This document shows positions 1-64,000 of a stretch of 64,000 bases of DNA, one piece after another. How positions within the stretch are numbered: position 1 is the stretch's first letter; the number at the start of each line of letters is the position of its first letter. The notes under the pieces are model-generated. The model made no database searches. It saw nothing but the letters and a program-made list of their open reading frames with translations, and had not been told where the DNA came from. The DNA comes from an uncultured delta proteobacterium (lineage in GTDB: Bacteria; Myxococcota; Myxococcia; Myxococcales; Myxococcaceae), in contig CAVZMH010000019.1 of the NCBI GenBank assembly GCA_963776345.1, forward strand, positions 1-64,000, written 5' to 3'. Position numbers and translations under genes: made by a program.

Positions 1-77
1 TTGATTATGCGTTGTGGTGAAGCAGTGATAGAATTGGGGGAGCGGAGACGGTAGTTATTTCTGGCGGAGAGGTAGAT

Positions 78-1585
78 ATGCTAGAGCATATCAAGGTATC
101 AAACATCAAAGGACTCAAAGAGTGTACTCTCTCAGGGTTAGGTAAGATAAACGTAATTTGTGGCAAGAACAACAGCGGGAAATCAACCCTTTTAGAGGGA
201 ATCAATTCTCCCAGTTGTGTGGGCTATGGGAAAAAGTTAGATATTGGAGTGGCCCAGACCATTTACCATGCCTCTCTAATTCACATGGGTTGGAAGCAGC
301 GGCCAGATATGGATGCGAGGTATTTCGATTTATTAGCGGCGCCACTTGAGCCAGACAAGATTTGGTATTCAAGCGAGGCATTATCCTTTGTGAATGCTAT
401 CGAGGAAAAGTTCGACGAAGACCGCGAACTTGGCGCATGGGCCTTTTCTAGGCCAGCATTACGAGCAAAGCCTACGAGTCTTTGTTTCCAGAGAAGTACG
501 AGATTGTATTACTGCCTCCCAAGAGAAGCCTCAATCTGTATCATACGATCCAAGCAAATGAAGAAATTACTCCTCAGGGATTGGGGATACTCAACTATCT
601 ATTCTACGCTAAGAATCAGAGGGAAGGCTCGGACGACAGAATAGTATACAACGCTGTCAGTGATGCGTTTACCAAGATCTCATCCGGTTACAGGTTTGAT
701 ATTTTTCTGGAACAGAGCAACCACCTAAGGCTGAATTTTTCCTACGACGACACTCCTTGGATAAATGCGGCAGATTGCGGGTTAGGCCTTCAGGATCTGT
801 TAGTCATATTATATTTCTCCTTGCATCCAAAATATGACGTGATACTCATTGAAGAGCCGGAAAGTCACTTGCACCCCGATATGCAGCGTAAACTATTGTA
901 TTTCCTTAGAGAAGAAACATCCAAGCATCGACAATTCTTCTTGACCACTCATTCCAATGTCTTCCTGAGCAGTTCTCTAGTAGACAAGATGTTTTTGACG
1001 TATTTCGACGAATCTGTGAGAGTCAGCGATGCCACGAGCAAGGCACAAATTCTCAATGAAATAGGCTATTCGGTAACTGACAATTTGGTTTCTGATTTGA
1101 TCGTTTTGGTAGAAGGGCCGACCGATAAACCGGTGCTCGAAGAATTCTTGCTCAAGTTGGGATTAATCGGTTTGTATGACATCAAAATCTGGCCGCTGGG
1201 CGGCGATATCATGGGGCAATTAGATTTGTCGACCTTCGGACAAAATCACGAGATCATAGCACTGGTTGACAATGACCCGAAAAGTGACAGAGTCAGGAAG
1301 GAGTTTGTCGAAAACTGTCAGAGATACAACATCAGAGTGCATCGCCTGAATAGGTACTCAATAGAGAACTATTTCTCGTTGACTGCTTTGAGAAAAGTGT
1401 TTGGCTCTCAAATTCCACTGTCTGTTACTGATATTGACCCCAATATCAGGCTCGAAAATCAGATTGGTATAGATGTGAAGAAGAACAACAGGAAAATAGC
1501 CAAGAACATGGTTCTAGAAGAGATAGATGGCACTGATCTTTTTGATTTCCTCAAGCAAGTGGAAGCATCGTGCAAGAAAGCGTGA
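78..1585 (+). CDS. OLD-family ATP-dependent nuclease (ABC-type ATPase + TOPRIM), one apparent frameshift near 465-480
   Basis: ORF 78-644 starts with Walker A (GKNNSGKST). ORF 482-1585 has a signature-like CGLGLQ, Walker B/D-loop ILIEEPESHLHP, H-loop LTTHS and TOPRIM VLVEGPTD...DND. The two frames join into one ~500 aa gene. AT-richer than its neighbours. Confidence 0.85.
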
Positions 1586-1638
1586 CGTAGCTAACAATGC
1601 TAAGAAGTATATCAAACCGGATGGTTTTGAGTCAAATC

Positions 1639-1724
1639 ATGCCCATCCGCCTCGATGCTGAATGCAATGAACCCGCCGTGCTGTTTGATTTTGCGGGAAG
1701 TTTTATCGGCAAGTGCTTGTTGGA
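1639..1724 (+). pseudogene. Diverged duplicate of the 5' end of the downstream methyltransferase gene
   Basis: Encodes MPIRLDAECNEPAVLFDFAGSFIGKCLLD versus MPIRLDPERNEPAALFDLAESFTGKRVLE at 2347; the nucleotide similarity is visible. Confidence 0.8.
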
Positions 1725-1739
1725 TCGGGAGGAATTTGG

Positions 1740-1815
1740 ACCACGAAACGCGCGAACGAAACGAAAGACACGAAAGGCTTTCGCGCCTTTCGTGAGGTTT
1801 CGTGACATTCGTGAT
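1740..1815. repeat. CGAA/TTCG ~9-nt periodic imperfect palindromic repeat (left flank of GxxExxY)
   Basis: accacgaaacgcgcgaacgaaacgaaagacacgaaag is followed by the complementary tttcgcgcctttcgtgaggtttcgtgacattcgtg. Confidence 0.75.
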
Positions 1816-1856
1816 CCAAATTCTTATCGCATGGAATTGTAATCAGGTATATAGCC

Positions 1857-2291
1857 ATGCCGGGCTCATACTCGACCCAAGGACATGATTTCAGATCCAC
1901 ATCTTACAAAACCCTTGGCGCGTGTATTTACGTTCAGAAACAGTTGGGTGTTCACTGCATGGAAGTGGATTATCAACGCGCATTAGAGTTAGCATTGCCC
2001 AAATACGGCCTGCGGTTTGAGCGCGAGGTGGAAATCCCCATTGCCTACTATGGCGTGGTCGTCACCAAACGCCGAGTGGATTTTGTGATCTGGGACGCAG
2101 CAGACGAGTCCGATGAATTGTTGCTGGAAACCAAAGCTCGAAGCACTATTTTGCCCGAAGATATTGAGCAGTGTTTGCTTTACCTGCACCAGGGCAGCTA
2201 TCAAATCTGCTTGCTGGTCAACTTTGGAGAAAAACCTTTGGGCATGAAACGACTGGTTCATACGCCGCCCGGCCAACAGCCGATCAAGTGA
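1857..2291 (+). CDS. GxxExxY protein (PD-(D/E)xK nuclease-like)
   Basis: LGVHCMEVDYQRAL, EREVEIPIAY, RVDFVI...LLETKA and LLVNFG are family hallmarks. Confidence 0.9.
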   Translation: MPGSYSTQGHDFRSTSYKTLGACIYVQKQLGVHCMEVDYQRALELALPKYGLRFEREVEIPIAYYGVVVTKRRVDFVIWDAADESDELLLETKARSTILPEDIEQCLLYLHQGSYQICLLVNFGEKPLGMKRLVHTPPGQQPIK

Positions 2292-2298
2292 TCGTCAT

Positions 2299-2335
2299 CT
2301 TTCGTGCTTTTCGTGCTCTTTCGCGAGGTTCGTGA
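2299..2335. repeat. TTCG periodic repeat (right flank of GxxExxY)
   Basis: ctttcgtgcttttcgtgctctttcgcgaggttcgtga has the same unit as 1779-1815. Confidence 0.75.
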
Positions 2336-2346
2336 TTCAAATACCT

Positions 2347-3094
2347 ATGCCCATCCGACTCGACCCTGAACGCAACGAACCCGCCGCGCTGTTTGACTTG
2401 GCCGAAAGCTTTACGGGCAAGCGCGTGCTGGAAATCGGCTGCGGCGATGGCCGCCTGACGTGGCGGTTTGCCGATCAGGCCGCACGCGTCGTCGCGCATT
2501 GACCCGGATGCCGAGGACGTTGCGCTGGCGATTCAGGCTTGCCCGCCGCATCTGCGCGAGCGCGTCCAGTTCCACGTGGGCACGATTCAAGAATTCGAGT
2601 CGTCCGAGAGATTTGACCTGGCGCTCCTTTCGTGGTCGCTCTGATGAATGGAACCGGCGGGCATGGTGCATGCCCTTGAGAAAATCCACGAGCTCTTGGA
2701 GCCGGACGGCAGATTGATTGATATTCACCCATCGGGCGAGCCGCCGCCGATCGAGGTCCGCGTCGGACAGCAGGTGACGGTCGTCGGCTGGATGAAAGAA
2801 ACAGATGACTTTGTCGAGTACGCTCAGGCCAGCGCCGCGTTGTCTGAGGCGATTGAGCGCGGGTGGTTAGACGTCGAACGGAAAGGCATGTTTGAATTTG
2901 TCACGCACGCCGATTCGATATTCTGACCTGCGCGAGTACTTGGCAAAAGAATGGAAAGATGCCATACTTGATGCGGCGGTTGCGGCAAAGGCGGAGGAAT
3001 TGTTGGCGCGCCGGAACACGACAAAGAGTTGATCGTGCGCGAGCAAGTCCGCATCGCGCGATTGAGACGTGGAGACATGCATGGATCTACTTGA
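2347..3094 (+). CDS. Class I SAM-dependent methyltransferase with in-frame TGA-TGA (2642-2647), candidate selenoprotein; also apparent sequencing frameshifts near 2497, 2920 and 3010
   Basis: Motif I VLEIGCGDGRLT, then IDPD, then FDLALLSWSL-TGA-TGA-MEPAGMVHALEKIHELLEPDGRL (post-motif II/III), all in one frame from 2498. Confidence 0.75.
2659..2675 (+). promoter_or_regulatory. Putative bacterial SECIS hairpin
   Basis: Perfect stem GGGCAT/ATGCCC with loop GGTGC. The first loop G lies 17-20 nt after the two TGA codons. Confidence 0.55.
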
Positions 3095-4148
3095 GCTTGG
3101 AATATCGCTGCTGCACGCGCGGGCAACAAGGCCGAAGCCCGCATGTATCTTGAAGCTGTCACCATGGCTGAACCGGACAATGCGCAGGCGTTTCTCTGGC
3201 TCAGCTTTGTGCTGGAGGACCCCAAGCTCTCGCTGCGCTGCCTGGAGCGCGTGCTGGCCATTGACCCGGATAACGAACAGGCCAAACGCGGCGTGGCCTG
3301 GCTTCGGTCGCAAAAGGGCGACAAGGCCGCGCCGCTCCCACCGCTGCTCTCGGATGCCGAGTTTACCCAGCTCGTTCGGTTGCTCAAGCATCCTCAGGAG
3401 CCGGTCGTCGTCAAGGCCGTGCGTTATCTCGGACAGGCGGGCGGCGCGCGCGCCGTCGAGCCGCTCTTGAGCTTGCTGATGTCCACCAAGAGCAAAGCAC
3501 TTCAGGCTGAGGCGCGGACGGCGCTCATCGCCATCGGCACGCCCTCAGTTGACCCGGTGCTGCAGCGGCTGTTGAATGAATCCAACCTGGACCTGGCCGG
3601 TCAACTGGCGGCGATCCTGGCGCGCGTCCGCTCGATGGCGGCGCTGGCAGCCTGCCGGGATGTCGATGGATCATGCCCGGCATCCCTCCACGCGGTACGC
3701 GATGGTGCTCAACCTGACCGCTTCCGTGCACGGCGAGCCTGCGCTGGGCATCGTGCGCGATTACTTGTTTGACTCCAGCCAGGACATGCGCGCCCGCACG
3801 GCGATCGTGATGGCGATGGGTCAGGCGATCAAGGGCAAGTCAACGGATGCCAGTCAAGGCATCGGCTTTCTGATGGACATTCATACGGAACTGGCCTGGC
3901 CCGTTGCCCTGCGGCAGGCCGCGCTGATCGCCCTCGGCATCTCCAGCCAGCCTTCCGTCTTGCGCTATCTCTTTGAAGCGATAGGCGATAAAGACCCGCA
4001 AATGCGTGTCGCCGCTGTAGATGCGCTGGCTCGTTTCACGCCGCCACAGACGGCGGCATTGGACAAGCTGGCGCATAGCCCGGATGCCGTGGTGCGCAAG
4101 CGCGCCAATCAGATCCTCGACGCGCTTCAGGCCGCTCAAAAGAAATAG
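3081..4148 (+). CDS. TPR + HEAT-repeat protein (frameshifted near 3120 and 3665)
   Basis: EPDNAQAFLWLS...CLERVLAIDPDNEQAKRG TPR, followed by HEAT repeats (LGQAGGARAVEPLL, DKDPQMRVAAVDAL). Confidence 0.75.
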
Positions 4149-4149
4149 A

Positions 4150-4176
4150 CCTTTGAGGCTTCCCAAACCTCAAGGG
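4150..4176. terminator. Hairpin directly after the stop codon (terminator or REP-like)
   Basis: cctttgagg-cttcccaaa-cctcaaggg inverted repeat. Confidence 0.5.
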
Positions 4177-4439
4177 CCTCTCCAATGATGAGAGCGACGA
4201 TGACGCTCCGCGCCGACCGCAAAAAGCGCAGCGTCACGCTCAACATAAGGACCGAAGGAGTCGCGCGATTCAAAGAAAGCTGGTGGCAGTTTCGGATGTG
4301 TCGTCGGGAATTTCAAGCGCGGCGATTTGGACAAGATGCGTGCGGGCTATGATGCACTGCGGCAGATCAATCCGCCGAGCTACTCGGAGGCCCACGTCAA
4401 GCAGACGCGTGATCAAGGTGTGATTTGAGGAGAGTGTAG

Positions 4440-4778
4440 ATGGAGAACCCTCTGGTGATCGCGCTCACGGTCAGCGGCGTCGGGCTGCTGATACTTTTTG
4501 GGGCGCTGGCTTTTCTCTATGGTCTGATGTATGCGATGACGGCCATCATCCGGGATCGGCCCGATGTGAAGGAAAAGATGCCCGTGCACGTCGTCGAGGC
4601 TGATGGAAAGCCGGCGCACGTCATGCAAAAGGTGGCAGTTGTGGCCGTCGCTCTGGCGCGAGCAGAACTGGAATCAAGCCTGGCCCGCTCGCCGGAAGCG
4701 GAGGTCGGCCTCAGCCCGTGGGGGCAATATCACCGTCACCGCCTGTTGGGCATGAATCCGCGCGCAAGGATAGGCTGA
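4440..4778 (+). CDS. Na+-translocating decarboxylase gamma/delta subunit (OadG family)
   Basis: N-terminal TM helix, VAVVAVALA segment and SPW motif; lies upstream of the biotin carrier and beta subunit. Confidence 0.75.
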   Translation: MENPLVIALTVSGVGLLILFGALAFLYGLMYAMTAIIRDRPDVKEKMPVHVVEADGKPAHVMQKVAVVAVALARAELESSLARSPEAEVGLSPWGQYHRHRLLGMNPRARIG

Positions 4779-5204
4779 TGAAGCACTACCGTATCACTCT
4801 TGAGGGCCATACATACGATGTGGAGGTGCTGGACGATCCGCGCCAGCGCCAGGTGAGAGTTCGGGTGGACGGCGAGGTTTTGACGGTGGAAGCAGAAGCG
4901 GCATTGGATGTTGGAGGAGATGTCACCTTCTGCGCCAGTCTCATCGGCTGCATCGCCGCCGGTTGCTCCGGCGGGCGCTGCGGCCGGCGTTGTCAAGGCC
5001 CCGCTGCCGGGCGTGATCAAGTCCATCGCCGTGAGTCCTGGCGAGCGAGTTGCGGCTGGCGATGAGCTGCTCGTCATCGAGGCGATGAAGATGAACAACG
5101 TTATCCGCGCCCCGCGCGGAGGGACGGTGAGTCTCATCTACGTCAGCGAGGGCCGGCAGGTGCCTCACGGCGAGCCGTTGCTGCGCCTCCAGGAGGAGCC
5201 GTGA
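4778..5204 (+). CDS. Biotin carboxyl carrier protein of the decarboxylase (frameshift near 4905)
   Basis: MKHYRITLEGHTYDVEV N-terminus, Ala/Pro linker, VKAPLPG...IEAMKMNN biotinylation motif. Confidence 0.9.
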
Positions 5205-6349
5205 GCGGCTTGGGCTCGAACCAGCTTGCGGGAGGCCTCTTGACGATCACCTGGCAACAGTTGGTGATGGTGTTCGTGGGCGGCCTATTGATGTATCTGG
5301 CCATTGCCAAACAGTATGAGCCGACGCTTTTGTTGCCTATAGGCTTTGGTTGCATGCTGGGCAACCTGCCCGTCTCCGCCTACATGATTGGACCGGAGGG
5401 ACTGTTCGGCATTCTAAAGCGGGCCGGGATTGACACCGAACTGTTCCCGCTTCTGATTTTCCTGGGCGTGGGCGCCATGATGGACATGCGCCCGCTTCTG
5501 AGCCAGCCCATCTTTATCCTGATGGGGGCGTTAGGCCACTTGGGAATCTTTGGCGCGCTGATCGCCGCCGTTCTCTTGGGCTTTAACCTGGCCGAGGCAA
5601 CCAGCATTGGCGTCATCGGCGCAATTGACGGGCCGACGGTGATCTTTGTCGGAGCCAAGTTGGAACACTTTTTCAATACACCCGGGCTGGCAGCGGCCGT
5701 GGCCGTCACGGCTTACTCGTATATGAGCCTGGTACCTATTATCCAGCCGCCGCTGATGCGGCTGTTGACGACCCGGCGCGAGCGGGCCATCCGAATGGAG
5801 TACACGCCCCGGCCTGTTTCCAAGACCGCGGTGATCCTCTTTCCCATCTTGGTGACGCTGCTGGCGGGTGTATTCTTGCCGCAGGCTGCCCCGCTCGTCG
5901 CCACCCTGATGCTGGGCAACTTGCTGCGAGAATCAGGCGTCGTGGAAGGTCTCAGCCGCACGGCGCAGGAAGCGATCACAAACACTGCTACTCTCTTTCT
6001 GGGCTTGACCATCGGCTCGACGATGCAGGGAGCGGCCTTTTTGAGCGCCGGCACCCTCAAAGTCTTGTTGTTGGGATTGGTAGCATTTGCCCTCGATACC
6101 ATCGGCGGCCTCCTGTTTGGCAAGTTGATCTGCTGGCTTTCCGGGCAGCGGATCAACCCTCTGGTAGGAGCCGCTGCCATCAGTGCATTTCCCATGAGCG
6201 GACGACTGGCCCAAAAAGTAGCCTTGGAGGAGGACAACCAGAATTTCATTTTGATGCACGCCATTGGCGCCAACACTGCCGGGCAAGTGGCGTCGGTCAT
6301 CGCGGCCGGCGTGTTGATGGCGCTGATCTTTCCCTATATTCTGCGCTGA
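5201..6349 (+). CDS. oadB: Na+-translocating decarboxylase beta subunit
   Basis: YEPTLLLPIGFG, IGAIDGPT, AYSYMSLVPIIQPP, HAIGANTAGQ. Confidence 0.93.
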   Translation: MSGLGSNQLAGGLLTITWQQLVMVFVGGLLMYLAIAKQYEPTLLLPIGFGCMLGNLPVSAYMIGPEGLFGILKRAGIDTELFPLLIFLGVGAMMDMRPLLSQPIFILMGALGHLGIFGALIAAVLLGFNLAEATSIGVIGAIDGPTVIFVGAKLEHFFNTPGLAAAVAVTAYSYMSLVPIIQPPLMRLLTTRRERAIRMEYTPRPVSKTAVILFPILVTLLAGVFLPQAAPLVATLMLGNLLRESGVVEGLSRTAQEAITNTATLFLGLTIGSTMQGAAFLSAGTLKVLLLGLVAFALDTIGGLLFGKLICWLSGQRINPLVGAAAISAFPMSGRLAQKVALEEDNQNFILMHAIGANTAGQVASVIAAGVLMALIFPYILR

Positions 6350-6377
6350 GCGTTCGAGCGGCGATCAAAGGAGGTGT

Positions 6378-6430
6378 ATGTCTGGGCAAATCGGCTCGGT
6401 CATCGGCGGCGTGTTGCTGGCACTGGTTGA
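6378..6430 (+). pseudogene. Remnant C-terminus of a second beta-subunit paralog
   Basis: SGQIGSVIGGVLLALV matches the OadB end AGQVASVIAAGVLMALI. Confidence 0.5.
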
Positions 6431-6453
6431 GCGTGCAGGGTGGCGGCGCACTG

Positions 6454-7808
6454 ATGAAGATTGCGATTATTGGCGCGGCAGGTGTGCGGACGCCCTGATC
6501 GTGCAGGCGATTCAGCGACGTCATGCGGCTGGCCGCCTGGATTTGACACGAGCTGGCGTTGATGGACATGGATGCCGAGCGACTTGACTTGATCGGCGCA
6601 CTGACTGGCGCCGCTGGAGCAGAGCGCAGGTTTTCGCATCACGCGAACGACGGATGCGGCTGCGGCATTGAGTTCGGCCGACTATGTCATCACTACGTTC
6701 CGCGTGGGCGGGATCGAGTCGCGCGTGGTGGACGAGCGCGTGCCCCTGGCGCACGGCCTTCTGGGGCAAGAGACGACCGGGCCGGGCGGCTTTGCGATGG
6801 CGATGCGCACGATCCCGGTGCTGCTCGACTATATCGCACTCATGCGCAAGCTTTGCCCGAATGCTTGGCTGATCAACTTTGCCAATCCTGCCGGACTGTT
6901 GACCGAAGCGATTGTCCGCGTGGCGAAATGGGACCGAGCCGTCGGCATTTGCGATTCGCCGCGCAACTTGCTCATCGCCGCCACGGCGCTTGGCCTGCCA
7001 CCCGACGAGGTCTACCTGGATTATTTCGGCCTGAATCATTTGGGCTGGGCGCGGTCGGTCGTTCACGGCAACCGGGATGTCTTGCCGCAGTTCATCGAAC
7101 TGATGCGGCGCTCGAATCAGCCGTGGCCGGGCTTGCCTTTCGATCCCGAATTCATCTCAGCGCTTGGGCTTGCTGCCGAACGAGTACCTCTACTACTATT
7201 ATCATGCCGATCAGGCCGTGCGAAACATTCTACAAAGCCGGGCAGAGTCGAGGCGAGCAGATCGCCGCACTGAACGCCCAATTGTTTGCCGACTTGCGGC
7301 GGCGAAAGGCGCAAGGCGATCTCGACGGAATGCTTGCGGCATACCGGACCTATCTTGGCGAGCGCGGCGGATCGTATATGGTGGCCGAGACGGGCGGGGG
7401 CATCATCGTGCATCCGAGCCGGCAGACGACGAAGGTTATGCAGGCGTCGCGCTCGATCTGATCGAGGCGCTTTCCGGCGCACTACCCAGGACGATGATCC
7501 TCAACGTGCCGAATCGCGGAGCGATGAGCGCAATGGCCCGCGATGACGTGGTCGAGATTCCGGCCTTGTGTCGCGGGATTCGATTCGACCGCTGGCCGTG
7601 GGCGACGTGCCGGATCACTGCCTCGGGCTGATCAAGCAGGTCAAGGCTTTTGAGCGGCTCACGATTGCGGCGGCTGTGGCAGGCTCGTACTCTCAAGCGG
7701 TCGCGGCGCTGACGGTGCATCCTCTGGTGCGTGACCATGCCAAGGCCAAGTCCATCGTCGACGAATACTGCGAGCAACATGGCGCCGTCTTTCCCAGTGT
7801 TGAGCTAG
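6454..7808 (+). CDS. GH4 glycoside hydrolase (6-phospho-beta-glucosidase-like), multiple frameshifts
   Basis: MKIAIIGAAGVRTP, GQETTGPGG, NFANP, GICD, GLNH, NVPNRGA and ALTVHPLV are spread over several frames. Confidence 0.88.
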
Positions 7809-7822
7809 CGGAGTCTGTGCTC

Positions 7823-8752
7823 ATGACTCATCCTTACGATGTCATTGTCATCGGCGATTATTTTATTGACCTGGTCTTTGGCGGCTTGCCCCGGTTTCCC
7901 GAACTGGGCGTCGAGATCATCGGCACGGACTTTGAGATGATCCCGGGCGGCGCGTACAACAGCGCGCTGGCGATGCACCGGCTTGGACTCAAGGTGGGTT
8001 GGGCGTGCGATTTTGGAACGGATGACTTTTCGCGTTTTGTGTTGGAACGAGCGCGGTCGGATGGGTTGGACGATTCACTCTTTGTGTGCCACGCTCAACC
8101 GTTGCGGCGTATCACGGTGTCGGCTTCGTATCCAGAGGATCGAGCGTTCATCACGTATTGCGATCCTGATCCGTCGGCCCCGGCTGTGCTACAAGCTTTG
8201 GCGACTGACCTCGGCGCGCGTCGTGTACATTGCAGGCTTCTACGAGGGACCGACGTTCGAGTGCATTGTGCAAGCGGTGCGCGCTCGTCAGATGAAGCTG
8301 GTCATGGACGGCAATTCGAGTTGCGAGGTTCAACTGGCAAGCCCTCCGGTGCGCGAGGCCATTTGCGGCGTGGATGTGTTCATGCCCAACGCAGCCGAAG
8401 CGCGGCGCATCACCGGTCAGGCCGATCTCGGCCGGGCGATGGAGGTGCTGGGCGAGCTCTGTCCGCTGGTGGTGATCAAAGATGGCGCTGCGAGGCGCGT
8501 ATGCCGGCACCCGCTCGCGTGTGACACCACGCGCCGGCCATCCGGTCACGCCCGTGGATACGACCGGTGCCGGTGATTGCTTCAACGCTGGATTCCTGGC
8601 GGCATGGCTCGATGGCTTGCCGTTAGACAGAGTGTTTGCGCTGGGGCAACGTCGTGGGCGGGCTTTCGACCTTGTCGCCCGGCGGCACAGGGCGAGCCGT
8701 CACCCGGTCGGATGTTGAAGCGTGGCTGCGGCCGAAGATGGCGTCAATCTAG
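7823..8752 (+). CDS. PfkB-family carbohydrate kinase, frameshifted
   Basis: VIGDYFIDL, PGGAYN, FMPNAAEA, VDTTGAGDCFNAGF. Confidence 0.9.
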
Positions 8753-8801
8753 TCCGCCCGCTGCAAAGGTCGCCGTTACAAAAAATCTTGAAAGGAAAAG
8801 T

Positions 8802-10338
8802 ATGGAACCGAAATTTGTCGACTCAAAACCCGCCTGGCTGAAATTCACGACTTGAATAAAATCGGCCAACTGCTGAGTTGGGATCAGCAGACGCATGATG
8901 ACGCCCGGTGGAGCCGCGGTGCGCGCCGAGCAGCGCTCTACGCTGGGCCGCCTGTCGCACGAGAAATTCACCGTCGGATGAAATCGGGCGCTTGCTGGAG
9001 ACCTGCGGCCTTACGAGGCGAGCCTGCCTTATGATTCCGACGAGGCCAGCCTGATTCGGGTGGCGCGCAAGGATTACGAAAAGGCGCGGCGCGTGCCCGA
9101 CCGACCTGCAGGCGGAGATGACTCGCACCGGCGGCGCTGGCGCATGAACGTGTGGGTCGAGGCGCGCAAGACATCAAGACTATACACTCTTTTTGCCGCA
9201 CCTGCAAAAGACGATTGAGCTGAAGCATCAAGTACGTCGAGTGCTTTGCGCCGTACGAGACACGTCTATGATCCGTCTGCTCGACGACTTTGAGCGTGGG
9301 ATGAAGACGCCGCAAGTCAAGCACGTCTTTGACGACCTCAAGCGCGACCTGATCCCGTTCATGGCGGCCATCGCCGAGCGCGGCGACGTGGTAAGCGATG
9401 CGTGTCTGCACGGGTATTTCCCGGCGGACAAGCAGCGCGAGTTTTGCCTCAGCATCATCTCGCGCTTTGGCTTCAAGCCGGATTCGTGGCGGCTCGATCC
9501 GACGGTGCATCCCTTTGCCTCCAACACGTGCACCACGGACATTCGCATCACCACGCGCTATCACGAGGATTTCATCAACGCGGCGCTCTTTGGCTCGATG
9601 CACGAGTGCGGGCACGGGCTGTACGAGAACGGCGTGAGCCCGGCGCTGGAGCGCACGCTGCTGTGCCGGGGCGCGTCGTCGGCATGCACGAGTCGCAGAG
9701 CCGGATGTGGGAAAACTATGTCGGGCGCAGCCCTCATTCTGGAAGTACTTTTATCCTCGCCTGCAAGCGACCTCCCTGGGCAATTCGCCCGAGTGGACAT
9801 GGAGACGTTCTATCGCGCCGTCAACAAGGTGCAGCCTTCGCTCATCCGCGTCGAGGCGGACGAGGCCACGTATAACTATGCACATCATCCTACGCTTTGA
9901 GCTGGAGCAAGAGATCATGGAAGGCAAGTTGGCGTTGCGTGACTTGCCGAAGGCGTGGAACGCGCGCATGAAGGCTTACCTCGGTATTGACGTGCCGGAC
10001 GACGCGCATGGCATGCTTGCAGGACGTGTCACTGGTCGCAGGGCCTGCTCGGCTATTTCCCCACCTACTCGCTGGGCAACATCATCGCGGCGCAAATCTG
10101 GGAAAAGGCGCTGGCGGCAATCCCCGATCTGTACGAGCAGTTCGAGCGCGGCGAGTTCACGGCGTTGCGGGAGTGGCTGCGACAGAAACCTGCATCGCCA
10201 CGGGCGCAAGTTCACCCCGGTCGAGACACTTGGAAAAGGTCGTGGGTTCGCGTCCCCATCAGGGAAGGGCCGATCAACGTCGGGCCGTATGTGCGTTACC
10301 TCAAAAGCAAGCTCGGCGAAGTCTATGGTGTGAGTTGA
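8802..10338 (+). CDS. Carboxypeptidase M32 (Taq-like), multiple frameshifts
   Basis: LLSWDQQT, HPF, DIRITTRY, HECGHGLYE (HExxH), HESQSR, IRVEADE, GYFPTYSLG. Confidence 0.92.
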
Positions 10339-10395
10339 CGGTTCCGCTCACGGGTCCGCTTGCGGTGTGAAGTGAGCAAGCCGCCATGGTCAGCG

Positions 10396-11803
10396 TCAGG
10401 CCTCGTACAGCAAGTCCATGCACCAGTTCAAAATCTCTTGGACCATGTCGCGCATCTCGACCGCGCTCGCCAGCCCATAGATGGGCCCCAGCCCCTCGGG
10501 CGCGTCCGGGTGCTGCTTGACGTGCTCGATGGCGGCCTTCAAGTCTTCGATAAAGCGCTCCTTGACGCCGGGCTGGGTGTGCCGCAGCGTGAGGCAGATG
10601 TGGACGCTCGGCGGCAGGTGCAAGCCGTTCAAGCCCCAGTGCCGCTGCGACATAAATTCCGAGATCTTGTAGACGTTGAGCGTCTCGGATCGAAACGCAA
10701 TCAGAAACAGTGGGTCGCCGATGATCTTGATCTCTGGAATCTTGCGCATTTCTTGCTTGAGCCACGCCGTCGTTTCCAAAATGCGCCGCGCGGCTTCCAG
10801 GTAGCCTTGTTCGCCCATCGAAACCATGGCCGCCCAGCACGCCGCGCTCAACGCGCCCGGCCGGCTTCCGGCGAAGGTCGGCGAAAAGTAAATCCCACCC
10901 GGCCAATCGGCCACGGAGAAATACTGATAGTGCCGCAAGTCCGTGCCGCGATACAAGATCACCGACGTGCCCTTGGCCGCGTAACCGTACTTGTGTGTGT
11001 CCGCCGAAATCGAGGTCACGCCGGGCAAGCGAAAGTCGAACGGCGGGACGTTGTAGCCGAGCTTTTCCGCCCACGGCAACAGGAACCCGCCCAGGCAGGC
11101 ATCGGTGTGAAAGCCGCAGCCGTGTTGACGCGCCAACTCGGACAGCTCTTCAATCGGGTCAACGATGCCATGCGGGAACGGCGGGGCCGACCCGACGAGC
11201 GCGATGGTGTTCTCTGTCATCGCGGCCTTGGTCGCCGCCACATCGGCGCGCATGTCCGGGCCGACCGGAATGCGGATCGTCTTGATGCCAAAGTACTCGG
11301 CGGCTTTGTCGAACGCCGCGTGCGCCGTCGTCGGCGCAATGATCTCTGGCTGCGTGATGTGCTTCTTGTCCCGCGCCCAATCGCGATAGGTCTTCATCGC
11401 CAGCAGGATGCTTTCCGTCCCGCCCGATGACAGCGTGCCCACGATATTGTCGTCGGTCTTGTCCGCGCCCAACATGCCCGCCGTCATCGAAACAATCTCG
11501 GCCTCGTACTTGGTCGTGCTCGGCCACACGTCGGCGTGCAGCGGATTGCTTTGCGAGTTGATGGCGTACACGCGATTGAGAAAGTCCACGTGCGTGTCGT
11601 CGCCGTGATACACCCCGCCCGATACGTACCCGTCCTTCCATCGAGCTTTCTCGATGGCGCAGAGCTTCTCCATTTCGGCGAGGATGGCTTCCCGATCCAT
11701 CCCCGCTTCCGGCAGGCGCGAGAAACTGACGAAATCCTTCCTTGTAAGGCTTGAGCCATTTTTGCATATCGGCGGCCATTCCGTCCAACAGGTCGGCTTC
11801 CAT
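10396..11803 (-). CDS. PLP-dependent sphingosine-1-phosphate lyase-like enzyme (frameshift near 11730)
   Basis: [40 protein letters not shown] (PLP Lys), GSRPG. Confidence 0.9.
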
Positions 11804-11832
11804 GGATTCCTCCCAGGTGAGATGTTTGAGCG

Positions 11833-12585
11833 CTAGTGAGATCGGTTGAGCGTGTGATAGAGTCCGCGCAGCGAGCGATACACCTGCCGGTAGGCTGCGT
11901 ACAACTCGTCATAGGTGGCGCGCGGAGCAGGATCGGGCTTGACGACGTGACCGGCGGGCACGAGCGACTTGACAGACTCGATGTTGGGATAGAGGCCCAG
12001 CCCGACGGCCGCAATCAGCGCCGCGCCCACCGCCGAAGCTTCCTGCGGGTCCGGCACGCTTTCCAGCGTCCGGCCCGTCACGTCGGCGACGATTTGCAGC
12101 CACGGCAACCCGCGTGCGCCTCCGCCGATGACGCGCAGCGGGTCGGGTTTGAACCCGTACAGCTCGGCAATGTTTTCCAGAATCCAGCGCACGTTGTAAG
12201 CCACGCCTTCATAGATGGCGCGCGCCATCTGCGTGCGCGTGTGGTTCGATCCCAGGTTGATGAACGCAGCGCGCAGGCTCTCATCGGCCACGGGACAGCG
12301 CTCGCCGTACATCCACGGCGTAAAGATCAACCCGCCCGCGCCGGGCGCTGTGCCGGCAACGTCTTGGTCCATCCGCTGAAAAGTGGCCGAGTCTGCATCG
12401 GCGCAATACAACTCTTTGGCCGCCCACTTGACACACGCGCCGGCGGTTTCTGTTTCGGCGATGAGCAGCAGCTTGTTGGGGTCAGCCGATTGAATCGAGA
12501 CGATGCCGCGTTTGCCGTTTACACGCTTGCTGGAGGTGATGCCGACAAACCCCGAAGTCCCCAGGCAGACAAAGCCATCGGCATG
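11833..12585 (-). CDS. FGGY-family carbohydrate kinase (xylulokinase-like), C-terminal half only
   Basis: VCLGTSG, FTPWMYGERCP, RAIYEGVAY, VIGGGARG, SAVGAALIA. The N-terminus is replaced by spoVR sequence. Confidence 0.85.
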   Translation of the reverse strand, partial: HADGFVCLGTSGFVGITSSKRVNGKRGIVSIQSADPNKLLLIAETETAGACVKWAAKELYCADADSATFQRMDQDVAGTAPGAGGLIFTPWMYGERCPVADESLRAAFINLGSNHTRTQMARAIYEGVAYNVRWILENIAELYGFKPDPLRVIGGGARGLPWLQIVADVTGRTLESVPDPQEASAVGAALIAAVGLGLYPNIESVKSLVPAGHVVKPDPAPRATYDELYAAYRQVYRSLRGLYHTLNRSH

Positions 12586-13257
12586 CTTCTTCTTCGCCTT
12601 CTCGTCCTCGACCTTCTTCCGCTGCGACTCGAGGAACTCGAGGGGGTTCACGTAGCCGCGCATGTACTCGCGGTCGACCCGGAAGCCCTCCACCCGCTCG
12701 TTGCTCTTCTCCTCCTGCTCGGCCCGCTTGGGGTCCGGCGAGCGGCGGATGTAGGGCGAGTGGTAGTCGATCAGGTTCTCGAGACTCAGCGCCCGGTCGA
12801 TGAAGTCCTCGACCTTCTCGATGCCCACCTTGTCCACCCAGCGCCGGACGCGGGTGGCGTGGTTGGCCATCTCGTCCATCATCCGGCGGTTGGTGTGCTG
12901 GAAGTAGAAGTTGTTCTTGAAGAAGTCGCAGTGCCCGTAGACGTGGGCCATCACCAGCTTCTGGTCGACCTCTGCATTCGACTCGAGCAGGTACGCGTAG
13001 CAGGGCTCGTTGTTGATCACCAGCTCGTAGATCTTGGAGAGCCCGTACTCGTACCCTTTGCTGAGCTGCTCGTACTCCATGCCCCAGCGCCAGTGCGGGT
13101 AGCGGTTGGGGAAGCCGCCGTACGAGGCGACCATGTTCAGCTCGTCGTAGCCCAGCATCTCGAAGACGGTCTCGAAGAAGTCCAGCCCGAAGCCCCGGGC
13201 GTATCCCTCGATCTCCTCCTTCATCTGCGCCAGACGGGGCGTGAGGCTCTTCGGCAT
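12586..13257 (-). CDS. spoVR: SpoVR family protein, N-terminal ~224 aa, truncated at the junction
   Basis: YGGFPNRYPHWRWGMEY, KIYELVINNEPCYAYL, VMAHVYGHCDFFKNN. Confidence 0.9.
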
Positions 13258-14366
13258 CAGCGCCCCTTCCCGAGGAAGTCCTTGATCGACTGGTAGATCC
13301 CGTCCTTGTCGGCGATCTCCGAGAGCGCCACGTTCTCCGAGTCGCCTACCGTCTCCCGCAAGTCCTTGATGAACTGGCCCGAGCCGTAGGGGCTCTCCAC
13401 CTGCCCGTAGGCGAACTGGTTCACCGCCGGGAGGATGTCGGTCTTCAGCATCTCGATGCAGTGGCGGGTGTCGTCGGCGCTCCAGTTGTCCCCGTCGCTG
13501 AAGTGGAAGGGGTAGATGTTCCAGCTTCCGGGCGGGTAGTCGGCGCGGATGATGTCCCGGCAGAGCTTGTAGGCCGAGCTGATCATCGTCCCGCCGGACT
13601 CACGGGTGTGGAAGAAGGTCTCCCGGTCCACCTCGCGGGCCACAGCGTCGTGGATGATGTACCGGCACTCCAGCCCCTTGTACTGGTGCCGCAGCCAGGT
13701 ATCGAGCCAGAAGCTCTCGATGCGGACGATCTCCTTCTGCTCGTCGCCCATCGAGCCACTGACGTCCATCATGTAGACGATGACCGCGTTGGTCTCCGGC
13801 AGGTTCTGGAGCCGGTAGCTCCGGTACCTCCGGTCCTCCCGGGTGGGGACGATGATCGGCATCTTCGGGTCGTAGGTCCCGAGCGCGATCTGCCGCCGCA
13901 GCGCCTGCTTGAAGGTGCGCTTGAAGTGGCGCAGCGACTCGGGGCCGGTGGTGTTGACCCCGGTGTACTTGATCTTCTGCGCGACCACCTGCTCCTTGCC
14001 GCGCCGCTCGATGTTGGGGAGCTGCAGCTCCTCCCCGAGGATGCTGGCCAGCTCCTCGAGGCTGACGTCCACCTCCAGCGCGTGGTCTCCCTCGCCCTGG
14101 CCGGCCTTGTGCCCGTCGCCGGGCTGCACCGCCCCCGGGGAGAGCTGCTGGCCCACCTCGCCCTCGCCCTGACCGACGCCGCCTTGCTCCTTGTGGCCGT
14201 ACTTGAAGTGGGGGATGTCGATGAAGGGGATGGGGATGGAGATGGTGTCCTTCCCCTTCTTCCCCAGCATCTCGCCCTTCTGCACGTACCGGCGCAGGTT
14301 GGCTTTGATCTTCCCCCGGACGATCTGCTTGAAGCGCGAGTGGTCCTGATGGATCTTCAGCGACAC
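13257..14366 (-). CDS. yeaH: YeaH/YhbH (DUF444) vWA-like protein
   Basis: [37 protein letters not shown]; lies between prkA and spoVR. Confidence 0.92.
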
Positions 14367-14368
14367 CG

Positions 14369-16429
<2,061 letters not shown>

Positions 16430-16677
16430 GTCTCGTCTCATCCCTTCATGGACCTCCCGCGTGAACGGGCGCCATAGAACCCCACACCGGCGCGGGGTTG
16501 GACCGCGCGAGCGTGTCCGGTGCTGAGGGGGCGGACGGCTCCCGGAGGACCGGGGGGGCGCCGTCCCGCGCGACCGGGACGCGGGGTGGAGACTTCCTGA
16601 CTCCCGGAAGCTTATGCCGTCCGCCGCAGCGCTTCCAATGCCCCCCGGGTCCCTGCTAGGCGCACCTCCACAGATCG

Positions 16678-18267
16678 ATGCCCACCCCGTCCGTCGCTCC
16701 CCGGATCGAGGAGCCCTCCGTGGCCGGCTCCCCTCCCCGCGTGTCGAGCGAGGAGGCGAGAGCGGTCTGGAGCCTCCTCGTCGCCTGTGCCCTGGTCCTC
16801 CTCCCCCGGCTGGCGGTCTTTCCCTGGAGCGAAAACCTCTACGGCGACGCGGTGGTCCGCACCGAGCTCGCCCAGCGGTGGCTGGCCAACCCACACTGGA
16901 TCGCCCACATGGACGACGGCGCCTACCAGTACGGGCCGTTGCACGTCTATCTGCTATCCGGGGCGCTCGCCCTGGGCATCGACCGGGAGGACGCCGGCCG
17001 CTGGGTGAGCCTCCTCTTCGGGGTGCTCTCGGTCCTGCCGCTCTGGTCGCTCTCTCGGCGGCTGGGAGGGGCCCAGGCCGCCTGGTGGGCCACGGCGGGG
17101 CTGGCGCTGTGGGGCATGCACATCCAGATGTCCACCACCGCCGGGAGCGAGTCGGTGGGCCTCTTCTTCGTGCTCTGGTGCCTGGCGCTCCTCGCCGAGG
17201 CGCTGGAGGAGAACCGGTTCGCCCCCCTGTTCGGCAGCGCGCTGGTGCTGAACCTCGCCTGCGCGGTGCGGTACGACTGCTGGCTGCTCATCCCGCTGCT
17301 CTCGGTGCTGCTCCTGCTCGGCGACCGGGACCGGGTGGCGGCCGTCACCCGCTCGGTCTGCTACGGGCTGCTCTCCATCCCCTTCGTCGCCGCGTGGATG
17401 CAGGGAAACGAGCGGGCCAAGGGCGACCCGTTCGCGCCCATCCGGTACATCGAGAGCTACCACAAGGCCTGGGTGGCGGCCGGCGTGGCTCGCTGGACCT
17501 CGGCCGGGTACCGCGCCCAGAACCTCTTCTTCTGGCCGGGCGTGGCGCTCTTCACGCTCTCGCCGCTCATCGCCTGGTTCGGGATGCGGGGGATGGTGCG
17601 GGTCTGGCGGCAGCGGCCGGAGTACCGCTGGCTGATCTGGGTGGTGCTGGTCCCGACCGCGTACTTCACCTTCCGCAGCGTGGTGCTCCTCGACTTCGTC
17701 CCCCTCGCCCGGTTCGCCGTCACCCAGGTGGCGCTCCTCCTGCCCTTCGTGGGCGCAGGGTACCTGGCCACGGTGGAGGGTCGCTCCGTCGGCGCGCGGA
17801 GGGCCTGGGCCGGCGCGGCGCTCGGGCTGGCGGTGCTCTTCCCGGTGGTGGTCGCGGTCCTCACCACGCACCGCGAGGACCAGGTGGCGAGCTCGCTCCG
17901 TCCGGTGAGCCCGGTGTCGACCAACCCGCCCGGGGTGATGCAGGTCGCCCGCTGGCTCAAGGCCGAGGTGGCGCCGGTGGGCGGGGCGGCGGCGCTCGAC
18001 GTGGACGATCAGTACTGGGACCTTCAGATCGCCTTCTTCAGCGGGCTTCCCGACACCCGCATCGCCCGGATCCGCTGGGACATCTTCCGGAAGCAGCTCG
18101 CCGAGCAGCGGCCCGAGGTCCTGGTGCGCCGCGAGGGCGGGGCGCTGGAGAAGGAACCGGACTTCCTGCTCCAGGGCGATACCATCTCCTTCGACGGGGA
18201 CGGCTGGGAGGAAGTCTCCGGCTTCCAGCGTCCCTGGCACGTCTACCGCCGCGCCGGCACCCACTAG
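16678..18267 (+). CDS. GT39/ArnT-like membrane glycosyltransferase
   Basis: Multi-TM protein with GDA...GPLHVY, SESVGLF and VRYDCW; GT-C architecture. Confidence 0.7.
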
Positions 18268-18277
18268 AGGGCCTCTC

Positions 18278-19786
18278 ATGACCCAGGCAGCCCCCGCCGT
18301 GACCCGCCCGGATGCGCGCACGCCGCCGAAGTGGGTGTCCTTCACCGTCCTGTTCCTGATCGAGATGTGGGAACGGTTCGGCTACTACGGGATGACCGCG
18401 GTCGTCGTCCTGCACATGGTCCGGAAGCTCGGCTACAGCGACGCCGACGCCGTGCTCACCTTCGGGGCGTTCGTGGCCATGGCCTACGCCTCGCCGGCGG
18501 TCGGCGGCTGGCTCGGCGACAAGGTGCTGGGCACCCGGCGGATGACCGTCATCGGAGCGACCATCCTGGCCATCGGTTACGCGATGCTCGCGACGCCGAA
18601 GGTGCCGCTCTTCGTCGCCCTCGGCGTGGTCGCGGTGGGAAGTGGCCTGTTCAAGCCCAACCCGGCCAACCTGGTCTCGAAGGTCTACGAGGGGGATCCG
18701 GCCAGGATCGATTCGGCCTTCACGCTCTACTACATGGCGGTGAATCTCGGCTCCACGCTCTCGACCATCGCCACGCCGCTGATCCAGGAGAAGGTGAGCT
18801 CGGAGGCCGCGTTCGCCGTCTGCGCCGGGGGGCTGGTGCTCGGCATCCTCAACTACTTCTTCATGTCGCGGTTCCTCCGGCACGTGGGCTCGCCGCCGGA
18901 CTTCCAGCCGTTCCCCTGGGGCAAGTTCGTGCTGATCGATCCTGGGATGCGTGCTCGCCGTGGGCTTCGTCTCGCTGGTCGTCCGGAACCTGGCGGTCGC
19001 CAGGGCGATGGTGTGGCTGGCGAGCCTGGTGATGGTGGGGATCTTCGTGGTGCTCATCCGGAACAGCACGCCGAAGGAGCGCAGCGGGATGCTCGCGGTC
19101 CTGGTGCTGACAGCCCAGACGATGATCTTCTTCATCTTCTACCAGCAGACCTCGACCTCCCTGACGCTGTTCGCCTACCGCAACGTCGACCTGAGCTTCC
19201 TCTTCGGCTACCAGGTGCCGCCCGGCCAGGTGCAGGCGCTGAACCCCATCTGGATCTTCATCCTCAGCCCTCTCCTCGCGTGGGCGTACACCCGCCTGGG
19301 CAAGCGTTCCGGAGGAGATTTCCCGGTGGCGCTCAAGTTTGCGCTCGGCTTCGTGGTGCTCGCGCTCGGCTTCTTCGTCTACGGCGGCTGCGGCTACTTC
19401 GCCGGTCCGGACGGCAGGGTCTCGCTGTGGTGGATGATCCTTGGGTACGGACTCGCCTGCCTGGGTGAGCTGCTGATCAGCGGGCTGGGGCTGGCGATGG
19501 TCGCACGGTACGTGCGCCCGAGGCTTCGCGGCCTGGTGATGGGGACCTGGTTCCTCGCGACCGGGATCTCGCAGTACCTCGGAAGCCAGGTCGCGAAGCT
19601 CGCGAGCCCGCACGCATCGGCGTGACCGACCCCATCCAGACGCTGCCCCTCTACATGCGCCTCTTCTTCGGGCTCGGGGGATTCGCGGTGTTCGGGGCGG
19701 CACTGTCCTTCGCGGTGCTCCCGCTCATGAAGCGACTGTCCGCCGAGTCGGCCCAGGAAGAGCCGCCGGCGGCGGCCGCCGCCTGA
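18278..19786 (+). CDS. POT/PTR proton-dependent oligopeptide transporter (frameshifts near 18945 and 19620)
   Basis: ExxERFxYYG motif (EMWERFGYYG), GGWLGDKVLG, GSGLFKPN, YYMAVNLGS, QALNP, GELLISGLG. Confidence 0.9.
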
Positions 19787-19799
19787 GCGACGCCACCGG

Positions 19800-20748
19800 G
19801 GCGTCGCGACCGGGGCCCGATCGGAGCCGGTCGACGAGCGCTCTGTAGCGACTGGCTGCCGTTCCGTGGGTCGCCCCGTTGCCGCGTTCGCCGGGGGAAC
19901 GGCCGGTGGTGCACGGCGCGCCAGTGGGCGGCCGGGGTGACTCCGAGCTCTCGCCGGAAGGCGCGAGAGAGCGCCTGGCGGCTGCCAAAGCCGCAGGCCG
20001 CGGCGACGTGAGCGAGGTCGGTCTCGCCGGCGCGGAGGAGCTCCGCAGCGCGGCGGACCCGCGCCTGACGCAGGAACGTCGAAGGGCGGGTTCCAGCGAG
20101 CTGCGCCACCCGAGCACGTGTCCGCTGACGGGAGCGCCGATTGCACGTGCCACGGTGCCCACGGTCGCCCCCGGCCGGCTCGCCTCGCCGAGCTGCTCCC
20201 GGAGGAGCGGGTCGGCGAGCATCCGGTACCAGCCCCGGTCCGTCCACGACTGCGTCCGTGGACGTGCACCCGGAGCGCCTGGATGAAGAGGATCTCGCAG
20301 AGGCGGCTGGCGACCGCGCGGCCGCCGAGCGTGGGCCTGGCCAGCTCCTCCACGGAGGGTGTGCATGGACGGCGAGAAGGACCGTGGAATCGTCCCCGCG
20401 CTCGTCCGGATCAGCCGCGGGGAAGGACGCGAGCATCGGATGCCCCAGCGGCGCCTCGAGTTGAACCCGGGCCGACAGCACCTCCGGCGGGTCCGACTCG
20501 GAAGCTGGCCGGAGCGCGCCGCGCATCCCCCGGTTCACGACGAGCAGCTCGCCGTCGTCCAGACGGTGGCGCCAGAGGTGCACGTCGACGTCGATGACAC
20601 AGGTTCCACGGAGAACCACGTGCAGCGACAGCGCGTCCAGAGGGAACACCCGGCGCCATGGCCTGGCGCCTGGCGGATCGACCATGAGGACGCATCGAAG
20701 CTTCAGCTCCTCGAGCGCCGCCGCGAGCGCATCGTGCCCCGGGTCCAT
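19800..20748 (-). CDS. AraC-family regulator with cupin N-terminal domain (frameshifted; 3' end uncertain)
   Basis: LHVVLRGTC cupin strand, ASRLCEILFIQALR, VAAACGFGSRQALSRAFRRELGVTPAAHWR HTH. Confidence 0.8.
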
Positions 20749-20821
20749 GAACGAGCGCAGGAGCAAGAAGCGCGCGCACGGCGGTGCCGGAGTGACGCCA
20801 GGCCGCGCTCGGGAAACATCA

Positions 20822-21068
20822 TGGAACGGTCGCCCGGGGGAGGGGTCGCAGGTGCCGCCAGAGCGTTCCATCCGGTTTCCCGACCCGAGGATGCGAGCCC
20901 GACGTGAGTGTCTTGCCGTGCGGCGGACGATGCCGGCGTCCACGATCGCGGACGATTCCTGCCGCATCGGGACTCACGCGGACGGCGGAAGGTTCCCCAG
21001 CTGAGGTTGGGAGCCCGAACGGAACGCTCTGGCGGCACCTGCGACCCCTCCCCGGGGGGACCGCTCCA
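20822..21068. repeat. ~48-bp near-perfect inverted repeat pair (20822-20869 / 21021-21068)
   Basis: ggaggggtcgcaggtgccgccagagcgttcc is the reverse complement of ggaacgctctggcggcacctgcgacccctcc. Confidence 0.85.
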
Positions 21069-21214
21069 AAATGCTTCTCCGACTGCGAGCGGGAAACATC
21101 GACCTCGACCCGGCGACCCGACCTGGGTGGACGTCACGGGCGCGGCCGACCCCTGACCGTGGGTCAGAGGCCGGCGCCGCGCACCGACTTCCGGCCGCCT
21201 CGGGGCGACGCGCC

Positions 21215-23017
21215 TCAGGCCTTCCGGATCCAGCCGTGCCGGGTGTGGCTCGGCGTCGGTCCCGCGGCCAGGTAGCGCTCGCGGAGCTTGCTCAGCACGT
21301 CGTTGAGCGCGAACTGCGGGAACTCCATCGTCTTCTTCAGCGCGATGGGGATCAGGGACTCGAAGTTCATCGGCACCGGGTGGTAGCGGTGATCGTTCTC
21401 GTCCTCGCAGTCACGGTCGGGGGTCACCAGCCTGCCGTCCACGTTCTTGATCCCGTAGAGCCGGGCGTTGTTCAGGCCGAAGATCTTCCGCTTCGCCCGC
21501 TCGGTGAGCGCGGGATAGCCGTAGCGTTCCTGCATCGCCCGCGGGATCTGGAACCGCCACAGCGCCTCGATCTGCCACTGCGGCGAGCCGTACCACACCG
21601 AGTCGGAGCCGAAGAGCACCCGGTCCTCGCCAAAGAACTTCAGCGCCTGGCCGAGGATGTGGGCGCAGACCGAGGGGAAGGTGATCACCGACGAGGCGAA
21701 GGTGGTCCCCAGCTCGGCGTACACGTTGGGGAACGGCGCGCAGTCGACCAGGAAGCGGGTGGTCCAGAGGATGTCCGGCACGCCCTGCCGGGTGTTGCCG
21801 GACTGGACGTCGAGCAGCGCGTTCCGGACCCAGAAGCCGGGGCGGATGCACGAGTGGTAGATGAGGAAGTTGAGCTGGGGCCAGTCACGCGCCGCCTTGG
21901 GGATGTCGCTCGGGAAGCCCGCCGTCGCCGAGGAAGGACTGTCCGGGGCGTTGGTGGCCAGGCCCTTGTGGATGCAGATGTTGTAGAAGCCCGGGTGCGA
22001 CCGCAGGTATTGGCGGTACTCGGGCGCGGTGATCACCTCGTACATCGGGTAGGCCACCTGCTCGTCGTCCAGCACCCAGGTGGTCATCAGGCTGTTCGGG
22101 TCGCTGTCCAGCTTGGCCGAGTTCGCCGAGGTGTAGCCCTTCCACGAGTCGGGGCGGAGGTTCTCAATCTGCCAGCGGTGGTAGTCCCCGTAGACGGGAT
22201 CCACCTGGTTCCCGCGGCCCGGGTAGAGCTGCCCGTGGGCGAGCATCCGGGTGGAGCCGGCGATCTGGTTGACCCAGTCGCGGACCGACGCCGTCTGGGT
22301 GGCGGAGAGGAACTCGCCTGCCTCGGACTCCTTGATGTTCTTCGGCGCCCGCGGCGTGCCCTGATCCGGCACCGCGGCCGAGGTGTTGTTGCTGAGGATT
22401 CCGATGGTGACCTGGCTGTCCAGGTACACGTCCTTCATGAACTGCACGAGCTGGAAGTTCAGGTTCAGGTTGGGCAGGCCGACCAGCGCGGGGTTCCAGG
22501 GCGTATTGATCCCGCCCAGCTCGTCCGGGAGGTCGGTGGCGTTGAGCCCGCTGTGATTCCCCTCCGCGATGTCCCGGAGCGCGTTCCCGGGCCCCGTCCG
22601 GCTGGAGCGGATGGTGTGCAGCTGATCGTCGAGGATGAACAGGTCACGGGGCGGTCCGTGCAGGCCGTGCGCCCCGTTCTCGTAGGCCTCGTCCTTGCTC
22701 ACCTTGAAGTACTCGGCGCCGTGGGCCTCGTTCATCGCCAGGAAGGAGACCGCGAAGCCGCCGGTGCCTGCCAGGAACTGCCGTCGGCTGACTCCCAGCC
22801 GCCGGGCGGCGATGTCGGCCAGCTCGAAGATCCGGCGCTCCACCTGCTTCTGCTCGGGCGTCTGTGGATTCGGCAGGTATTCGCCGTTGGACACCATCTG
22901 GGTGGGGATGGGCGACCTCAGCTCGTCCCGCGCCTCATCGGCGGGCTCGAGGTGTTCGAGCTGCTCCTCGCTGAACCACGACTCCTCTTCGCGCGACCCC
23001 GGCACCTTCCTCGGCAT
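21215..23017 (-). CDS. Amidohydrolase-2 family protein with an internal twin-arginine-like segment
   Basis: PIPTQMVSNGEY, SRRQFL, ICIHKG, FLIYHS, NVYAELG, VLFGSDSVWYGSPQW, KIFGLNNARLY. Confidence 0.85.
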   Translation of the reverse strand: MPRKVPGSREEESWFSEEQLEHLEPADEARDELRSPIPTQMVSNGEYLPNPQTPEQKQVERRIFELADIAARRLGVSRRQFLAGTGGFAVSFLAMNEAHGAEYFKVSKDEAYENGAHGLHGPPRDLFILDDQLHTIRSSRTGPGNALRDIAEGNHSGLNATDLPDELGGINTPWNPALVGLPNLNLNFQLVQFMKDVYLDSQVTIGILSNNTSAAVPDQGTPRAPKNIKESEAGEFLSATQTASVRDWVNQIAGSTRMLAHGQLYPGRGNQVDPVYGDYHRWQIENLRPDSWKGYTSANSAKLDSDPNSLMTTWVLDDEQVAYPMYEVITAPEYRQYLRSHPGFYNICIHKGLATNAPDSPSSATAGFPSDIPKAARDWPQLNFLIYHSCIRPGFWVRNALLDVQSGNTRQGVPDILWTTRFLVDCAPFPNVYAELGTTFASSVITFPSVCAHILGQALKFFGEDRVLFGSDSVWYGSPQWQIEALWRFQIPRAMQERYGYPALTERAKRKIFGLNNARLYGIKNVDGRLVTPDRDCEDENDHRYHPVPMNFESLIPIALKKTMEFPQFALNDVLSKLRERYLAAGPTPSHTRHGWIRKA

Positions 23018-23234
23018 GTGTGCGCCCTCCGCCGGTGGGGCTCGGGCCCGGACGGGCTGCCCGGTCGAGTCCTACCGGCGCGCAGCGGTACGTCCCGATC
23101 GATGCGGGATCAACGACCAAGTTCGTCCCGGGATCCGGGCGCGTGCTGGCGCGTTGGTCGGCGACGGACCTGCCGCAGCGCGGCTTGCCTCGTACTCCTG
23201 CGTCGAGATTGCCGCGACGCGCTGCCGCCCGGAC

Positions 23235-24299
23235 TCAGCGTCCGGGGCGTGCTCGCCGCCGCTGCTCGGCCCAGTAGTCCACCTGCCACTTCTGCACCGC
23301 GGCGTTGTGGCACTGGAGCGTGGGGCAGAACTCGTGCGTCCCGTCGTTCCGCGAGACGAAGTAGAGATCGCTGCACGTCGACGGGTGCGTGACGGCCTGC
23401 AATGCCGCGGTGCCCGGGCTGGCGATGGGGCCGGGCGGCAGCCCGTGCACGGTGTACGTGTTGTACGGGTGCGGGGTGACCAGGTCCTGGCGGGTGATGT
23501 TCTTCACGAACTTCCCGCGGATCAGCATCATCGCGTAGAGCACCGTGGGGTCCGTCTGCAGCGGCATCCCGAGACGGAGCCGGTTCAGGAACAGGCAGGC
23601 GATGCGCGGGCGCTCGTCCGGCGCGCCGGTCTCCTTCTCCACGATCGAGGCGAGGGTCACGATCTGCAGCGGGTCGAGCTTCACCGCCGGATCCGTGCTG
23701 GCCATCGCCGCCTGCAGCGCCTCGAGCGTCCGCGAGACCATCTTCCCCAGCACGCTCTCCTCGGTGTACCCGTGAGTGAAGCTGTAGGTGTCCGGGAAGA
23801 GGAAGCCCTCGAGCCGGGTGGCGGGCACGCCCAGCTTCTTCACCAGCACCGGGTCCGCGGCGAGCGCCTCGAGCCGGTCGAGCCGGAGCTTGAGCGGCGA
23901 GGCGGCGAGGAGCGGGAGGATCTCGTCCAGCCGCAGCCCCTCGGGGATGGTCACGTGGTACGTCTTCTGCTGTCCGGCGACGAGCTTCTGGATCGCCTGC
24001 TCGGGCGAGAGCGGGAGCGTGAACTCGTACTCCCCGGCCCGTAGCTTCGGTCCCAGCTTCTCGCGGCGGAGCCAGGCGTAGGTCAGCTCCGCGTCGGCCA
24101 CGACTCCGGCCTGGGCCAGGACGTCGGCGACCCGGCGTGGCCCGCTCCCCGTTGGGATGAGGATGTCCCTGGTGCCCGCGGCACCCGACGGGGTCCGTGC
24201 GAACTCGGTGAGGCGCCGGTCCCTCCACCACCAGTAGGCGGCGCCAGCGGCCGCGGAGAGCACCATCACCAGGAGGGCCAGGCCGACCGCCCGCTTCAC
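23235..24299 (-). CDS. mltG: Endolytic transglycosylase MltG
   Basis: AGEY, TIPEG, LEGFLFPDTY, LASIVEKE, LQTDPT, PYNTY...GLPPGPI. Confidence 0.95.
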   Translation of the reverse strand: MKRAVGLALLVMVLSAAAGAAYWWWRDRRLTEFARTPSGAAGTRDILIPTGSGPRRVADVLAQAGVVADAELTYAWLRREKLGPKLRAGEYEFTLPLSPEQAIQKLVAGQQKTYHVTIPEGLRLDEILPLLAASPLKLRLDRLEALAADPVLVKKLGVPATRLEGFLFPDTYSFTHGYTEESVLGKMVSRTLEALQAAMASTDPAVKLDPLQIVTLASIVEKETGAPDERPRIACLFLNRLRLGMPLQTDPTVLYAMMLIRGKFVKNITRQDLVTPHPYNTYTVHGLPPGPIASPGTAALQAVTHPSTCSDLYFVSRNDGTHEFCPTLQCHNAAVQKWQVDYWAEQRRRARPGR

Positions 24300-24733
24300 G
24301 GCTCGTCTCCGGGGGCGGTGGACTGGCGCGCGTCGAGCCAGCCCTGGAGGATGAGCGCCGCGGCCACCTGGTCCACGACGGCACGACGCCTGGCCCGCGA
24401 CACGTCGGCCTCGAGCAGCATGCGGTTCGCGGCCGCGGTGGTGAGCCGCTCGTCCCAGTACTCCACCCGGATGCCCAGCGTGCGGGCCACCGCGTCGCCG
24501 AACCGCCGGGCCTCGACCGCGCTCGGTCCCTCGCTGCCATTCATGTTGAGGGGCAGGCCCACGACGGCGTGCTCCACCCCGTGGTGCTCGGCCAGGCGCC
24601 GGAGCTCGGTCAGGTCGGCGCGAAGGTTCGTCCGCCGCAGGGTGGTGACCGGCTGCGCGGTGATCCCCAGCGCGTCGGAGACCGCGACCCCGACCGTCTT
24701 CGTGCCCACGTCCAGACCGAAGCTCCGCACCAT
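24296..24733 (-). CDS. ruvX: RuvX/YqgF pre-16S rRNA nuclease
   Basis: GLDVGTKTVGVAVSD, VVGLP, WDERLTT, VDQVAAALILQ. Confidence 0.95.
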   Translation of the reverse strand: MVRSFGLDVGTKTVGVAVSDALGITAQPVTTLRRTNLRADLTELRRLAEHHGVEHAVVGLPLNMNGSEGPSAVEARRFGDAVARTLGIRVEYWDERLTTAAANRMLLEADVSRARRRAVVDQVAAALILQGWLDARQSTAPGDEP

Positions 24734-24891
24734 TCCGGGCGCAACATAACAGCCCCAGGCCGGCGTCCCGGCGCGCGGACAGGCTCCGTCCTGTGCCGGG
24801 GACGCCCCCGGCTCTCCTCCAGGGGATCGTCGCCGGCACTCGTCGTGCAACCCCGCCCCTTGCCCGGGCAGTCGGCCCGGAAGGGGGACGG

Positions 24892-26379
24892 ATGGGACTC
24901 TTCGACTTCATCGGCGACGCGCTCGGTGCCATCGGGTCGCCCTTCACCGCGTTGATCGACGCCGGGACCAAGCTGCTCGGCCTCCCGCCGGTCATCGGCG
25001 ATGCGCTCAAGGTGGCGGTGGGCGCGGCGACGGGGGACGTCGTCACCCTGATGCAGGGGAGCACCCAGCTCCTCAAGGACCTCGCCGGCAGCGCCGCCGA
25101 GACCGAGTACGCGCCGCCGAAGGACGAGGCCTTCGGCGGAACGGACGGCTGGGCGCCGGTGGCGTCGGCGACGGTCAGCGCCCGGACGGAGGACGCGGAC
25201 CCCGCGGAGACGCCGGCCGAGGATCCGGTCGCGGCCGGCCTCTCTGCTGCCACGAGTGTCCCGGGCGACGACCCGGCGCTGTCGGCGGTCTCCAGCGCCG
25301 ACGAGGACCCCGAGGAGGCGCGGGCGCTCGAGACGCTCGGCAGGAACTTCGACGCGATGAACCGGGATCACGGCGTGTTCGGCGCCTTCGGCGACAGGGT
25401 CATCACCGAGAAGGAGCTGCGCGAGACCTCGGAGGACCCCGATGCCCCGCTCGAGCTCAAGCGTGCCGCCCGGTACGTCCTCGATCATCCGGACCTCATG
25501 GAGCGGCTCTCCCGCTCGAGGGACGGCGGAGACCAGGGCATCGCCCGCAGCGATGTGGATCTGGTGAGGGAGGAGAACCGGACCGGCGGCGCGGACGAAC
25601 TCCCCGGGACGGACGGGGCGACCGGTGCCTCGGGCAGCGGCGGCGCGGGAGGGACGCCGGCCGTCGCTGGAGGCGACGCCCTCTCGGCGCTGCAGACGCT
25701 CCTCGCGAGCTTCGACAGCCTGAACAAGAGCAACGCGCTGATCCGCGACAAGGTCCTCAGCCGGGACGAGCTGGAGCGCGCCGCCAGCGATGCGGACACC
25801 TCGCCGGTGCTCAAGCGCGCGCTGCGCTACGTGCTCGACCACCCGGACCTCCTGGACAAGCTCTCCCGTTCCCAGGGATTCGGTGTGTCCGGGATGTCGC
25901 GGAGCGATCTCCAGATCGGGATCGACGATGCCAGGCGTTCGACGAAGCCGTCGGGAGTCACCCAGCCCAAGAGCTCGCCGGCTCCCAAGACGACGGGGAC
26001 CTCGAGCGCGAGCACGGCGTCGACCAGCAAGTCCTCGAGCAGCTCCAGCAGCAAGAGCAAGGACCCGTCGATCACCGACATCCTCAACGACAAGAGCCTG
26101 AGCATCGAGGAGAAGATCGAGATGATCCTCATGGTGCTGGAGAACCGCGCGGACGACCAGATGCTCTCGGTCACCCAGCAGCTCGACCAGAACGACGACA
26201 AGAAGACCGCCAAGGACGACCGGAAGAAGGTCGCCAAGCTCGACAAGGTCGACCGGGACCTGAACTTCAAGATGGAGCGGCTGATGAAGCGCAAGGAGCA
26301 GCTCTCCAACCTCCTGTCGACGATGGAGATGAAGTTCGCGTCGATGGCCCAGACCGCCATCGCCAACATGGGACGCTGA
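24892..26379 (+). CDS. Putative T3SS-type secreted protein with two HrpF/NolX-like repeats and a coiled-coil C-terminus
   Basis: Duplicated module (FD..N...D.V....EL...S.D.D....LKRA.RYVLDHPDL...LSRS), Ser/Thr linker, C-terminus LSNLLSTMEMKFASMAQTAIANMGR; adjacent to a TPR chaperone. Confidence 0.5.
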   Translation: MGLFDFIGDALGAIGSPFTALIDAGTKLLGLPPVIGDALKVAVGAATGDVVTLMQGSTQLLKDLAGSAAETEYAPPKDEAFGGTDGWAPVASATVSARTEDADPAETPAEDPVAAGLSAATSVPGDDPALSAVSSADEDPEEARALETLGRNFDAMNRDHGVFGAFGDRVITEKELRETSEDPDAPLELKRAARYVLDHPDLMERLSRSRDGGDQGIARSDVDLVREENRTGGADELPGTDGATGASGSGGAGGTPAVAGGDALSALQTLLASFDSLNKSNALIRDKVLSRDELERAASDADTSPVLKRALRYVLDHPDLLDKLSRSQGFGVSGMSRSDLQIGIDDARRSTKPSGVTQPKSSPAPKTTGTSSASTASTSKSSSSSSSKSKDPSITDILNDKSLSIEEKIEMILMVLENRADDQMLSVTQQLDQNDDKKTAKDDRKKVAKLDKVDRDLNFKMERLMKRKEQLSNLLSTMEMKFASMAQTAIANMGR

Positions 26380-26381
26380 GC

Positions 26382-26852
26382 ATGGGACCGAACGATCGCG
26401 AGAAGCTGCTGGCCTTCGCCCGGGGCGAGGCCACCTGGGCCGAGGTCGAGGGGATCACCGCCGCGGATGCCGCACGCATGGCCCGCACCGGGGTCGAGCT
26501 GGCCCAGGCCGGGCGGCTCCGCGAGGCGGCGCTGGTCTTCGAGGCGATGGTGGAGATCAACCCCAGGGACGGCGGGGCGCACGCCGCGCTGGGCACGGTG
26601 TACCAGAAGCTCGGCCGCACCGACGACGCGGTGCGCGCCTATGGCGAGGCGCTGGCACGCGATCCGAAGCATCCGGTCGCGCTCGGCAACCGGGGCGAGC
26701 TGTTGCTCCGGCTCGGCCGGCGCGAGGGCTTCGGCGACGTGGCCGCCGCGGTGGCCGCCGACCCGGAGGGACGGACCGCGGCCGGCCGGCGCGCGGCGAG
26801 GCTGGCAAGGGCCATCACCGCGGACGCGGTGGCGAAGCTCGGTCTCCAGTGA
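26382..26852 (+). CDS. SycD/LcrH-like TPR chaperone
   Basis: 156 aa with three TPRs. The N-terminal G.T.AEV.G.T....A..G..L..AGRL.EA...FE pattern is typical of class II T3SS chaperone-like proteins. Confidence 0.65.
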   Translation: MGPNDREKLLAFARGEATWAEVEGITAADAARMARTGVELAQAGRLREAALVFEAMVEINPRDGGAHAALGTVYQKLGRTDDAVRAYGEALARDPKHPVALGNRGELLLRLGRREGFGDVAAAVAADPEGRTAAGRRAARLARAITADAVAKLGLQ

Positions 26853-26974
26853 AGGGGGGGCCGCCGGAGCGCCCGGGGGGAGCGCTCCGGCGGAGCAGCA
26901 TCCGGCCGCTCGTCGGCGCGGACGCTTCGAGGCGGCGATGCGCGCCTCCATCCTCGGCCATCCGGACCCCTCGG

Positions 26975-28165
26975 TCAGCCGCCCGTGTCCGGCGCCAGAC
27001 CCTGTGCCGCGCTCGACGGCTCCGGGCGGGGCCGGGCCACTCCCCGACGTCGTGAGGCGGGGCGGGTGGACGGCTCCGGCGGGGGCGGCTCGTCCGGGAC
27101 GTCCGCCTCGGCCAGGAGGAGCTGCTTCATCCGCTCCAGGCTCGCCCGGGCGCGATCCACGAACGGTCCGCCGGACCCGATGCGCTCCGCGGTCGCCACG
27201 GTCGTCTCGTACACGCCGATGGCCTTGGTCAGGAGGATCCGGATCCGCCGACGGAGCTCCTGGCGGTAGACCGCGGCCTCCTCCGCGTTCAGCTCCCGCG
27301 GCGTGGGCGAGTCCATCATCTGGCGGTGGAGCACCTCGTAGAGGTTGCCGATCCGCTCGCCGGCGGCCGTCGCCCAGTAGCCGTTGCCGATCTTGATCGC
27401 TCTCAGGTAGTGGCCCTGCGCGGAGAGCAGCAGCTCGGCCTTGTACTCCAGCAGGTGGGAGAGTTCGTCCGCCTTCGCCTCGGGGTCGAAGGTCACGCCC
27501 TCGCAGTGCAGGCGGTAGATCTCCCCGAGGAAGAACTGGCCCTGGGCGGTGACGTACTCGTCCGCCGGCTCGCCGCGGTCCGCCGCGTCCTTGGCGCTCA
27601 CCAGCGCCGCCCGGAGCGTCTTCTCGCCCTCGTCCAGGTCACCGGCGTCGACCTGACAGATGCCCTGCTGCACCTGGGCCTCGATGCGCCGGGCCAGAGG
27701 CAGGTCCTGCCGGGCGGCGATGCGGGCCAGCACCGTGGCCGCCTCGGGGAAGCGGTCCAGGTGGTAGAGCGCCTCGGCGTGGTGGAAGGCCGCGTCCAGC
27801 GCGTCCCCGGTGCCGAGCGGATCGCCGATCTCCGCGAAGTGCTGCCGGGCTCCGTCCCACTCCTCCAGCCGCTCCCGCGCCAGCCCGGCGTTGAAGCGAG
27901 CGCGGAGCCGGTGCGAGCTCTCCGGGAACGCCGTCACCAGCCGCTCGAAGCAGGCCGCCGCCCGGGCCGCGTCGCCGGCCGCGAAGGCGCTCGACCCGGC
28001 GGCGAACAGCTCCTCGTCGTTCATCCTCAACAGGGCCAGATCCGCCCGGACCTCCTGGGGCGGCATCGCCAGCGTCTCGGGCCGGGCGGCCCCCGAGGGC
28101 GTGGCGCACCGGGTGAGGAGGAGCAGCGGGAGGAGGGCGAGGGCCCGGTGAATCGCGGCGCGCAA
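26975..28165 (-). CDS. TPR-repeat (BamD/YbgF-like) putative lipoprotein
   Basis: Hydrophobic signal ending in C, FERLVTAFPES, FNAGLARE, QFFLGEIY; start codon uncertain. Confidence 0.7.
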   Translation of the reverse strand: MRAAIHRALALLPLLLLTRCATPSGAARPETLAMPPQEVRADLALLRMNDEELFAAGSSAFAAGDAARAAACFERLVTAFPESSHRLRARFNAGLARERLEEWDGARQHFAEIGDPLGTGDALDAAFHHAEALYHLDRFPEAATVLARIAARQDLPLARRIEAQVQQGICQVDAGDLDEGEKTLRAALVSAKDAADRGEPADEYVTAQGQFFLGEIYRLHCEGVTFDPEAKADELSHLLEYKAELLLSAQGHYLRAIKIGNGYWATAAGERIGNLYEVLHRQMMDSPTPRELNAEEAAVYRQELRRRIRILLTKAIGVYETTVATAERIGSGGPFVDRARASLERMKQLLLAEADVPDEPPPPEPSTRPASRRRGVARPRPEPSSAAQGLAPDTGG

Positions 28166-28203
28166 GGGCAAGGGACAGGCGGGCGGGTGAACCGCGAGGG
28201 AGC

Positions 28204-29322
28204 CTACAGGATCACAGCCTCGCCCAGCAGGTAGGAGCCTGCCCGCCACAGTGCGCGGAGGTCGTGGATCTCGGACGAGAAGCGGGGCACCGCGATCAGC
28301 GGGGCGGGGGCGGCTCCCTCGCGCAGGAGCCGGATGCTCACCCGGTCGCGCTCGGCCAGGGCACGGGCCTCGCCCAGCGTCCGCACCAGCGCACCGTGGA
28401 GCGGCTCGTCCAGGCCCGCCAGCTCGCTCTCCGACGAGGCCAGCGGCTCCTCCTGCACCCGGTTCACCACCACGCCGTCGCGCTGCAGGCCCCGCTCGCC
28501 CAGCACCGCCTGGAAGCGCAGCGCCTCCTCCCGTCGCTCGAGGGACGCCCCGGCCACCAGGAGGAAGCCGGTCTCGGGCGAGGACAGCATCGCCCGCACC
28601 GCGCGGGCCCGCTCGCGGAAGCCCTGGTTCATCCCGCTGATCGCGCCGAGGAAGGTTGCCAGCTCCTCCAGCGTGTCGCCCCCGATGATGCGCCCGATGG
28701 TCTTCGCCGCCACCCCGCCTCCCCAGTGTGCCAGGCGCAGGGAGATGCGTCCGGCCCGGAGCGCGGGGTCGAGCAGCCAGCGCGCGGACTCGTTGTCCAT
28801 GAAGTCCAGGATGCGGGCCGGGGCGTCGAGGAAGTCCAGGGCGTGCGCGGTGGGCGGGGTGTCGAGGACGATCAGCTCGGACTCCGAGCGCTCCCGGAGC
28901 TGTCCCAGCCGCTCCAGGGCGATGTACTCCTGCGAGCCCGCCAGCACGGTGGAGAGCGTCTGGTAGAAGCGGTTCTTGAGGATGCGCTCGCGCTGGCCCG
29001 GCGGCGCCTGCCGCTCGATCAGCTCGTCCCAGCTGGCCTTGAGGTCGAGCATCATCGCCTGGAGTGGAGCCTGGAGATGAATGCCCGCCTCGGCCAGCAC
29101 CTCCGGCCGGACCTCGGTGGGCGCGTTCCCCAGCCAGGTCAGACCCAGCGCGTTCGCGAGCCGCCGAGCCGGGTCGATGGTGCACACCAGCGCGCTCCGG
29201 CCGAGCGCTGCGGCCCGTATCGCCACCGCCGCGGCCAGGGTGGTCTTCCCGACCCCGCCCGCGCCCACGCACACCAGGACGCGGCGACGGCGGAGCACCT
29301 CCTCGAGCGAGGGCCCGCTCAC
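28204..29322 (-). CDS. ArsA/Get3-like ATPase (second of pair)
   Basis: GAGGVGKTT, TIDPARRLANALG, LDTPPT, VVNRV. Confidence 0.9.
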   Translation of the reverse strand: MSGPSLEEVLRRRRVLVCVGAGGVGKTTLAAAVAIRAAALGRSALVCTIDPARRLANALGLTWLGNAPTEVRPEVLAEAGIHLQAPLQAMMLDLKASWDELIERQAPPGQRERILKNRFYQTLSTVLAGSQEYIALERLGQLRERSESELIVLDTPPTAHALDFLDAPARILDFMDNESARWLLDPALRAGRISLRLAHWGGGVAAKTIGRIIGGDTLEELATFLGAISGMNQGFRERARAVRAMLSSPETGFLLVAGASLERREEALRFQAVLGERGLQRDGVVVNRVQEEPLASSESELAGLDEPLHGALVRTLGEARALAERDRVSIRLLREGAAPAPLIAVPRFSSEIHDLRALWRAGSYLLGEAVIL

Positions 29323-30218
29323 CGGAGCGCCTCCGCCAGGGCGTCGCCCAGCGCGGTGAGCTCACCCCGTCCGAACTCGGGCGCGGTCAGCCGGGGCAGC
29401 TGGACCAGCGGAGCGTCGATGCCGCGCAGCCGCTCGGCGGCCTCGTCCGTCCTCTGCGCGTCCTCCTCGTAGGCCTGGACCAGCGCGCTCAGCCCCGGGC
29501 GCCCGGAGAGCGCCGCCCGGTCCACCGCCGCGAAGCGCGAAGGCACCGACTGGTTGAGGACCACCGCGCCGACCCGGACCGAGAGCCGCGTCCCGAGCGC
29601 CTGGGCGAGCTCCAGCGTCTCGTTCACCGGCAGCTCCTCGGGGAGGCTCACCAGCACCGCGTTGGTCATCACCGGATCGGTCAAGAGATCAAACATCCAG
29701 CGGGCCTCGGTCGACATCGGCCCGGAGGGGAGTGCGGAGATCAGGCTGTGCGGCACGCCCAGGAGGGTGAGCGCGTGCCCGGTGGCGGGGAGGTCCATCA
29801 CGATCCGGTCGTAGCCGCCCGGCGCGTCGGGCCATTGCCGGAGGTGCCACATCACCTTCCCCAGCATCACCGTCTCGGCCAGGGCGGGGACGAAGCGGAG
29901 GAAGTAACGCACCATCCGGTTCTCGAAGACCGCCCGGTAGACGCGCTCGAGGCGTATCTTCTGCAGCACGTACTCGCGCATCGACGCGTCGGGCTGGAGG
30001 TCCACCATCGAGAGGTTGGGCTCGACCAGCGTCACGTCCGGGCCCACCTCCGGGTGCCCGAGCAACCGGCCCAGCCGCCCGTCGGCGTTCACCTCGCAGA
30101 GCAGCGTGCGCAGACCGGCCGACGCCAGCCGCAGGGCCAGGGAGGCGGCCACCGTGCTCTTCCCCACGCCTCCCTTGCCAGTCACCAGGAGGAGACGCCT
30201 GTCGAGCAGACCGGACAT
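29319..30218 (-). CDS. ArsA/Get3-like ATPase (first of pair)
   Basis: TGKGGVGKST, DLPATGH, LPEELPVNET, VVLNQ. Confidence 0.9.
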   Translation of the reverse strand: MSGLLDRRLLLVTGKGGVGKSTVAASLALRLASAGLRTLLCEVNADGRLGRLLGHPEVGPDVTLVEPNLSMVDLQPDASMREYVLQKIRLERVYRAVFENRMVRYFLRFVPALAETVMLGKVMWHLRQWPDAPGGYDRIVMDLPATGHALTLLGVPHSLISALPSGPMSTEARWMFDLLTDPVMTNAVLVSLPEELPVNETLELAQALGTRLSVRVGAVVLNQSVPSRFAAVDRAALSGRPGLSALVQAYEEDAQRTDEAAERLRGIDAPLVQLPRLTAPEFGRGELTALGDALAEALR

Positions 30219-30263
30219 GGAGGGAGAGAAGGAGCGCCGGACCGTAGGGAGCACCTCCGTGGG

Positions 30264-30299
30264 CTGTCAACGCCGGGACGCGAGGAGCGCGCTTGACAG
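30264..30299. promoter_or_regulatory. Back-to-back TTGACA boxes in the divergent intergenic region
   Basis: CTGTCAA-N22-TTGACAG inverted repeat between the divergent genes. Confidence 0.3.
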
Positions 30300-30343
30300 G
30301 GCCAGGGCGCGGCTGCGAAGTCCCGGGCCAGCGCGAGACGCCC

Positions 30344-30640
30344 ATGCTGAAGAACAATCCGGTGGTCAAGAAGCTGGTCGAGACGGGCGAGGAGCGGGTG
30401 GGAAAGCTCGCCCAGGCGCTGCTCTCCAACGAGCGGTTCGTGGTGGCGATCCAGACGCTCATCCAGCGGACGCTGTCGGCCAAGGGCGTGCTGGACAAGA
30501 GCCTCCGCTCGGCGCTGGCGGCGATGAACCTGCCCTCCACCGAGGACGTCGAGTCGCTGCGGCGGAAGATCGCCGACCTCGACGCCACCCTGAGCCGGAT
30601 CGAGTCGAAGCTGGAGCGGGTGCCGGAGCAGCCCCGCTAA
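30344..30640 (+). CDS. Small amphipathic coiled-coil protein, phasin-like
   Basis: C-terminal LAAMNLPSTEDVESLRRKIADLDATL resembles the NLPsr.Dv..L..ri..L tail of PhaF/PhaI-type phasins. Confidence 0.5.
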   Translation: MLKNNPVVKKLVETGEERVGKLAQALLSNERFVVAIQTLIQRTLSAKGVLDKSLRSALAAMNLPSTEDVESLRRKIADLDATLSRIESKLERVPEQPR

Positions 30641-30649
30641 GCGCCTCCC

Positions 30650-31423
30650 GTGCGAAGGATCGCCTTCGTCAACGAGAAGGGCGGCACCGGGAAGACGACG
30701 CTCGCGGTGCACGTCGCCGCGTGGATCGCCCGGGCGCGGAAGCTGCGCGTGCTCCTGGTGGACCTGGACACCCAAGGGCACGCGGGGAAGACGCTGGGCC
30801 TCGACGTCCGGGAGATCGAGCCCAACGTCTTCCACTTCCTGACCGACCGCGGGGTGCGCCTGGACCAGGTGCGCCATCCCACCGAGGTTCCCGGGCTCTC
30901 CGTCGTCCCGGCCTACAAGCAGATGGCCGGCCTGGCCGCGGCGCTCGGACCGTCGCCCTCGGCCGTGGAGCGCCTGCGCGAGCGGCTGGACGAGTTCGAG
31001 TCCGAGCAGGACGTGGTGGTGCTCGATGGGCCGCCGTCACTCGGGCTGAGCGTGTCGGCGATCCTGGTCGCTGCGACCGAGGTGGTCATCCCCGTGGCGC
31101 TGACCTACCTCGCGCTCGACGGGTGCGCCGAGGTGGCGCGCACGGTGGAGCGGGTGGCGGAGGAGCACCACCGGCCCGGGCTCCGGGTGACCGCGGTGGT
31201 GCCGATGATGCACCGGCGCACCGCGCTGGCCGAGGCGGTGCGGGAGCGCCTCGAGGCCTACTTCCCCGGAAGGGTCACGCCGTCGCTCGGGGTGAACGTC
31301 GCCATCGACGAGGCCCAGAGCCACGGGAAGACGGTCTGGGACTACGCACCCCGGAGCCGTGGGGCGGAGATGATGACCGCGGTGGCGGAGGCGGTCTGGC
31401 GGCTGGGCGAGACGGCGCCCTAA
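30650..31423 (+). CDS. ParA/Soj-family ATPase
   Basis: NEKGGTGKTT deviant Walker A, VDLDTQGHA, LDGPPSLG, DEAQSHGK...Y.P.SRGA. Confidence 0.92.
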   Translation: MRRIAFVNEKGGTGKTTLAVHVAAWIARARKLRVLLVDLDTQGHAGKTLGLDVREIEPNVFHFLTDRGVRLDQVRHPTEVPGLSVVPAYKQMAGLAAALGPSPSAVERLRERLDEFESEQDVVVLDGPPSLGLSVSAILVAATEVVIPVALTYLALDGCAEVARTVERVAEEHHRPGLRVTAVVPMMHRRTALAEAVRERLEAYFPGRVTPSLGVNVAIDEAQSHGKTVWDYAPRSRGAEMMTAVAEAVWRLGETAP

Positions 31424-32037
31424 CCCGGAGCCGGCGGGCCGTCCTTCTTCGACTCCAGCACGGCGAGCCGGGCCTCCAGCTCCTCGAGCCGCCGGGTGAG
31501 CTGCCCGAGGTCCGAGCCGAGCGCGGGGAGGTTGCCGCTGACGCTCTCCACCAGCGACTTCACCCGGTCGTCCGCGCGCCGCTGCCAGTCCTCGATGGTG
31601 CGCTGGCCGGCGCGGAAGAGGTCCTCCTTCAGCTCGCCGGTGCCGCCCTCCTCGCGGCGGAGCAGCCGGTCCAGCCGGGTCTCGGCCTCCTCGCGGATGG
31701 AGGCGACCCGCGGGCTGACCTCCTTCTGGATGAAGCCGGAGAGCGCGTCGCCCGGGCGGCGGATGATCTCCCGCAGCACGCTGAGCGGCATCTGGTTCTT
31801 CTTCTTCTCCTCCTCGAAGATGATCTGGGCGAGGGTGACCGAGGTGAGATCGTCCTTGGTGCGGTTGTCGACGATCTTCACCTCCGCGCCCTGCTTGATC
31901 ATCTCGGCGATCTCGTCGAGCGTGACGTACCGGCTCTCCACGGTGTCGTAGAGCTTCCGGTTGGTGTAGCGCTTGATGATCTTCGGCTCGCGCGGAGCCT
32001 CGTCCTGGGCGGGATGGAGCTGTTCGGGTTCAGTCAT
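31420..32037 (-). CDS. PhaR-type PHA-synthesis regulator DNA-binding domain protein
   Basis: IIKRYTNRKLYDTVESRYVTLDEI...DLTSVTLAQII, followed by a coiled-coil tail. Confidence 0.85.
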   Translation of the reverse strand: MTEPEQLHPAQDEAPREPKIIKRYTNRKLYDTVESRYVTLDEIAEMIKQGAEVKIVDNRTKDDLTSVTLAQIIFEEEKKKNQMPLSVLREIIRRPGDALSGFIQKEVSPRVASIREEAETRLDRLLRREEGGTGELKEDLFRAGQRTIEDWQRRADDRVKSLVESVSGNLPALGSDLGQLTRRLEELEARLAVLESKKDGPPAPG

Positions 32038-32248
32038 GGATCGTGTGTCGCCGTCGTGAACGGTGGGCCGGCCCTCGACCCACCATGCCGCGCTGCAGCG
32101 CCTCCCTGCTGAGACCACCAGGTTCCGGCTGGATAGCAGCACGGTTTGGCTCGGTGCAACAAGGTGGAGGGGCCGCACCTACACGGCGGGCAATGGGGCT
32201 TCCCCTGGTATTCTCGCGGGTTTCAGGGCTCCCTGCAGCCAGACCCTC

Positions 32249-34252
32249 GTGATCATCTCCTGCGCGCAGTGCCACACCCGCTTCAAGGTGCCCGACGGGA
32301 AGGTCACCGCGCGTGGGCGCAAGGTCCGCTGCTCGCGGTGCGGACACACCTTCCGCATCTTCCCGGAGTCCGCATCCGATCGCGTGGGGGATGCGGCGCC
32401 TGCCGCACCGCGTCCGAGCGTCCCTGACCCGTTCCAGGCGTTCGGTCCCGAGGGGACCTTGGACATGGAGAAGACGCCTGCGCGCGGGACGACGGTCTCG
32501 GCCCTCCTCGCGCAGATGGCGCCGGCCCAGTCGGCAGAGGACTTCGACGTCGACGTCTCCGGGGAGCCGCCGGTCACCGAGCCCGCCTGGAACTTCCCCC
32601 CGCCCCCCGCGCCTCCGGACCTCGCGTCCGGCGGGGCCGCGGTGGACCTCGAGGCCGAGCCGGCCCGCGCCCACGAGGTGCCTGGCCACGAGGTGTCCCA
32701 CGAGGTGTCTGACACCTCCGTCGGAAACACCTCCCTGGACCAGGGCGGCCTCGGCACCCCGGACTGGCCGGACGACCTCGCCTCCCACGAGGCGGCTGAC
32801 ACCTCCTTCGACACCTCTTTCGGAGACACCTCCTTCGGAGACACCTCCCTGGACCAGGGCGGCCTCGGCACCCCGGACTGGCCGGACGACCTCGCAGCGG
32901 TGCCGCCGGATCCGGTCTCCGTGCCCCCGCCCGCCCCTCCGGAGGACCTCTCCTCGATGGCCGGGTTCACCCCGGCCTGGGGCGTTGCCGCGCCCGTCCG
33001 GGCGCTCTCGGTGGACGGCACGCTGGGGAGCCACGTGTCCAGCCTGGCGCCCGCCGCCGAGCCGGAGTCGCCACCGCCGGCACCGCAGTTCGGCGGAGCG
33101 GGCACCGTCCTGGACGACCTCCCCACGCTCGAGCCGGCGAGTCGTCCCCCGAGCGACCTGGAGCTGGATCCGGGCAACGACGCCCGCGACTGGACCGGCG
33201 CCGCTCCCGGTGGACACCTGGGGATGCAGCTCGAGCTCGAGCCCGACCTCGCGTCGCTCGAGCTGGACCGCCGCCCGCCCCCGGAGCCCCGGCCCGCGTC
33301 GCCTCCCGACCCTGCCTGGGCCCTCCCGGTCTCGGGTGGCTCGCCCGCGCCCGCGGCACCCGCCTCGTTTGGACTGGCCTGGGACGACCCGTTCGGCGAG
33401 CCCCTGCCTCCACCGCCTGCGCCGGCTTCCCCGCAGGAGCCGGCCATCGCCCTCTCGGCTGCGCCCGCCGCCCCGAACTCCGTGCTGCTCGACGAGGCTC
33501 CTGCGCCGCCCTCCGGCCAGCCGGACCACGGCTTCTTCGAGATGTCGGGGGCCTCGCCATCCTCCCGTCCCGAGCCGTCCGGCGCGCTGCTCCCCGACGT
33601 GCCCGAGGCCGAGGAGCCGTCGGCAGCACCCGGGTCCACGGGTCCAGGACGGCCGGCGCCGATGCCCGCCATCTCCAAGCCTCCGGGGCGGGCGCGGCTC
33701 GGACTTCAAGAACGCGAGCAGCTGGGAACCGCGCGCCGGGTGAGCGCGGTCATCCTCAACGTGGGCCTCGCCGCGCTCCTCCTCCTCGTGGTCCTCGGGC
33801 TCGCCTCGAGCTGGGTGACCGCCGGACGGGTGGACGGCTCCGCGCTCTCGCCCCGGCGGCTCCTCCAGGCGCTGCGTTCTGGCAGCGGCGTCACCCCGGT
33901 CGAGGTCACGCCCGGGACGTACGAGACCCGGTCGGGGCGCTCGCTGCTCTACGTGCGCGGCCGGGTGCTCAACCGCGGCGCTCCCTCGGCGCGCGTCCGC
34001 GTCCGGGTCGAGGTCTGGGACGGGGCCCAGGCGGTGAAGTCCGGCGAGACGCTGGCCGGGGCCATCGCCACGCCCGAGGAGCTGTGGCGCGCCGCGACCC
34101 CGGCCGACCTCGACGCACTGCGGGCACGGCTCGTCTCGGCGGCCACTCCGGTGGCCGACGGCCAGCAGGCGGACTTCCTGGTTCTGCTCGACGAGGCCCC
34201 GCCCGACCTCTCGGGTCTGCGGCTCCGGGTCACCGCCAGCGTCGAGCGCTGA
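32249..34252 (+). CDS. Zinc-ribbon (MJ0042-type) membrane protein with a long Pro/acidic linker
   Basis: CAQCHTRF...VRCSRCGHTF, low-complexity linker, single TM, C-terminal beta domain (YVRGRVLN). Confidence 0.8.
   Translation: MIISCAQCHTRFKVPDGKVTARGRKVRCSRCGHTFRIFPESASDRVGDAAPAAPRPSVPDPFQAFGPEGTLDMEKTPARGTTVSALLAQMAPAQSAEDFDVDVSGEPPVTEPAWNFPPPPAPPDLASGGAAVDLEAEPARAHEVPGHEVSHEVSDTSVGNTSLDQGGLGTPDWPDDLASHEAADTSFDTSFGDTSFGDTSLDQGGLGTPDWPDDLAAVPPDPVSVPPPAPPEDLSSMAGFTPAWGVAAPVRALSVDGTLGSHVSSLAPAAEPESPPPAPQFGGAGTVLDDLPTLEPASRPPSDLELDPGNDARDWTGAAPGGHLGMQLELEPDLASLELDRRPPPEPRPASPPDPAWALPVSGGSPAPAAPASFGLAWDDPFGEPLPPPPAPASPQEPAIALSAAPAAPNSVLLDEAPAPPSGQPDHGFFEMSGASPSSRPEPSGALLPDVPEAEEPSAAPGSTGPGRPAPMPAISKPPGRARLGLQEREQLGTARRVSAVILNVGLAALLLLVVLGLASSWVTAGRVDGSALSPRRLLQALRSGSGVTPVEVTPGTYETRSGRSLLYVRGRVLNRGAPSARVRVRVEVWDGAQAVKSGETLAGAIATPEELWRAATPADLDALRARLVSAATPVADGQQADFLVLLDEAPPDLSGLRLRVTASVER
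32702..32895. repeat. Intragenic repeats: GAGGTGTCTGACACCTC palindrome, GACACCTC units and a ~55-bp direct duplication
   Basis: acacctccctggaccagggcggcctcggcaccccggactggccggacgacctcgc occurs at ~32727 and ~32841. Confidence 0.85.
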
Positions 34253-34283
34253 CGCGGCGGTGGTGCGCCGCCCCCCCCCGAGT

Positions 34284-34505
34284 TCAGCCCTGGCCGGAGT
34301 CGCCGCCCTGCGCGCCGCGATCGCCTGGCGGCCGGAGCGCGCGCTCCGGCTTCACGTCGATGAAGCCCTGACCCTGGGACGCCTTCTTGAAGGAGTAGAT
34401 GAACTTCCCCAGCGCGTTGCCCAGCGACGCCATCCGCGAGGCGGAGAACACCACCAGCAGCACGAAGCCGATGACCAGCAGCTCTCCGAACCCGAGACGA
34501 GGCAT
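34284..34505 (-). CDS. tatA: TatA/E family subunit
   Basis: LGFGELLVIGFVLLVVF...LGNALGKFIYSFKKA. Confidence 0.8.
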   Translation of the reverse strand: MPRLGFGELLVIGFVLLVVFSASRMASLGNALGKFIYSFKKASQGQGFIDVKPERALRPPGDRGAQGGDSGQG

Positions 34506-34591
34506 GATCCGGGCCGGACCATCGCCTGCAGGGCCACGCGGTGCAAGCCGCTTGACCTCTCCGGGCTCCTGAACGGACGCTCGCCGGCGCC

Positions 34592-35314
34592 GTGCGCATC
34601 CTCGGTCACCGGGGCGCGAGCAGCGACGCGCCGGAGAACACGCTCGCCGCGTTCCAGCTCGCGCTGGCCCAGGGCGCCGACGGCGTGGAGCTGGACGCCC
34701 GGCTCTGCGGCTCCGGAGAGGTGGTGGTCTTCCACGACCAGCGGCTGGAGCGGCTCACCGACGCCACCGGCCGGGTGGCGGACACGCCCTGGTCGGCGCT
34801 GGCGCGGCTCGAGGTGCGCGCCGGTCCGCCGGGAGCCGCTCCCGGGCGAATCCCGCTGCTCGCCGAGGTGCTCGAGGCGCTCCCTCGCACCGCGTTCATC
34901 AACGTCGAGCTGAAGAGCGAGGACTGGACCGGGAGCGCCGTCGCCGGCGCCGCCGGAGCGCTGCTCGAGGCCGGCCGCCACCAGGACCACGTCGTCGTCT
35001 CGTCGTTCGACCTGCGCTGCCTCTTGCGGCTCGCGCTCGGCCACCCCGGGCTGCGCCGGGGTCTGCTGCTCGATCCGGACCGCCCGCAGCTCCTCCAGCG
35101 CACGGTGGCGCTTCACCTCCTCGGGCGGGACGCGGTCCATCCCCAGGCCACCCAGCTCACCGAGGCCGACGTGCGCCGCTGGCACGCCTGCGGCCGCGAG
35201 GTGGCGGTGTGGACGGTGGACGACCCGGATCTGGCCCGCCGGCTCAGCGCCTGGGGCGTGGACAGCTGCATCACCAACCGCCCGGGAGCGCTCCGGGCGG
35301 CGCTCGGCGGCTGA
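34592..35314 (+). CDS. Glycerophosphodiester phosphodiesterase
   Basis: GHRGAS, PENTLAAF, ELDA, VFHD, NVELK, WTVDD, ITNRP. Confidence 0.93.
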   Translation: MRILGHRGASSDAPENTLAAFQLALAQGADGVELDARLCGSGEVVVFHDQRLERLTDATGRVADTPWSALARLEVRAGPPGAAPGRIPLLAEVLEALPRTAFINVELKSEDWTGSAVAGAAGALLEAGRHQDHVVVSSFDLRCLLRLALGHPGLRRGLLLDPDRPQLLQRTVALHLLGRDAVHPQATQLTEADVRRWHACGREVAVWTVDDPDLARRLSAWGVDSCITNRPGALRAALGG

Positions 35315-35386
35315 GCCCGATCGACGCCGGCGCGCCCCTGCGCCGGCCCCGCAGGCGTCCCCCTGGTGCGGGGGTGAGCACGATCG

Positions 35387-38300
35387 CTACGGCCGGGCCG
35401 CCGTCTCGCCCTGGTTCCTGGCCAGCGCCTGCGCCACGGCGGCGGGACGCCGGCGGATGATCAGCACCTTGCGCGAGGCGAAGTCCTGCGTCTGGCGCGC
35501 CACCACCATCACCGAGTTCGCGCCCTCCTTCAGCGAGAAGTCGGCGCTGAACTTCAGCTTGGTGGGCTCGTTCTTCGGGCTGTCCGAGGTCCGGAAGAAG
35601 ACCTTCTGGTCGTTGACCAGCACGTACATGTCCAGGAGACCCTTGGGCTCGCTGACCGTGCCGGAGAGGGTGAAGCGGTCGGAGGGCGCCACCACCCCGC
35701 CCTGGGTCTGGTCGACCTGGAGGGCGATCTGCGGCGGCTCGCGGTACGGGACCGCGGTGAGCTCGGGCGGCGCGGCCTTCGCGTTGCGCGTGTCGTGCGC
35801 GTCGGCGGCGCGCACGAAGCCGAAGCGGCCCTTCTCGGTCTCGACCTTGGTCAGGCCGTTGACCCGGGCGAGGACCGGGACCACCCCGGCCTTCTTCACC
35901 TTGGCCATCACCGGGGCCCGTTCATCCGGACCGGCGAGCACCGGCGCGCCGGCCTCCAGCCGCACGGAGCCCTTCCGCGCCTCGACGGTGTAGGGCCTGT
36001 CGGACAGAGGGAGGTTCAGGCGCTCGGTCGCGAACTCCTCCAGCGGCTCGTCGACCACCGCCAGCTTCAGGGGGAAGGTGTCGCCCACGTAGCCCTTCTT
36101 CACCTCGAGCTGGAAGCGCGCGGTCTTGGTCTCTCCGGGCGCGAGCTCGCCGAGGTGGAAGCGGCCCTTCTCGATGAAGACGTTCTGGTCGGCGGCGTTC
36201 TTGATCGAGCCGACCGTGTCCAGCGCCTTCCCCGGCCCCTGGTTGGTCACGTCCACCAGCAGGGTCACCGTCTCGCCTCGCTGGGCCACGCCGTCGCCGT
36301 TGCACTGCGCGCAGTCGTCCACCACCTGCCAGTCGAGCGCGAAGGCCGGGCGGGCCAGCTCGCCGAAGTTCACCTCGGCCACCAGCTGCTGCGGCAGCGC
36401 ACCCTGATCGTCGAAGAACTTCACCGTCACGTCGTCGCGGCGGCTGTAGAGGTCCTTGGGCAGCTTCACCGGCGCCTTCCAGGTGCGCTTCTCGCCCGGC
36501 TTGAGGGTGCCGAAGAGGAACTCGCGATGGTCGAGCATCGGGTCCTCGCTCTCGGTCCAGGCCCGGATGCGCGAGAGCGGCTCGGAGCCCTTGTTCTCCA
36601 CCGTGACCTCGAGGTCGAACGCGTCACCGGGGTTGAGCCGCTTCTCGGGGCCCGGGCGGAGCGTGGCCTGGAGGTGCGGCGCCTTCGGGGTGGGCCCCGG
36701 GGTCCAGTCCACGCCCAGCGCGGCGATGGCGGTGTTGATCCGCTCGGTCTCCTGCTGGCCGCGCTCCTGGAGGAATCCCTTCCCGGCCTGCAGCATCCGG
36801 TCGCGCTGAACGAACGGCTCCTTGAGCACGAAGTCGCGGGCGAAGAGGACCTCGAAGTCCTCCTTCACCTCGTCCTGGGCCTCGGCGTCGAGCTGGTCGT
36901 AGAGGTCCTCGTCCAGCTTGTTGGGGTCGGTGTCCAGGAGCGGGTGGGCGTCCTTCTTCTTGCCCGGCTCGGGCCTGGCGCCTTTGTCCTTCTCGCTGCG
37001 GGAGAGCTTGGGGTCCTTGCCCTCCTCCGCCTTCTGCTGGCGGGCCGCGGCGTCCTTTTGCTTCGCGTCCTCCTTCAGGTAGCGCATGCTGACGAAGGGC
37101 TTCTCCTTGCCCAGGACCTCCTCGCGCTTGGTGGCCGCGGCCTGGCTGCTGGAGTTGCCGAAGTGGTGCTCGAGGTCCGCCTCGCCCAGCGTCTTCCTAG
37201 GGGCGAAGACGTTCACCCGGTCGGCGGTGACGCGGGTGGGGACGAGCTCGATGTCCGGCTCGATGCCCACCTCCTGGATGCTGACGTCGCCCGGGGTGAG
37301 GTACTTGGCGATGGTGAGCTTGAGCGCGCTCTCGTCGTTGGGGTTCCCGGTGGGCGAGCCGAACTCGTAGAGCACCTGCACCGAGCCCTTGCCGAAGGTC
37401 TGCTGGCCGATGATCACCGCGCGGTTCAGGTTCTTCAGCGCGCCGGCGACGATCTCCGAGGCCGAGGCGCTGCCGGGGTTCACCAGCACCGCCAGCGGAT
37501 ACTTGTTGTCGCCGTCGTCGGCGTGGGCGCGCTTCTCCTCGCGCTGCCGCTCGCTCAGCGAGACGGTGGTGACGATGGTCCCCTGGCTGAGGAAGAGGTC
37601 CGAGACCTGGATCGCCTGCTCCAGCAGCCCCCCGGGGTTGCCGCGGAGGTCGAGCACCACGCCCTTCAGCCCGCCGGTGGCCTCGGCGTCGCTCGCCAGC
37701 TTGCCCAGCGCGGCCTGCATGTCGCGGGTGGTGTTGCCCTGGAAGTTCTTGAGCCGGATGTAGCCCACGTTCCCGGCGAGCAGCTTGGACTGCACCGACT
37801 CGATGGAGATGGTGGCCCGGGCCAGGGTCAGCACCATCGGCCGGTCCATGCTCTTGCGCTCGACGGTGATGGTGACCCGGCTGTCCACCGGGCCGCGCAG
37901 CTTGGACACGGCCTCGTTGAGGTCCATGTTGACCGTGGACTCCTCGCCGATCTTCTTGATCTGGTCGTCCTTCTTGATGCCGGCGCGCGAGGCGGGTGTC
38001 TTGGGGAGCACCCGCACCACGGTGAGGTTGCTCTCCTTCATCTGGATGACGAAGCCGAGGCCGCCGAACTCACCCTTGGTGGTGAGCCGCATCTCCCGGT
38101 AGTACTCGGGCTTGAGCAGCACCGAGTGCGGGTCCAGCGTGGAGAGCATGCCGTTGACCGCCGCGTACTCCACGTCGCGGGTGTCCTCGCTGGGCCGGAG
38201 GTTGTTCCCGATGAACTCGAAGACGTCCTTCATCTGGAAGGACATCTTCCAGAGCGAATCGACGTGGCTGATGTCGAAGTCGCGGGTCTTCCCGTTGACG

Positions 38301-38650
38301 TTGAGGTGGAGCGCCTGGCGCTCCTTGTCCGCCTCGACCATCACGTCCGGGACGGTACGCTCCACCTGCTCCAGCGCGGCGACCATCATCTCGCGCGGGT
38401 TGATGCGCTTGGGGTCGACGTACGCGTCCTTCACGTAGATCACGACCTTGTTGAAGATCTTGAGCGCCGACAGGTCGTGCGGCGGGCGATCTCCGTTGCG
38501 GAGGACGTCGGAGGAGCCCTCGCCGCGAGCGGCGGGACCGGCGACGGCCTCGCCGACGGTGAAGGGGAGCGGCGCGTGGTCACGCGCGAGGAGGGCCCAG
38601 GCCCCGAGAAGAGCGAGGACCAGGAGAGAACGGCGCATCAATCGGGGCAT
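35387..38650 (-). CDS. S41 C-terminal processing protease with PDZ and C-terminal Ig/CARDB-like domains (myxobacterial extended type)
   Basis: LDPHS, GEFGGLG, DLRGNPGGLL, SASASEIVAGAL, TFGKGSVQ. Confidence 0.92.
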   Translation of the reverse strand: MPRLMRRSLLVLALLGAWALLARDHAPLPFTVGEAVAGPAARGEGSSDVLRNGDRPPHDLSALKIFNKVVIYVKDAYVDPKRINPREMMVAALEQVERTVPDVMVEADKERQALHLNVNGKTRDFDISHVDSLWKMSFQMKDVFEFIGNNLRPSEDTRDVEYAAVNGMLSTLDPHSVLLKPEYYREMRLTTKGEFGGLGFVIQMKESNLTVVRVLPKTPASRAGIKKDDQIKKIGEESTVNMDLNEAVSKLRGPVDSRVTITVERKSMDRPMVLTLARATISIESVQSKLLAGNVGYIRLKNFQGNTTRDMQAALGKLASDAEATGGLKGVVLDLRGNPGGLLEQAIQVSDLFLSQGTIVTTVSLSERQREEKRAHADDGDNKYPLAVLVNPGSASASEIVAGALKNLNRAVIIGQQTFGKGSVQVLYEFGSPTGNPNDESALKLTIAKYLTPGDVSIQEVGIEPDIELVPTRVTADRVNVFAPRKTLGEADLEHHFGNSSSQAAATKREEVLGKEKPFVSMRYLKEDAKQKDAAARQQKAEEGKDPKLSRSEKDKGARPEPGKKKDAHPLLDTDPNKLDEDLYDQLDAEAQDEVKEDFEVLFARDFVLKEPFVQRDRMLQAGKGFLQERGQQETERINTAIAALGVDWTPGPTPKAPHLQATLRPGPEKRLNPGDAFDLEVTVENKGSEPLSRIRAWTESEDPMLDHREFLFGTLKPGEKRTWKAPVKLPKDLYSRRDDVTVKFFDDQGALPQQLVAEVNFGELARPAFALDWQVVDDCAQCNGDGVAQRGETVTLLVDVTNQGPGKALDTVGSIKNAADQNVFIEKGRFHLGELAPGETKTARFQLEVKKGYVGDTFPLKLAVVDEPLEEFATERLNLPLSDRPYTVEARKGSVRLEAGAPVLAGPDERAPVMAKVKKAGVVPVLARVNGLTKVETEKGRFGFVRAADAHDTRNAKAAPPELTAVPYREPPQIALQVDQTQGGVVAPSDRFTLSGTVSEPKGLLDMYVLVNDQKVFFRTSDSPKNEPTKLKFSADFSLKEGANSVMVVARQTQDFASRKVLIIRRRPAAVAQALARNQGETAARP

Positions 38651-38687
38651 GGGGAGTGATCGACTCTAACCACCGGGTATGGGGCCT

Positions 38688-39458
38688 TCAAGACAGGGTC
38701 CCGGCGGAAACCAGCGAACGGTGCAGGAGAGTCCCGGCGACGACGGCGACCGGCACCAGGAACAGGTTCAGGAGCGGGACCCACAGGAGCACGGTGACCG
38801 ACAGCCCGAAGCCCAGGGCGAGCCCGGTGCGCCGGCCAAGCACCCGCCGCACCTCGGCAAAGGAGCCTCCGCGCCGGGCCACCGGTGGGTCGAGGTACTC
38901 GGCGCAGGCGAAGAGCGCGGTCAAGCCCACCCCGGCCCCCGCCCAGAGCGGCGCGGCGGCCGGCAGGAGCAGCTGGAGGGCCAGGAGCAGCGCCTGACCC
39001 ACGAGGAGGACCAGCACCCGGGCGGTGGTCCGCGCCAGGGCGGAGGCTGCCAGGCGCGCGGCGCGGCCGAGGCCGACCGGGGGGGCGGGCGGTGCGCCCA
39101 CCGCCGACTCGGTGGCCTCCACCAGGAAGTCCTCGAGCGGTGCCAGCGCGAGCAGGGGAAGGGTCGCCGCGCCCACCAGCCAGGCGAGTGCGCCGCCGAC
39201 GACGAGCGTGAGCTGCCAGAGCCATCCCGCGGCGCCCTCCGGATGCGGCCAAACCCGCGCGAGCACCTCGGGGAGCCAGGTCCAGAGCGCCCAGCCCCAG
39301 AGCCCGAAGACCAGGAGGGTGATGGCCGCGCACAGCGCCGCGAGCCGCCTCAGGCGGGGGACGCGGAGCACCAGCTGCGCCGCCCGGACCGGGAAGGTCG
39401 CTCCCCGGAATGGGTCGAGTGGACCACTGTCGCGCGGCAGCTCGGGGGTGTCTTCCAT
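38688..39458 (-). CDS. EI24/CysZ-like membrane protein
   Basis: APLEDFLVEATE, EYLD, WVPLLNLFLVPVAVVAGT. Confidence 0.75.
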   Translation of the reverse strand: MEDTPELPRDSGPLDPFRGATFPVRAAQLVLRVPRLRRLAALCAAITLLVFGLWGWALWTWLPEVLARVWPHPEGAAGWLWQLTLVVGGALAWLVGAATLPLLALAPLEDFLVEATESAVGAPPAPPVGLGRAARLAASALARTTARVLVLLVGQALLLALQLLLPAAAPLWAGAGVGLTALFACAEYLDPPVARRGGSFAEVRRVLGRRTGLALGFGLSVTVLLWVPLLNLFLVPVAVVAGTLLHRSLVSAGTLS

Positions 39459-39507
39459 GGAAGGGAGCGGGCATGGCCCACGCCCCCTGTTATATGCGCG
39501 GCCCTGC

Positions 39508-40857
39508 ATGTCGCTCGACCGCGCTCCGACCGAAGACGAGGTCGTCACCTCCGCCGACGCGCTGATCGACGTCTTCCGGTCGGCCGAGCGACCGCGCGCC
39601 GAGCAACGCGTGGGGCTGGAGCACGAGAAGTTCCTGTATCCGGTGGAGGACCCGCCCGCGCCGGTACCGTACGAGGGTCCGCGCGGCATCGGGGCGCTGC
39701 TCGAGCTGCTCGAGGCGCGGGGCTACACACCCTTCCGGGACGCTCCGGACGCGCCGTCCATTGCGTTGACCCGGGACGACCACACGCTGTCGCTCGAGCC
39801 GGGCGGGCAGTTCGAGCTGTCGGGCACGCCGGCGCGGACCGCGCGTGCGGTGCACGCCGAGAACCTGGCCCACGCGCGGATGCTGACCGAGGCCGCGGCG
39901 ACGCTCGGCCTGGTGCCGGTGACGCTCGGGTACCGGCCCTGGGGCACCACGGCGGACATGCCGTGGATGCCCAAGAAGCGCTACCAGATGATGCGGCAGA
40001 CGCTGCCCGTCCGCGGGAAGCTGGCGCTGGACATGATGCTGATGACCTGCACCGGGCAGGTCTCGCTCGACTGGGTGTCCGAGGCGGACTGCGCGCGGAA
40101 GCTGACCGCGACCGCGCGCCTCACGCCGATCCTGGTCGCACTGTTCGCCAACAGCCCGCTGGTGCAGGGCCAGTCGAGCGGCTGGATGAGCTACCGGAGC
40201 CACGTGTGGAGCGACGTCGACTCGACGCGCTGCGGGTACTTCCCCCGGATGCTGGACGGGACGTTCGACTATCGCGCCTACGTCGACTGGGCGATGCAGG
40301 CGCCGCTGCTGTTCATCCGGCGGAACGGCGGCTACGCGACGCCGTCGCTGACCTTCGGCCAGCTGCTGGAGCGCGGGTTCGAGGGGCAGCCGGCGCGCCG
40401 CTCGGACTGGACGGACCACCTGTCGACCCTCTTCCCCGAGGTGCGCATCAAGCGGGTGATGGAGGTGCGGGGGGCCGACTCGGTCTCGCTGGAGATGACC
40501 GCGGGCCTCCCGGCGCTGTGGCGTGGGCTGCTCTACGACGACGCCTCGCTGGACGCGGCGCTGGGGCTGGTGCCGCGGCTGTCGTTCGCCGAGCACCTGA
40601 CGTTCCACGAGGAGGGCCAGCGGCACGGGCTGCGCGGGAAGCTCCGCCGGACCTCGCTGGCGTCCATGGCGCTGGAGATGATCCGCCTGGCGCGCGCGGG
40701 GCTTCAGCACCTCGACCCCGAGGACGTGCCGCTGCTGGAGCCGCTCGAGGCGCGGGCGAGGTCGGGGCGCTCTCCGGCGGAGGACGTGCTCGACGCCGCG
40801 AAGCAGGAGAGCTCACCGGCGCGGCTGCTCGCGCGCTTCGCGCTGCTCCCCCGCTGA
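39508..40857 (+). CDS. gshA: Glutamate-cysteine ligase (GCS2/plant type)
   Basis: VGLEHEKF, SLEPGGQFELSG, MPKKRY, ALFANSP, HLSTLFPEVRIK, EVRGAD. Confidence 0.92.
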   Translation: MSLDRAPTEDEVVTSADALIDVFRSAERPRAEQRVGLEHEKFLYPVEDPPAPVPYEGPRGIGALLELLEARGYTPFRDAPDAPSIALTRDDHTLSLEPGGQFELSGTPARTARAVHAENLAHARMLTEAAATLGLVPVTLGYRPWGTTADMPWMPKKRYQMMRQTLPVRGKLALDMMLMTCTGQVSLDWVSEADCARKLTATARLTPILVALFANSPLVQGQSSGWMSYRSHVWSDVDSTRCGYFPRMLDGTFDYRAYVDWAMQAPLLFIRRNGGYATPSLTFGQLLERGFEGQPARRSDWTDHLSTLFPEVRIKRVMEVRGADSVSLEMTAGLPALWRGLLYDDASLDAALGLVPRLSFAEHLTFHEEGQRHGLRGKLRRTSLASMALEMIRLARAGLQHLDPEDVPLLEPLEARARSGRSPAEDVLDAAKQESSPARLLARFALLPR

Positions 40858-40874
40858 GGCCCCGAGCGCCCGGT

Positions 40875-43800
40875 CTACCGTCGACCGAAGAGTCGCTTCA
40901 GCCCGCCGATGAGGCCGGCGTCCGGCTGCGGCGGGGCGACGGGCGCCTCCGGCTCGGAGGGTGTCCGGGGCTGAGGCGCGGCCTCCGCCTCCTCGCTCGG
41001 CGCGGGCATCTGGAGCTGCAGGGGCTGACGCTTGCCGCTGGGGTTCGTCGCCGACGCGCGGAGCACGCCATCGGTGTCGAGCGACAGGGTCAGCGTCCAG
41101 TCTCCGGCGCGGTCGGCCGCCGCGCGGAGCAGCCCGAGGAAGCTCCGCGGGTCCGGAGCGCGCGCGGGACCCTGGAACACCTGGACCTCCAGCGGCGTGC
41201 CGAGGCCCAGCGTCACGGTGAGCGTCTTCTCCGCCGGGAGCCGGGTGTTGCGATCCAGCACCCGGACCTGACCCAGCTCCTGGGCGACGATCTCCAGCGG
41301 GACGCCGAGCACCTCGTGCAGCGCGGTGCGCGAGGCGCTCTTCGGCCCGGCCGACACCAGGAGATGGGCGAGCGTCGCCGCGCCGCTCGACGCCGCCGAG
41401 GCGGCGTCCACGTCGGTGCGCGCGGTCCGCCCCATGGCCTCCTCGATCATCCGCCGCACGTGGGGAAGCCGGGTCGCGGTGCCCACCAGGACCAGCTCGT
41501 CCAGCGAGTCGGGGGTGAGCGAGGCCGAGCGCAGCACCTCGCGCGCGAGCAGCACACCGCGCTCCACCAGCGCCGTGGTCCGGGCCTCCAGCTCGGCGCG
41601 GGTCAGCCGGGCGCCGCCCTCGAGGACCGCCTCGGCCACCGAGGCGTCCTCGAGCTGGCGCCGGAGCTGCGCCGCCTCGGCGATGCGCCTGCGGAGCACG
41701 CCGGCGTCCGCCCGCGCTCCCTTGTCCAGGGCCAGCGCGATCTGCTCGTCGAAGTTCACCGACCCGAGCGAGGCATCCCCGGCGCAGGCCACCATGTCCA
41801 GGTCGTCACCCGAGGCGGCGAGAACGGCGATGTCGCAGGTGCTCGCGCCCATCCGCCAGACGAGGATGCGGCGCCGGGCCAGGCCCCGACCGTGGGCGAA
41901 GGCCATCGTCGCCGCGGTCGGCGCCTGGACCAGGCGCACTCCCTCGAAGCCGGCGCGCTCGGCCGCCTCCCGGAGCCGCTCTCGCTGGAGGGTGTTGAAG
42001 GCCACGGGCACGCTGAGCACCACCCGTCCTGCGTGGTGCGAGGTCAGCTCCTCGGCCCGGTGACGGACCCAGCGGAGGAGCGTGGCCACGAGCTCGGTCG
42101 CGCCCACCGTCCCGCCCTCCAGCGCGAACGCGGCCTCGCCCCGGTCGTCGGGGACCACCGCCGCCGGCCAGCGGCGGGCGACGGTGCGGGAGGCGTCCGA
42201 CTCGGCCCGTGTCCCGAGGAAAGGAAGGGGCGCTCCGACCCAGAGCGCCGGCTCGGGAGCGTCGGGCGGGAGCATCCTCGGCGGTGCGCCCGGCTCGCGG
42301 ACCAGGCGCACGGGCATCTCGGCGCGCCCGTGCCCGGTGTCCAGCACGAGGGGCTCGGCGCGGCCGTCGTGGAACCAGGCGACGCGGACCGACTCGGGGT
42401 CGATCTCGACGCCGAGCTCGGCCGTGCCGACCGGCGTCGTGCGCACGGGCGTCGGCGTGGCCTCCGGAGCCGAGGAAGGCGGAAGCGTCCCAGCGCGTGC
42501 CTCGGGGGCGCGGACGAGGGAGGGTGCCGGACGCGGCGCGGCGGGGGCCGGTGGGAGCTCGCGCACCTCGGCCCGTGGCAGGTCCGCGCCGGCCTCGATG
42601 GGCACCGCTCCCTCCTCGAGCGTGGGCGCCTCGTCGAGCGGGGGCGGCGGGGGCGGGACGGGGACCTCGTCGGGAGCCGCCGTCTCCATGGAGAGCAGGA
42701 GTGGGATGGGGGCGGTGGGGCGCTCGTGCACCGAGGCCGGCTGCCCGAGCGCCTGCGCGACCTCGTGGAACGAGGACTCCGGAGGATGGAGCGGCTCATC
42801 CCCGCGCACCGGGGCATCGAGCTGGAACCGGGGTTCCGTCGCAGGTGGCGGCTCGTCGAGCTCGGTGACCACCAGCGTTCCGGCGGGTGGGGTGATCGCG
42901 GCGTGAACGTCCGCCGACGCCCGGGTGTGCTCGAGCCCGGCGGGCCGGAGCGGACCGGGGCCCTTGAACTCGGTGACCACCAGCTCGGGCAGCTGCGAGT
43001 CGTCGAGCGGAGGATGGGGCCCCGTGCTCGTGGTCGGTGGCTCGACCGGAGGAGGAGCCGGGACCTCCACGGGCAGGGCCCGCTCCTCGGGCGCCTGCTC
43101 GCTCGCTGCGGCGAGTGCAGCCGCGGGCGTGGGCGATTCCGCCGTGGTGAAGGAGGCCGGGTGACCCGGAGCCCCGCGGGAGGTGTCCTCGACCGAGGTG
43201 TCGGACACCTCGTCGGCCGGGACCTCGGGAGTGACGGGGACGCTCGCGCGAGCGTGCGCCGCCGCCCAGATCTCGAGCGAGGTGTTCTCGAGCAAGGGGT
43301 TTGGCTCGTCGTGCGCCCCGAGCGAGGCTGGAGTCGAGGCAGCCTCCGCCGAGGCCTCGGACGTCTCGGCGGGCGCCTCCTCCGCCTCCGCCTCCGGCGC
43401 GGCGGCCGGCTCCGGAGCCGCTGCCCTCACCGAGGTGTCAGACACCTCGGACGGCGGCTCCTCCAGCTCCGAGGTGGGGGCCGGTTCCGGCTCCGCCGCC
43501 GTCACCTCGCGGTCCGCGCTCTCCGACGTCTCCGGGGAGCCTTCCGATCCGAAGGCGTCCGCCGGGGAGGTGTCCGCCGGGGAGGTGTCAGACACCTCGG
43601 AGGGGGGCTCCTCCAGGGAGGACACCTCGGCCGGGGAGATCTCCGGGAGGGGCGCCGAGAGGAGCGACTCCTGCGGCGGCTCGGCCTCCGGACGTGTCTC
43701 GCTGGTGGCCGGTGGCTCGGGACGTACAGGCCCGGCGGGTGGCGCCCAGGCCTCGCGATGGGCGGGCACGCCGTCGCGTGTCGGAGTGATCGGCGCGGCG

Positions 43801-44147
43801 CTCGGCCCTGCCGGCGGCTCCCACCCGCTCGGGTGCGCCTGGGTCGCCGTGCGGCTGGAGACGATGCGTTCCACCAGCGCCTTGCCCGCCGCCTCCAGGC
43901 GGAGGAAGCGCAGGGTCATCCCCGGGCGCTCGCCCGAGGCGCTCGACCGCACCACCACCCCCTCGCCGCGCAGGAGCGAGCGGCCGTCGGCGAGCACCAG
44001 GTCGAAGAGGAGCTGCGCCCCGACCGGCTTCGGCGCGCGCGTGGCGAGGAAGAAGCCGTCACGGCCCACGTGGGCGCCGTAATGGGCGGCAAACTCGTCC
44101 TCGCTGCGGAAGGGCAGCCGGACGCGGAGCGGCGTCGGCGCGGACAT
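40875..44147 (-). CDS. TIGR02266/PilZ-like domain + long acidic linker + degenerate Hsp70-like domain
   Basis: N-terminal F...Y..HVGRDGFFLAT...GEGVV...GMTLRF. C-terminal SVPVAFNTLQRERLREAA, APTAATMAF, LVLVGTATRLP, RNTRLP, VFQG. Confidence 0.8.
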   Translation of the reverse strand: MSAPTPLRVRLPFRSEDEFAAHYGAHVGRDGFFLATRAPKPVGAQLLFDLVLADGRSLLRGEGVVVRSSASGERPGMTLRFLRLEAAGKALVERIVSSRTATQAHPSGWEPPAGPSAAPITPTRDGVPAHREAWAPPAGPVRPEPPATSETRPEAEPPQESLLSAPLPEISPAEVSSLEEPPSEVSDTSPADTSPADAFGSEGSPETSESADREVTAAEPEPAPTSELEEPPSEVSDTSVRAAAPEPAAAPEAEAEEAPAETSEASAEAASTPASLGAHDEPNPLLENTSLEIWAAAHARASVPVTPEVPADEVSDTSVEDTSRGAPGHPASFTTAESPTPAAALAAASEQAPEERALPVEVPAPPPVEPPTTSTGPHPPLDDSQLPELVVTEFKGPGPLRPAGLEHTRASADVHAAITPPAGTLVVTELDEPPPATEPRFQLDAPVRGDEPLHPPESSFHEVAQALGQPASVHERPTAPIPLLLSMETAAPDEVPVPPPPPPLDEAPTLEEGAVPIEAGADLPRAEVRELPPAPAAPRPAPSLVRAPEARAGTLPPSSAPEATPTPVRTTPVGTAELGVEIDPESVRVAWFHDGRAEPLVLDTGHGRAEMPVRLVREPGAPPRMLPPDAPEPALWVGAPLPFLGTRAESDASRTVARRWPAAVVPDDRGEAAFALEGGTVGATELVATLLRWVRHRAEELTSHHAGRVVLSVPVAFNTLQRERLREAAERAGFEGVRLVQAPTAATMAFAHGRGLARRRILVWRMGASTCDIAVLAASGDDLDMVACAGDASLGSVNFDEQIALALDKGARADAGVLRRRIAEAAQLRRQLEDASVAEAVLEGGARLTRAELEARTTALVERGVLLAREVLRSASLTPDSLDELVLVGTATRLPHVRRMIEEAMGRTARTDVDAASAASSGAATLAHLLVSAGPKSASRTALHEVLGVPLEIVAQELGQVRVLDRNTRLPAEKTLTVTLGLGTPLEVQVFQGPARAPDPRSFLGLLRAAADRAGDWTLTLSLDTDGVLRASATNPSGKRQPLQLQMPAPSEEAEAAPQPRTPSEPEAPVAPPQPDAGLIGGLKRLFGRR
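43180..43630. repeat. Three copies of the palindrome GAGGTGTC(A/G)GACACCTC plus half-sites
   Basis: Copies at 43195-43211, 43432-43448 and 43582-43598. Confidence 0.85.
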
Positions 44148-44191
44148 TGGCGAGGCTCAAAGATGCCCCGAATCCGGGCACTTCCCAAATC

Positions 44192-46867
44192 CTAGGCTCG
44201 AACCGAGGCCACCAGCTTCTCCACCGCGGCCCCCAGCAGCGTCGGGTCCGCCCCTCCAGCCTGGGCCAGATCCGGCTTCCCGCCCCCCGACCCGCCGGCC
44301 ACCTTCGCCACCTCGCGGACGGCGTCGGCGGCGCTGAACCCGCGGGCCACGATGTCCTTCGTCGCCCCCACCAGGACCATGCCCTTGCCGTCCTTCTCAC
44401 CCCAGACCACCACCACCCCGGAGCGGAGCTTGTCCCGCAGCTGGTCGGCCAGCCCCCGGTAGGCCTTGGCGTCCGCCGGGTCCACCCGCTGGGCGAGCAC
44501 CTTCACCCCGTTCACCTCGCGGGCCTCGGAGAGGACGTCCTTGCCGCTGGTGGCCGAGGCGCGGAGGGACGCCGTCTCGACCTCCTTCTCCAGCTCCTTG
44601 ACCCGCTTCTGCGTCGCCTCCACCCGGCGGGCGAGCTCCTTCGGCGAGGTGCGCAAGAGCTCGGCGGCGCGGCGCACCTCGTGCTCCATCTCCCGCACCC
44701 AGGCCAGCGCGCCGGAGCCGGTGAGGGCCACGATGCGCCGCACGCCCGAGGCGATGCCGCCCTCGGAGGTGATCTTGAACAGCCCGATGTCGCCGGTGCG
44801 GCGGACGTGCGTGCCTCCGCACAGCTCCGTGGACTGCGGGTGCACGCTGACCACCCGGACCCGCTCGCCGTACTTCTCGCCGAACAGCGCCACCGCGCCG
44901 GCCCGCTTCGCCTCGTCCAGCGCCATCACCTTGGTCTCGGCACCGGCGTTGTCGCGGATCCACCCGTTGACCAGGTCCTCCGCCTGCTCCAGCTGCGAGG
45001 CGGTGGGCTGCGAGAAGTGCGAGTAGTCGAACCGGAGGTGGTCGGGCGCGACCACCGAGCCCGCCTGCTTCACGTGGTCGCCGAGGACGATCTTCAGCGC
45101 CCGGTGGAGCAGGTGGGTCGCCGAGTGGTTGGCGCGGATGGCGCTCCGCCGCTGCCCGTCGACGGACAGCTGCACCATGTCGCCCGCCCGGATCGTCCCG
45201 CTCGCGACCTGGACCTCGTGCACCACCAGGCCGGGCACCGGCTTCTTCGCATCGAGCACCTGGGCCTCGGCCTTGCCGCCGTGCCCGAGGATGCGCCCGG
45301 TGTCGCCCACCTGGCCGCCGGACTCGCCGTAGAAGGGGGTCCGGTCGGTGACGAGCTGGCCCTTCTCGCCGGCGCGGAGCTCGGGGACCTCGCGCCCCTC
45401 CTTCACCAGCGCCACCACGGTGCCCTCGCCCTCGTGGCCCTCGCCCTCGTAGCCGAGGAACGCCGTGTCCCCCAGCCGCGTCTGGAGTGCCGGCCAGAGG
45501 TCCGCGACTGCCTTCTCGCCCGAGCCGCCGAAGGTCCCGCGCTGCCGCTGGGCGTCCATCAGCTGCTCGTAGCGGTCCAGGTCCACGTCGAAGCCACGCT
45601 CGCGGGCGATGATCTGCGTCAGGTCCCAGGGGAACCCGTGCGTGTCGTGGAGGAGGAAGACCACGTCGCCCGAGAGCACCTTCTTGCCGCGGGCCTGGAC
45701 CATCTCCTCGTCGATGAGGCGCAGCCCGCGGGCGAGCGTCCGGCGGAAGGACTCCTCCTCGTGCCGCGTGGCCTCGAGCACGAAGCTCTCGTTCTCCTGG
45801 AGCTCGGGGTACGCGCCGCGCATCTCCTGCACCACCACCTTCACCACCTCGTGCAGGAACGGCTCCTCGAGGCCGAGCCGGGAACCGTGACGGATGGCCC
45901 TCCGCATGATCCGCCGGAGCACGTAGCCGCGGCCCTCGTTGGAGGGCTGCACGCCATCCGAGACGAGAAACGCGGTGGTCCGCGCGTGATCGGCGATGAC
46001 CCGCATCGACGCGTCGTCCGCCGGGTCGCGCCCGTACGTCCTTCGGGAGAGGTCGGCCGCCCGGGCCAGCAGCGGCACGAACTGGTCGGTGTCGTAGTTG
46101 CTTCGCTTGCCCTGCACGATGGCGCTCATTCGCTCCAGGCCGGCGCCGGTGTCGATCGAGGGGCGAGGCAGCGGCTCGAGCGGACTGTCCTTCTCCTTCC
46201 GCTCGAACTGCATGAAGACCAGGTTCCAGAACTCCACCCAGCGGTCGCACTCGCAGGCCACGCCCAGGCAGGCACGGCCCGCCGCCACCTCGGCGCAGGG
46301 CAGGTCGTCACCCTGGAAGTAGTGCAGCTCGGAGCAGGGGCCACATGGGCCGGTGTCCCCCATGGCCCAGAAGTTGTCGCGGTAGCCGAGCCGGTGGATG
46401 CGCGATTCCGGCACGCCGACCCGCTTCCAGAGCCGGGCCGCCTCCTCGTCCCAGGGGATGCCCCGCTCGCCGTTGAAGACCGTGGCCGCCAGCCGGTCCG
46501 GGGAGAACCCCAGGTCCCGAGTGACGAACTCCCAGGCAAACTGGACCGCGTCCTCCTTGAAGTAGTCCCCGAAGGAGAAGTTCCCCAGCATCTCGAAGAA
46601 GGTGTGGTGCCGCCCGGTGAAGCCGACGTTGTCCAGGTCGTTGTGCTTGCCCCCCGCGCGCACGCACTTCTGCGACGAGGTGGCGCGCCGGTACGGCCGC
46701 GACTCGCGCCCGGTGAAGACGTCCTTGAACTGCACCATGCCGGCGTTGGTGAACAGCAGACTGGGGTCGTCGAACGGGACGAGGGACGAGCTGGCCACCC
46801 GCCGGTGACCCCGGGTTTCGAAGTAGGAGAGGAAGGCTTCGCGGACCTGTGCGGCGGTGCGGACCAT
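44192..46867 (-). CDS. alaS: Alanine-tRNA ligase
   Basis: FTNAGMVQFK, HHTFFEMLGNFSFGDYFK, IDTGAGLER, NHSATHLLH, ELCGGTH, GGGKPDLAQAGG. Confidence 0.98.
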   Translation of the reverse strand: MVRTAAQVREAFLSYFETRGHRRVASSSLVPFDDPSLLFTNAGMVQFKDVFTGRESRPYRRATSSQKCVRAGGKHNDLDNVGFTGRHHTFFEMLGNFSFGDYFKEDAVQFAWEFVTRDLGFSPDRLAATVFNGERGIPWDEEAARLWKRVGVPESRIHRLGYRDNFWAMGDTGPCGPCSELHYFQGDDLPCAEVAAGRACLGVACECDRWVEFWNLVFMQFERKEKDSPLEPLPRPSIDTGAGLERMSAIVQGKRSNYDTDQFVPLLARAADLSRRTYGRDPADDASMRVIADHARTTAFLVSDGVQPSNEGRGYVLRRIMRRAIRHGSRLGLEEPFLHEVVKVVVQEMRGAYPELQENESFVLEATRHEEESFRRTLARGLRLIDEEMVQARGKKVLSGDVVFLLHDTHGFPWDLTQIIARERGFDVDLDRYEQLMDAQRQRGTFGGSGEKAVADLWPALQTRLGDTAFLGYEGEGHEGEGTVVALVKEGREVPELRAGEKGQLVTDRTPFYGESGGQVGDTGRILGHGGKAEAQVLDAKKPVPGLVVHEVQVASGTIRAGDMVQLSVDGQRRSAIRANHSATHLLHRALKIVLGDHVKQAGSVVAPDHLRFDYSHFSQPTASQLEQAEDLVNGWIRDNAGAETKVMALDEAKRAGAVALFGEKYGERVRVVSVHPQSTELCGGTHVRRTGDIGLFKITSEGGIASGVRRIVALTGSGALAWVREMEHEVRRAAELLRTSPKELARRVEATQKRVKELEKEVETASLRASATSGKDVLSEAREVNGVKVLAQRVDPADAKAYRGLADQLRDKLRSGVVVVWGEKDGKGMVLVGATKDIVARGFSAADAVREVAKVAGGSGGGKPDLAQAGGADPTLLGAAVEKLVASVRA

Positions 46868-46911
46868 GGAAGCCCTGCATATAACGTCTGCTAGGCTCCA
46901 GGCCTCACGCC

Positions 46912-47676
46912 GTGTGCGACCTCCCCCTCGCTCTCCCCGCGCGGACCCTCCGGACGGTGGCCCTCGGGGTGGTGCTCCTCGGGGGAGTGGCGCTGGCCGA
47001 CGACGACCCCCGCCTCACCTTCCTCGCCCGGCAGCTCGGCACGGCGACGGACCCCCGTGTCCGGGCCCAGGCTGCCCTGACCCTGGGGACCACCGAGGCC
47101 CCCGGAGCGCTCGGCCCGCTCTGCACCGCCCTGGCGGACCCGGTCCCCCTGGTCCGCGGCGCGGTCGCGCGCTCGCTGCCGGAGCTCCACGACCTGGGCG
47201 CCCTGGACTGCCTCGCCCCGCACGCCACCGACCCCGCCCCCGACGCGCAGACCGAGATTCACCGGGCGCTCGCCCTGCTCCGGAAGGTGAAGGAGCGCAC
47301 GCCCACGGTGGACGTCTGGGTGGATCCGGTGCGTGACCCGTCGACGCCGCCCCTGGGCGAGGTGCTCTGCGGCGAGGCCCGCACCCGGCTGGTGAAGCGC
47401 CTGGCCTGGTCCGGAGCCCGGAGCGACAGGGTCGAGTCGGCGCCGAAGGCGGCCGCGCACGGCACGCCGGCGTATCTGCTGCAGCCGACGCTGCTTCGCG
47501 CCGACGGCGGCGCCCTGGTGCTGGCGGCGGTGTGCCTCACCTGGCCGAGCAAGCAGATCCTGGGCGAGGTGCGGGTGAAGGGGAGCGGGGCAAGGCCGGC
47601 GGACCTCATCCCCGCGCTGGTGCCCCGGCTCATCCAGGACGCGGCAAGCACGTTCGAGTGGGAGCTGGCTCCCTGA
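46912..47676 (+). CDS. Exported HEAT-repeat protein
   Basis: Signal peptide, DPRVRAQAALTLG, LADPVPLVRGAVARSL. Confidence 0.7.
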   Translation: MCDLPLALPARTLRTVALGVVLLGGVALADDDPRLTFLARQLGTATDPRVRAQAALTLGTTEAPGALGPLCTALADPVPLVRGAVARSLPELHDLGALDCLAPHATDPAPDAQTEIHRALALLRKVKERTPTVDVWVDPVRDPSTPPLGEVLCGEARTRLVKRLAWSGARSDRVESAPKAAAHGTPAYLLQPTLLRADGGALVLAAVCLTWPSKQILGEVRVKGSGARPADLIPALVPRLIQDAASTFEWELAP

Positions 47677-47687
47677 GGGAGGCGATC

Positions 47688-48383
47688 ATGGCGTCACGGC
47701 AGAGACGGCTCCGCAACTACCTGCTCGACGCGCCGATGCAGCTGCGCTTCACGGCGGTGCTGGTGCTGGCGACGCTGCTCGGGGCAGGGCTCCTCGGCAT
47801 CTTCCTCGCCCGGGCGCTGAACCGGCTGGCCGAGCAGGCCGAGCGGGCGGTCGAGGCGCGAGCCGCGGCGGCCCAGGCGAGCCACGAGCTGGGGAACGCG
47901 TCGCTGTCGAAGACCCTGCTCGAGCGCTTCAACGACCCGGAGTTCACCGCCCAGCTCGAGCGCCAGTCGCGCACCATCGACGCCGCGTACCAGGCCGAGC
48001 AGGCCCAGGTCGCCGAGCAGCGCCGGGAGGTGGCACGCGAGTCGAGGCGGATCGGCTGGCTGGTGGTGCTCTCGGTGCTGGCCTTCGCGCTCGCGGTGCT
48101 GCTCCTGGGCATCGTGGTCACCCACCGCATCGCCGGGCCGGTCTTCCGGGTGCGGCGCCTCCTCGACGACCTCGGCGAGGGACGGCGCGACGTGCCCCTT
48201 CACGGGCTCCGCGACGGTGACGAGCTGCGCGAGCTGTTCGACGCCGCGTCGTCGCTGGTGAAGACGCTCCGGGCCGAGGACGAGGCGACGTTCGAGGCGG
48301 TGTCGGCGGCGCTCGTCTCCCCGGTGCAGACCGAGGGGCTCCGGCAGGTGCACGACCGGCTCGCGGTGCGGCTCGCGCGCTGA
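47688..48383 (+). CDS. Two-TM HAMP-domain membrane protein
   Basis: RRLRNYLLD..Q, two TM helices, THRIAGPVFR...LRDGDEL. Confidence 0.75.
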   Translation: MASRQRRLRNYLLDAPMQLRFTAVLVLATLLGAGLLGIFLARALNRLAEQAERAVEARAAAAQASHELGNASLSKTLLERFNDPEFTAQLERQSRTIDAAYQAEQAQVAEQRREVARESRRIGWLVVLSVLAFALAVLLLGIVVTHRIAGPVFRVRRLLDDLGEGRRDVPLHGLRDGDELRELFDAASSLVKTLRAEDEATFEAVSAALVSPVQTEGLRQVHDRLAVRLAR

Positions 48384-48405
48384 GCCCCCCGGCGAGAGCG
48401 GCCCC

Positions 48406-49398
48406 TCAGGTGCTCGGAGCAGCCTGGTCGGAGATCTGCTCCCAGGAGATGAGCGCGTGCAGCGGGACCAGCACCTCGGCCCCCGCCGACCCGAGCACCA
48501 GGTCGTAGGGACCCACCGAGAGCAGCGTCTCCTCGATCGCGAAGCCGTTCCGGAGCACGAGCCGGACGCGCCCGCCCACCGCCGGAAGGAATGGCCGAGG
48601 GTCCGAGTGCGGCCGCCGGTCCGGCTCGCGCGCCACCGGCACCGGCTTCTGCGCCAGCCGGGAGTCCCGCTGGAGCCGCGGCAGCAGCACGTCCCAGGTC
48701 GTCCGCCGCGCCAGCGCGCACACCGCGAGCTTCTCCACCCTGCCGGAGCGCTCGAGCACGAACGCCACCGGGTGCGTCTGCAGCAGCACGTCGAGCAGCG
48801 TCCGGTCGGCGAGCACGAACGCCAGCGGCGCCTTGTCCGTCGCCGCAGCCGAGAGCCATCCGTCCACCTGGGCGGCGGAGACGGCGCCGCGCGCCTCCTT
48901 CACCGTCGCCTTGGCGCGGGTCCTCGCCTGCCGGGCGCGGAACTGCTCCAGCGTGAGCCCCGACTGGAGCAGCCCGAAGGCCTCGGCGAGGTCGAGCCCC
49001 GCGTGCTGGGCCATCAGCGCGTAGGCCTGATCGAACCGGCGGGCCTCCTCGGCGTGGAGCTTCCGCCAGATGCGGACGCGCATCTTCCCTTCCAGCTCGC
49101 CCTTGGCGATGCGGGCCGGGACGTGCTCCCTGGCGGCGAGCGCGGTGATGGCCTCGGCGGTCGGTGGCGTGGAGGGGCCGCGCGGCGGCGGCCGCCCGTG
49201 CGGAGCGGCTCCGGGGCGCAGGGGTGGGCGTGGCGGACGGGGGGTGGTGGACGTCGGGCGGACCGGTGCGGGCCCGGCGCCCGCCGTGGGCGTGGGCGCG
49301 GATGAGGGCGAAGGCGAGGGCGAGGGCGGGCCGGTGGCGGGCGCGGGGCGCCGGACCACCTCGACCATCGGTGGACGCCGGCCCTTGCGGTCAGCCAT
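48406..49398 (-). CDS. Hypothetical protein, Pro-rich N-terminus, two putative Hfq/LSm-like domains
   Basis: C-terminal RVRLVLRNG...LLSVGPYDLVL...VLVPLHAL resembles the Sm1/Sm2 pattern. Confidence 0.5.
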   Translation of the reverse strand: MADRKGRRPPMVEVVRRPAPATGPPSPSPSPSSAPTPTAGAGPAPVRPTSTTPRPPRPPLRPGAAPHGRPPPRGPSTPPTAEAITALAAREHVPARIAKGELEGKMRVRIWRKLHAEEARRFDQAYALMAQHAGLDLAEAFGLLQSGLTLEQFRARQARTRAKATVKEARGAVSAAQVDGWLSAAATDKAPLAFVLADRTLLDVLLQTHPVAFVLERSGRVEKLAVCALARRTTWDVLLPRLQRDSRLAQKPVPVAREPDRRPHSDPRPFLPAVGGRVRLVLRNGFAIEETLLSVGPYDLVLGSAGAEVLVPLHALISWEQISDQAAPST

Positions 49399-49795
49399 CC
49401 CCGGACGTCTCCAGGACGGGGATGGAGACGCGCCAGTGCCCTGCCTCTCGGACCAGGTGGACCTCCTGCACCGCGCCGTGGGCGGTGACCGCCAGCACCG
49501 CCGTCCGGCCGTCGTCGGAGCGCACCGACACCTGGGCCGGGTCAGGAGGCCTCGGCTCGGCGAGGAGGAGATCCACCGGGGTGGGGCGGAGGGTGCCGCC
49601 GCTCGTCCTGGCGAGCTCCTCGGCCCGCGCGGTCAGCGCGGTGCGACTCTTCTCGGAGAGCAGGGCCAGGGTGCGCGCCTCGTCGTCCCGTTGCACCGCC
49701 GAGAGCAGGCTCCGGTACGCGTCCACCGGCGTGTCGTCGGGGAAGCGGTGACAACCGGCGCTGGCCAGGAGCAGCAGGGCGAGGAGGCGGGGCAC
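49391..49795 (-). CDS. Lipoprotein (NTF2-like fold possible)
   Basis: Lipobox LASAGC, C-terminal LVREAGHWRV. Confidence 0.65.
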   Translation of the reverse strand: MPRLLALLLLASAGCHRFPDDTPVDAYRSLLSAVQRDDEARTLALLSEKSRTALTARAEELARTSGGTLRPTPVDLLLAEPRPPDPAQVSVRSDDGRTAVLAVTAHGAVQEVHLVREAGHWRVSIPVLETSGDG

Positions 49796-49871
49796 GGCGG
49801 GGGCGCATCGTCCGGCAGGCGCGGCCGGCGCACAAGCGGAGAAACGCGAAGGGGGGCTGCCAGGTAGCGAC

Positions 49872-50492
49872 TCAGCGCTTGACCAGGCGAGCCCTGTACA
49901 CCGGCTCTCCGCTGGCGAGGTAGCGGCGCTCCCGGCTGCTGGGGACTTCCTCGGGGTCTGGCGGATGGAAGGCGCCGGGGCCGAGCGGGTTGTGCCAGCC
50001 GGCCGCCTCCAGGGCCTCGAGCATCTCCTCGGCCCGCGCCCGGACGTCCGTCCGGAGATCGAACACCGCGCCAGGGGCGGCCAGGTCCAGGAGGAGGGCG
50101 GCGAACGCGGGGGTGAGGATGGCGCGCTTGCGGTGCGCCCGCTTCCACCACGGGTCCGGGAACTGGAGGTGGATGCCCGAGAGGCTGCTCGGGGCGAAGA
50201 GGCGGGGGATGATCGCCCGGGCGTCCGCCTCGACCACCCGGAGGTTCGCGAGGCTGCGCGTCCGGGCCCGGTGCTCGAGCTCGCGGGCGTACTTCTTCCG
50301 CCATTCGATCGCCACGTACCGCACCTCGGGGTGCCGGGCGGCGTAGCCCAGGGCGAAGGCCCCGGCCCCGGAGCCGATCTCCAGCTCCAGGCCCCCGGGG
50401 CGGCCGAAGACGGCGCTCCAGTCCGGAGGAGTCGGCAGGGTAAGGAACTCGGCGCCGGCCGGTTCGGGGCGAAGAAGTGGACCTCGGGTCAT
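49872..50492 (-). CDS. trmB: tRNA (guanine-N7)-methyltransferase
   Basis: LEIGSGAG, AIEWR, FPDPWWKRAHRKR, RTDV, SSRERRY. Confidence 0.92.
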   Translation of the reverse strand: MTRGPLLRPEPAGAEFLTLPTPPDWSAVFGRPGGLELEIGSGAGAFALGYAARHPEVRYVAIEWRKKYARELEHRARTRSLANLRVVEADARAIIPRLFAPSSLSGIHLQFPDPWWKRAHRKRAILTPAFAALLLDLAAPGAVFDLRTDVRARAEEMLEALEAAGWHNPLGPGAFHPPDPEEVPSSRERRYLASGEPVYRARLVKR

Positions 50493-50567
50493 CGGGGCGT
50501 GATGGCGGAGACTCGGTTTCCGCCATGAGGGACTCGGCCGTGTACCACGTGCTACAGGGCGGGCCAC

Positions 50568-51485
50568 ATGAAGGTGCTCCACTCGCTGGAGGACGCGCGT
50601 GCCCTGGCCGGCGTGGCCCTGGCGCTGGGCAACTTCGACGGGGTGCACCTCGGGCACCGGGCGCTCTTCAAGGAGGCGGCCCGGCACGGCCGGCCGGGCG
50701 CGTTGACCTTCGACCCCCACCCCGGGAAGGTGCTGCAGCCGGACCTCGCCCCGAGGCTCATCACCCCGCTGCCGAGGAAGCTCCAGCTGCTCGAGGCCTC
50801 GGGGCTGGACGTGGTGGTGGTGCTCCCCTTCAGCCTGGGCTTCGCCCGCACCCCGGCCCGCGACTTCGAGGCGATGCTCTTCGACCGGGCGAGGCTCAAG
50901 GCGGTGGTGGTCGGGCGGGACTACACCTACGGAGCGCAGCGCACGGGCACGGTGGCCACCCTGCGCGAGGCGGCCACGGCGCGGGAGGTCGCGGTGGCGG
51001 TGGTGGAGCCGGTGACCGTCGGGGGCGTGGTGGCGTCGTCCTCGCGCATCCGCGAGTACATCCTCGAGGGCCGGGTGGGGGCGGCACAGGCCCTGCTCGG
51101 CCGGGCGTTCGACCTGGACGGGGTGGTGGTGAAGGGCGACGGCCGCGGGCGGAGCATCGGCTGGCCCACCGCCAACGTGGACACCCACGGAGAGCTGCTC
51201 CCGGCCTCCGGGGTGTATGCGGTCCGGGTCCGTGCCTCCGACGGCTGGCACGGCGGCGCGGCCAACATCGGAACCAAGCCCACCTTCGGGGGCTCGGCGG
51301 TGACGGTCGAGGTGCACCTGCTCGACTGGTCGGGCGACCTGTACGGGCAGGAGGTGCGGGTCGAGTTCCTGGAGCGGCTGCGCGCCGAGCGCCGCTTCGG
51401 TTCGGTGTCGGAGCTCACGGCGCAGATCCATCGCGACGTCGAGGCGGCCCGGGTGGTGCTTGCACGCACCCCGGCGCTTCCTTGA
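50568..51485 (+). CDS. ribF: Riboflavin kinase/FAD synthetase
   Basis: GNFDGVHLGH, TFDPHP, SSSRIR, GRSIGWPTAN, EVHLLD, LYG. Confidence 0.96.
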   Translation: MKVLHSLEDARALAGVALALGNFDGVHLGHRALFKEAARHGRPGALTFDPHPGKVLQPDLAPRLITPLPRKLQLLEASGLDVVVVLPFSLGFARTPARDFEAMLFDRARLKAVVVGRDYTYGAQRTGTVATLREAATAREVAVAVVEPVTVGGVVASSSRIREYILEGRVGAAQALLGRAFDLDGVVVKGDGRGRSIGWPTANVDTHGELLPASGVYAVRVRASDGWHGGAANIGTKPTFGGSAVTVEVHLLDWSGDLYGQEVRVEFLERLRAERRFGSVSELTAQIHRDVEAARVVLARTPALP

Positions 51486-51510
51486 CACCCTTTTTTCCGG
51501 CCCCTTAGAT
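51482..51510 (+). promoter_or_regulatory. Possible sigma70 promoter for pilB
   Basis: TTGACA-N17-TTAGAT upstream of pilB. Confidence 0.35.
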
Positions 51511-51580
51511 CGAAACCCCCGGGCAGGAGCACCTCCCGGGCGTCCCACGCCATCCTTCCTTCAGGGGTCAAAGCGAACGC

Positions 51581-53275
51581 ATGTCCTCCGGCCGCCTCGG
51601 TGAATTGCTCGTCCGGGAGAACCTGATCTCGGTCCAGCAGCTCCGCAAAGCGCAGGAGGAGCAGCAGCGGAACGGCACCCGCATCGGCTCGGCACTGATC
51701 AAGGTCGGCGCCATCGAGGAGCACAAGCTCACCGACTTCCTGAGCAAGCAGTACGGCGTCCCGGCGATCAACCTGAAGGACTTCGAGATCGACCCGGAGA
51801 TCGTCAAGCTGGTCAAGAAGGAGGTCGCCCAGAAGCACCTGGTCATCCCGGTGAACCGGGCCGGCCAGTCGCTCATCGTGGCGATGAGCGACCCCTCCAA
51901 CATCTACGCGGTCGACGACCTCAAGTTCACCACCGGGTACAACATCGAGCCGGTGGTGGCGTCCGAGCCGAGCATCCGCGAGGCCATCGACCGCTACTAC
52001 GCGGAGAAGGGCCCCACGCTGGACGAGATCCTCGGCGCGGCCGACGACCAGGTGGACGTCGCCGAGCAGGAGGAGGACGAGTTCGACGTCAAGGCGGCCG
52101 AGGACGCTCCGGTCGTCAAGCTGGTGAACCTCGTCCTGGTGGACGCCATCCGGAAGGGCGCCTCGGACATCCACGTCGAGCCCTACGAGAAGGACTTCCG
52201 GGTTCGCTTCCGCATCGACGGCGTGTTGTACGACGTGATGAAGCCGCCGATGAAGCTGAAGAACGCGATCATCAGCCGCCTGAAGATCATGGCCCAGCTG
52301 GACATCAGCGAGCGGCGGCTCCCCCAGGACGGGCGGATCAAGATCAAGACCACCGGCAAGGAGATGGACTTCCGGGTGAGCGTCTGCCCCACGCTCTTCG
52401 GCGAGAAGGTGGTGCTCCGGCTGCTCGACAAGTCCAACCTCCAGCTGGACATGACCAAGCTGGGGTTCGACGCCGAGCCCCTGAAGTGGTTCAAGGAGGC
52501 CATCGACCGGCCCTACGGCATGGTGCTGGTGACCGGGCCCACCGGCTCGGGGAAGACCACCACGCTGTACTCGGCGCTGACCTCACTCAACACCGCCGAC
52601 GTGAACATCAGCACCGCGGAGGATCCGGTGGAGTTCAACTTCGCCGGCATCAACCAGGTGCAGATGCACGATGACATCGGCCTGAACTTCGCCGCCGCCC
52701 TCCGGAGCTTCCTCCGGCAGGACCCGGACATCATCATGATCGGCGAGATCCGCGACTTCGAGACCGCGGAGATCGGGGTGAAGGCCGCCCTCACCGGTCA
52801 CCTGGTCCTCAGCACGCTGCACACCAACGACGCCCCGGGCACCGTGAGCCGGCTCCTGAACATGGGCATCGAGCCGTTCCTGGTGACCGCGTCCCTGAAC
52901 CTCATCCTCGCCCAGCGTCTCGCCCGGAGGCTGTGCCCCGCCTGCAAGCGCCCGGCGAAGAACATCGAGGAGCAGGCGCTGCTCGACGCCGGTGTGCCGA
53001 CGGACAAGATCGGCACCTTCACCGTCTACGAGAAGGCCGGGTGCCGCGAGTGCAACGACCGCGGCTACCGGGGCCGCGTCGCCATCTACGAGGTCATGCC
53101 GTTCTGGGACGGCCTCAAGGAGCTGGTGATCAACGGCGCCTCGGCCGCGGAGCTGAAGCAGGAGTCCATCCGGCTGGGGATGCAGACCCTGCGGATGGCC
53201 GCTCTCGGCAAGATGATGGCCGGGATGACCACCCTCGAAGAGGTGGTGGGCAACACCGCGCCGGACCGCTTCTAG
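51581..53275 (+). CDS. pilB: Type IVa pilus assembly ATPase
   Basis: RLGELLV MshEN domain, GPTGSGKTTT, LRQDPD, LSTLHTND, tetracysteine motif. Confidence 0.97.
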   Translation: MSSGRLGELLVRENLISVQQLRKAQEEQQRNGTRIGSALIKVGAIEEHKLTDFLSKQYGVPAINLKDFEIDPEIVKLVKKEVAQKHLVIPVNRAGQSLIVAMSDPSNIYAVDDLKFTTGYNIEPVVASEPSIREAIDRYYAEKGPTLDEILGAADDQVDVAEQEEDEFDVKAAEDAPVVKLVNLVLVDAIRKGASDIHVEPYEKDFRVRFRIDGVLYDVMKPPMKLKNAIISRLKIMAQLDISERRLPQDGRIKIKTTGKEMDFRVSVCPTLFGEKVVLRLLDKSNLQLDMTKLGFDAEPLKWFKEAIDRPYGMVLVTGPTGSGKTTTLYSALTSLNTADVNISTAEDPVEFNFAGINQVQMHDDIGLNFAAALRSFLRQDPDIIMIGEIRDFETAEIGVKAALTGHLVLSTLHTNDAPGTVSRLLNMGIEPFLVTASLNLILAQRLARRLCPACKRPAKNIEEQALLDAGVPTDKIGTFTVYEKAGCRECNDRGYRGRVAIYEVMPFWDGLKELVINGASAAELKQESIRLGMQTLRMAALGKMMAGMTTLEEVVGNTAPDRF

Positions 53276-53287
53276 AAAGACAGGGCC

Positions 53288-54418
53288 GTGGCCAACCTCC
53301 ATCAGCTGTTGAAGGCGATGGTCGAGAAGACCGCTTCCGACCTTCACATCACCACCGGCAGCCCTCCGCAGCTGCGCATCGACGGCGAGCTGGTGCCGCT
53401 GAAGGCCGCCCCCCTCTCGCCGGTGGAGACCAAGCAGATCTGCTACTCGGTGCTCACCGACGCGCAGAAGGCCAAGTTCGAGGAGGACCACGAGCTCGAC
53501 CTGTCGTTCGGGGTCAAGGCGCTGAGCCGCTTCCGGGCCAACCTCTACATGCAGCGCGGCGCGGTGGCCGGGGCCTTCCGGACCATCCCCTTCAAGATCC
53601 TCTCCTTCCAGGAGCTGGGCCTGCCCCCGGTGGTCACCGAGCTGTCGAAGAAGCCGCGCGGCCTGGTGCTGGTGACCGGGCCCACCGGCTCGGGGAAGAG
53701 CACCACGCTCGCCAGCATCATCGACAAGATCAACACCGATCGTCACGAGCACATCATGACGATCGAGGACCCCATCGAGTACCTGCACCCGCACAAGAAC
53801 TGCCTGATCAACCAGCGCGAGGTGGGGGCAGATACAAGAAGCTTCAAGACCGCGCTGAAGTACATCCTCCGGCAGGACCCGGACGTGGTGCTGGTGGGCG
53901 AGATGCGCGACCTCGAGACCATCGAGGCGGCGCTGGTCATCGCCGAGACCGGCCACATCTGCTTCGGGACGCTGCACACCAACAGCTGCGTGCAGACCAT
54001 CAACCGGGTGCTGGACGTGTTCCCGCCCTTCCAGCAGCCGCAGATCCGCGCCCAGCTCTCCTTCGTCGTCGAGGGCGTGATGAGCCAGGCCCTTCTCCAG
54101 AAGGCGGGCGGGGGCCGCTGCCTGGCGCTGGAGATCATGGTCCCCAACCCCGCGATCCGGAACCTCATCCGCGAGGACAAGGTCCACCAGATCTACTCGG
54201 CGATGCAGGTGGGTCAGGCGAAGTTCGGGATGCAGACCTTCAACCAGAGCCTGGCGAGCCTGCTCTCGCGGCGGTTGATCTCCCAGGAGGAGGCATTCGG
54301 AAGGTCCTCCGATCCCGAGGAGCTGAAGAACATCATCGCCAGTGGCGCCGCGGGGGGTGTGCTGCCCGGGCACACCGCCCCACCCGTCGGTGGCCGACCC
54401 ATGCCCCCGCGCTCCTGA
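53288..54418 (+). CDS. pilT: Type IV pilus retraction ATPase
   Basis: ASDLH, GPTGSGKSTT, AETGH, AIRNLIRE. Confidence 0.97.
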   Translation: MANLHQLLKAMVEKTASDLHITTGSPPQLRIDGELVPLKAAPLSPVETKQICYSVLTDAQKAKFEEDHELDLSFGVKALSRFRANLYMQRGAVAGAFRTIPFKILSFQELGLPPVVTELSKKPRGLVLVTGPTGSGKSTTLASIIDKINTDRHEHIMTIEDPIEYLHPHKNCLINQREVGADTRSFKTALKYILRQDPDVVLVGEMRDLETIEAALVIAETGHICFGTLHTNSCVQTINRVLDVFPPFQQPQIRAQLSFVVEGVMSQALLQKAGGGRCLALEIMVPNPAIRNLIREDKVHQIYSAMQVGQAKFGMQTFNQSLASLLSRRLISQEEAFGRSSDPEELKNIIASGAAGGVLPGHTAPPVGGRPMPPRS

Positions 54419-54435
54419 GCTAGGATCTCACCCTC

Positions 54436-55683
54436 ATGGCCGTCTCCGCGACCGCACTGAAGAACAAGGCCACCCCCAAGCCGAGGCAGTGGGTCTGGGA
54501 GGCGAAGACTCGCGCGGGTGAGGTGAAGAAGGGCGAGATGGAGGCGCTCGACGCCTCCGCGGTCGACACGCGGCTGAAGTCGCTCGGCCTCTCGCCGGTC
54601 AAGGTGAAGAAGAAGGCGATGGCGATCACCCTCCCGAAGATCGGGAGCGGGGTCTCGGGCAAGGACATCCTGGTCTTCACCAAGCAGTTCGCGACGATGA
54701 TCGACGCGGGCCTGCCCCTGGTGCAGTGCCTGGACATCCTCGCGAACCAGATGGACAACGCGGCCTTCAAGAAGGTCCTGCTGGCCATCAAGAGCAAGGT
54801 GGAGTCGGGGTCGACGTTCGCCGACGCGCTGAAGGATCACCCCAAGGTCTTCGACGAGCTGTTCATCCAGCTCTGCGCCGCGGGCGAGGTGGGCGGCATC
54901 CTCGACACCATCCTCAACCGGCTGGCGAACTACCGGGAGAAGGCGGAGAAGCTGAAGCGGAAGGTGAAGGGCGCGATGATCTACCCGATCATCGTGATCA
55001 CCGTGGCCATCGGCGTGACCGCGCTGCTGCTCCTCAAGGTGACGCCGGTCTTCGCCAAGATGTTCACCGACTTCGGGTCGGCCATGCCCGCGCCCACCCA
55101 GTTCGTCATCGACATGTCGAACTGGCTGCAGCACTACTTCCTCTACCTGGTCGGCGCCACCATCGCGCTGGCGGTCGCCTTCGTCGCCTTCTACCGGAAC
55201 CCGAAGGGCCGGAAGATCTTCGACAAGCTGGTCCTCCAGGCTCCGATCATCGGCCCGGTGATCCGCAAGGTCGCGGTCGCCCGCTTCACCCGGACGCTGG
55301 GGACGATGATCAGCTCCGGCGTCCCCATCCTGGACGCGCTGGACGTCACGGCGAAGACCGCCGGCAATCGCACCATCGAGGACGGCATCTATTACGTCCG
55401 GGGGAAGATCTCCGAGGGCAAGAACATCGCCGGCCCGCTGCTGGAGACCAAGGTCTTCCCGCCCATGGTGGTCCAGATGATCGGCGTCGGCGAGGCCACC
55501 GGCGCCATGGACGCGATGCTGAACAAGATCGCCGATTTCTACGACGACGAGGTCGACACCGCCGTCGCGGGCCTCACGGCGATGATCGAGCCGCTGCTGA
55601 TGGTCTTCCTCGGCGGAGTGGTGGGCGGCTTCCTGATCGCCATGTACCTGCCGATCTTCTCGATCGCCGGTGCCATCAAGTAG
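54436..55683 (+). CDS. pilC: Type IV pilus platform protein
   Basis: FTKQFATMIDAGLPL, AGEVGG, GEATG, EPLLMVFLG..MYLPIF. Confidence 0.97.
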   Translation: MAVSATALKNKATPKPRQWVWEAKTRAGEVKKGEMEALDASAVDTRLKSLGLSPVKVKKKAMAITLPKIGSGVSGKDILVFTKQFATMIDAGLPLVQCLDILANQMDNAAFKKVLLAIKSKVESGSTFADALKDHPKVFDELFIQLCAAGEVGGILDTILNRLANYREKAEKLKRKVKGAMIYPIIVITVAIGVTALLLLKVTPVFAKMFTDFGSAMPAPTQFVIDMSNWLQHYFLYLVGATIALAVAFVAFYRNPKGRKIFDKLVLQAPIIGPVIRKVAVARFTRTLGTMISSGVPILDALDVTAKTAGNRTIEDGIYYVRGKISEGKNIAGPLLETKVFPPMVVQMIGVGEATGAMDAMLNKIADFYDDEVDTAVAGLTAMIEPLLMVFLGGVVGGFLIAMYLPIFSIAGAIK

Positions 55684-57291
55684 CGCAGCCGAGGCGCCCG
55701 CCGCCGGCAGCTCGCTGCGGCCCAGGCTGGTCTGGGTCACCGCGTTCCGCACCGCCGCGGCGACGCTGCTCCTCGCGGTCTACGGCGTCCGGCTCCTCTC
55801 GCGGCCCAGCACCGAGGCGCTGGCAGGCGAGGACCTCCTCTCGCTGTGGATGGTGGGGAGCATCTACCTCCTGGTGCTGGTCCAGGCGCTGTTCCTGCGC
55901 AACAGCAAGCCCGGGCTCCGCAGCGCGCTGGTGCACGTGGCCGGGGACGTGGCCACCGCCACGGTGCTGGTCTTCCTCACCGGCGGAGCGGAGAGCCCCT
56001 TCACCTTCACCTACCTCCTCACGGTGGTGGGCGCCTCCATCCTGCTCGGCCAGTGGGGCGCGCTGGCGGCGGCGGCCGCGTGCTCGGCATCGTTCCTGGT
56101 GCTCGCCGCGGCGATCTCCACCGGGACCCTTCACCCGCCGGTCCCGGTCACCACGCTCCCGGTGGGGCGGCTGGCCTTCCTCTGCGCGAGCAACGTGCTC
56201 GCCCAGTTCCTGACCGCGGTGCTCACCGGCTTCCTCGCCCGGCAGCTGACCACCGCCGGCGGCCGGCTCTCGGCGCGGGAGCGGGACCTGCGCGAGCTGA
56301 CCCGCCTGCAGCAGCAGATCCTCTCCGCGATGCCCTCGGGTCTGCTCACCTGCGACGTGGACGGGCGCATCACCTACGTGAACCGGGCGGCCCAGCAGAT
56401 CCTCGGGCTCGACCCGGGCGGCGCCGCGGGCAACGTGGAGGACCTCATCCCCGGAGTCCGGACGCTCTTCACCGGCCGGCCGCGCTCGGAGGTGACGGTG
56501 ACCACGCCGGCGGGCCGCCGCATCCTCGGGCTCACGGTCTCGGCCCTGGGCGCGTCGCCGGCGCCGCTCCTGGTCGTCTTCCAGGACCTGACGGACCTGC
56601 GCCGCGTCGAGCAGGAGCTCCGCCGGTCCGACCGGCTGGCCGAGCTGGGCGCGCTCTCGGCCCAGCTGGCGCACGAGATCCGGAACCCGCTGGCCGCGAT
56701 GCGCGGCTCGGCCCAGCTGCTCTCGCCGGGGGCGGACCCGGACACTCAGCGGCTGGTGGGCATCCTCACCCGCGAGGCGGACCGGCTCGGCGAGCTGGTG
56801 ACTGACTTCCTGGTCTTCGCCCGTCCGCCGGCCCCGGTGCTGCGGCCGTGCGACCTCGACGAGCTGGTCCGCCAGACCATCGAGCTGGTGTCCTCCGACC
56901 CGCTCGCCTCGGGCGTGACCATCGACGTCACGCCGGGCGGGCTCCAGGCGGAGGTGGACCCGGACCAGGTCCGGCAGGTGCTGCTCAACCTGCTCCGCAA
57001 CGCCCTGGCCGCGGCCGGCAGGGACGGGCGGGTCCGGACCTTCTTCAGCCGGGTGGACGGGCAGGTGCAGATCCACGTCTGGGACTCGGGGGGGAGCATC
57101 GCCACCGCCGATCTGCCGCGCATCTTCGAGCCGTTCTTCACCAAGCGCGCCGGGGGCACCGGGCTCGGGCTCTCCACGGTGCACTCCATCGTCCGCGCGC
57201 ACGGGGGGCAGATCCAGGTCAGCTCCTCCCCTGGCGAAGGCACCGAGTTCGTGGTGGGGTTCGCCGCTCCAGCGGGCGAGGTCCGGCAAGC

Positions 57292-57295
<4 letters not shown>
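55670..57295 (+). CDS. pilS: Sensor histidine kinase
   Basis: TM domain with TGGAESPF, PAS, AHEIRNPL, NLLRNA, FEPFFT, GTGLGL. Confidence 0.92.
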
Positions 57296-58683
<1,388 letters not shown>

Positions 58684-58703
58684 CGCTGCTGGGCCAGACC
58701 GGC

Positions 58704-58718
58704 TGACGAATTTCGTCA
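58704..58718. promoter_or_regulatory. Palindromic putative PilR enhancer site
   Basis: TGACGAA-T-TTCGTCA about 65 bp upstream of the -24 box. Confidence 0.55.
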
Positions 58719-58781
58719 CGCCGGGTCATGGTCGGGGCGGTGCCGGACGAGGATCCGGGGACTTGCAGCGCGGGAGGGGCC

Positions 58782-58797
58782 TGGAACGCTCCGTGCA
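58782..58797 (+). promoter_or_regulatory. Sigma54 promoter of pilA
   Basis: TGGAACG-CTCC-GTGCA has exact GG-N10-GC spacing. Confidence 0.75.
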
Positions 58798-58867
58798 CAT
58801 GCCCCCCGCCGAGCTGCTCCTCCCCCCGGGGCGGCCGCTCATCACCCGAATCAGGAGTCACTCCCAC

Positions 58868-59539
58868 ATGAAGAAGCTGCACAAGGGCTTCACGCTCATC
58901 GAGCTGATGATCGTGGTCGCCATCATCGGAATCCTCGCCGCCCTCGCCATCCCCAACTTCATCCGCTTCCAGGCTCGCTCGAAGCAGAGCGAAGTGAAGG
59001 CGAACCTCAAGTCCCTCTTCACCGCCGAGCGCTCCTACTACCAGGAGCACGACACCTACTCCGAGTGCATCCGGAAGATCGGGTTCAACCCGGAGCGCGG
59101 CAATCGCTACCACTACGTCGTCAACAACACTCTGAACAACGAAAACTGCAACACTAACGAGTTCCGGGACAACGCCGCCGGCATCACCGCCAGCACCGAT
59201 GGCGCCGTCCGGGCCGATACCTTCAAGTTTGGCACCGGCGCGGGCATCACCGCGGCGAACGGCGCAGTTGCAGTGCTGTATGCCCCCATCGCCCCCTTTG
59301 GCACCGCGATCGTTGCTGTCGGCAACCTGGTGGGCGTGAGCCCGGCCACTCCTGATGCGAACGGCTCGTTCGGTGGCGCGGCTCAGGGAGACATCGACAG
59401 CGACCTCCAAGTCGACCTCTGGTACATCTCCAGCCTGTCGAGCACCACCGCTGGCATCTGCCCGCTGCTGGCTGGCATCGACCAGAACGCTCCTGGTGGC
59501 GAGCCGAAGAACACCTACAACGACGTGAACTGCCCGTAG
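58868..59539 (+). CDS. pilA: Type IVa major pilin
   Basis: [31 protein letters not shown]...[14 protein letters not shown]...[10 protein letters not shown]. Confidence 0.95.
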
Positions 59540-59562
59540 TCGCGGGGAGCGTCGGCAGCACA

Positions 59563-59601
59563 GAGGGCCCCGTCGCGGGAATTCGCCGCGATGGGGCCTT
59601 C
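59563..59601 (+). terminator. GC-rich hairpin between the two pilin genes
   Basis: GAGGGCCCCGTCGCGG-gaattcg-CCGCGATGGGGCCTTC followed by TTC. Confidence 0.65.
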
Positions 59602-59645
59602 TTCAATCGCTGGAGAGGACTCCTTCGGGCACCTTCACTCGCCTC

Positions 59646-60323
59646 ATGAATCCACGCCACAGAGGCTTCACGCTCATCGAGTTGATGATCGTCGTGGCGG
59701 TGATCGCTCTTCTTGCCGCGCTGGCGATTCCCAACTTCATCCGCTTCCAGGCGCGGTCGAAGCAGGCCGAGGTCAAGGCGAATCTCAAGGCGGTCTTCAC
59801 TGCCGAGCGGTCCTACTTCCAGGAGCACTCCTGCTACACCAGCTGCACGAAGAAGGTGGGGTTCGCTCCGGAGCGGGGTAACCGGTATCGGTATTCTCTC
59901 AACGTGATCACCCGAGGCGACGAGACCTGCAACACGACCGAGAACAGGTCGACGGCTGCAGGCATCAGCCTGGGGACCGATGGCGACATCCTGGCCGACA
60001 CCTTCAAGCATGGGACCGGACCAGGGATCACCGCCGCCAACGGCCCCAAGCCCGCCCCCCTGTACGTCGCGACTCAGCCGTCGGGAACCTCCATCGTCGT
60101 GCAGAGCGACCTGGTAGGAGTCGTACCCGCCTTCGCTGACTCTGCCGGCTCCTTCGGGGTGGCCGCGCAAGGCGACATCGACACCGACCTCAACCTGGAC
60201 CTCTGGTACGTTTCCAGCGTCTCCTCGACCACCACCGGCGTGTGCCCCGTCCTCGTGGGCATCGGCCAGCAGGTTCCTGGTGGAGAGCCAAAGAACACCT
60301 ACAATGATGTCGACTGCCCGTGA
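59646..60323 (+). CDS. Second full-length PilA paralog
   Basis: [18 protein letters not shown], collinear with pilA to the C-terminal [14 protein letters not shown]. Confidence 0.92.
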   Translation: MNPRHRGFTLIELMIVVAVIALLAALAIPNFIRFQARSKQAEVKANLKAVFTAERSYFQEHSCYTSCTKKVGFAPERGNRYRYSLNVITRGDETCNTTENRSTAAGISLGTDGDILADTFKHGTGPGITAANGPKPAPLYVATQPSGTSIVVQSDLVGVVPAFADSAGSFGVAAQGDIDTDLNLDLWYVSSVSSTTTGVCPVLVGIGQQVPGGEPKNTYNDVDCP

Positions 60324-60375
60324 GCTGAGGACCGGTCCAGGAGCGCCTGGCCTGGTCGCCCTTTCGACGAGACAC

Positions 60376-61269
60376 ATGCGACGGAACGTGGCGATGGCGG
60401 CGAGCATCATTGGGATCGGACTCCTGCTCGGGATCAGCTACGCGAGCGGCCGCTATGCCGACCTACGACCCGTCCGCAGCGATCTGGTCATCGCCCGGGA
60501 ACTGATCTACCTGCCCAGCCCGACGACCGCGCGAGTGATGTCCCTCGGGTTCGGGCAACTGCTCGCGGACTGGTACTGGGTGCGTGCGCAGCAGTACTTC
60601 ACCGAGCCGGCGCAGGAGCTGAACCAGTACCGCTCCCTCGGAGATTTTCTCGACGTCGTCGTCGGTCTCGATCCGGACTTCGAGTACGTCTACAAGTTTG
60701 CGGGGATCTCGATTCCGTACGACACCGGCCGTCTGCGATACGCCAACACCGAACGAGCGATCGGCTTTCTCCAGCGAGGTGTGGCGCGCTTCCCCCAGAA
60801 CTGGGAGATGCGTCTGTATCTCGGGTTCTACCTGCTCAACTTCCGAGGCGACTCGGCAGGTGCCGCCGAGCAGTTCGCCCTCGCTGCACCCATCCCCGGT
60901 GCGCCACAGTACCTGAAGCGGTTCGCCGCCCGGCTGTTCTCGGTCAGCGGCGAGGTCGAGCGGGCGAAGGCGTTCACCGAGCAGATGCTTTCCATCACCG
61001 ACGACCCGGACGAGCGGGCGCGGCTCGAGAATCGGCTCAGGGAGATCGAGATCGAAGGGCGATTCCGCGAGGTGGAAGCGGCCGCGGAGCGCTTCAGGAC
61101 CGAGCACGGGCGCTGGCCGGTCGGGCTCGAGGAGCTTGCCGCGGTCTACCTCCTTCCTCCCTTGCCAGCCCAGGCCCGTCTGGAGAACGGGACCGTCACC
61201 GCTCCCTCGGTCAAGCGGCTGGTGGTCTACGAGCACCCGAAGGAAGCACCGATGCGAGCAACCCAATGA
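60376..61269 (+). CDS. pilG: PilG (myxobacterial pilin ABC accessory, TPR-like)
   Basis: LLADWYWVRAQQY, LDPDFEYVY, RGVARFPQNW; position between pilA and the ABC ATPase. Confidence 0.8.
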   Translation: MRRNVAMAASIIGIGLLLGISYASGRYADLRPVRSDLVIARELIYLPSPTTARVMSLGFGQLLADWYWVRAQQYFTEPAQELNQYRSLGDFLDVVVGLDPDFEYVYKFAGISIPYDTGRLRYANTERAIGFLQRGVARFPQNWEMRLYLGFYLLNFRGDSAGAAEQFALAAPIPGAPQYLKRFAARLFSVSGEVERAKAFTEQMLSITDDPDERARLENRLREIEIEGRFREVEAAAERFRTEHGRWPVGLEELAAVYLLPPLPAQARLENGTVTAPSVKRLVVYEHPKEAPMRATQ

Positions 61270-62198
61270 GCAATGCCATCGATCTTCAAAATCTCGAGAA
61301 GAACTTCACCCTGAGCCTACGCCTCGGACGGCGGCGGGCCCTGGACGGGCTGTCGCTTTCGGTGCGGCCCGGTGAGATCTACGGCTTCCTCGGACCGAAT
61401 GGCGCGGGGAAGACGACCTCGATCAAGATCCTCGTCTCGCTCCTGCGGCAGGACAGTGGCCTGGCGACCGTGTTCGGCGAGGATCCGATGCGCAAGGAGG
61501 CCCGGAGGTTGATCGGGTACTTGCCCGAATCGCCGGTCTTCTACGATCAGCTGACCGGTCGGGAGTTTCTGACCTTCTGCGGAAAGCTGTGCGGGCTTCG
61601 CGGGCGCGCCCTCACAGAACGTTCCGATCGGCTGCTGGAGCAGGTGGGGCTCGCCCACGCCGGGGACCTCCACATTCGCCGCTACTCCAAGGGGATGAAC
61701 CAGCGGGTGGGGATCGCGCAGGCGCTCCTCCACGATCCTCAGCTGGTCATCCTCGACGAGCCGATGAGCGGCCTGGATCCCATCGGGCGCGCCGAGGTGC
61801 GGGACCTGATCCTCGAGCTGAAGAAGCGAGGGAAGACGGTCTTCTTCTCCACGCACATCATCCCCGACGTGGAGATGATCTGCGATCGGATCGGCCTCAT
61901 CAACCACGGGCGGATGGTCGCCGAGGGGAGCGTGAGCCAGCTGCTCGACTCCAGCGAGGCGCGTCCGATCGAGGTGATCGTCGAGAACGTCACCGAGGCA
62001 CTCGACAGCGCGCTGGCCTCCGAGGTCTCCAGCACCGGTGGCCAGCGGCTCTACCTGGTCAATTCAAACGAGGCGCTCGCTCGCTTCGTCTCCGACGTGC
62101 TCCAGCGTCGCGGCCGGCTGGTGTCGGTGACCCCCCGCCGCGAGGGGCTGGAGAACCTGGTGGTTCGTCTCCTGGAGCAGGATCGCGCCGCAGCCTGA
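61266..62198 (+). CDS. pilH: ABC transporter ATPase
   Basis: GPNGAGKTT, YSKGM, ILDEPMSGLDP, STH. Confidence 0.9.
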   Translation: MSNAIDLQNLEKNFTLSLRLGRRRALDGLSLSVRPGEIYGFLGPNGAGKTTSIKILVSLLRQDSGLATVFGEDPMRKEARRLIGYLPESPVFYDQLTGREFLTFCGKLCGLRGRALTERSDRLLEQVGLAHAGDLHIRRYSKGMNQRVGIAQALLHDPQLVILDEPMSGLDPIGRAEVRDLILELKKRGKTVFFSTHIIPDVEMICDRIGLINHGRMVAEGSVSQLLDSSEARPIEVIVENVTEALDSALASEVSSTGGQRLYLVNSNEALARFVSDVLQRRGRLVSVTPRREGLENLVVRLLEQDRAAA

Positions 62199-62205
62199 GC
62201 TCGCC

Positions 62206-62967
62206 ATGAACGTCCTGACCATCGCTGCTCAGACCTTCACCGAGGCCCGCCGGAACCGGGTCTTCTACTCGCTCTTCCTCTTCGCGCTGGTGGTGGTGCT
62301 CAGCTCGGTGATCTTCACCGAGGTCACTGCCACCACCGTGGACCGGATGCTGAAGGACACCGGGCTGGCGGCGATCAATGTCTTTGCCCTGGCCCTGACC
62401 ATCTTTGCCGGGGTGGGGATCATCAACCGGGAGATCGACCGCCGCAGCATCTACACGGTGTTGGCGAAACCAGTGAGCCGCCTGAGCTACGTCGTCGGCA
62501 AGTACCTGGGGCTGGTGTCGATCATCCTCGCCACCTCCTCGCTGATGTTCCTGGGTTTGCTGGCGGTGATGAAAGGCTACCGGACGGAGATCCACACCGG
62601 CATCTTCCTGGGCTTCCTCGGGATACTGCTGGAGGTGCTGGTGCTGGGAGCGGTGGCGGTGCTCTGCTCCACCTTCACCACCTCGTTCATCTCCGCCTTC
62701 ATCTGCACCGCGGTGTACCTCTCCGGCCACCTCTCCACGGAGTTCCTACGGGTGGTCCGCAAGTCGGCCGGGGCCCGGCGGGTGGTGGGGGAGACGATCT
62801 ATTACCTGGTGCCGAACCTCGAGCGTTTCAATTTCAAGTACCACGCCACCTACGACGTGTCGGTGCCTTCGACCACGCTCCTGGCAGTGGTGCTCTTCGG
62901 CCTGGCGTACGCCAGCGCCGCCCTCCTCGGGGCGGTGGTCGTTTTCCAGCGGCGCGACTTCCGCTGA
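62206..62967 (+). CDS. pilI: ABC transporter permease
   Basis: TFTEARRNR, REIDRRSIY..LAKPVSR...GKYLG, C-terminal FQRRDFR. Confidence 0.88.
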   Translation: MNVLTIAAQTFTEARRNRVFYSLFLFALVVVLSSVIFTEVTATTVDRMLKDTGLAAINVFALALTIFAGVGIINREIDRRSIYTVLAKPVSRLSYVVGKYLGLVSIILATSSLMFLGLLAVMKGYRTEIHTGIFLGFLGILLEVLVLGAVAVLCSTFTTSFISAFICTAVYLSGHLSTEFLRVVRKSAGARRVVGETIYYLVPNLERFNFKYHATYDVSVPSTTLLAVVLFGLAYASAALLGAVVVFQRRDFR

Positions 62968-62986
62968 GCGGGCGGCGCCAGGCGCC

Positions 62987-64000
62987 ATGCCCTTCACCGA
63001 GCCGGCGTTCCTTTTCTACTTCCTGCCCGCCACGCTGGCCGCGTACCACCTCGTGCCGGCGCGGCTGCGGAACCTGGTCCTCACCCTGGCCAGCTTCCTC
63101 TTCTACGCCGTCGGGGAGTGGGGGTTCGTCGGCTGGCTCCTTGGATCGACCGCGGCCACCTATGCGCTGGCCCGGGGCATCGACGCCTGGCGGGGGAGGC
63201 GCGCGGCGGCGCTCCTGCTCGCGCTCGGGTTGGTCATCGACCTGCTGCTCCTCGGGTACTTCAAGTACGCCGGCTTCGGCCTCCGCACGCTCGCGCGGCT
63301 GGGGCTGAGCCACGGAGCCATCCCCGAGATCCTGCTCCCGCTGGGGATCAGCTTCTTCACCTTCCACAAGATCTCGTACAAGGTCGACGTCTGGCGGGGC
63401 ACGGCGGAGGTCCGCAAGGATCCGCTCGACCTCCTGCTCTACATCCTCTTCTTTCCCCAGCTCATCGCCGGGCCGATCGTCCGCTACCACGACATCGCCG
63501 GCGAGCTCGTCTCGCGGCAGGTGCAGGCCGAGACGTTCGCCTCCGGGGTCCGGCGATTCGCGGTGGGCTTCGCCAAGAAGATGCTGGTCGCCAACACGGT
63601 GGCCACGGTGGCGGACCAGGTGTTCGGCACCGACCCGGCGCGGCTCGGGATGGCGAGCGCGTGGCTCGGGCTGGCCTGCTACACGCTGCAGATCTACTTC
63701 GACTTCTCGGGCTACTCGGACATGGCCATCGGCCTGGCTCGGATGTTCGGCTTCCACTTCCTGGAGAACTTCGATCACCCGTACACCTCGCGCTCGGTGA
63801 CCGAGTTCTGGCGGCGCTGGCACATCTCGCTCTCGCGCTGGTTCCGGGATTACCTTTACCTGCCGCTGGGGGGGAACCGCGTCTCACCGCTCAGGACCTA
63901 CCTGAACCTCTCGGTGGTCTTCCTGCTCTGCGGCCTCTGGCACGGCGCGAGCTGGACCTTCGTGGTCTGGGGCGCGTTTCACGGCCTCCTCTTGGTCACT
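62987..64000 (+). CDS. MBOAT O-acyltransferase (AlgI/DltB family), runs off the window end
   Basis: Read manually: LPLGISFFTF, FFPQLIAGPIVRY, QIYFDFSGYSDMAIG, ENFDHPY, EFWRRWHISLS, GLWHGA. Confidence 0.92.
   Translation, partial: MPFTEPAFLFYFLPATLAAYHLVPARLRNLVLTLASFLFYAVGEWGFVGWLLGSTAATYALARGIDAWRGRRAAALLLALGLVIDLLLLGYFKYAGFGLRTLARLGLSHGAIPEILLPLGISFFTFHKISYKVDVWRGTAEVRKDPLDLLLYILFFPQLIAGPIVRYHDIAGELVSRQVQAETFASGVRRFAVGFAKKMLVANTVATVADQVFGTDPARLGMASAWLGLACYTLQIYFDFSGYSDMAIGLARMFGFHFLENFDHPYTSRSVTEFWRRWHISLSRWFRDYLYLPLGGNRVSPLRTYLNLSVVFLLCGLWHGASWTFVVWGAFHGLLLVT

Follow-up and report, generated by a model that had tools for sequence, protein, structure and literature searches.

Adjacent in-frame UGA codons above a single conserved hairpin in a bacterial methyltransferase family point to tandem selenocysteine

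Results

A methyltransferase gene with two consecutive in-frame TGA codons

The stretch of DNA analysed here (the window, 64,000 nucleotides of a contig assigned to a myxobacterium) carries near its beginning a gene for a predicted class I SAM methyltransferase. In the frame that runs from 2498, the translation reads FDLALLSWSL, two stops and then MEPAGMVHALEKIHELLEPDGRL; the stops are the adjacent codons TGA 2642-2644 and TGA 2645-2647, within the DNA context TCG CTC TGA TGA ATG GAA. The features of the locus are as follows.

1..12583, no strand: foreign Anaerolineae-derived, indel-rich segment carrying the gene, with its junction to the myxobacterial contig at 12583/12584
2347..2497, plus strand: methyltransferase 5' part, with ATG, a DPExxE motif and SAM-binding motif I EIGCGDG
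~2497, plus strand: one-base insertion ending the 5' part, not in relatives
2498..2641, plus strand: gene middle, β2-β4, ending FDLALLSWSL (frame from 2498)
2642..2644, plus strand: first in-frame TGA, predicted Sec (TGA in 87/106 and a Cys codon in 19/106 family loci)
2645..2647, plus strand: second in-frame TGA, predicted Sec (TGA in 88/106 and a Cys codon in 18/106 family loci)
2648..3094, plus strand: gene 3' part, comprising the helix after β4, β5-β7 and the C-terminal subdomain (stop TGA 3092-3094)
2659..2675, plus strand: SECIS-type hairpin of 17 nt, with a 6-7 bp stem and loop G-GTN-C (bacterial SECIS model)

The initial annotation of this DNA had noted two TGAs in the frame from 2498 without a frameshift at the stops, and a stem GGGCAT/ATGCCC at 2659-2675 with a GG-led loop. 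Both observations were confirmed; the loop is GGTGC and lies 17 nt beyond one UGA and 20 nt beyond the other. The annotation had also taken 2347..3094 as one methyltransferase gene, which stands insofar as this is a single gene of the family described below, but not as one clean frame. Set against six close relatives, the window copy has an extra base at ~2497 (5/5 of the relatives covering it), another at ~2922 and a missing base at ~3006 (5/5 each), and its 5' start (2347-2497, with motif I) and a stretch near the 3' end lie in frames other than the one from 2498. Once these indels are allowed for, the gene has 248 codons, the same as its closest genome relative, L022. Its three indels mean that the window copy may be a pseudogene or derive from a faulty consensus.

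A word-based search of public sequencing runs found none that contained half of the words. Relatives were present as 52 contigs from four public runs, and these contigs, which are not the source reads, listed no variant letter or indel at 2642-2647 over the interval 2600-2720. A single RNA run had a contig across the codon pair, which is no proof of expression.

The gene lies on a foreign segment at a chimeric contig end

The assembly has a G+C content of 72%, which fits a myxobacterium, against 44-62% over the initial 12 kb of the window. Positions 2343-10181 are collinear with the Anaerolineae MAG G001 (86-88% in long blocks) and 10401-12580 match it at 95%; from 12584 to 16000 the window matches three same-genus genomes at 95%. 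The junction at 12583/12584 creates a false fusion frame, half SpoVR and half FGGY kinase (11833-13257, minus strand), and no other part of SpoVR occurs in the assembly. In 1-12583, long frames account for 61% of the sequence, versus more than 99% in the remaining window, and the methyltransferase gene is missing from all 40 relatives of the assembly that were examined. By composition and alignment, the gene is Anaerolineae DNA, part of a 12.6-kb piece misjoined to the end of a myxobacterial contig, in a genome with ratings of 98% completeness and 0.01% contamination. Given this junction, findings in 1-12583 cannot be credited to this genome. The initial annotation had suggested looking for selenocysteine genes in the source genome, and selA, selB, selD and tRNA-Sec are indeed present there, but this check is misleading: since the gene sits on the foreign segment, and 0/40 relatives carry it, the assembly's own machinery is irrelevant to it, and we rejected it as support.

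The segment holds several other features. A PDDEXK_3 (PD-(D/E)XK) gene at 1857-2291, with short repeat-rich tracts on its flanks, stands between the methyltransferase and a 79%-identical copy of its first ~100 bases at 1628-1724 (whole arrangement 1628-2432). The same arrangement recurs in G002 and is also listed at L023:2262-2744 and L108, and it resembles the outcome of an insertion event with duplication of the methyltransferase 5' end. At the contig end, 1-1585 (44% G+C) contains a frameshifted ATP-dependent nuclease-like gene with AAA_15/AAA_21 matches and a weak OLD-like TOPRIM match, which may be a defence gene or reflect DNA of a third origin. At 4440-6349, in the Anaerolineae part, genes for a small membrane protein, a biotin carrier and OAD_beta form a sodium-pumping decarboxylase module.

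Each codon of the pair alternates between TGA and Cys

Homologues were gathered from genome contigs (6 loci), metagenomes (the best 80 of 266) and 401 sampled Anaerolineae genomes. The 114 aligned matches, in 110 loci, were reduced to 106 family rows by dropping four duplicates, three partial matches missing the site, and one row that was a neighbouring gene of another family. At the pair, these rows read TGA-TGA (UU) in 70 cases, TGA-TGY (UC) in 17, TGY-TGA (CU) in 18 and TGY-TGY (CC) in one, counts that overstate both the independence of the loci and the share of UU, since the query was itself UU and many loci are related. No TAA, TAG or other codon occurs at either place, as the initial annotation had proposed for relatives of a true selenoprotein gene.

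The Anaerolineae sample yielded the gene in 22/401 genomes, at 24 places, and a phylum-wide sample of Chloroflexota in 27/401 genomes, at 30 places, making carriers ~5-7% of the sampled Chloroflexota genomes. Every copy in both samples has one or two TGAs and no other stop. Nineteen of the 23 new phylum-wide loci were typed, 17 of them by motif (11 UU, 5 UC, 1 CU) and two further ones as UC. Beyond Chloroflexota, there is a single putative case, a UU copy in 1/300 further genomes from the phylum of the assembly (L175, on a contig binned with a myxobacterial MAG). Protein clusters gave organism names for two proteins, both Anaerolineae. Some genomes hold two copies (G172:C7, G383:C16, G736, G665), lying within 5 kb of each other in two cases.

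Protein databases mostly carry the two halves, in agreement with the annotation's remark that gene callers split the gene: among the best 150 representatives, 149 of which were scored, 76 are C-terminal halves, 49 N-terminal halves (125 halves in all) and 24 span the site. The halves stay in one frame, against the possibility, raised at the outset, that they occur as independent genes in variable frames. The full-length homologues with Cys that it had looked for exist: the 24 spanning proteins are CC in 20 cases, AC in two, CY in one and WW in one, and among the 120 listed of 639 near-length matches, 26 are full-length (24 CC, one WW, and one RQ, P0002). The homologues off the pattern are therefore RQ (once), AC (twice), CY (once) and WW (twice); the WW proteins may come from a table-4 gene call of UGA-UGA.

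A FastTree phylogeny of 120 sequences, computed with the two sites masked, implies at least nine changes at position 1 and at least 16 at position 2, with intact one-chain Cys-Cys homologues interspersed; we claim no ancestral state from it, since the topology has in principle no root and UU sequences are over-represented among those sampled. Across these aligned genes, each codon position switches independently, and only between UGA and Cys codons.

This pattern bears on a reading in which the stops arise from pseudogene decay or errors in sequencing, or in which UGA encodes Trp or Gly throughout the genome. The location of the window copy in an indel-rich chimeric segment and the WW of two database proteins would fit it, but the same two codons occur in more than 100 independent assemblies at 31-79% identity, with Cys as the sole sense alternative at the DNA level. 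Moreover, TGA is the commonest terminal stop of the family (45/92 genes), so UGA is not reassigned genome-wide. For the family, the 106-locus codon counts, together with the conserved hairpin and the TGA terminal stops, refute this reading, to which we give next to no credence.

A conserved hairpin follows the pair whenever either codon is UGA

The window hairpin, GGGCAT-GGTGC-ATGCCC, begins 11 nt after the second TGA and 14 nt after the first. Counted from the second codon, its core consists of six pairs, +12..+17 with +28..+23, and all six are formed in 68/69 UU, 16/17 UC and 16/18 CU rows, that is, in 100/104 UGA rows (one incomplete row left out). When the same peptides were re-encoded synonymously with the codon usage of the family, the full stem appeared on average in 8.7/104 rows and in 18 at most (1000 draws). 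The Cys-Cys locus L058 forms 2/6 pairs.

The stem also covaries in relatives, another expectation of the initial annotation. Compensatory pairs are seen at one position (GC in 88 rows, AT in 11) and at +16/+24 (A-T in 93, G-C in 10); in codon terms, Gly GGC goes with Ala GCC in 85 rows and Ser AGC with Ala GCT in 11/11. In a set of 30 hand-picked diverse rows, 4/6 pairs vary on both sides and the covariation score was reached by 0/500 shuffles, with slid controls all lower, although related rows inflate this score and the set includes L145 on the wrong strand (noise) and the CC locus L058. Distant members keep the stem with a rewritten peptide, such as ESVGDTL (L144) and DVVHVL (L175). Conversely, the hairpin peptide [GS][MV]V[HDN]AL is present in 101/104 UGA forms versus 3/40 Cys-Cys proteins; since it is kept in UGA forms and mostly lost in Cys-Cys proteins, it is constrained by the RNA and not by the protein. 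Judged from these alignments, a UGA at one position or the other suffices for the hairpin to persist, whereas Cys at both is accompanied by its decay. Codon pair and hairpin are conserved across the family, well past what chance would give.

PMC13188914 describes a bacterial SECIS model with a loop N-G-G/U-N-N placed 16-37 nt from the UGA. The bSECIS model takes a 3-9 nt loop with G in its first two places, a 4-16 bp stem, a distance of 16-37 nt from the UGA and an MFE of -7.5 or below, and the family hairpin falls within these ranges (-13.9 for the 3' region in the window). Its loop lies 17-18 nt from one codon and 20-21 nt from the other, so that the model fits from both. According to PMC8659212, E. 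coli fdhF has a hairpin of the same kind, 17 nt long and 11 nt after the UGA. The family hairpin also resembles those of two fdh genes from carrier genomes (L162, L163), where the stem starts from +10/+12 and the loop GGTCT lies at +19 after the UGA. The hairpin occupies an unchanged place in UC and in CU genes, so it serves either position on its own. One SECIS thus likely serves both codons, and for UU genes we infer that both UGAs are served in one pass.

The two halves form one methyltransferase fold

The AlphaFold model of the read-through protein (six-sequence alignment, U entered as C) reached a pLDDT of 92.6 and a pTM of 0.89, and displays one class I fold in which β1-β4 come from the 5' half and the other strands from the 3' half. 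The codon pair sits in a three-residue turn straight after β4 of this Rossmann methyltransferase fold. The model and sequence have the marks of the SAM methyltransferase class, namely a Rossmann-like fold, motif I E/DxGxGxG and an acidic residue after β2. Together with a Methyltransf_11 domain match that spans both stops in the window gene (22.4 bits, cut-off 21.2), this bears out the methyltransferase identity across the stops proposed initially. A structure search gave many methyltransferases tied at Z 16-18, without a clue to the substrate, and an ESM Atlas search (query P0003) returned generic methyltransferase clusters only.

An enzyme of two chains is conceivable, with Sec or a stop at the first UGA, termination at the second, and a nearby start from which the 3' half is translated separately. 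Databases do call two proteins, as the 125/149 halves among the best representatives illustrate, 114 of the 120 listed short matches end at the codon-pair site, and a possible start, ATG or GTG, directly follows the pair in 40/70 UU genes. However, the other 30/70 UU genes have no ATG, GTG or TTG there, two have no ATG or TTG within ten codons after the pair, and the alternative start sits inside the hairpin stem. Furthermore, TAA or TAG never replaces either UGA, CU genes need their second UGA to be read, and intact one-chain Cys-Cys homologues are interspersed on the tree. We therefore consider a two-chain enzyme very improbable, and retain the reading of a single chain made by read-through.

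Selenocysteine machinery in carrier genomes

Among carriers, selA was found in 41/43 genomes (21/22 and 20/21 in the two sets) and tRNA-Sec in 21/22. In five named Anaerolineae/Chloroflexota MAGs, tRNA-Sec(UCA) is present in 5/5 and selA, selB and selD each in 4/5. However, selA also occurs in 71/80 non-carriers of the same class and 59/69 of the same phylum. Because Sec genes are near-universal in Chloroflexota, co-occurrence does not discriminate, and we rejected it as a statistical test for want of power. One MAG, G002 (L157, L161), has two selD and two selB genes, a duplication or bin contamination.

A further explanation accepts a read-through selenoprotein but assigns only one Sec to UGA-UGA genes, the other codon being read as Cys, by a UGA-reading tRNA-Cys or misacylated tRNA-Sec, or as a leak-through residue. 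Some bacteria do have a UGA-reading tRNA-Cys, and Cys functions at either position in many homologues. In the accessible parts of the literature searched, we found no description of one bacterial hairpin serving two codons. Against this, the UGA-Cys (17) and Cys-UGA (18) genes keep the hairpin in place, so that each position alone is SECIS-dependent; a gene needing Cys could use TGY, as 35 loci do; and a search for tRNA-Sec found one, with anticodon UCA, per genome. Insertion of a single Sec is in our view unlikely, and two Sec residues remain the preferred reading of UGA-UGA genes.

Comparison with known selenoproteins and methyltransferases

The family shares with E. coli fdhF-type selenoproteins a UGA aligned with the Cys of homologues, a 17-nt hairpin 11 nt after the UGA and a G-led loop. 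It differs from them in having two adjacent UGAs under one hairpin, natural UC, CU and CC variants, and no bulged stem U. With known Sec methyltransferases (NF008823, NF045649, NF047649 or MTase/UXPK-star, NF041536 or ArsM/DUF2284, and NF041537 or ArsM/AhpD) it shares a class I SAM fold with Sec. According to Table 1 of PMC13188914, single chains of some of these contain two or three Sec, their motifs are UxxG (NF008823) or CxxU (MduS, NF045649), and the 'UU' in two NCBIfam model names belongs with UxxG/CxxU motifs rather than with adjacent UU; in contrast, the pair of the present family is an adjacent UU after β4.

Against NCBIfam (June 2026), the family stays below the cut-off of every model; those for Sec methyltransferases give 23-30 bits where 263-575 are required. 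ArsM NF008823 gives 23.5 against 263, and its UxxG/CxxG motif C-terminal of β5 is absent from the family; the Sec fusions give 24.8-28.8 against 460-575. MduS NF045649 is likewise not matched (30 bits against 380; ~338 aa with CxxU, versus ~245 aa with UU). The best NCBIfam match is CpaM NF043040, at 58-75 bits against 180; where CpaM calls for a corrinoid-protein neighbourhood, the family genes have no conserved neighbour. UbiE/Methyltransf_11-like enzymes (CpaM, NodS, RebM, MitM, PEAMT) have the same fold (VIA Z 16-18) and motif I, but carry His, Tyr or Met at the two positions where the family has Cys or Sec.

Close pairs of chalcogen residues also exist in UxxU, UxxxxU and CU selenoproteins (Prx-like, NF041115, TsoB, SaoC, SaoL); unlike the present family, these have other folds, and none is listed with two directly adjacent Sec. 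The inventory of 119 families published in 2026 (PMC13188914), in the part available, has entries for UxxU, UxxxxU, CU and double selenoproteins, with adjacent UU not among them, and its Table 1 places CU vicinal pairs in the metal-handling SaoC, SaoL and HgcA. The accessible portion of deep-Sep names no methyltransferase. A full-text search found no bacterial tandem-Sec protein in the literature, although an earlier mention may exist. By its sequence features, the family would thus work like a bacterial SECIS-dependent selenoprotein, outside all named Sec-methyltransferase families. Its likely novelty, relative to the selenoproteins so far catalogued, is the placement of two adjacent Sec codons under one hairpin.

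A predicted vicinal pair at the methyl-acceptor site

The residues aligned to the pair are SLHH in the non-member relative L176, ESIIH in MitM and Met-Tyr in PEAMT. In class I enzymes this position presumably lines the methyl-acceptor site, and vicinal Cys residues act as ligands for As(III) and Hg(II); a literature search found no paper on either point. The only conserved Cys columns of the family are the motif I Cys (95/120) and the pair itself. A Sec-Sec or Cys-Cys pair would replace, at the methyl-acceptor site, the His-His or Ile-His of ordinary relatives. A second, distantly related methyltransferase (L083:789-1478), directly after a UC family gene, has Cys-Cys at the same structural position (LDRVLCCFD).

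There is no conserved gene neighbourhood: the largest clusters of shared neighbours comprise 6/106 loci and are clade-bound, and a Pfam scan of 129/209 candidate neighbour frames found no common theme. The substrate is consequently a guess, with two weak hints. ArsM-like genes lie within ~1.5 kb at 5/133 loci (L056:396-1175, L057, L084, L128, L058), scattered on the tree, and four of the five have an in-frame TGA of their own, in the context W(A/T)G-U-(V/I)AG or WFA-U-IAG, with SNG replacing the usual SNC. In a clade of six (L110, L114-L118), the gene stands between xdhC and yqeB (selenium-dependent molybdenum cofactor maturation). We tentatively favour a role in which the pair would clamp a soft metal or metalloid beside the SAM methyl, either as an As/Sb/Hg-type substrate or as a metal activating a thiol or selenol substrate. 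A vicinal redox switch is a less probable role, and a Sec acting as the methyl-accepting nucleophile seems less probable still.

Discussion

The evidence above is best explained by one class I SAM methyltransferase gene of ~245 codons in which both UGAs are likely read as Sec under the direction of a single hairpin. The initial annotation had envisaged one enzyme with Sec-Sec where homologues have Cys-Cys, and the alternation of UGA with Cys, the covarying hairpin and the intact Cys-Cys homologues support it; that both Sec residues occur in the same molecule is our inference.

Bacterial Sec insertion is usually seen as one hairpin at a fixed distance from one UGA, working at low efficiency. 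In the mechanism that we propose, the first UGA would enter the A site with the stem 14 nt away, and SelB-Sec-tRNA would dock on the hairpin. The ribosome would then advance one codon with the stem still closed and now 11 nt away, the spacing of E. coli fdhF, and the same hairpin would deliver a second SelB-Sec-tRNA to the second UGA. We consider it rather more probable than otherwise that this is the first bacterial family with an encoded Sec-Sec dipeptide, in which one 17-nt SECIS loads SelB twice and the vicinal diselenol(ate) is a new methyltransferase site for soft metalloids or Se/S species.

A UGA-UGA family that flips to Cys at each site makes SECIS spacing tolerance and SelB reloading directly testable, and its natural UU, UC, CU and CC forms are a ready series for the reach of bacterial SECIS elements and for what selenium gains over sulfur. 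Being compact, the hairpin could also be used to engineer Sec residues side by side. The family also suggests that search pipelines based on Cys/UGA pairs miss adjacent UGAs, and it adds to the selenoenzymes an unlisted family that databases store as two misnamed fragments.
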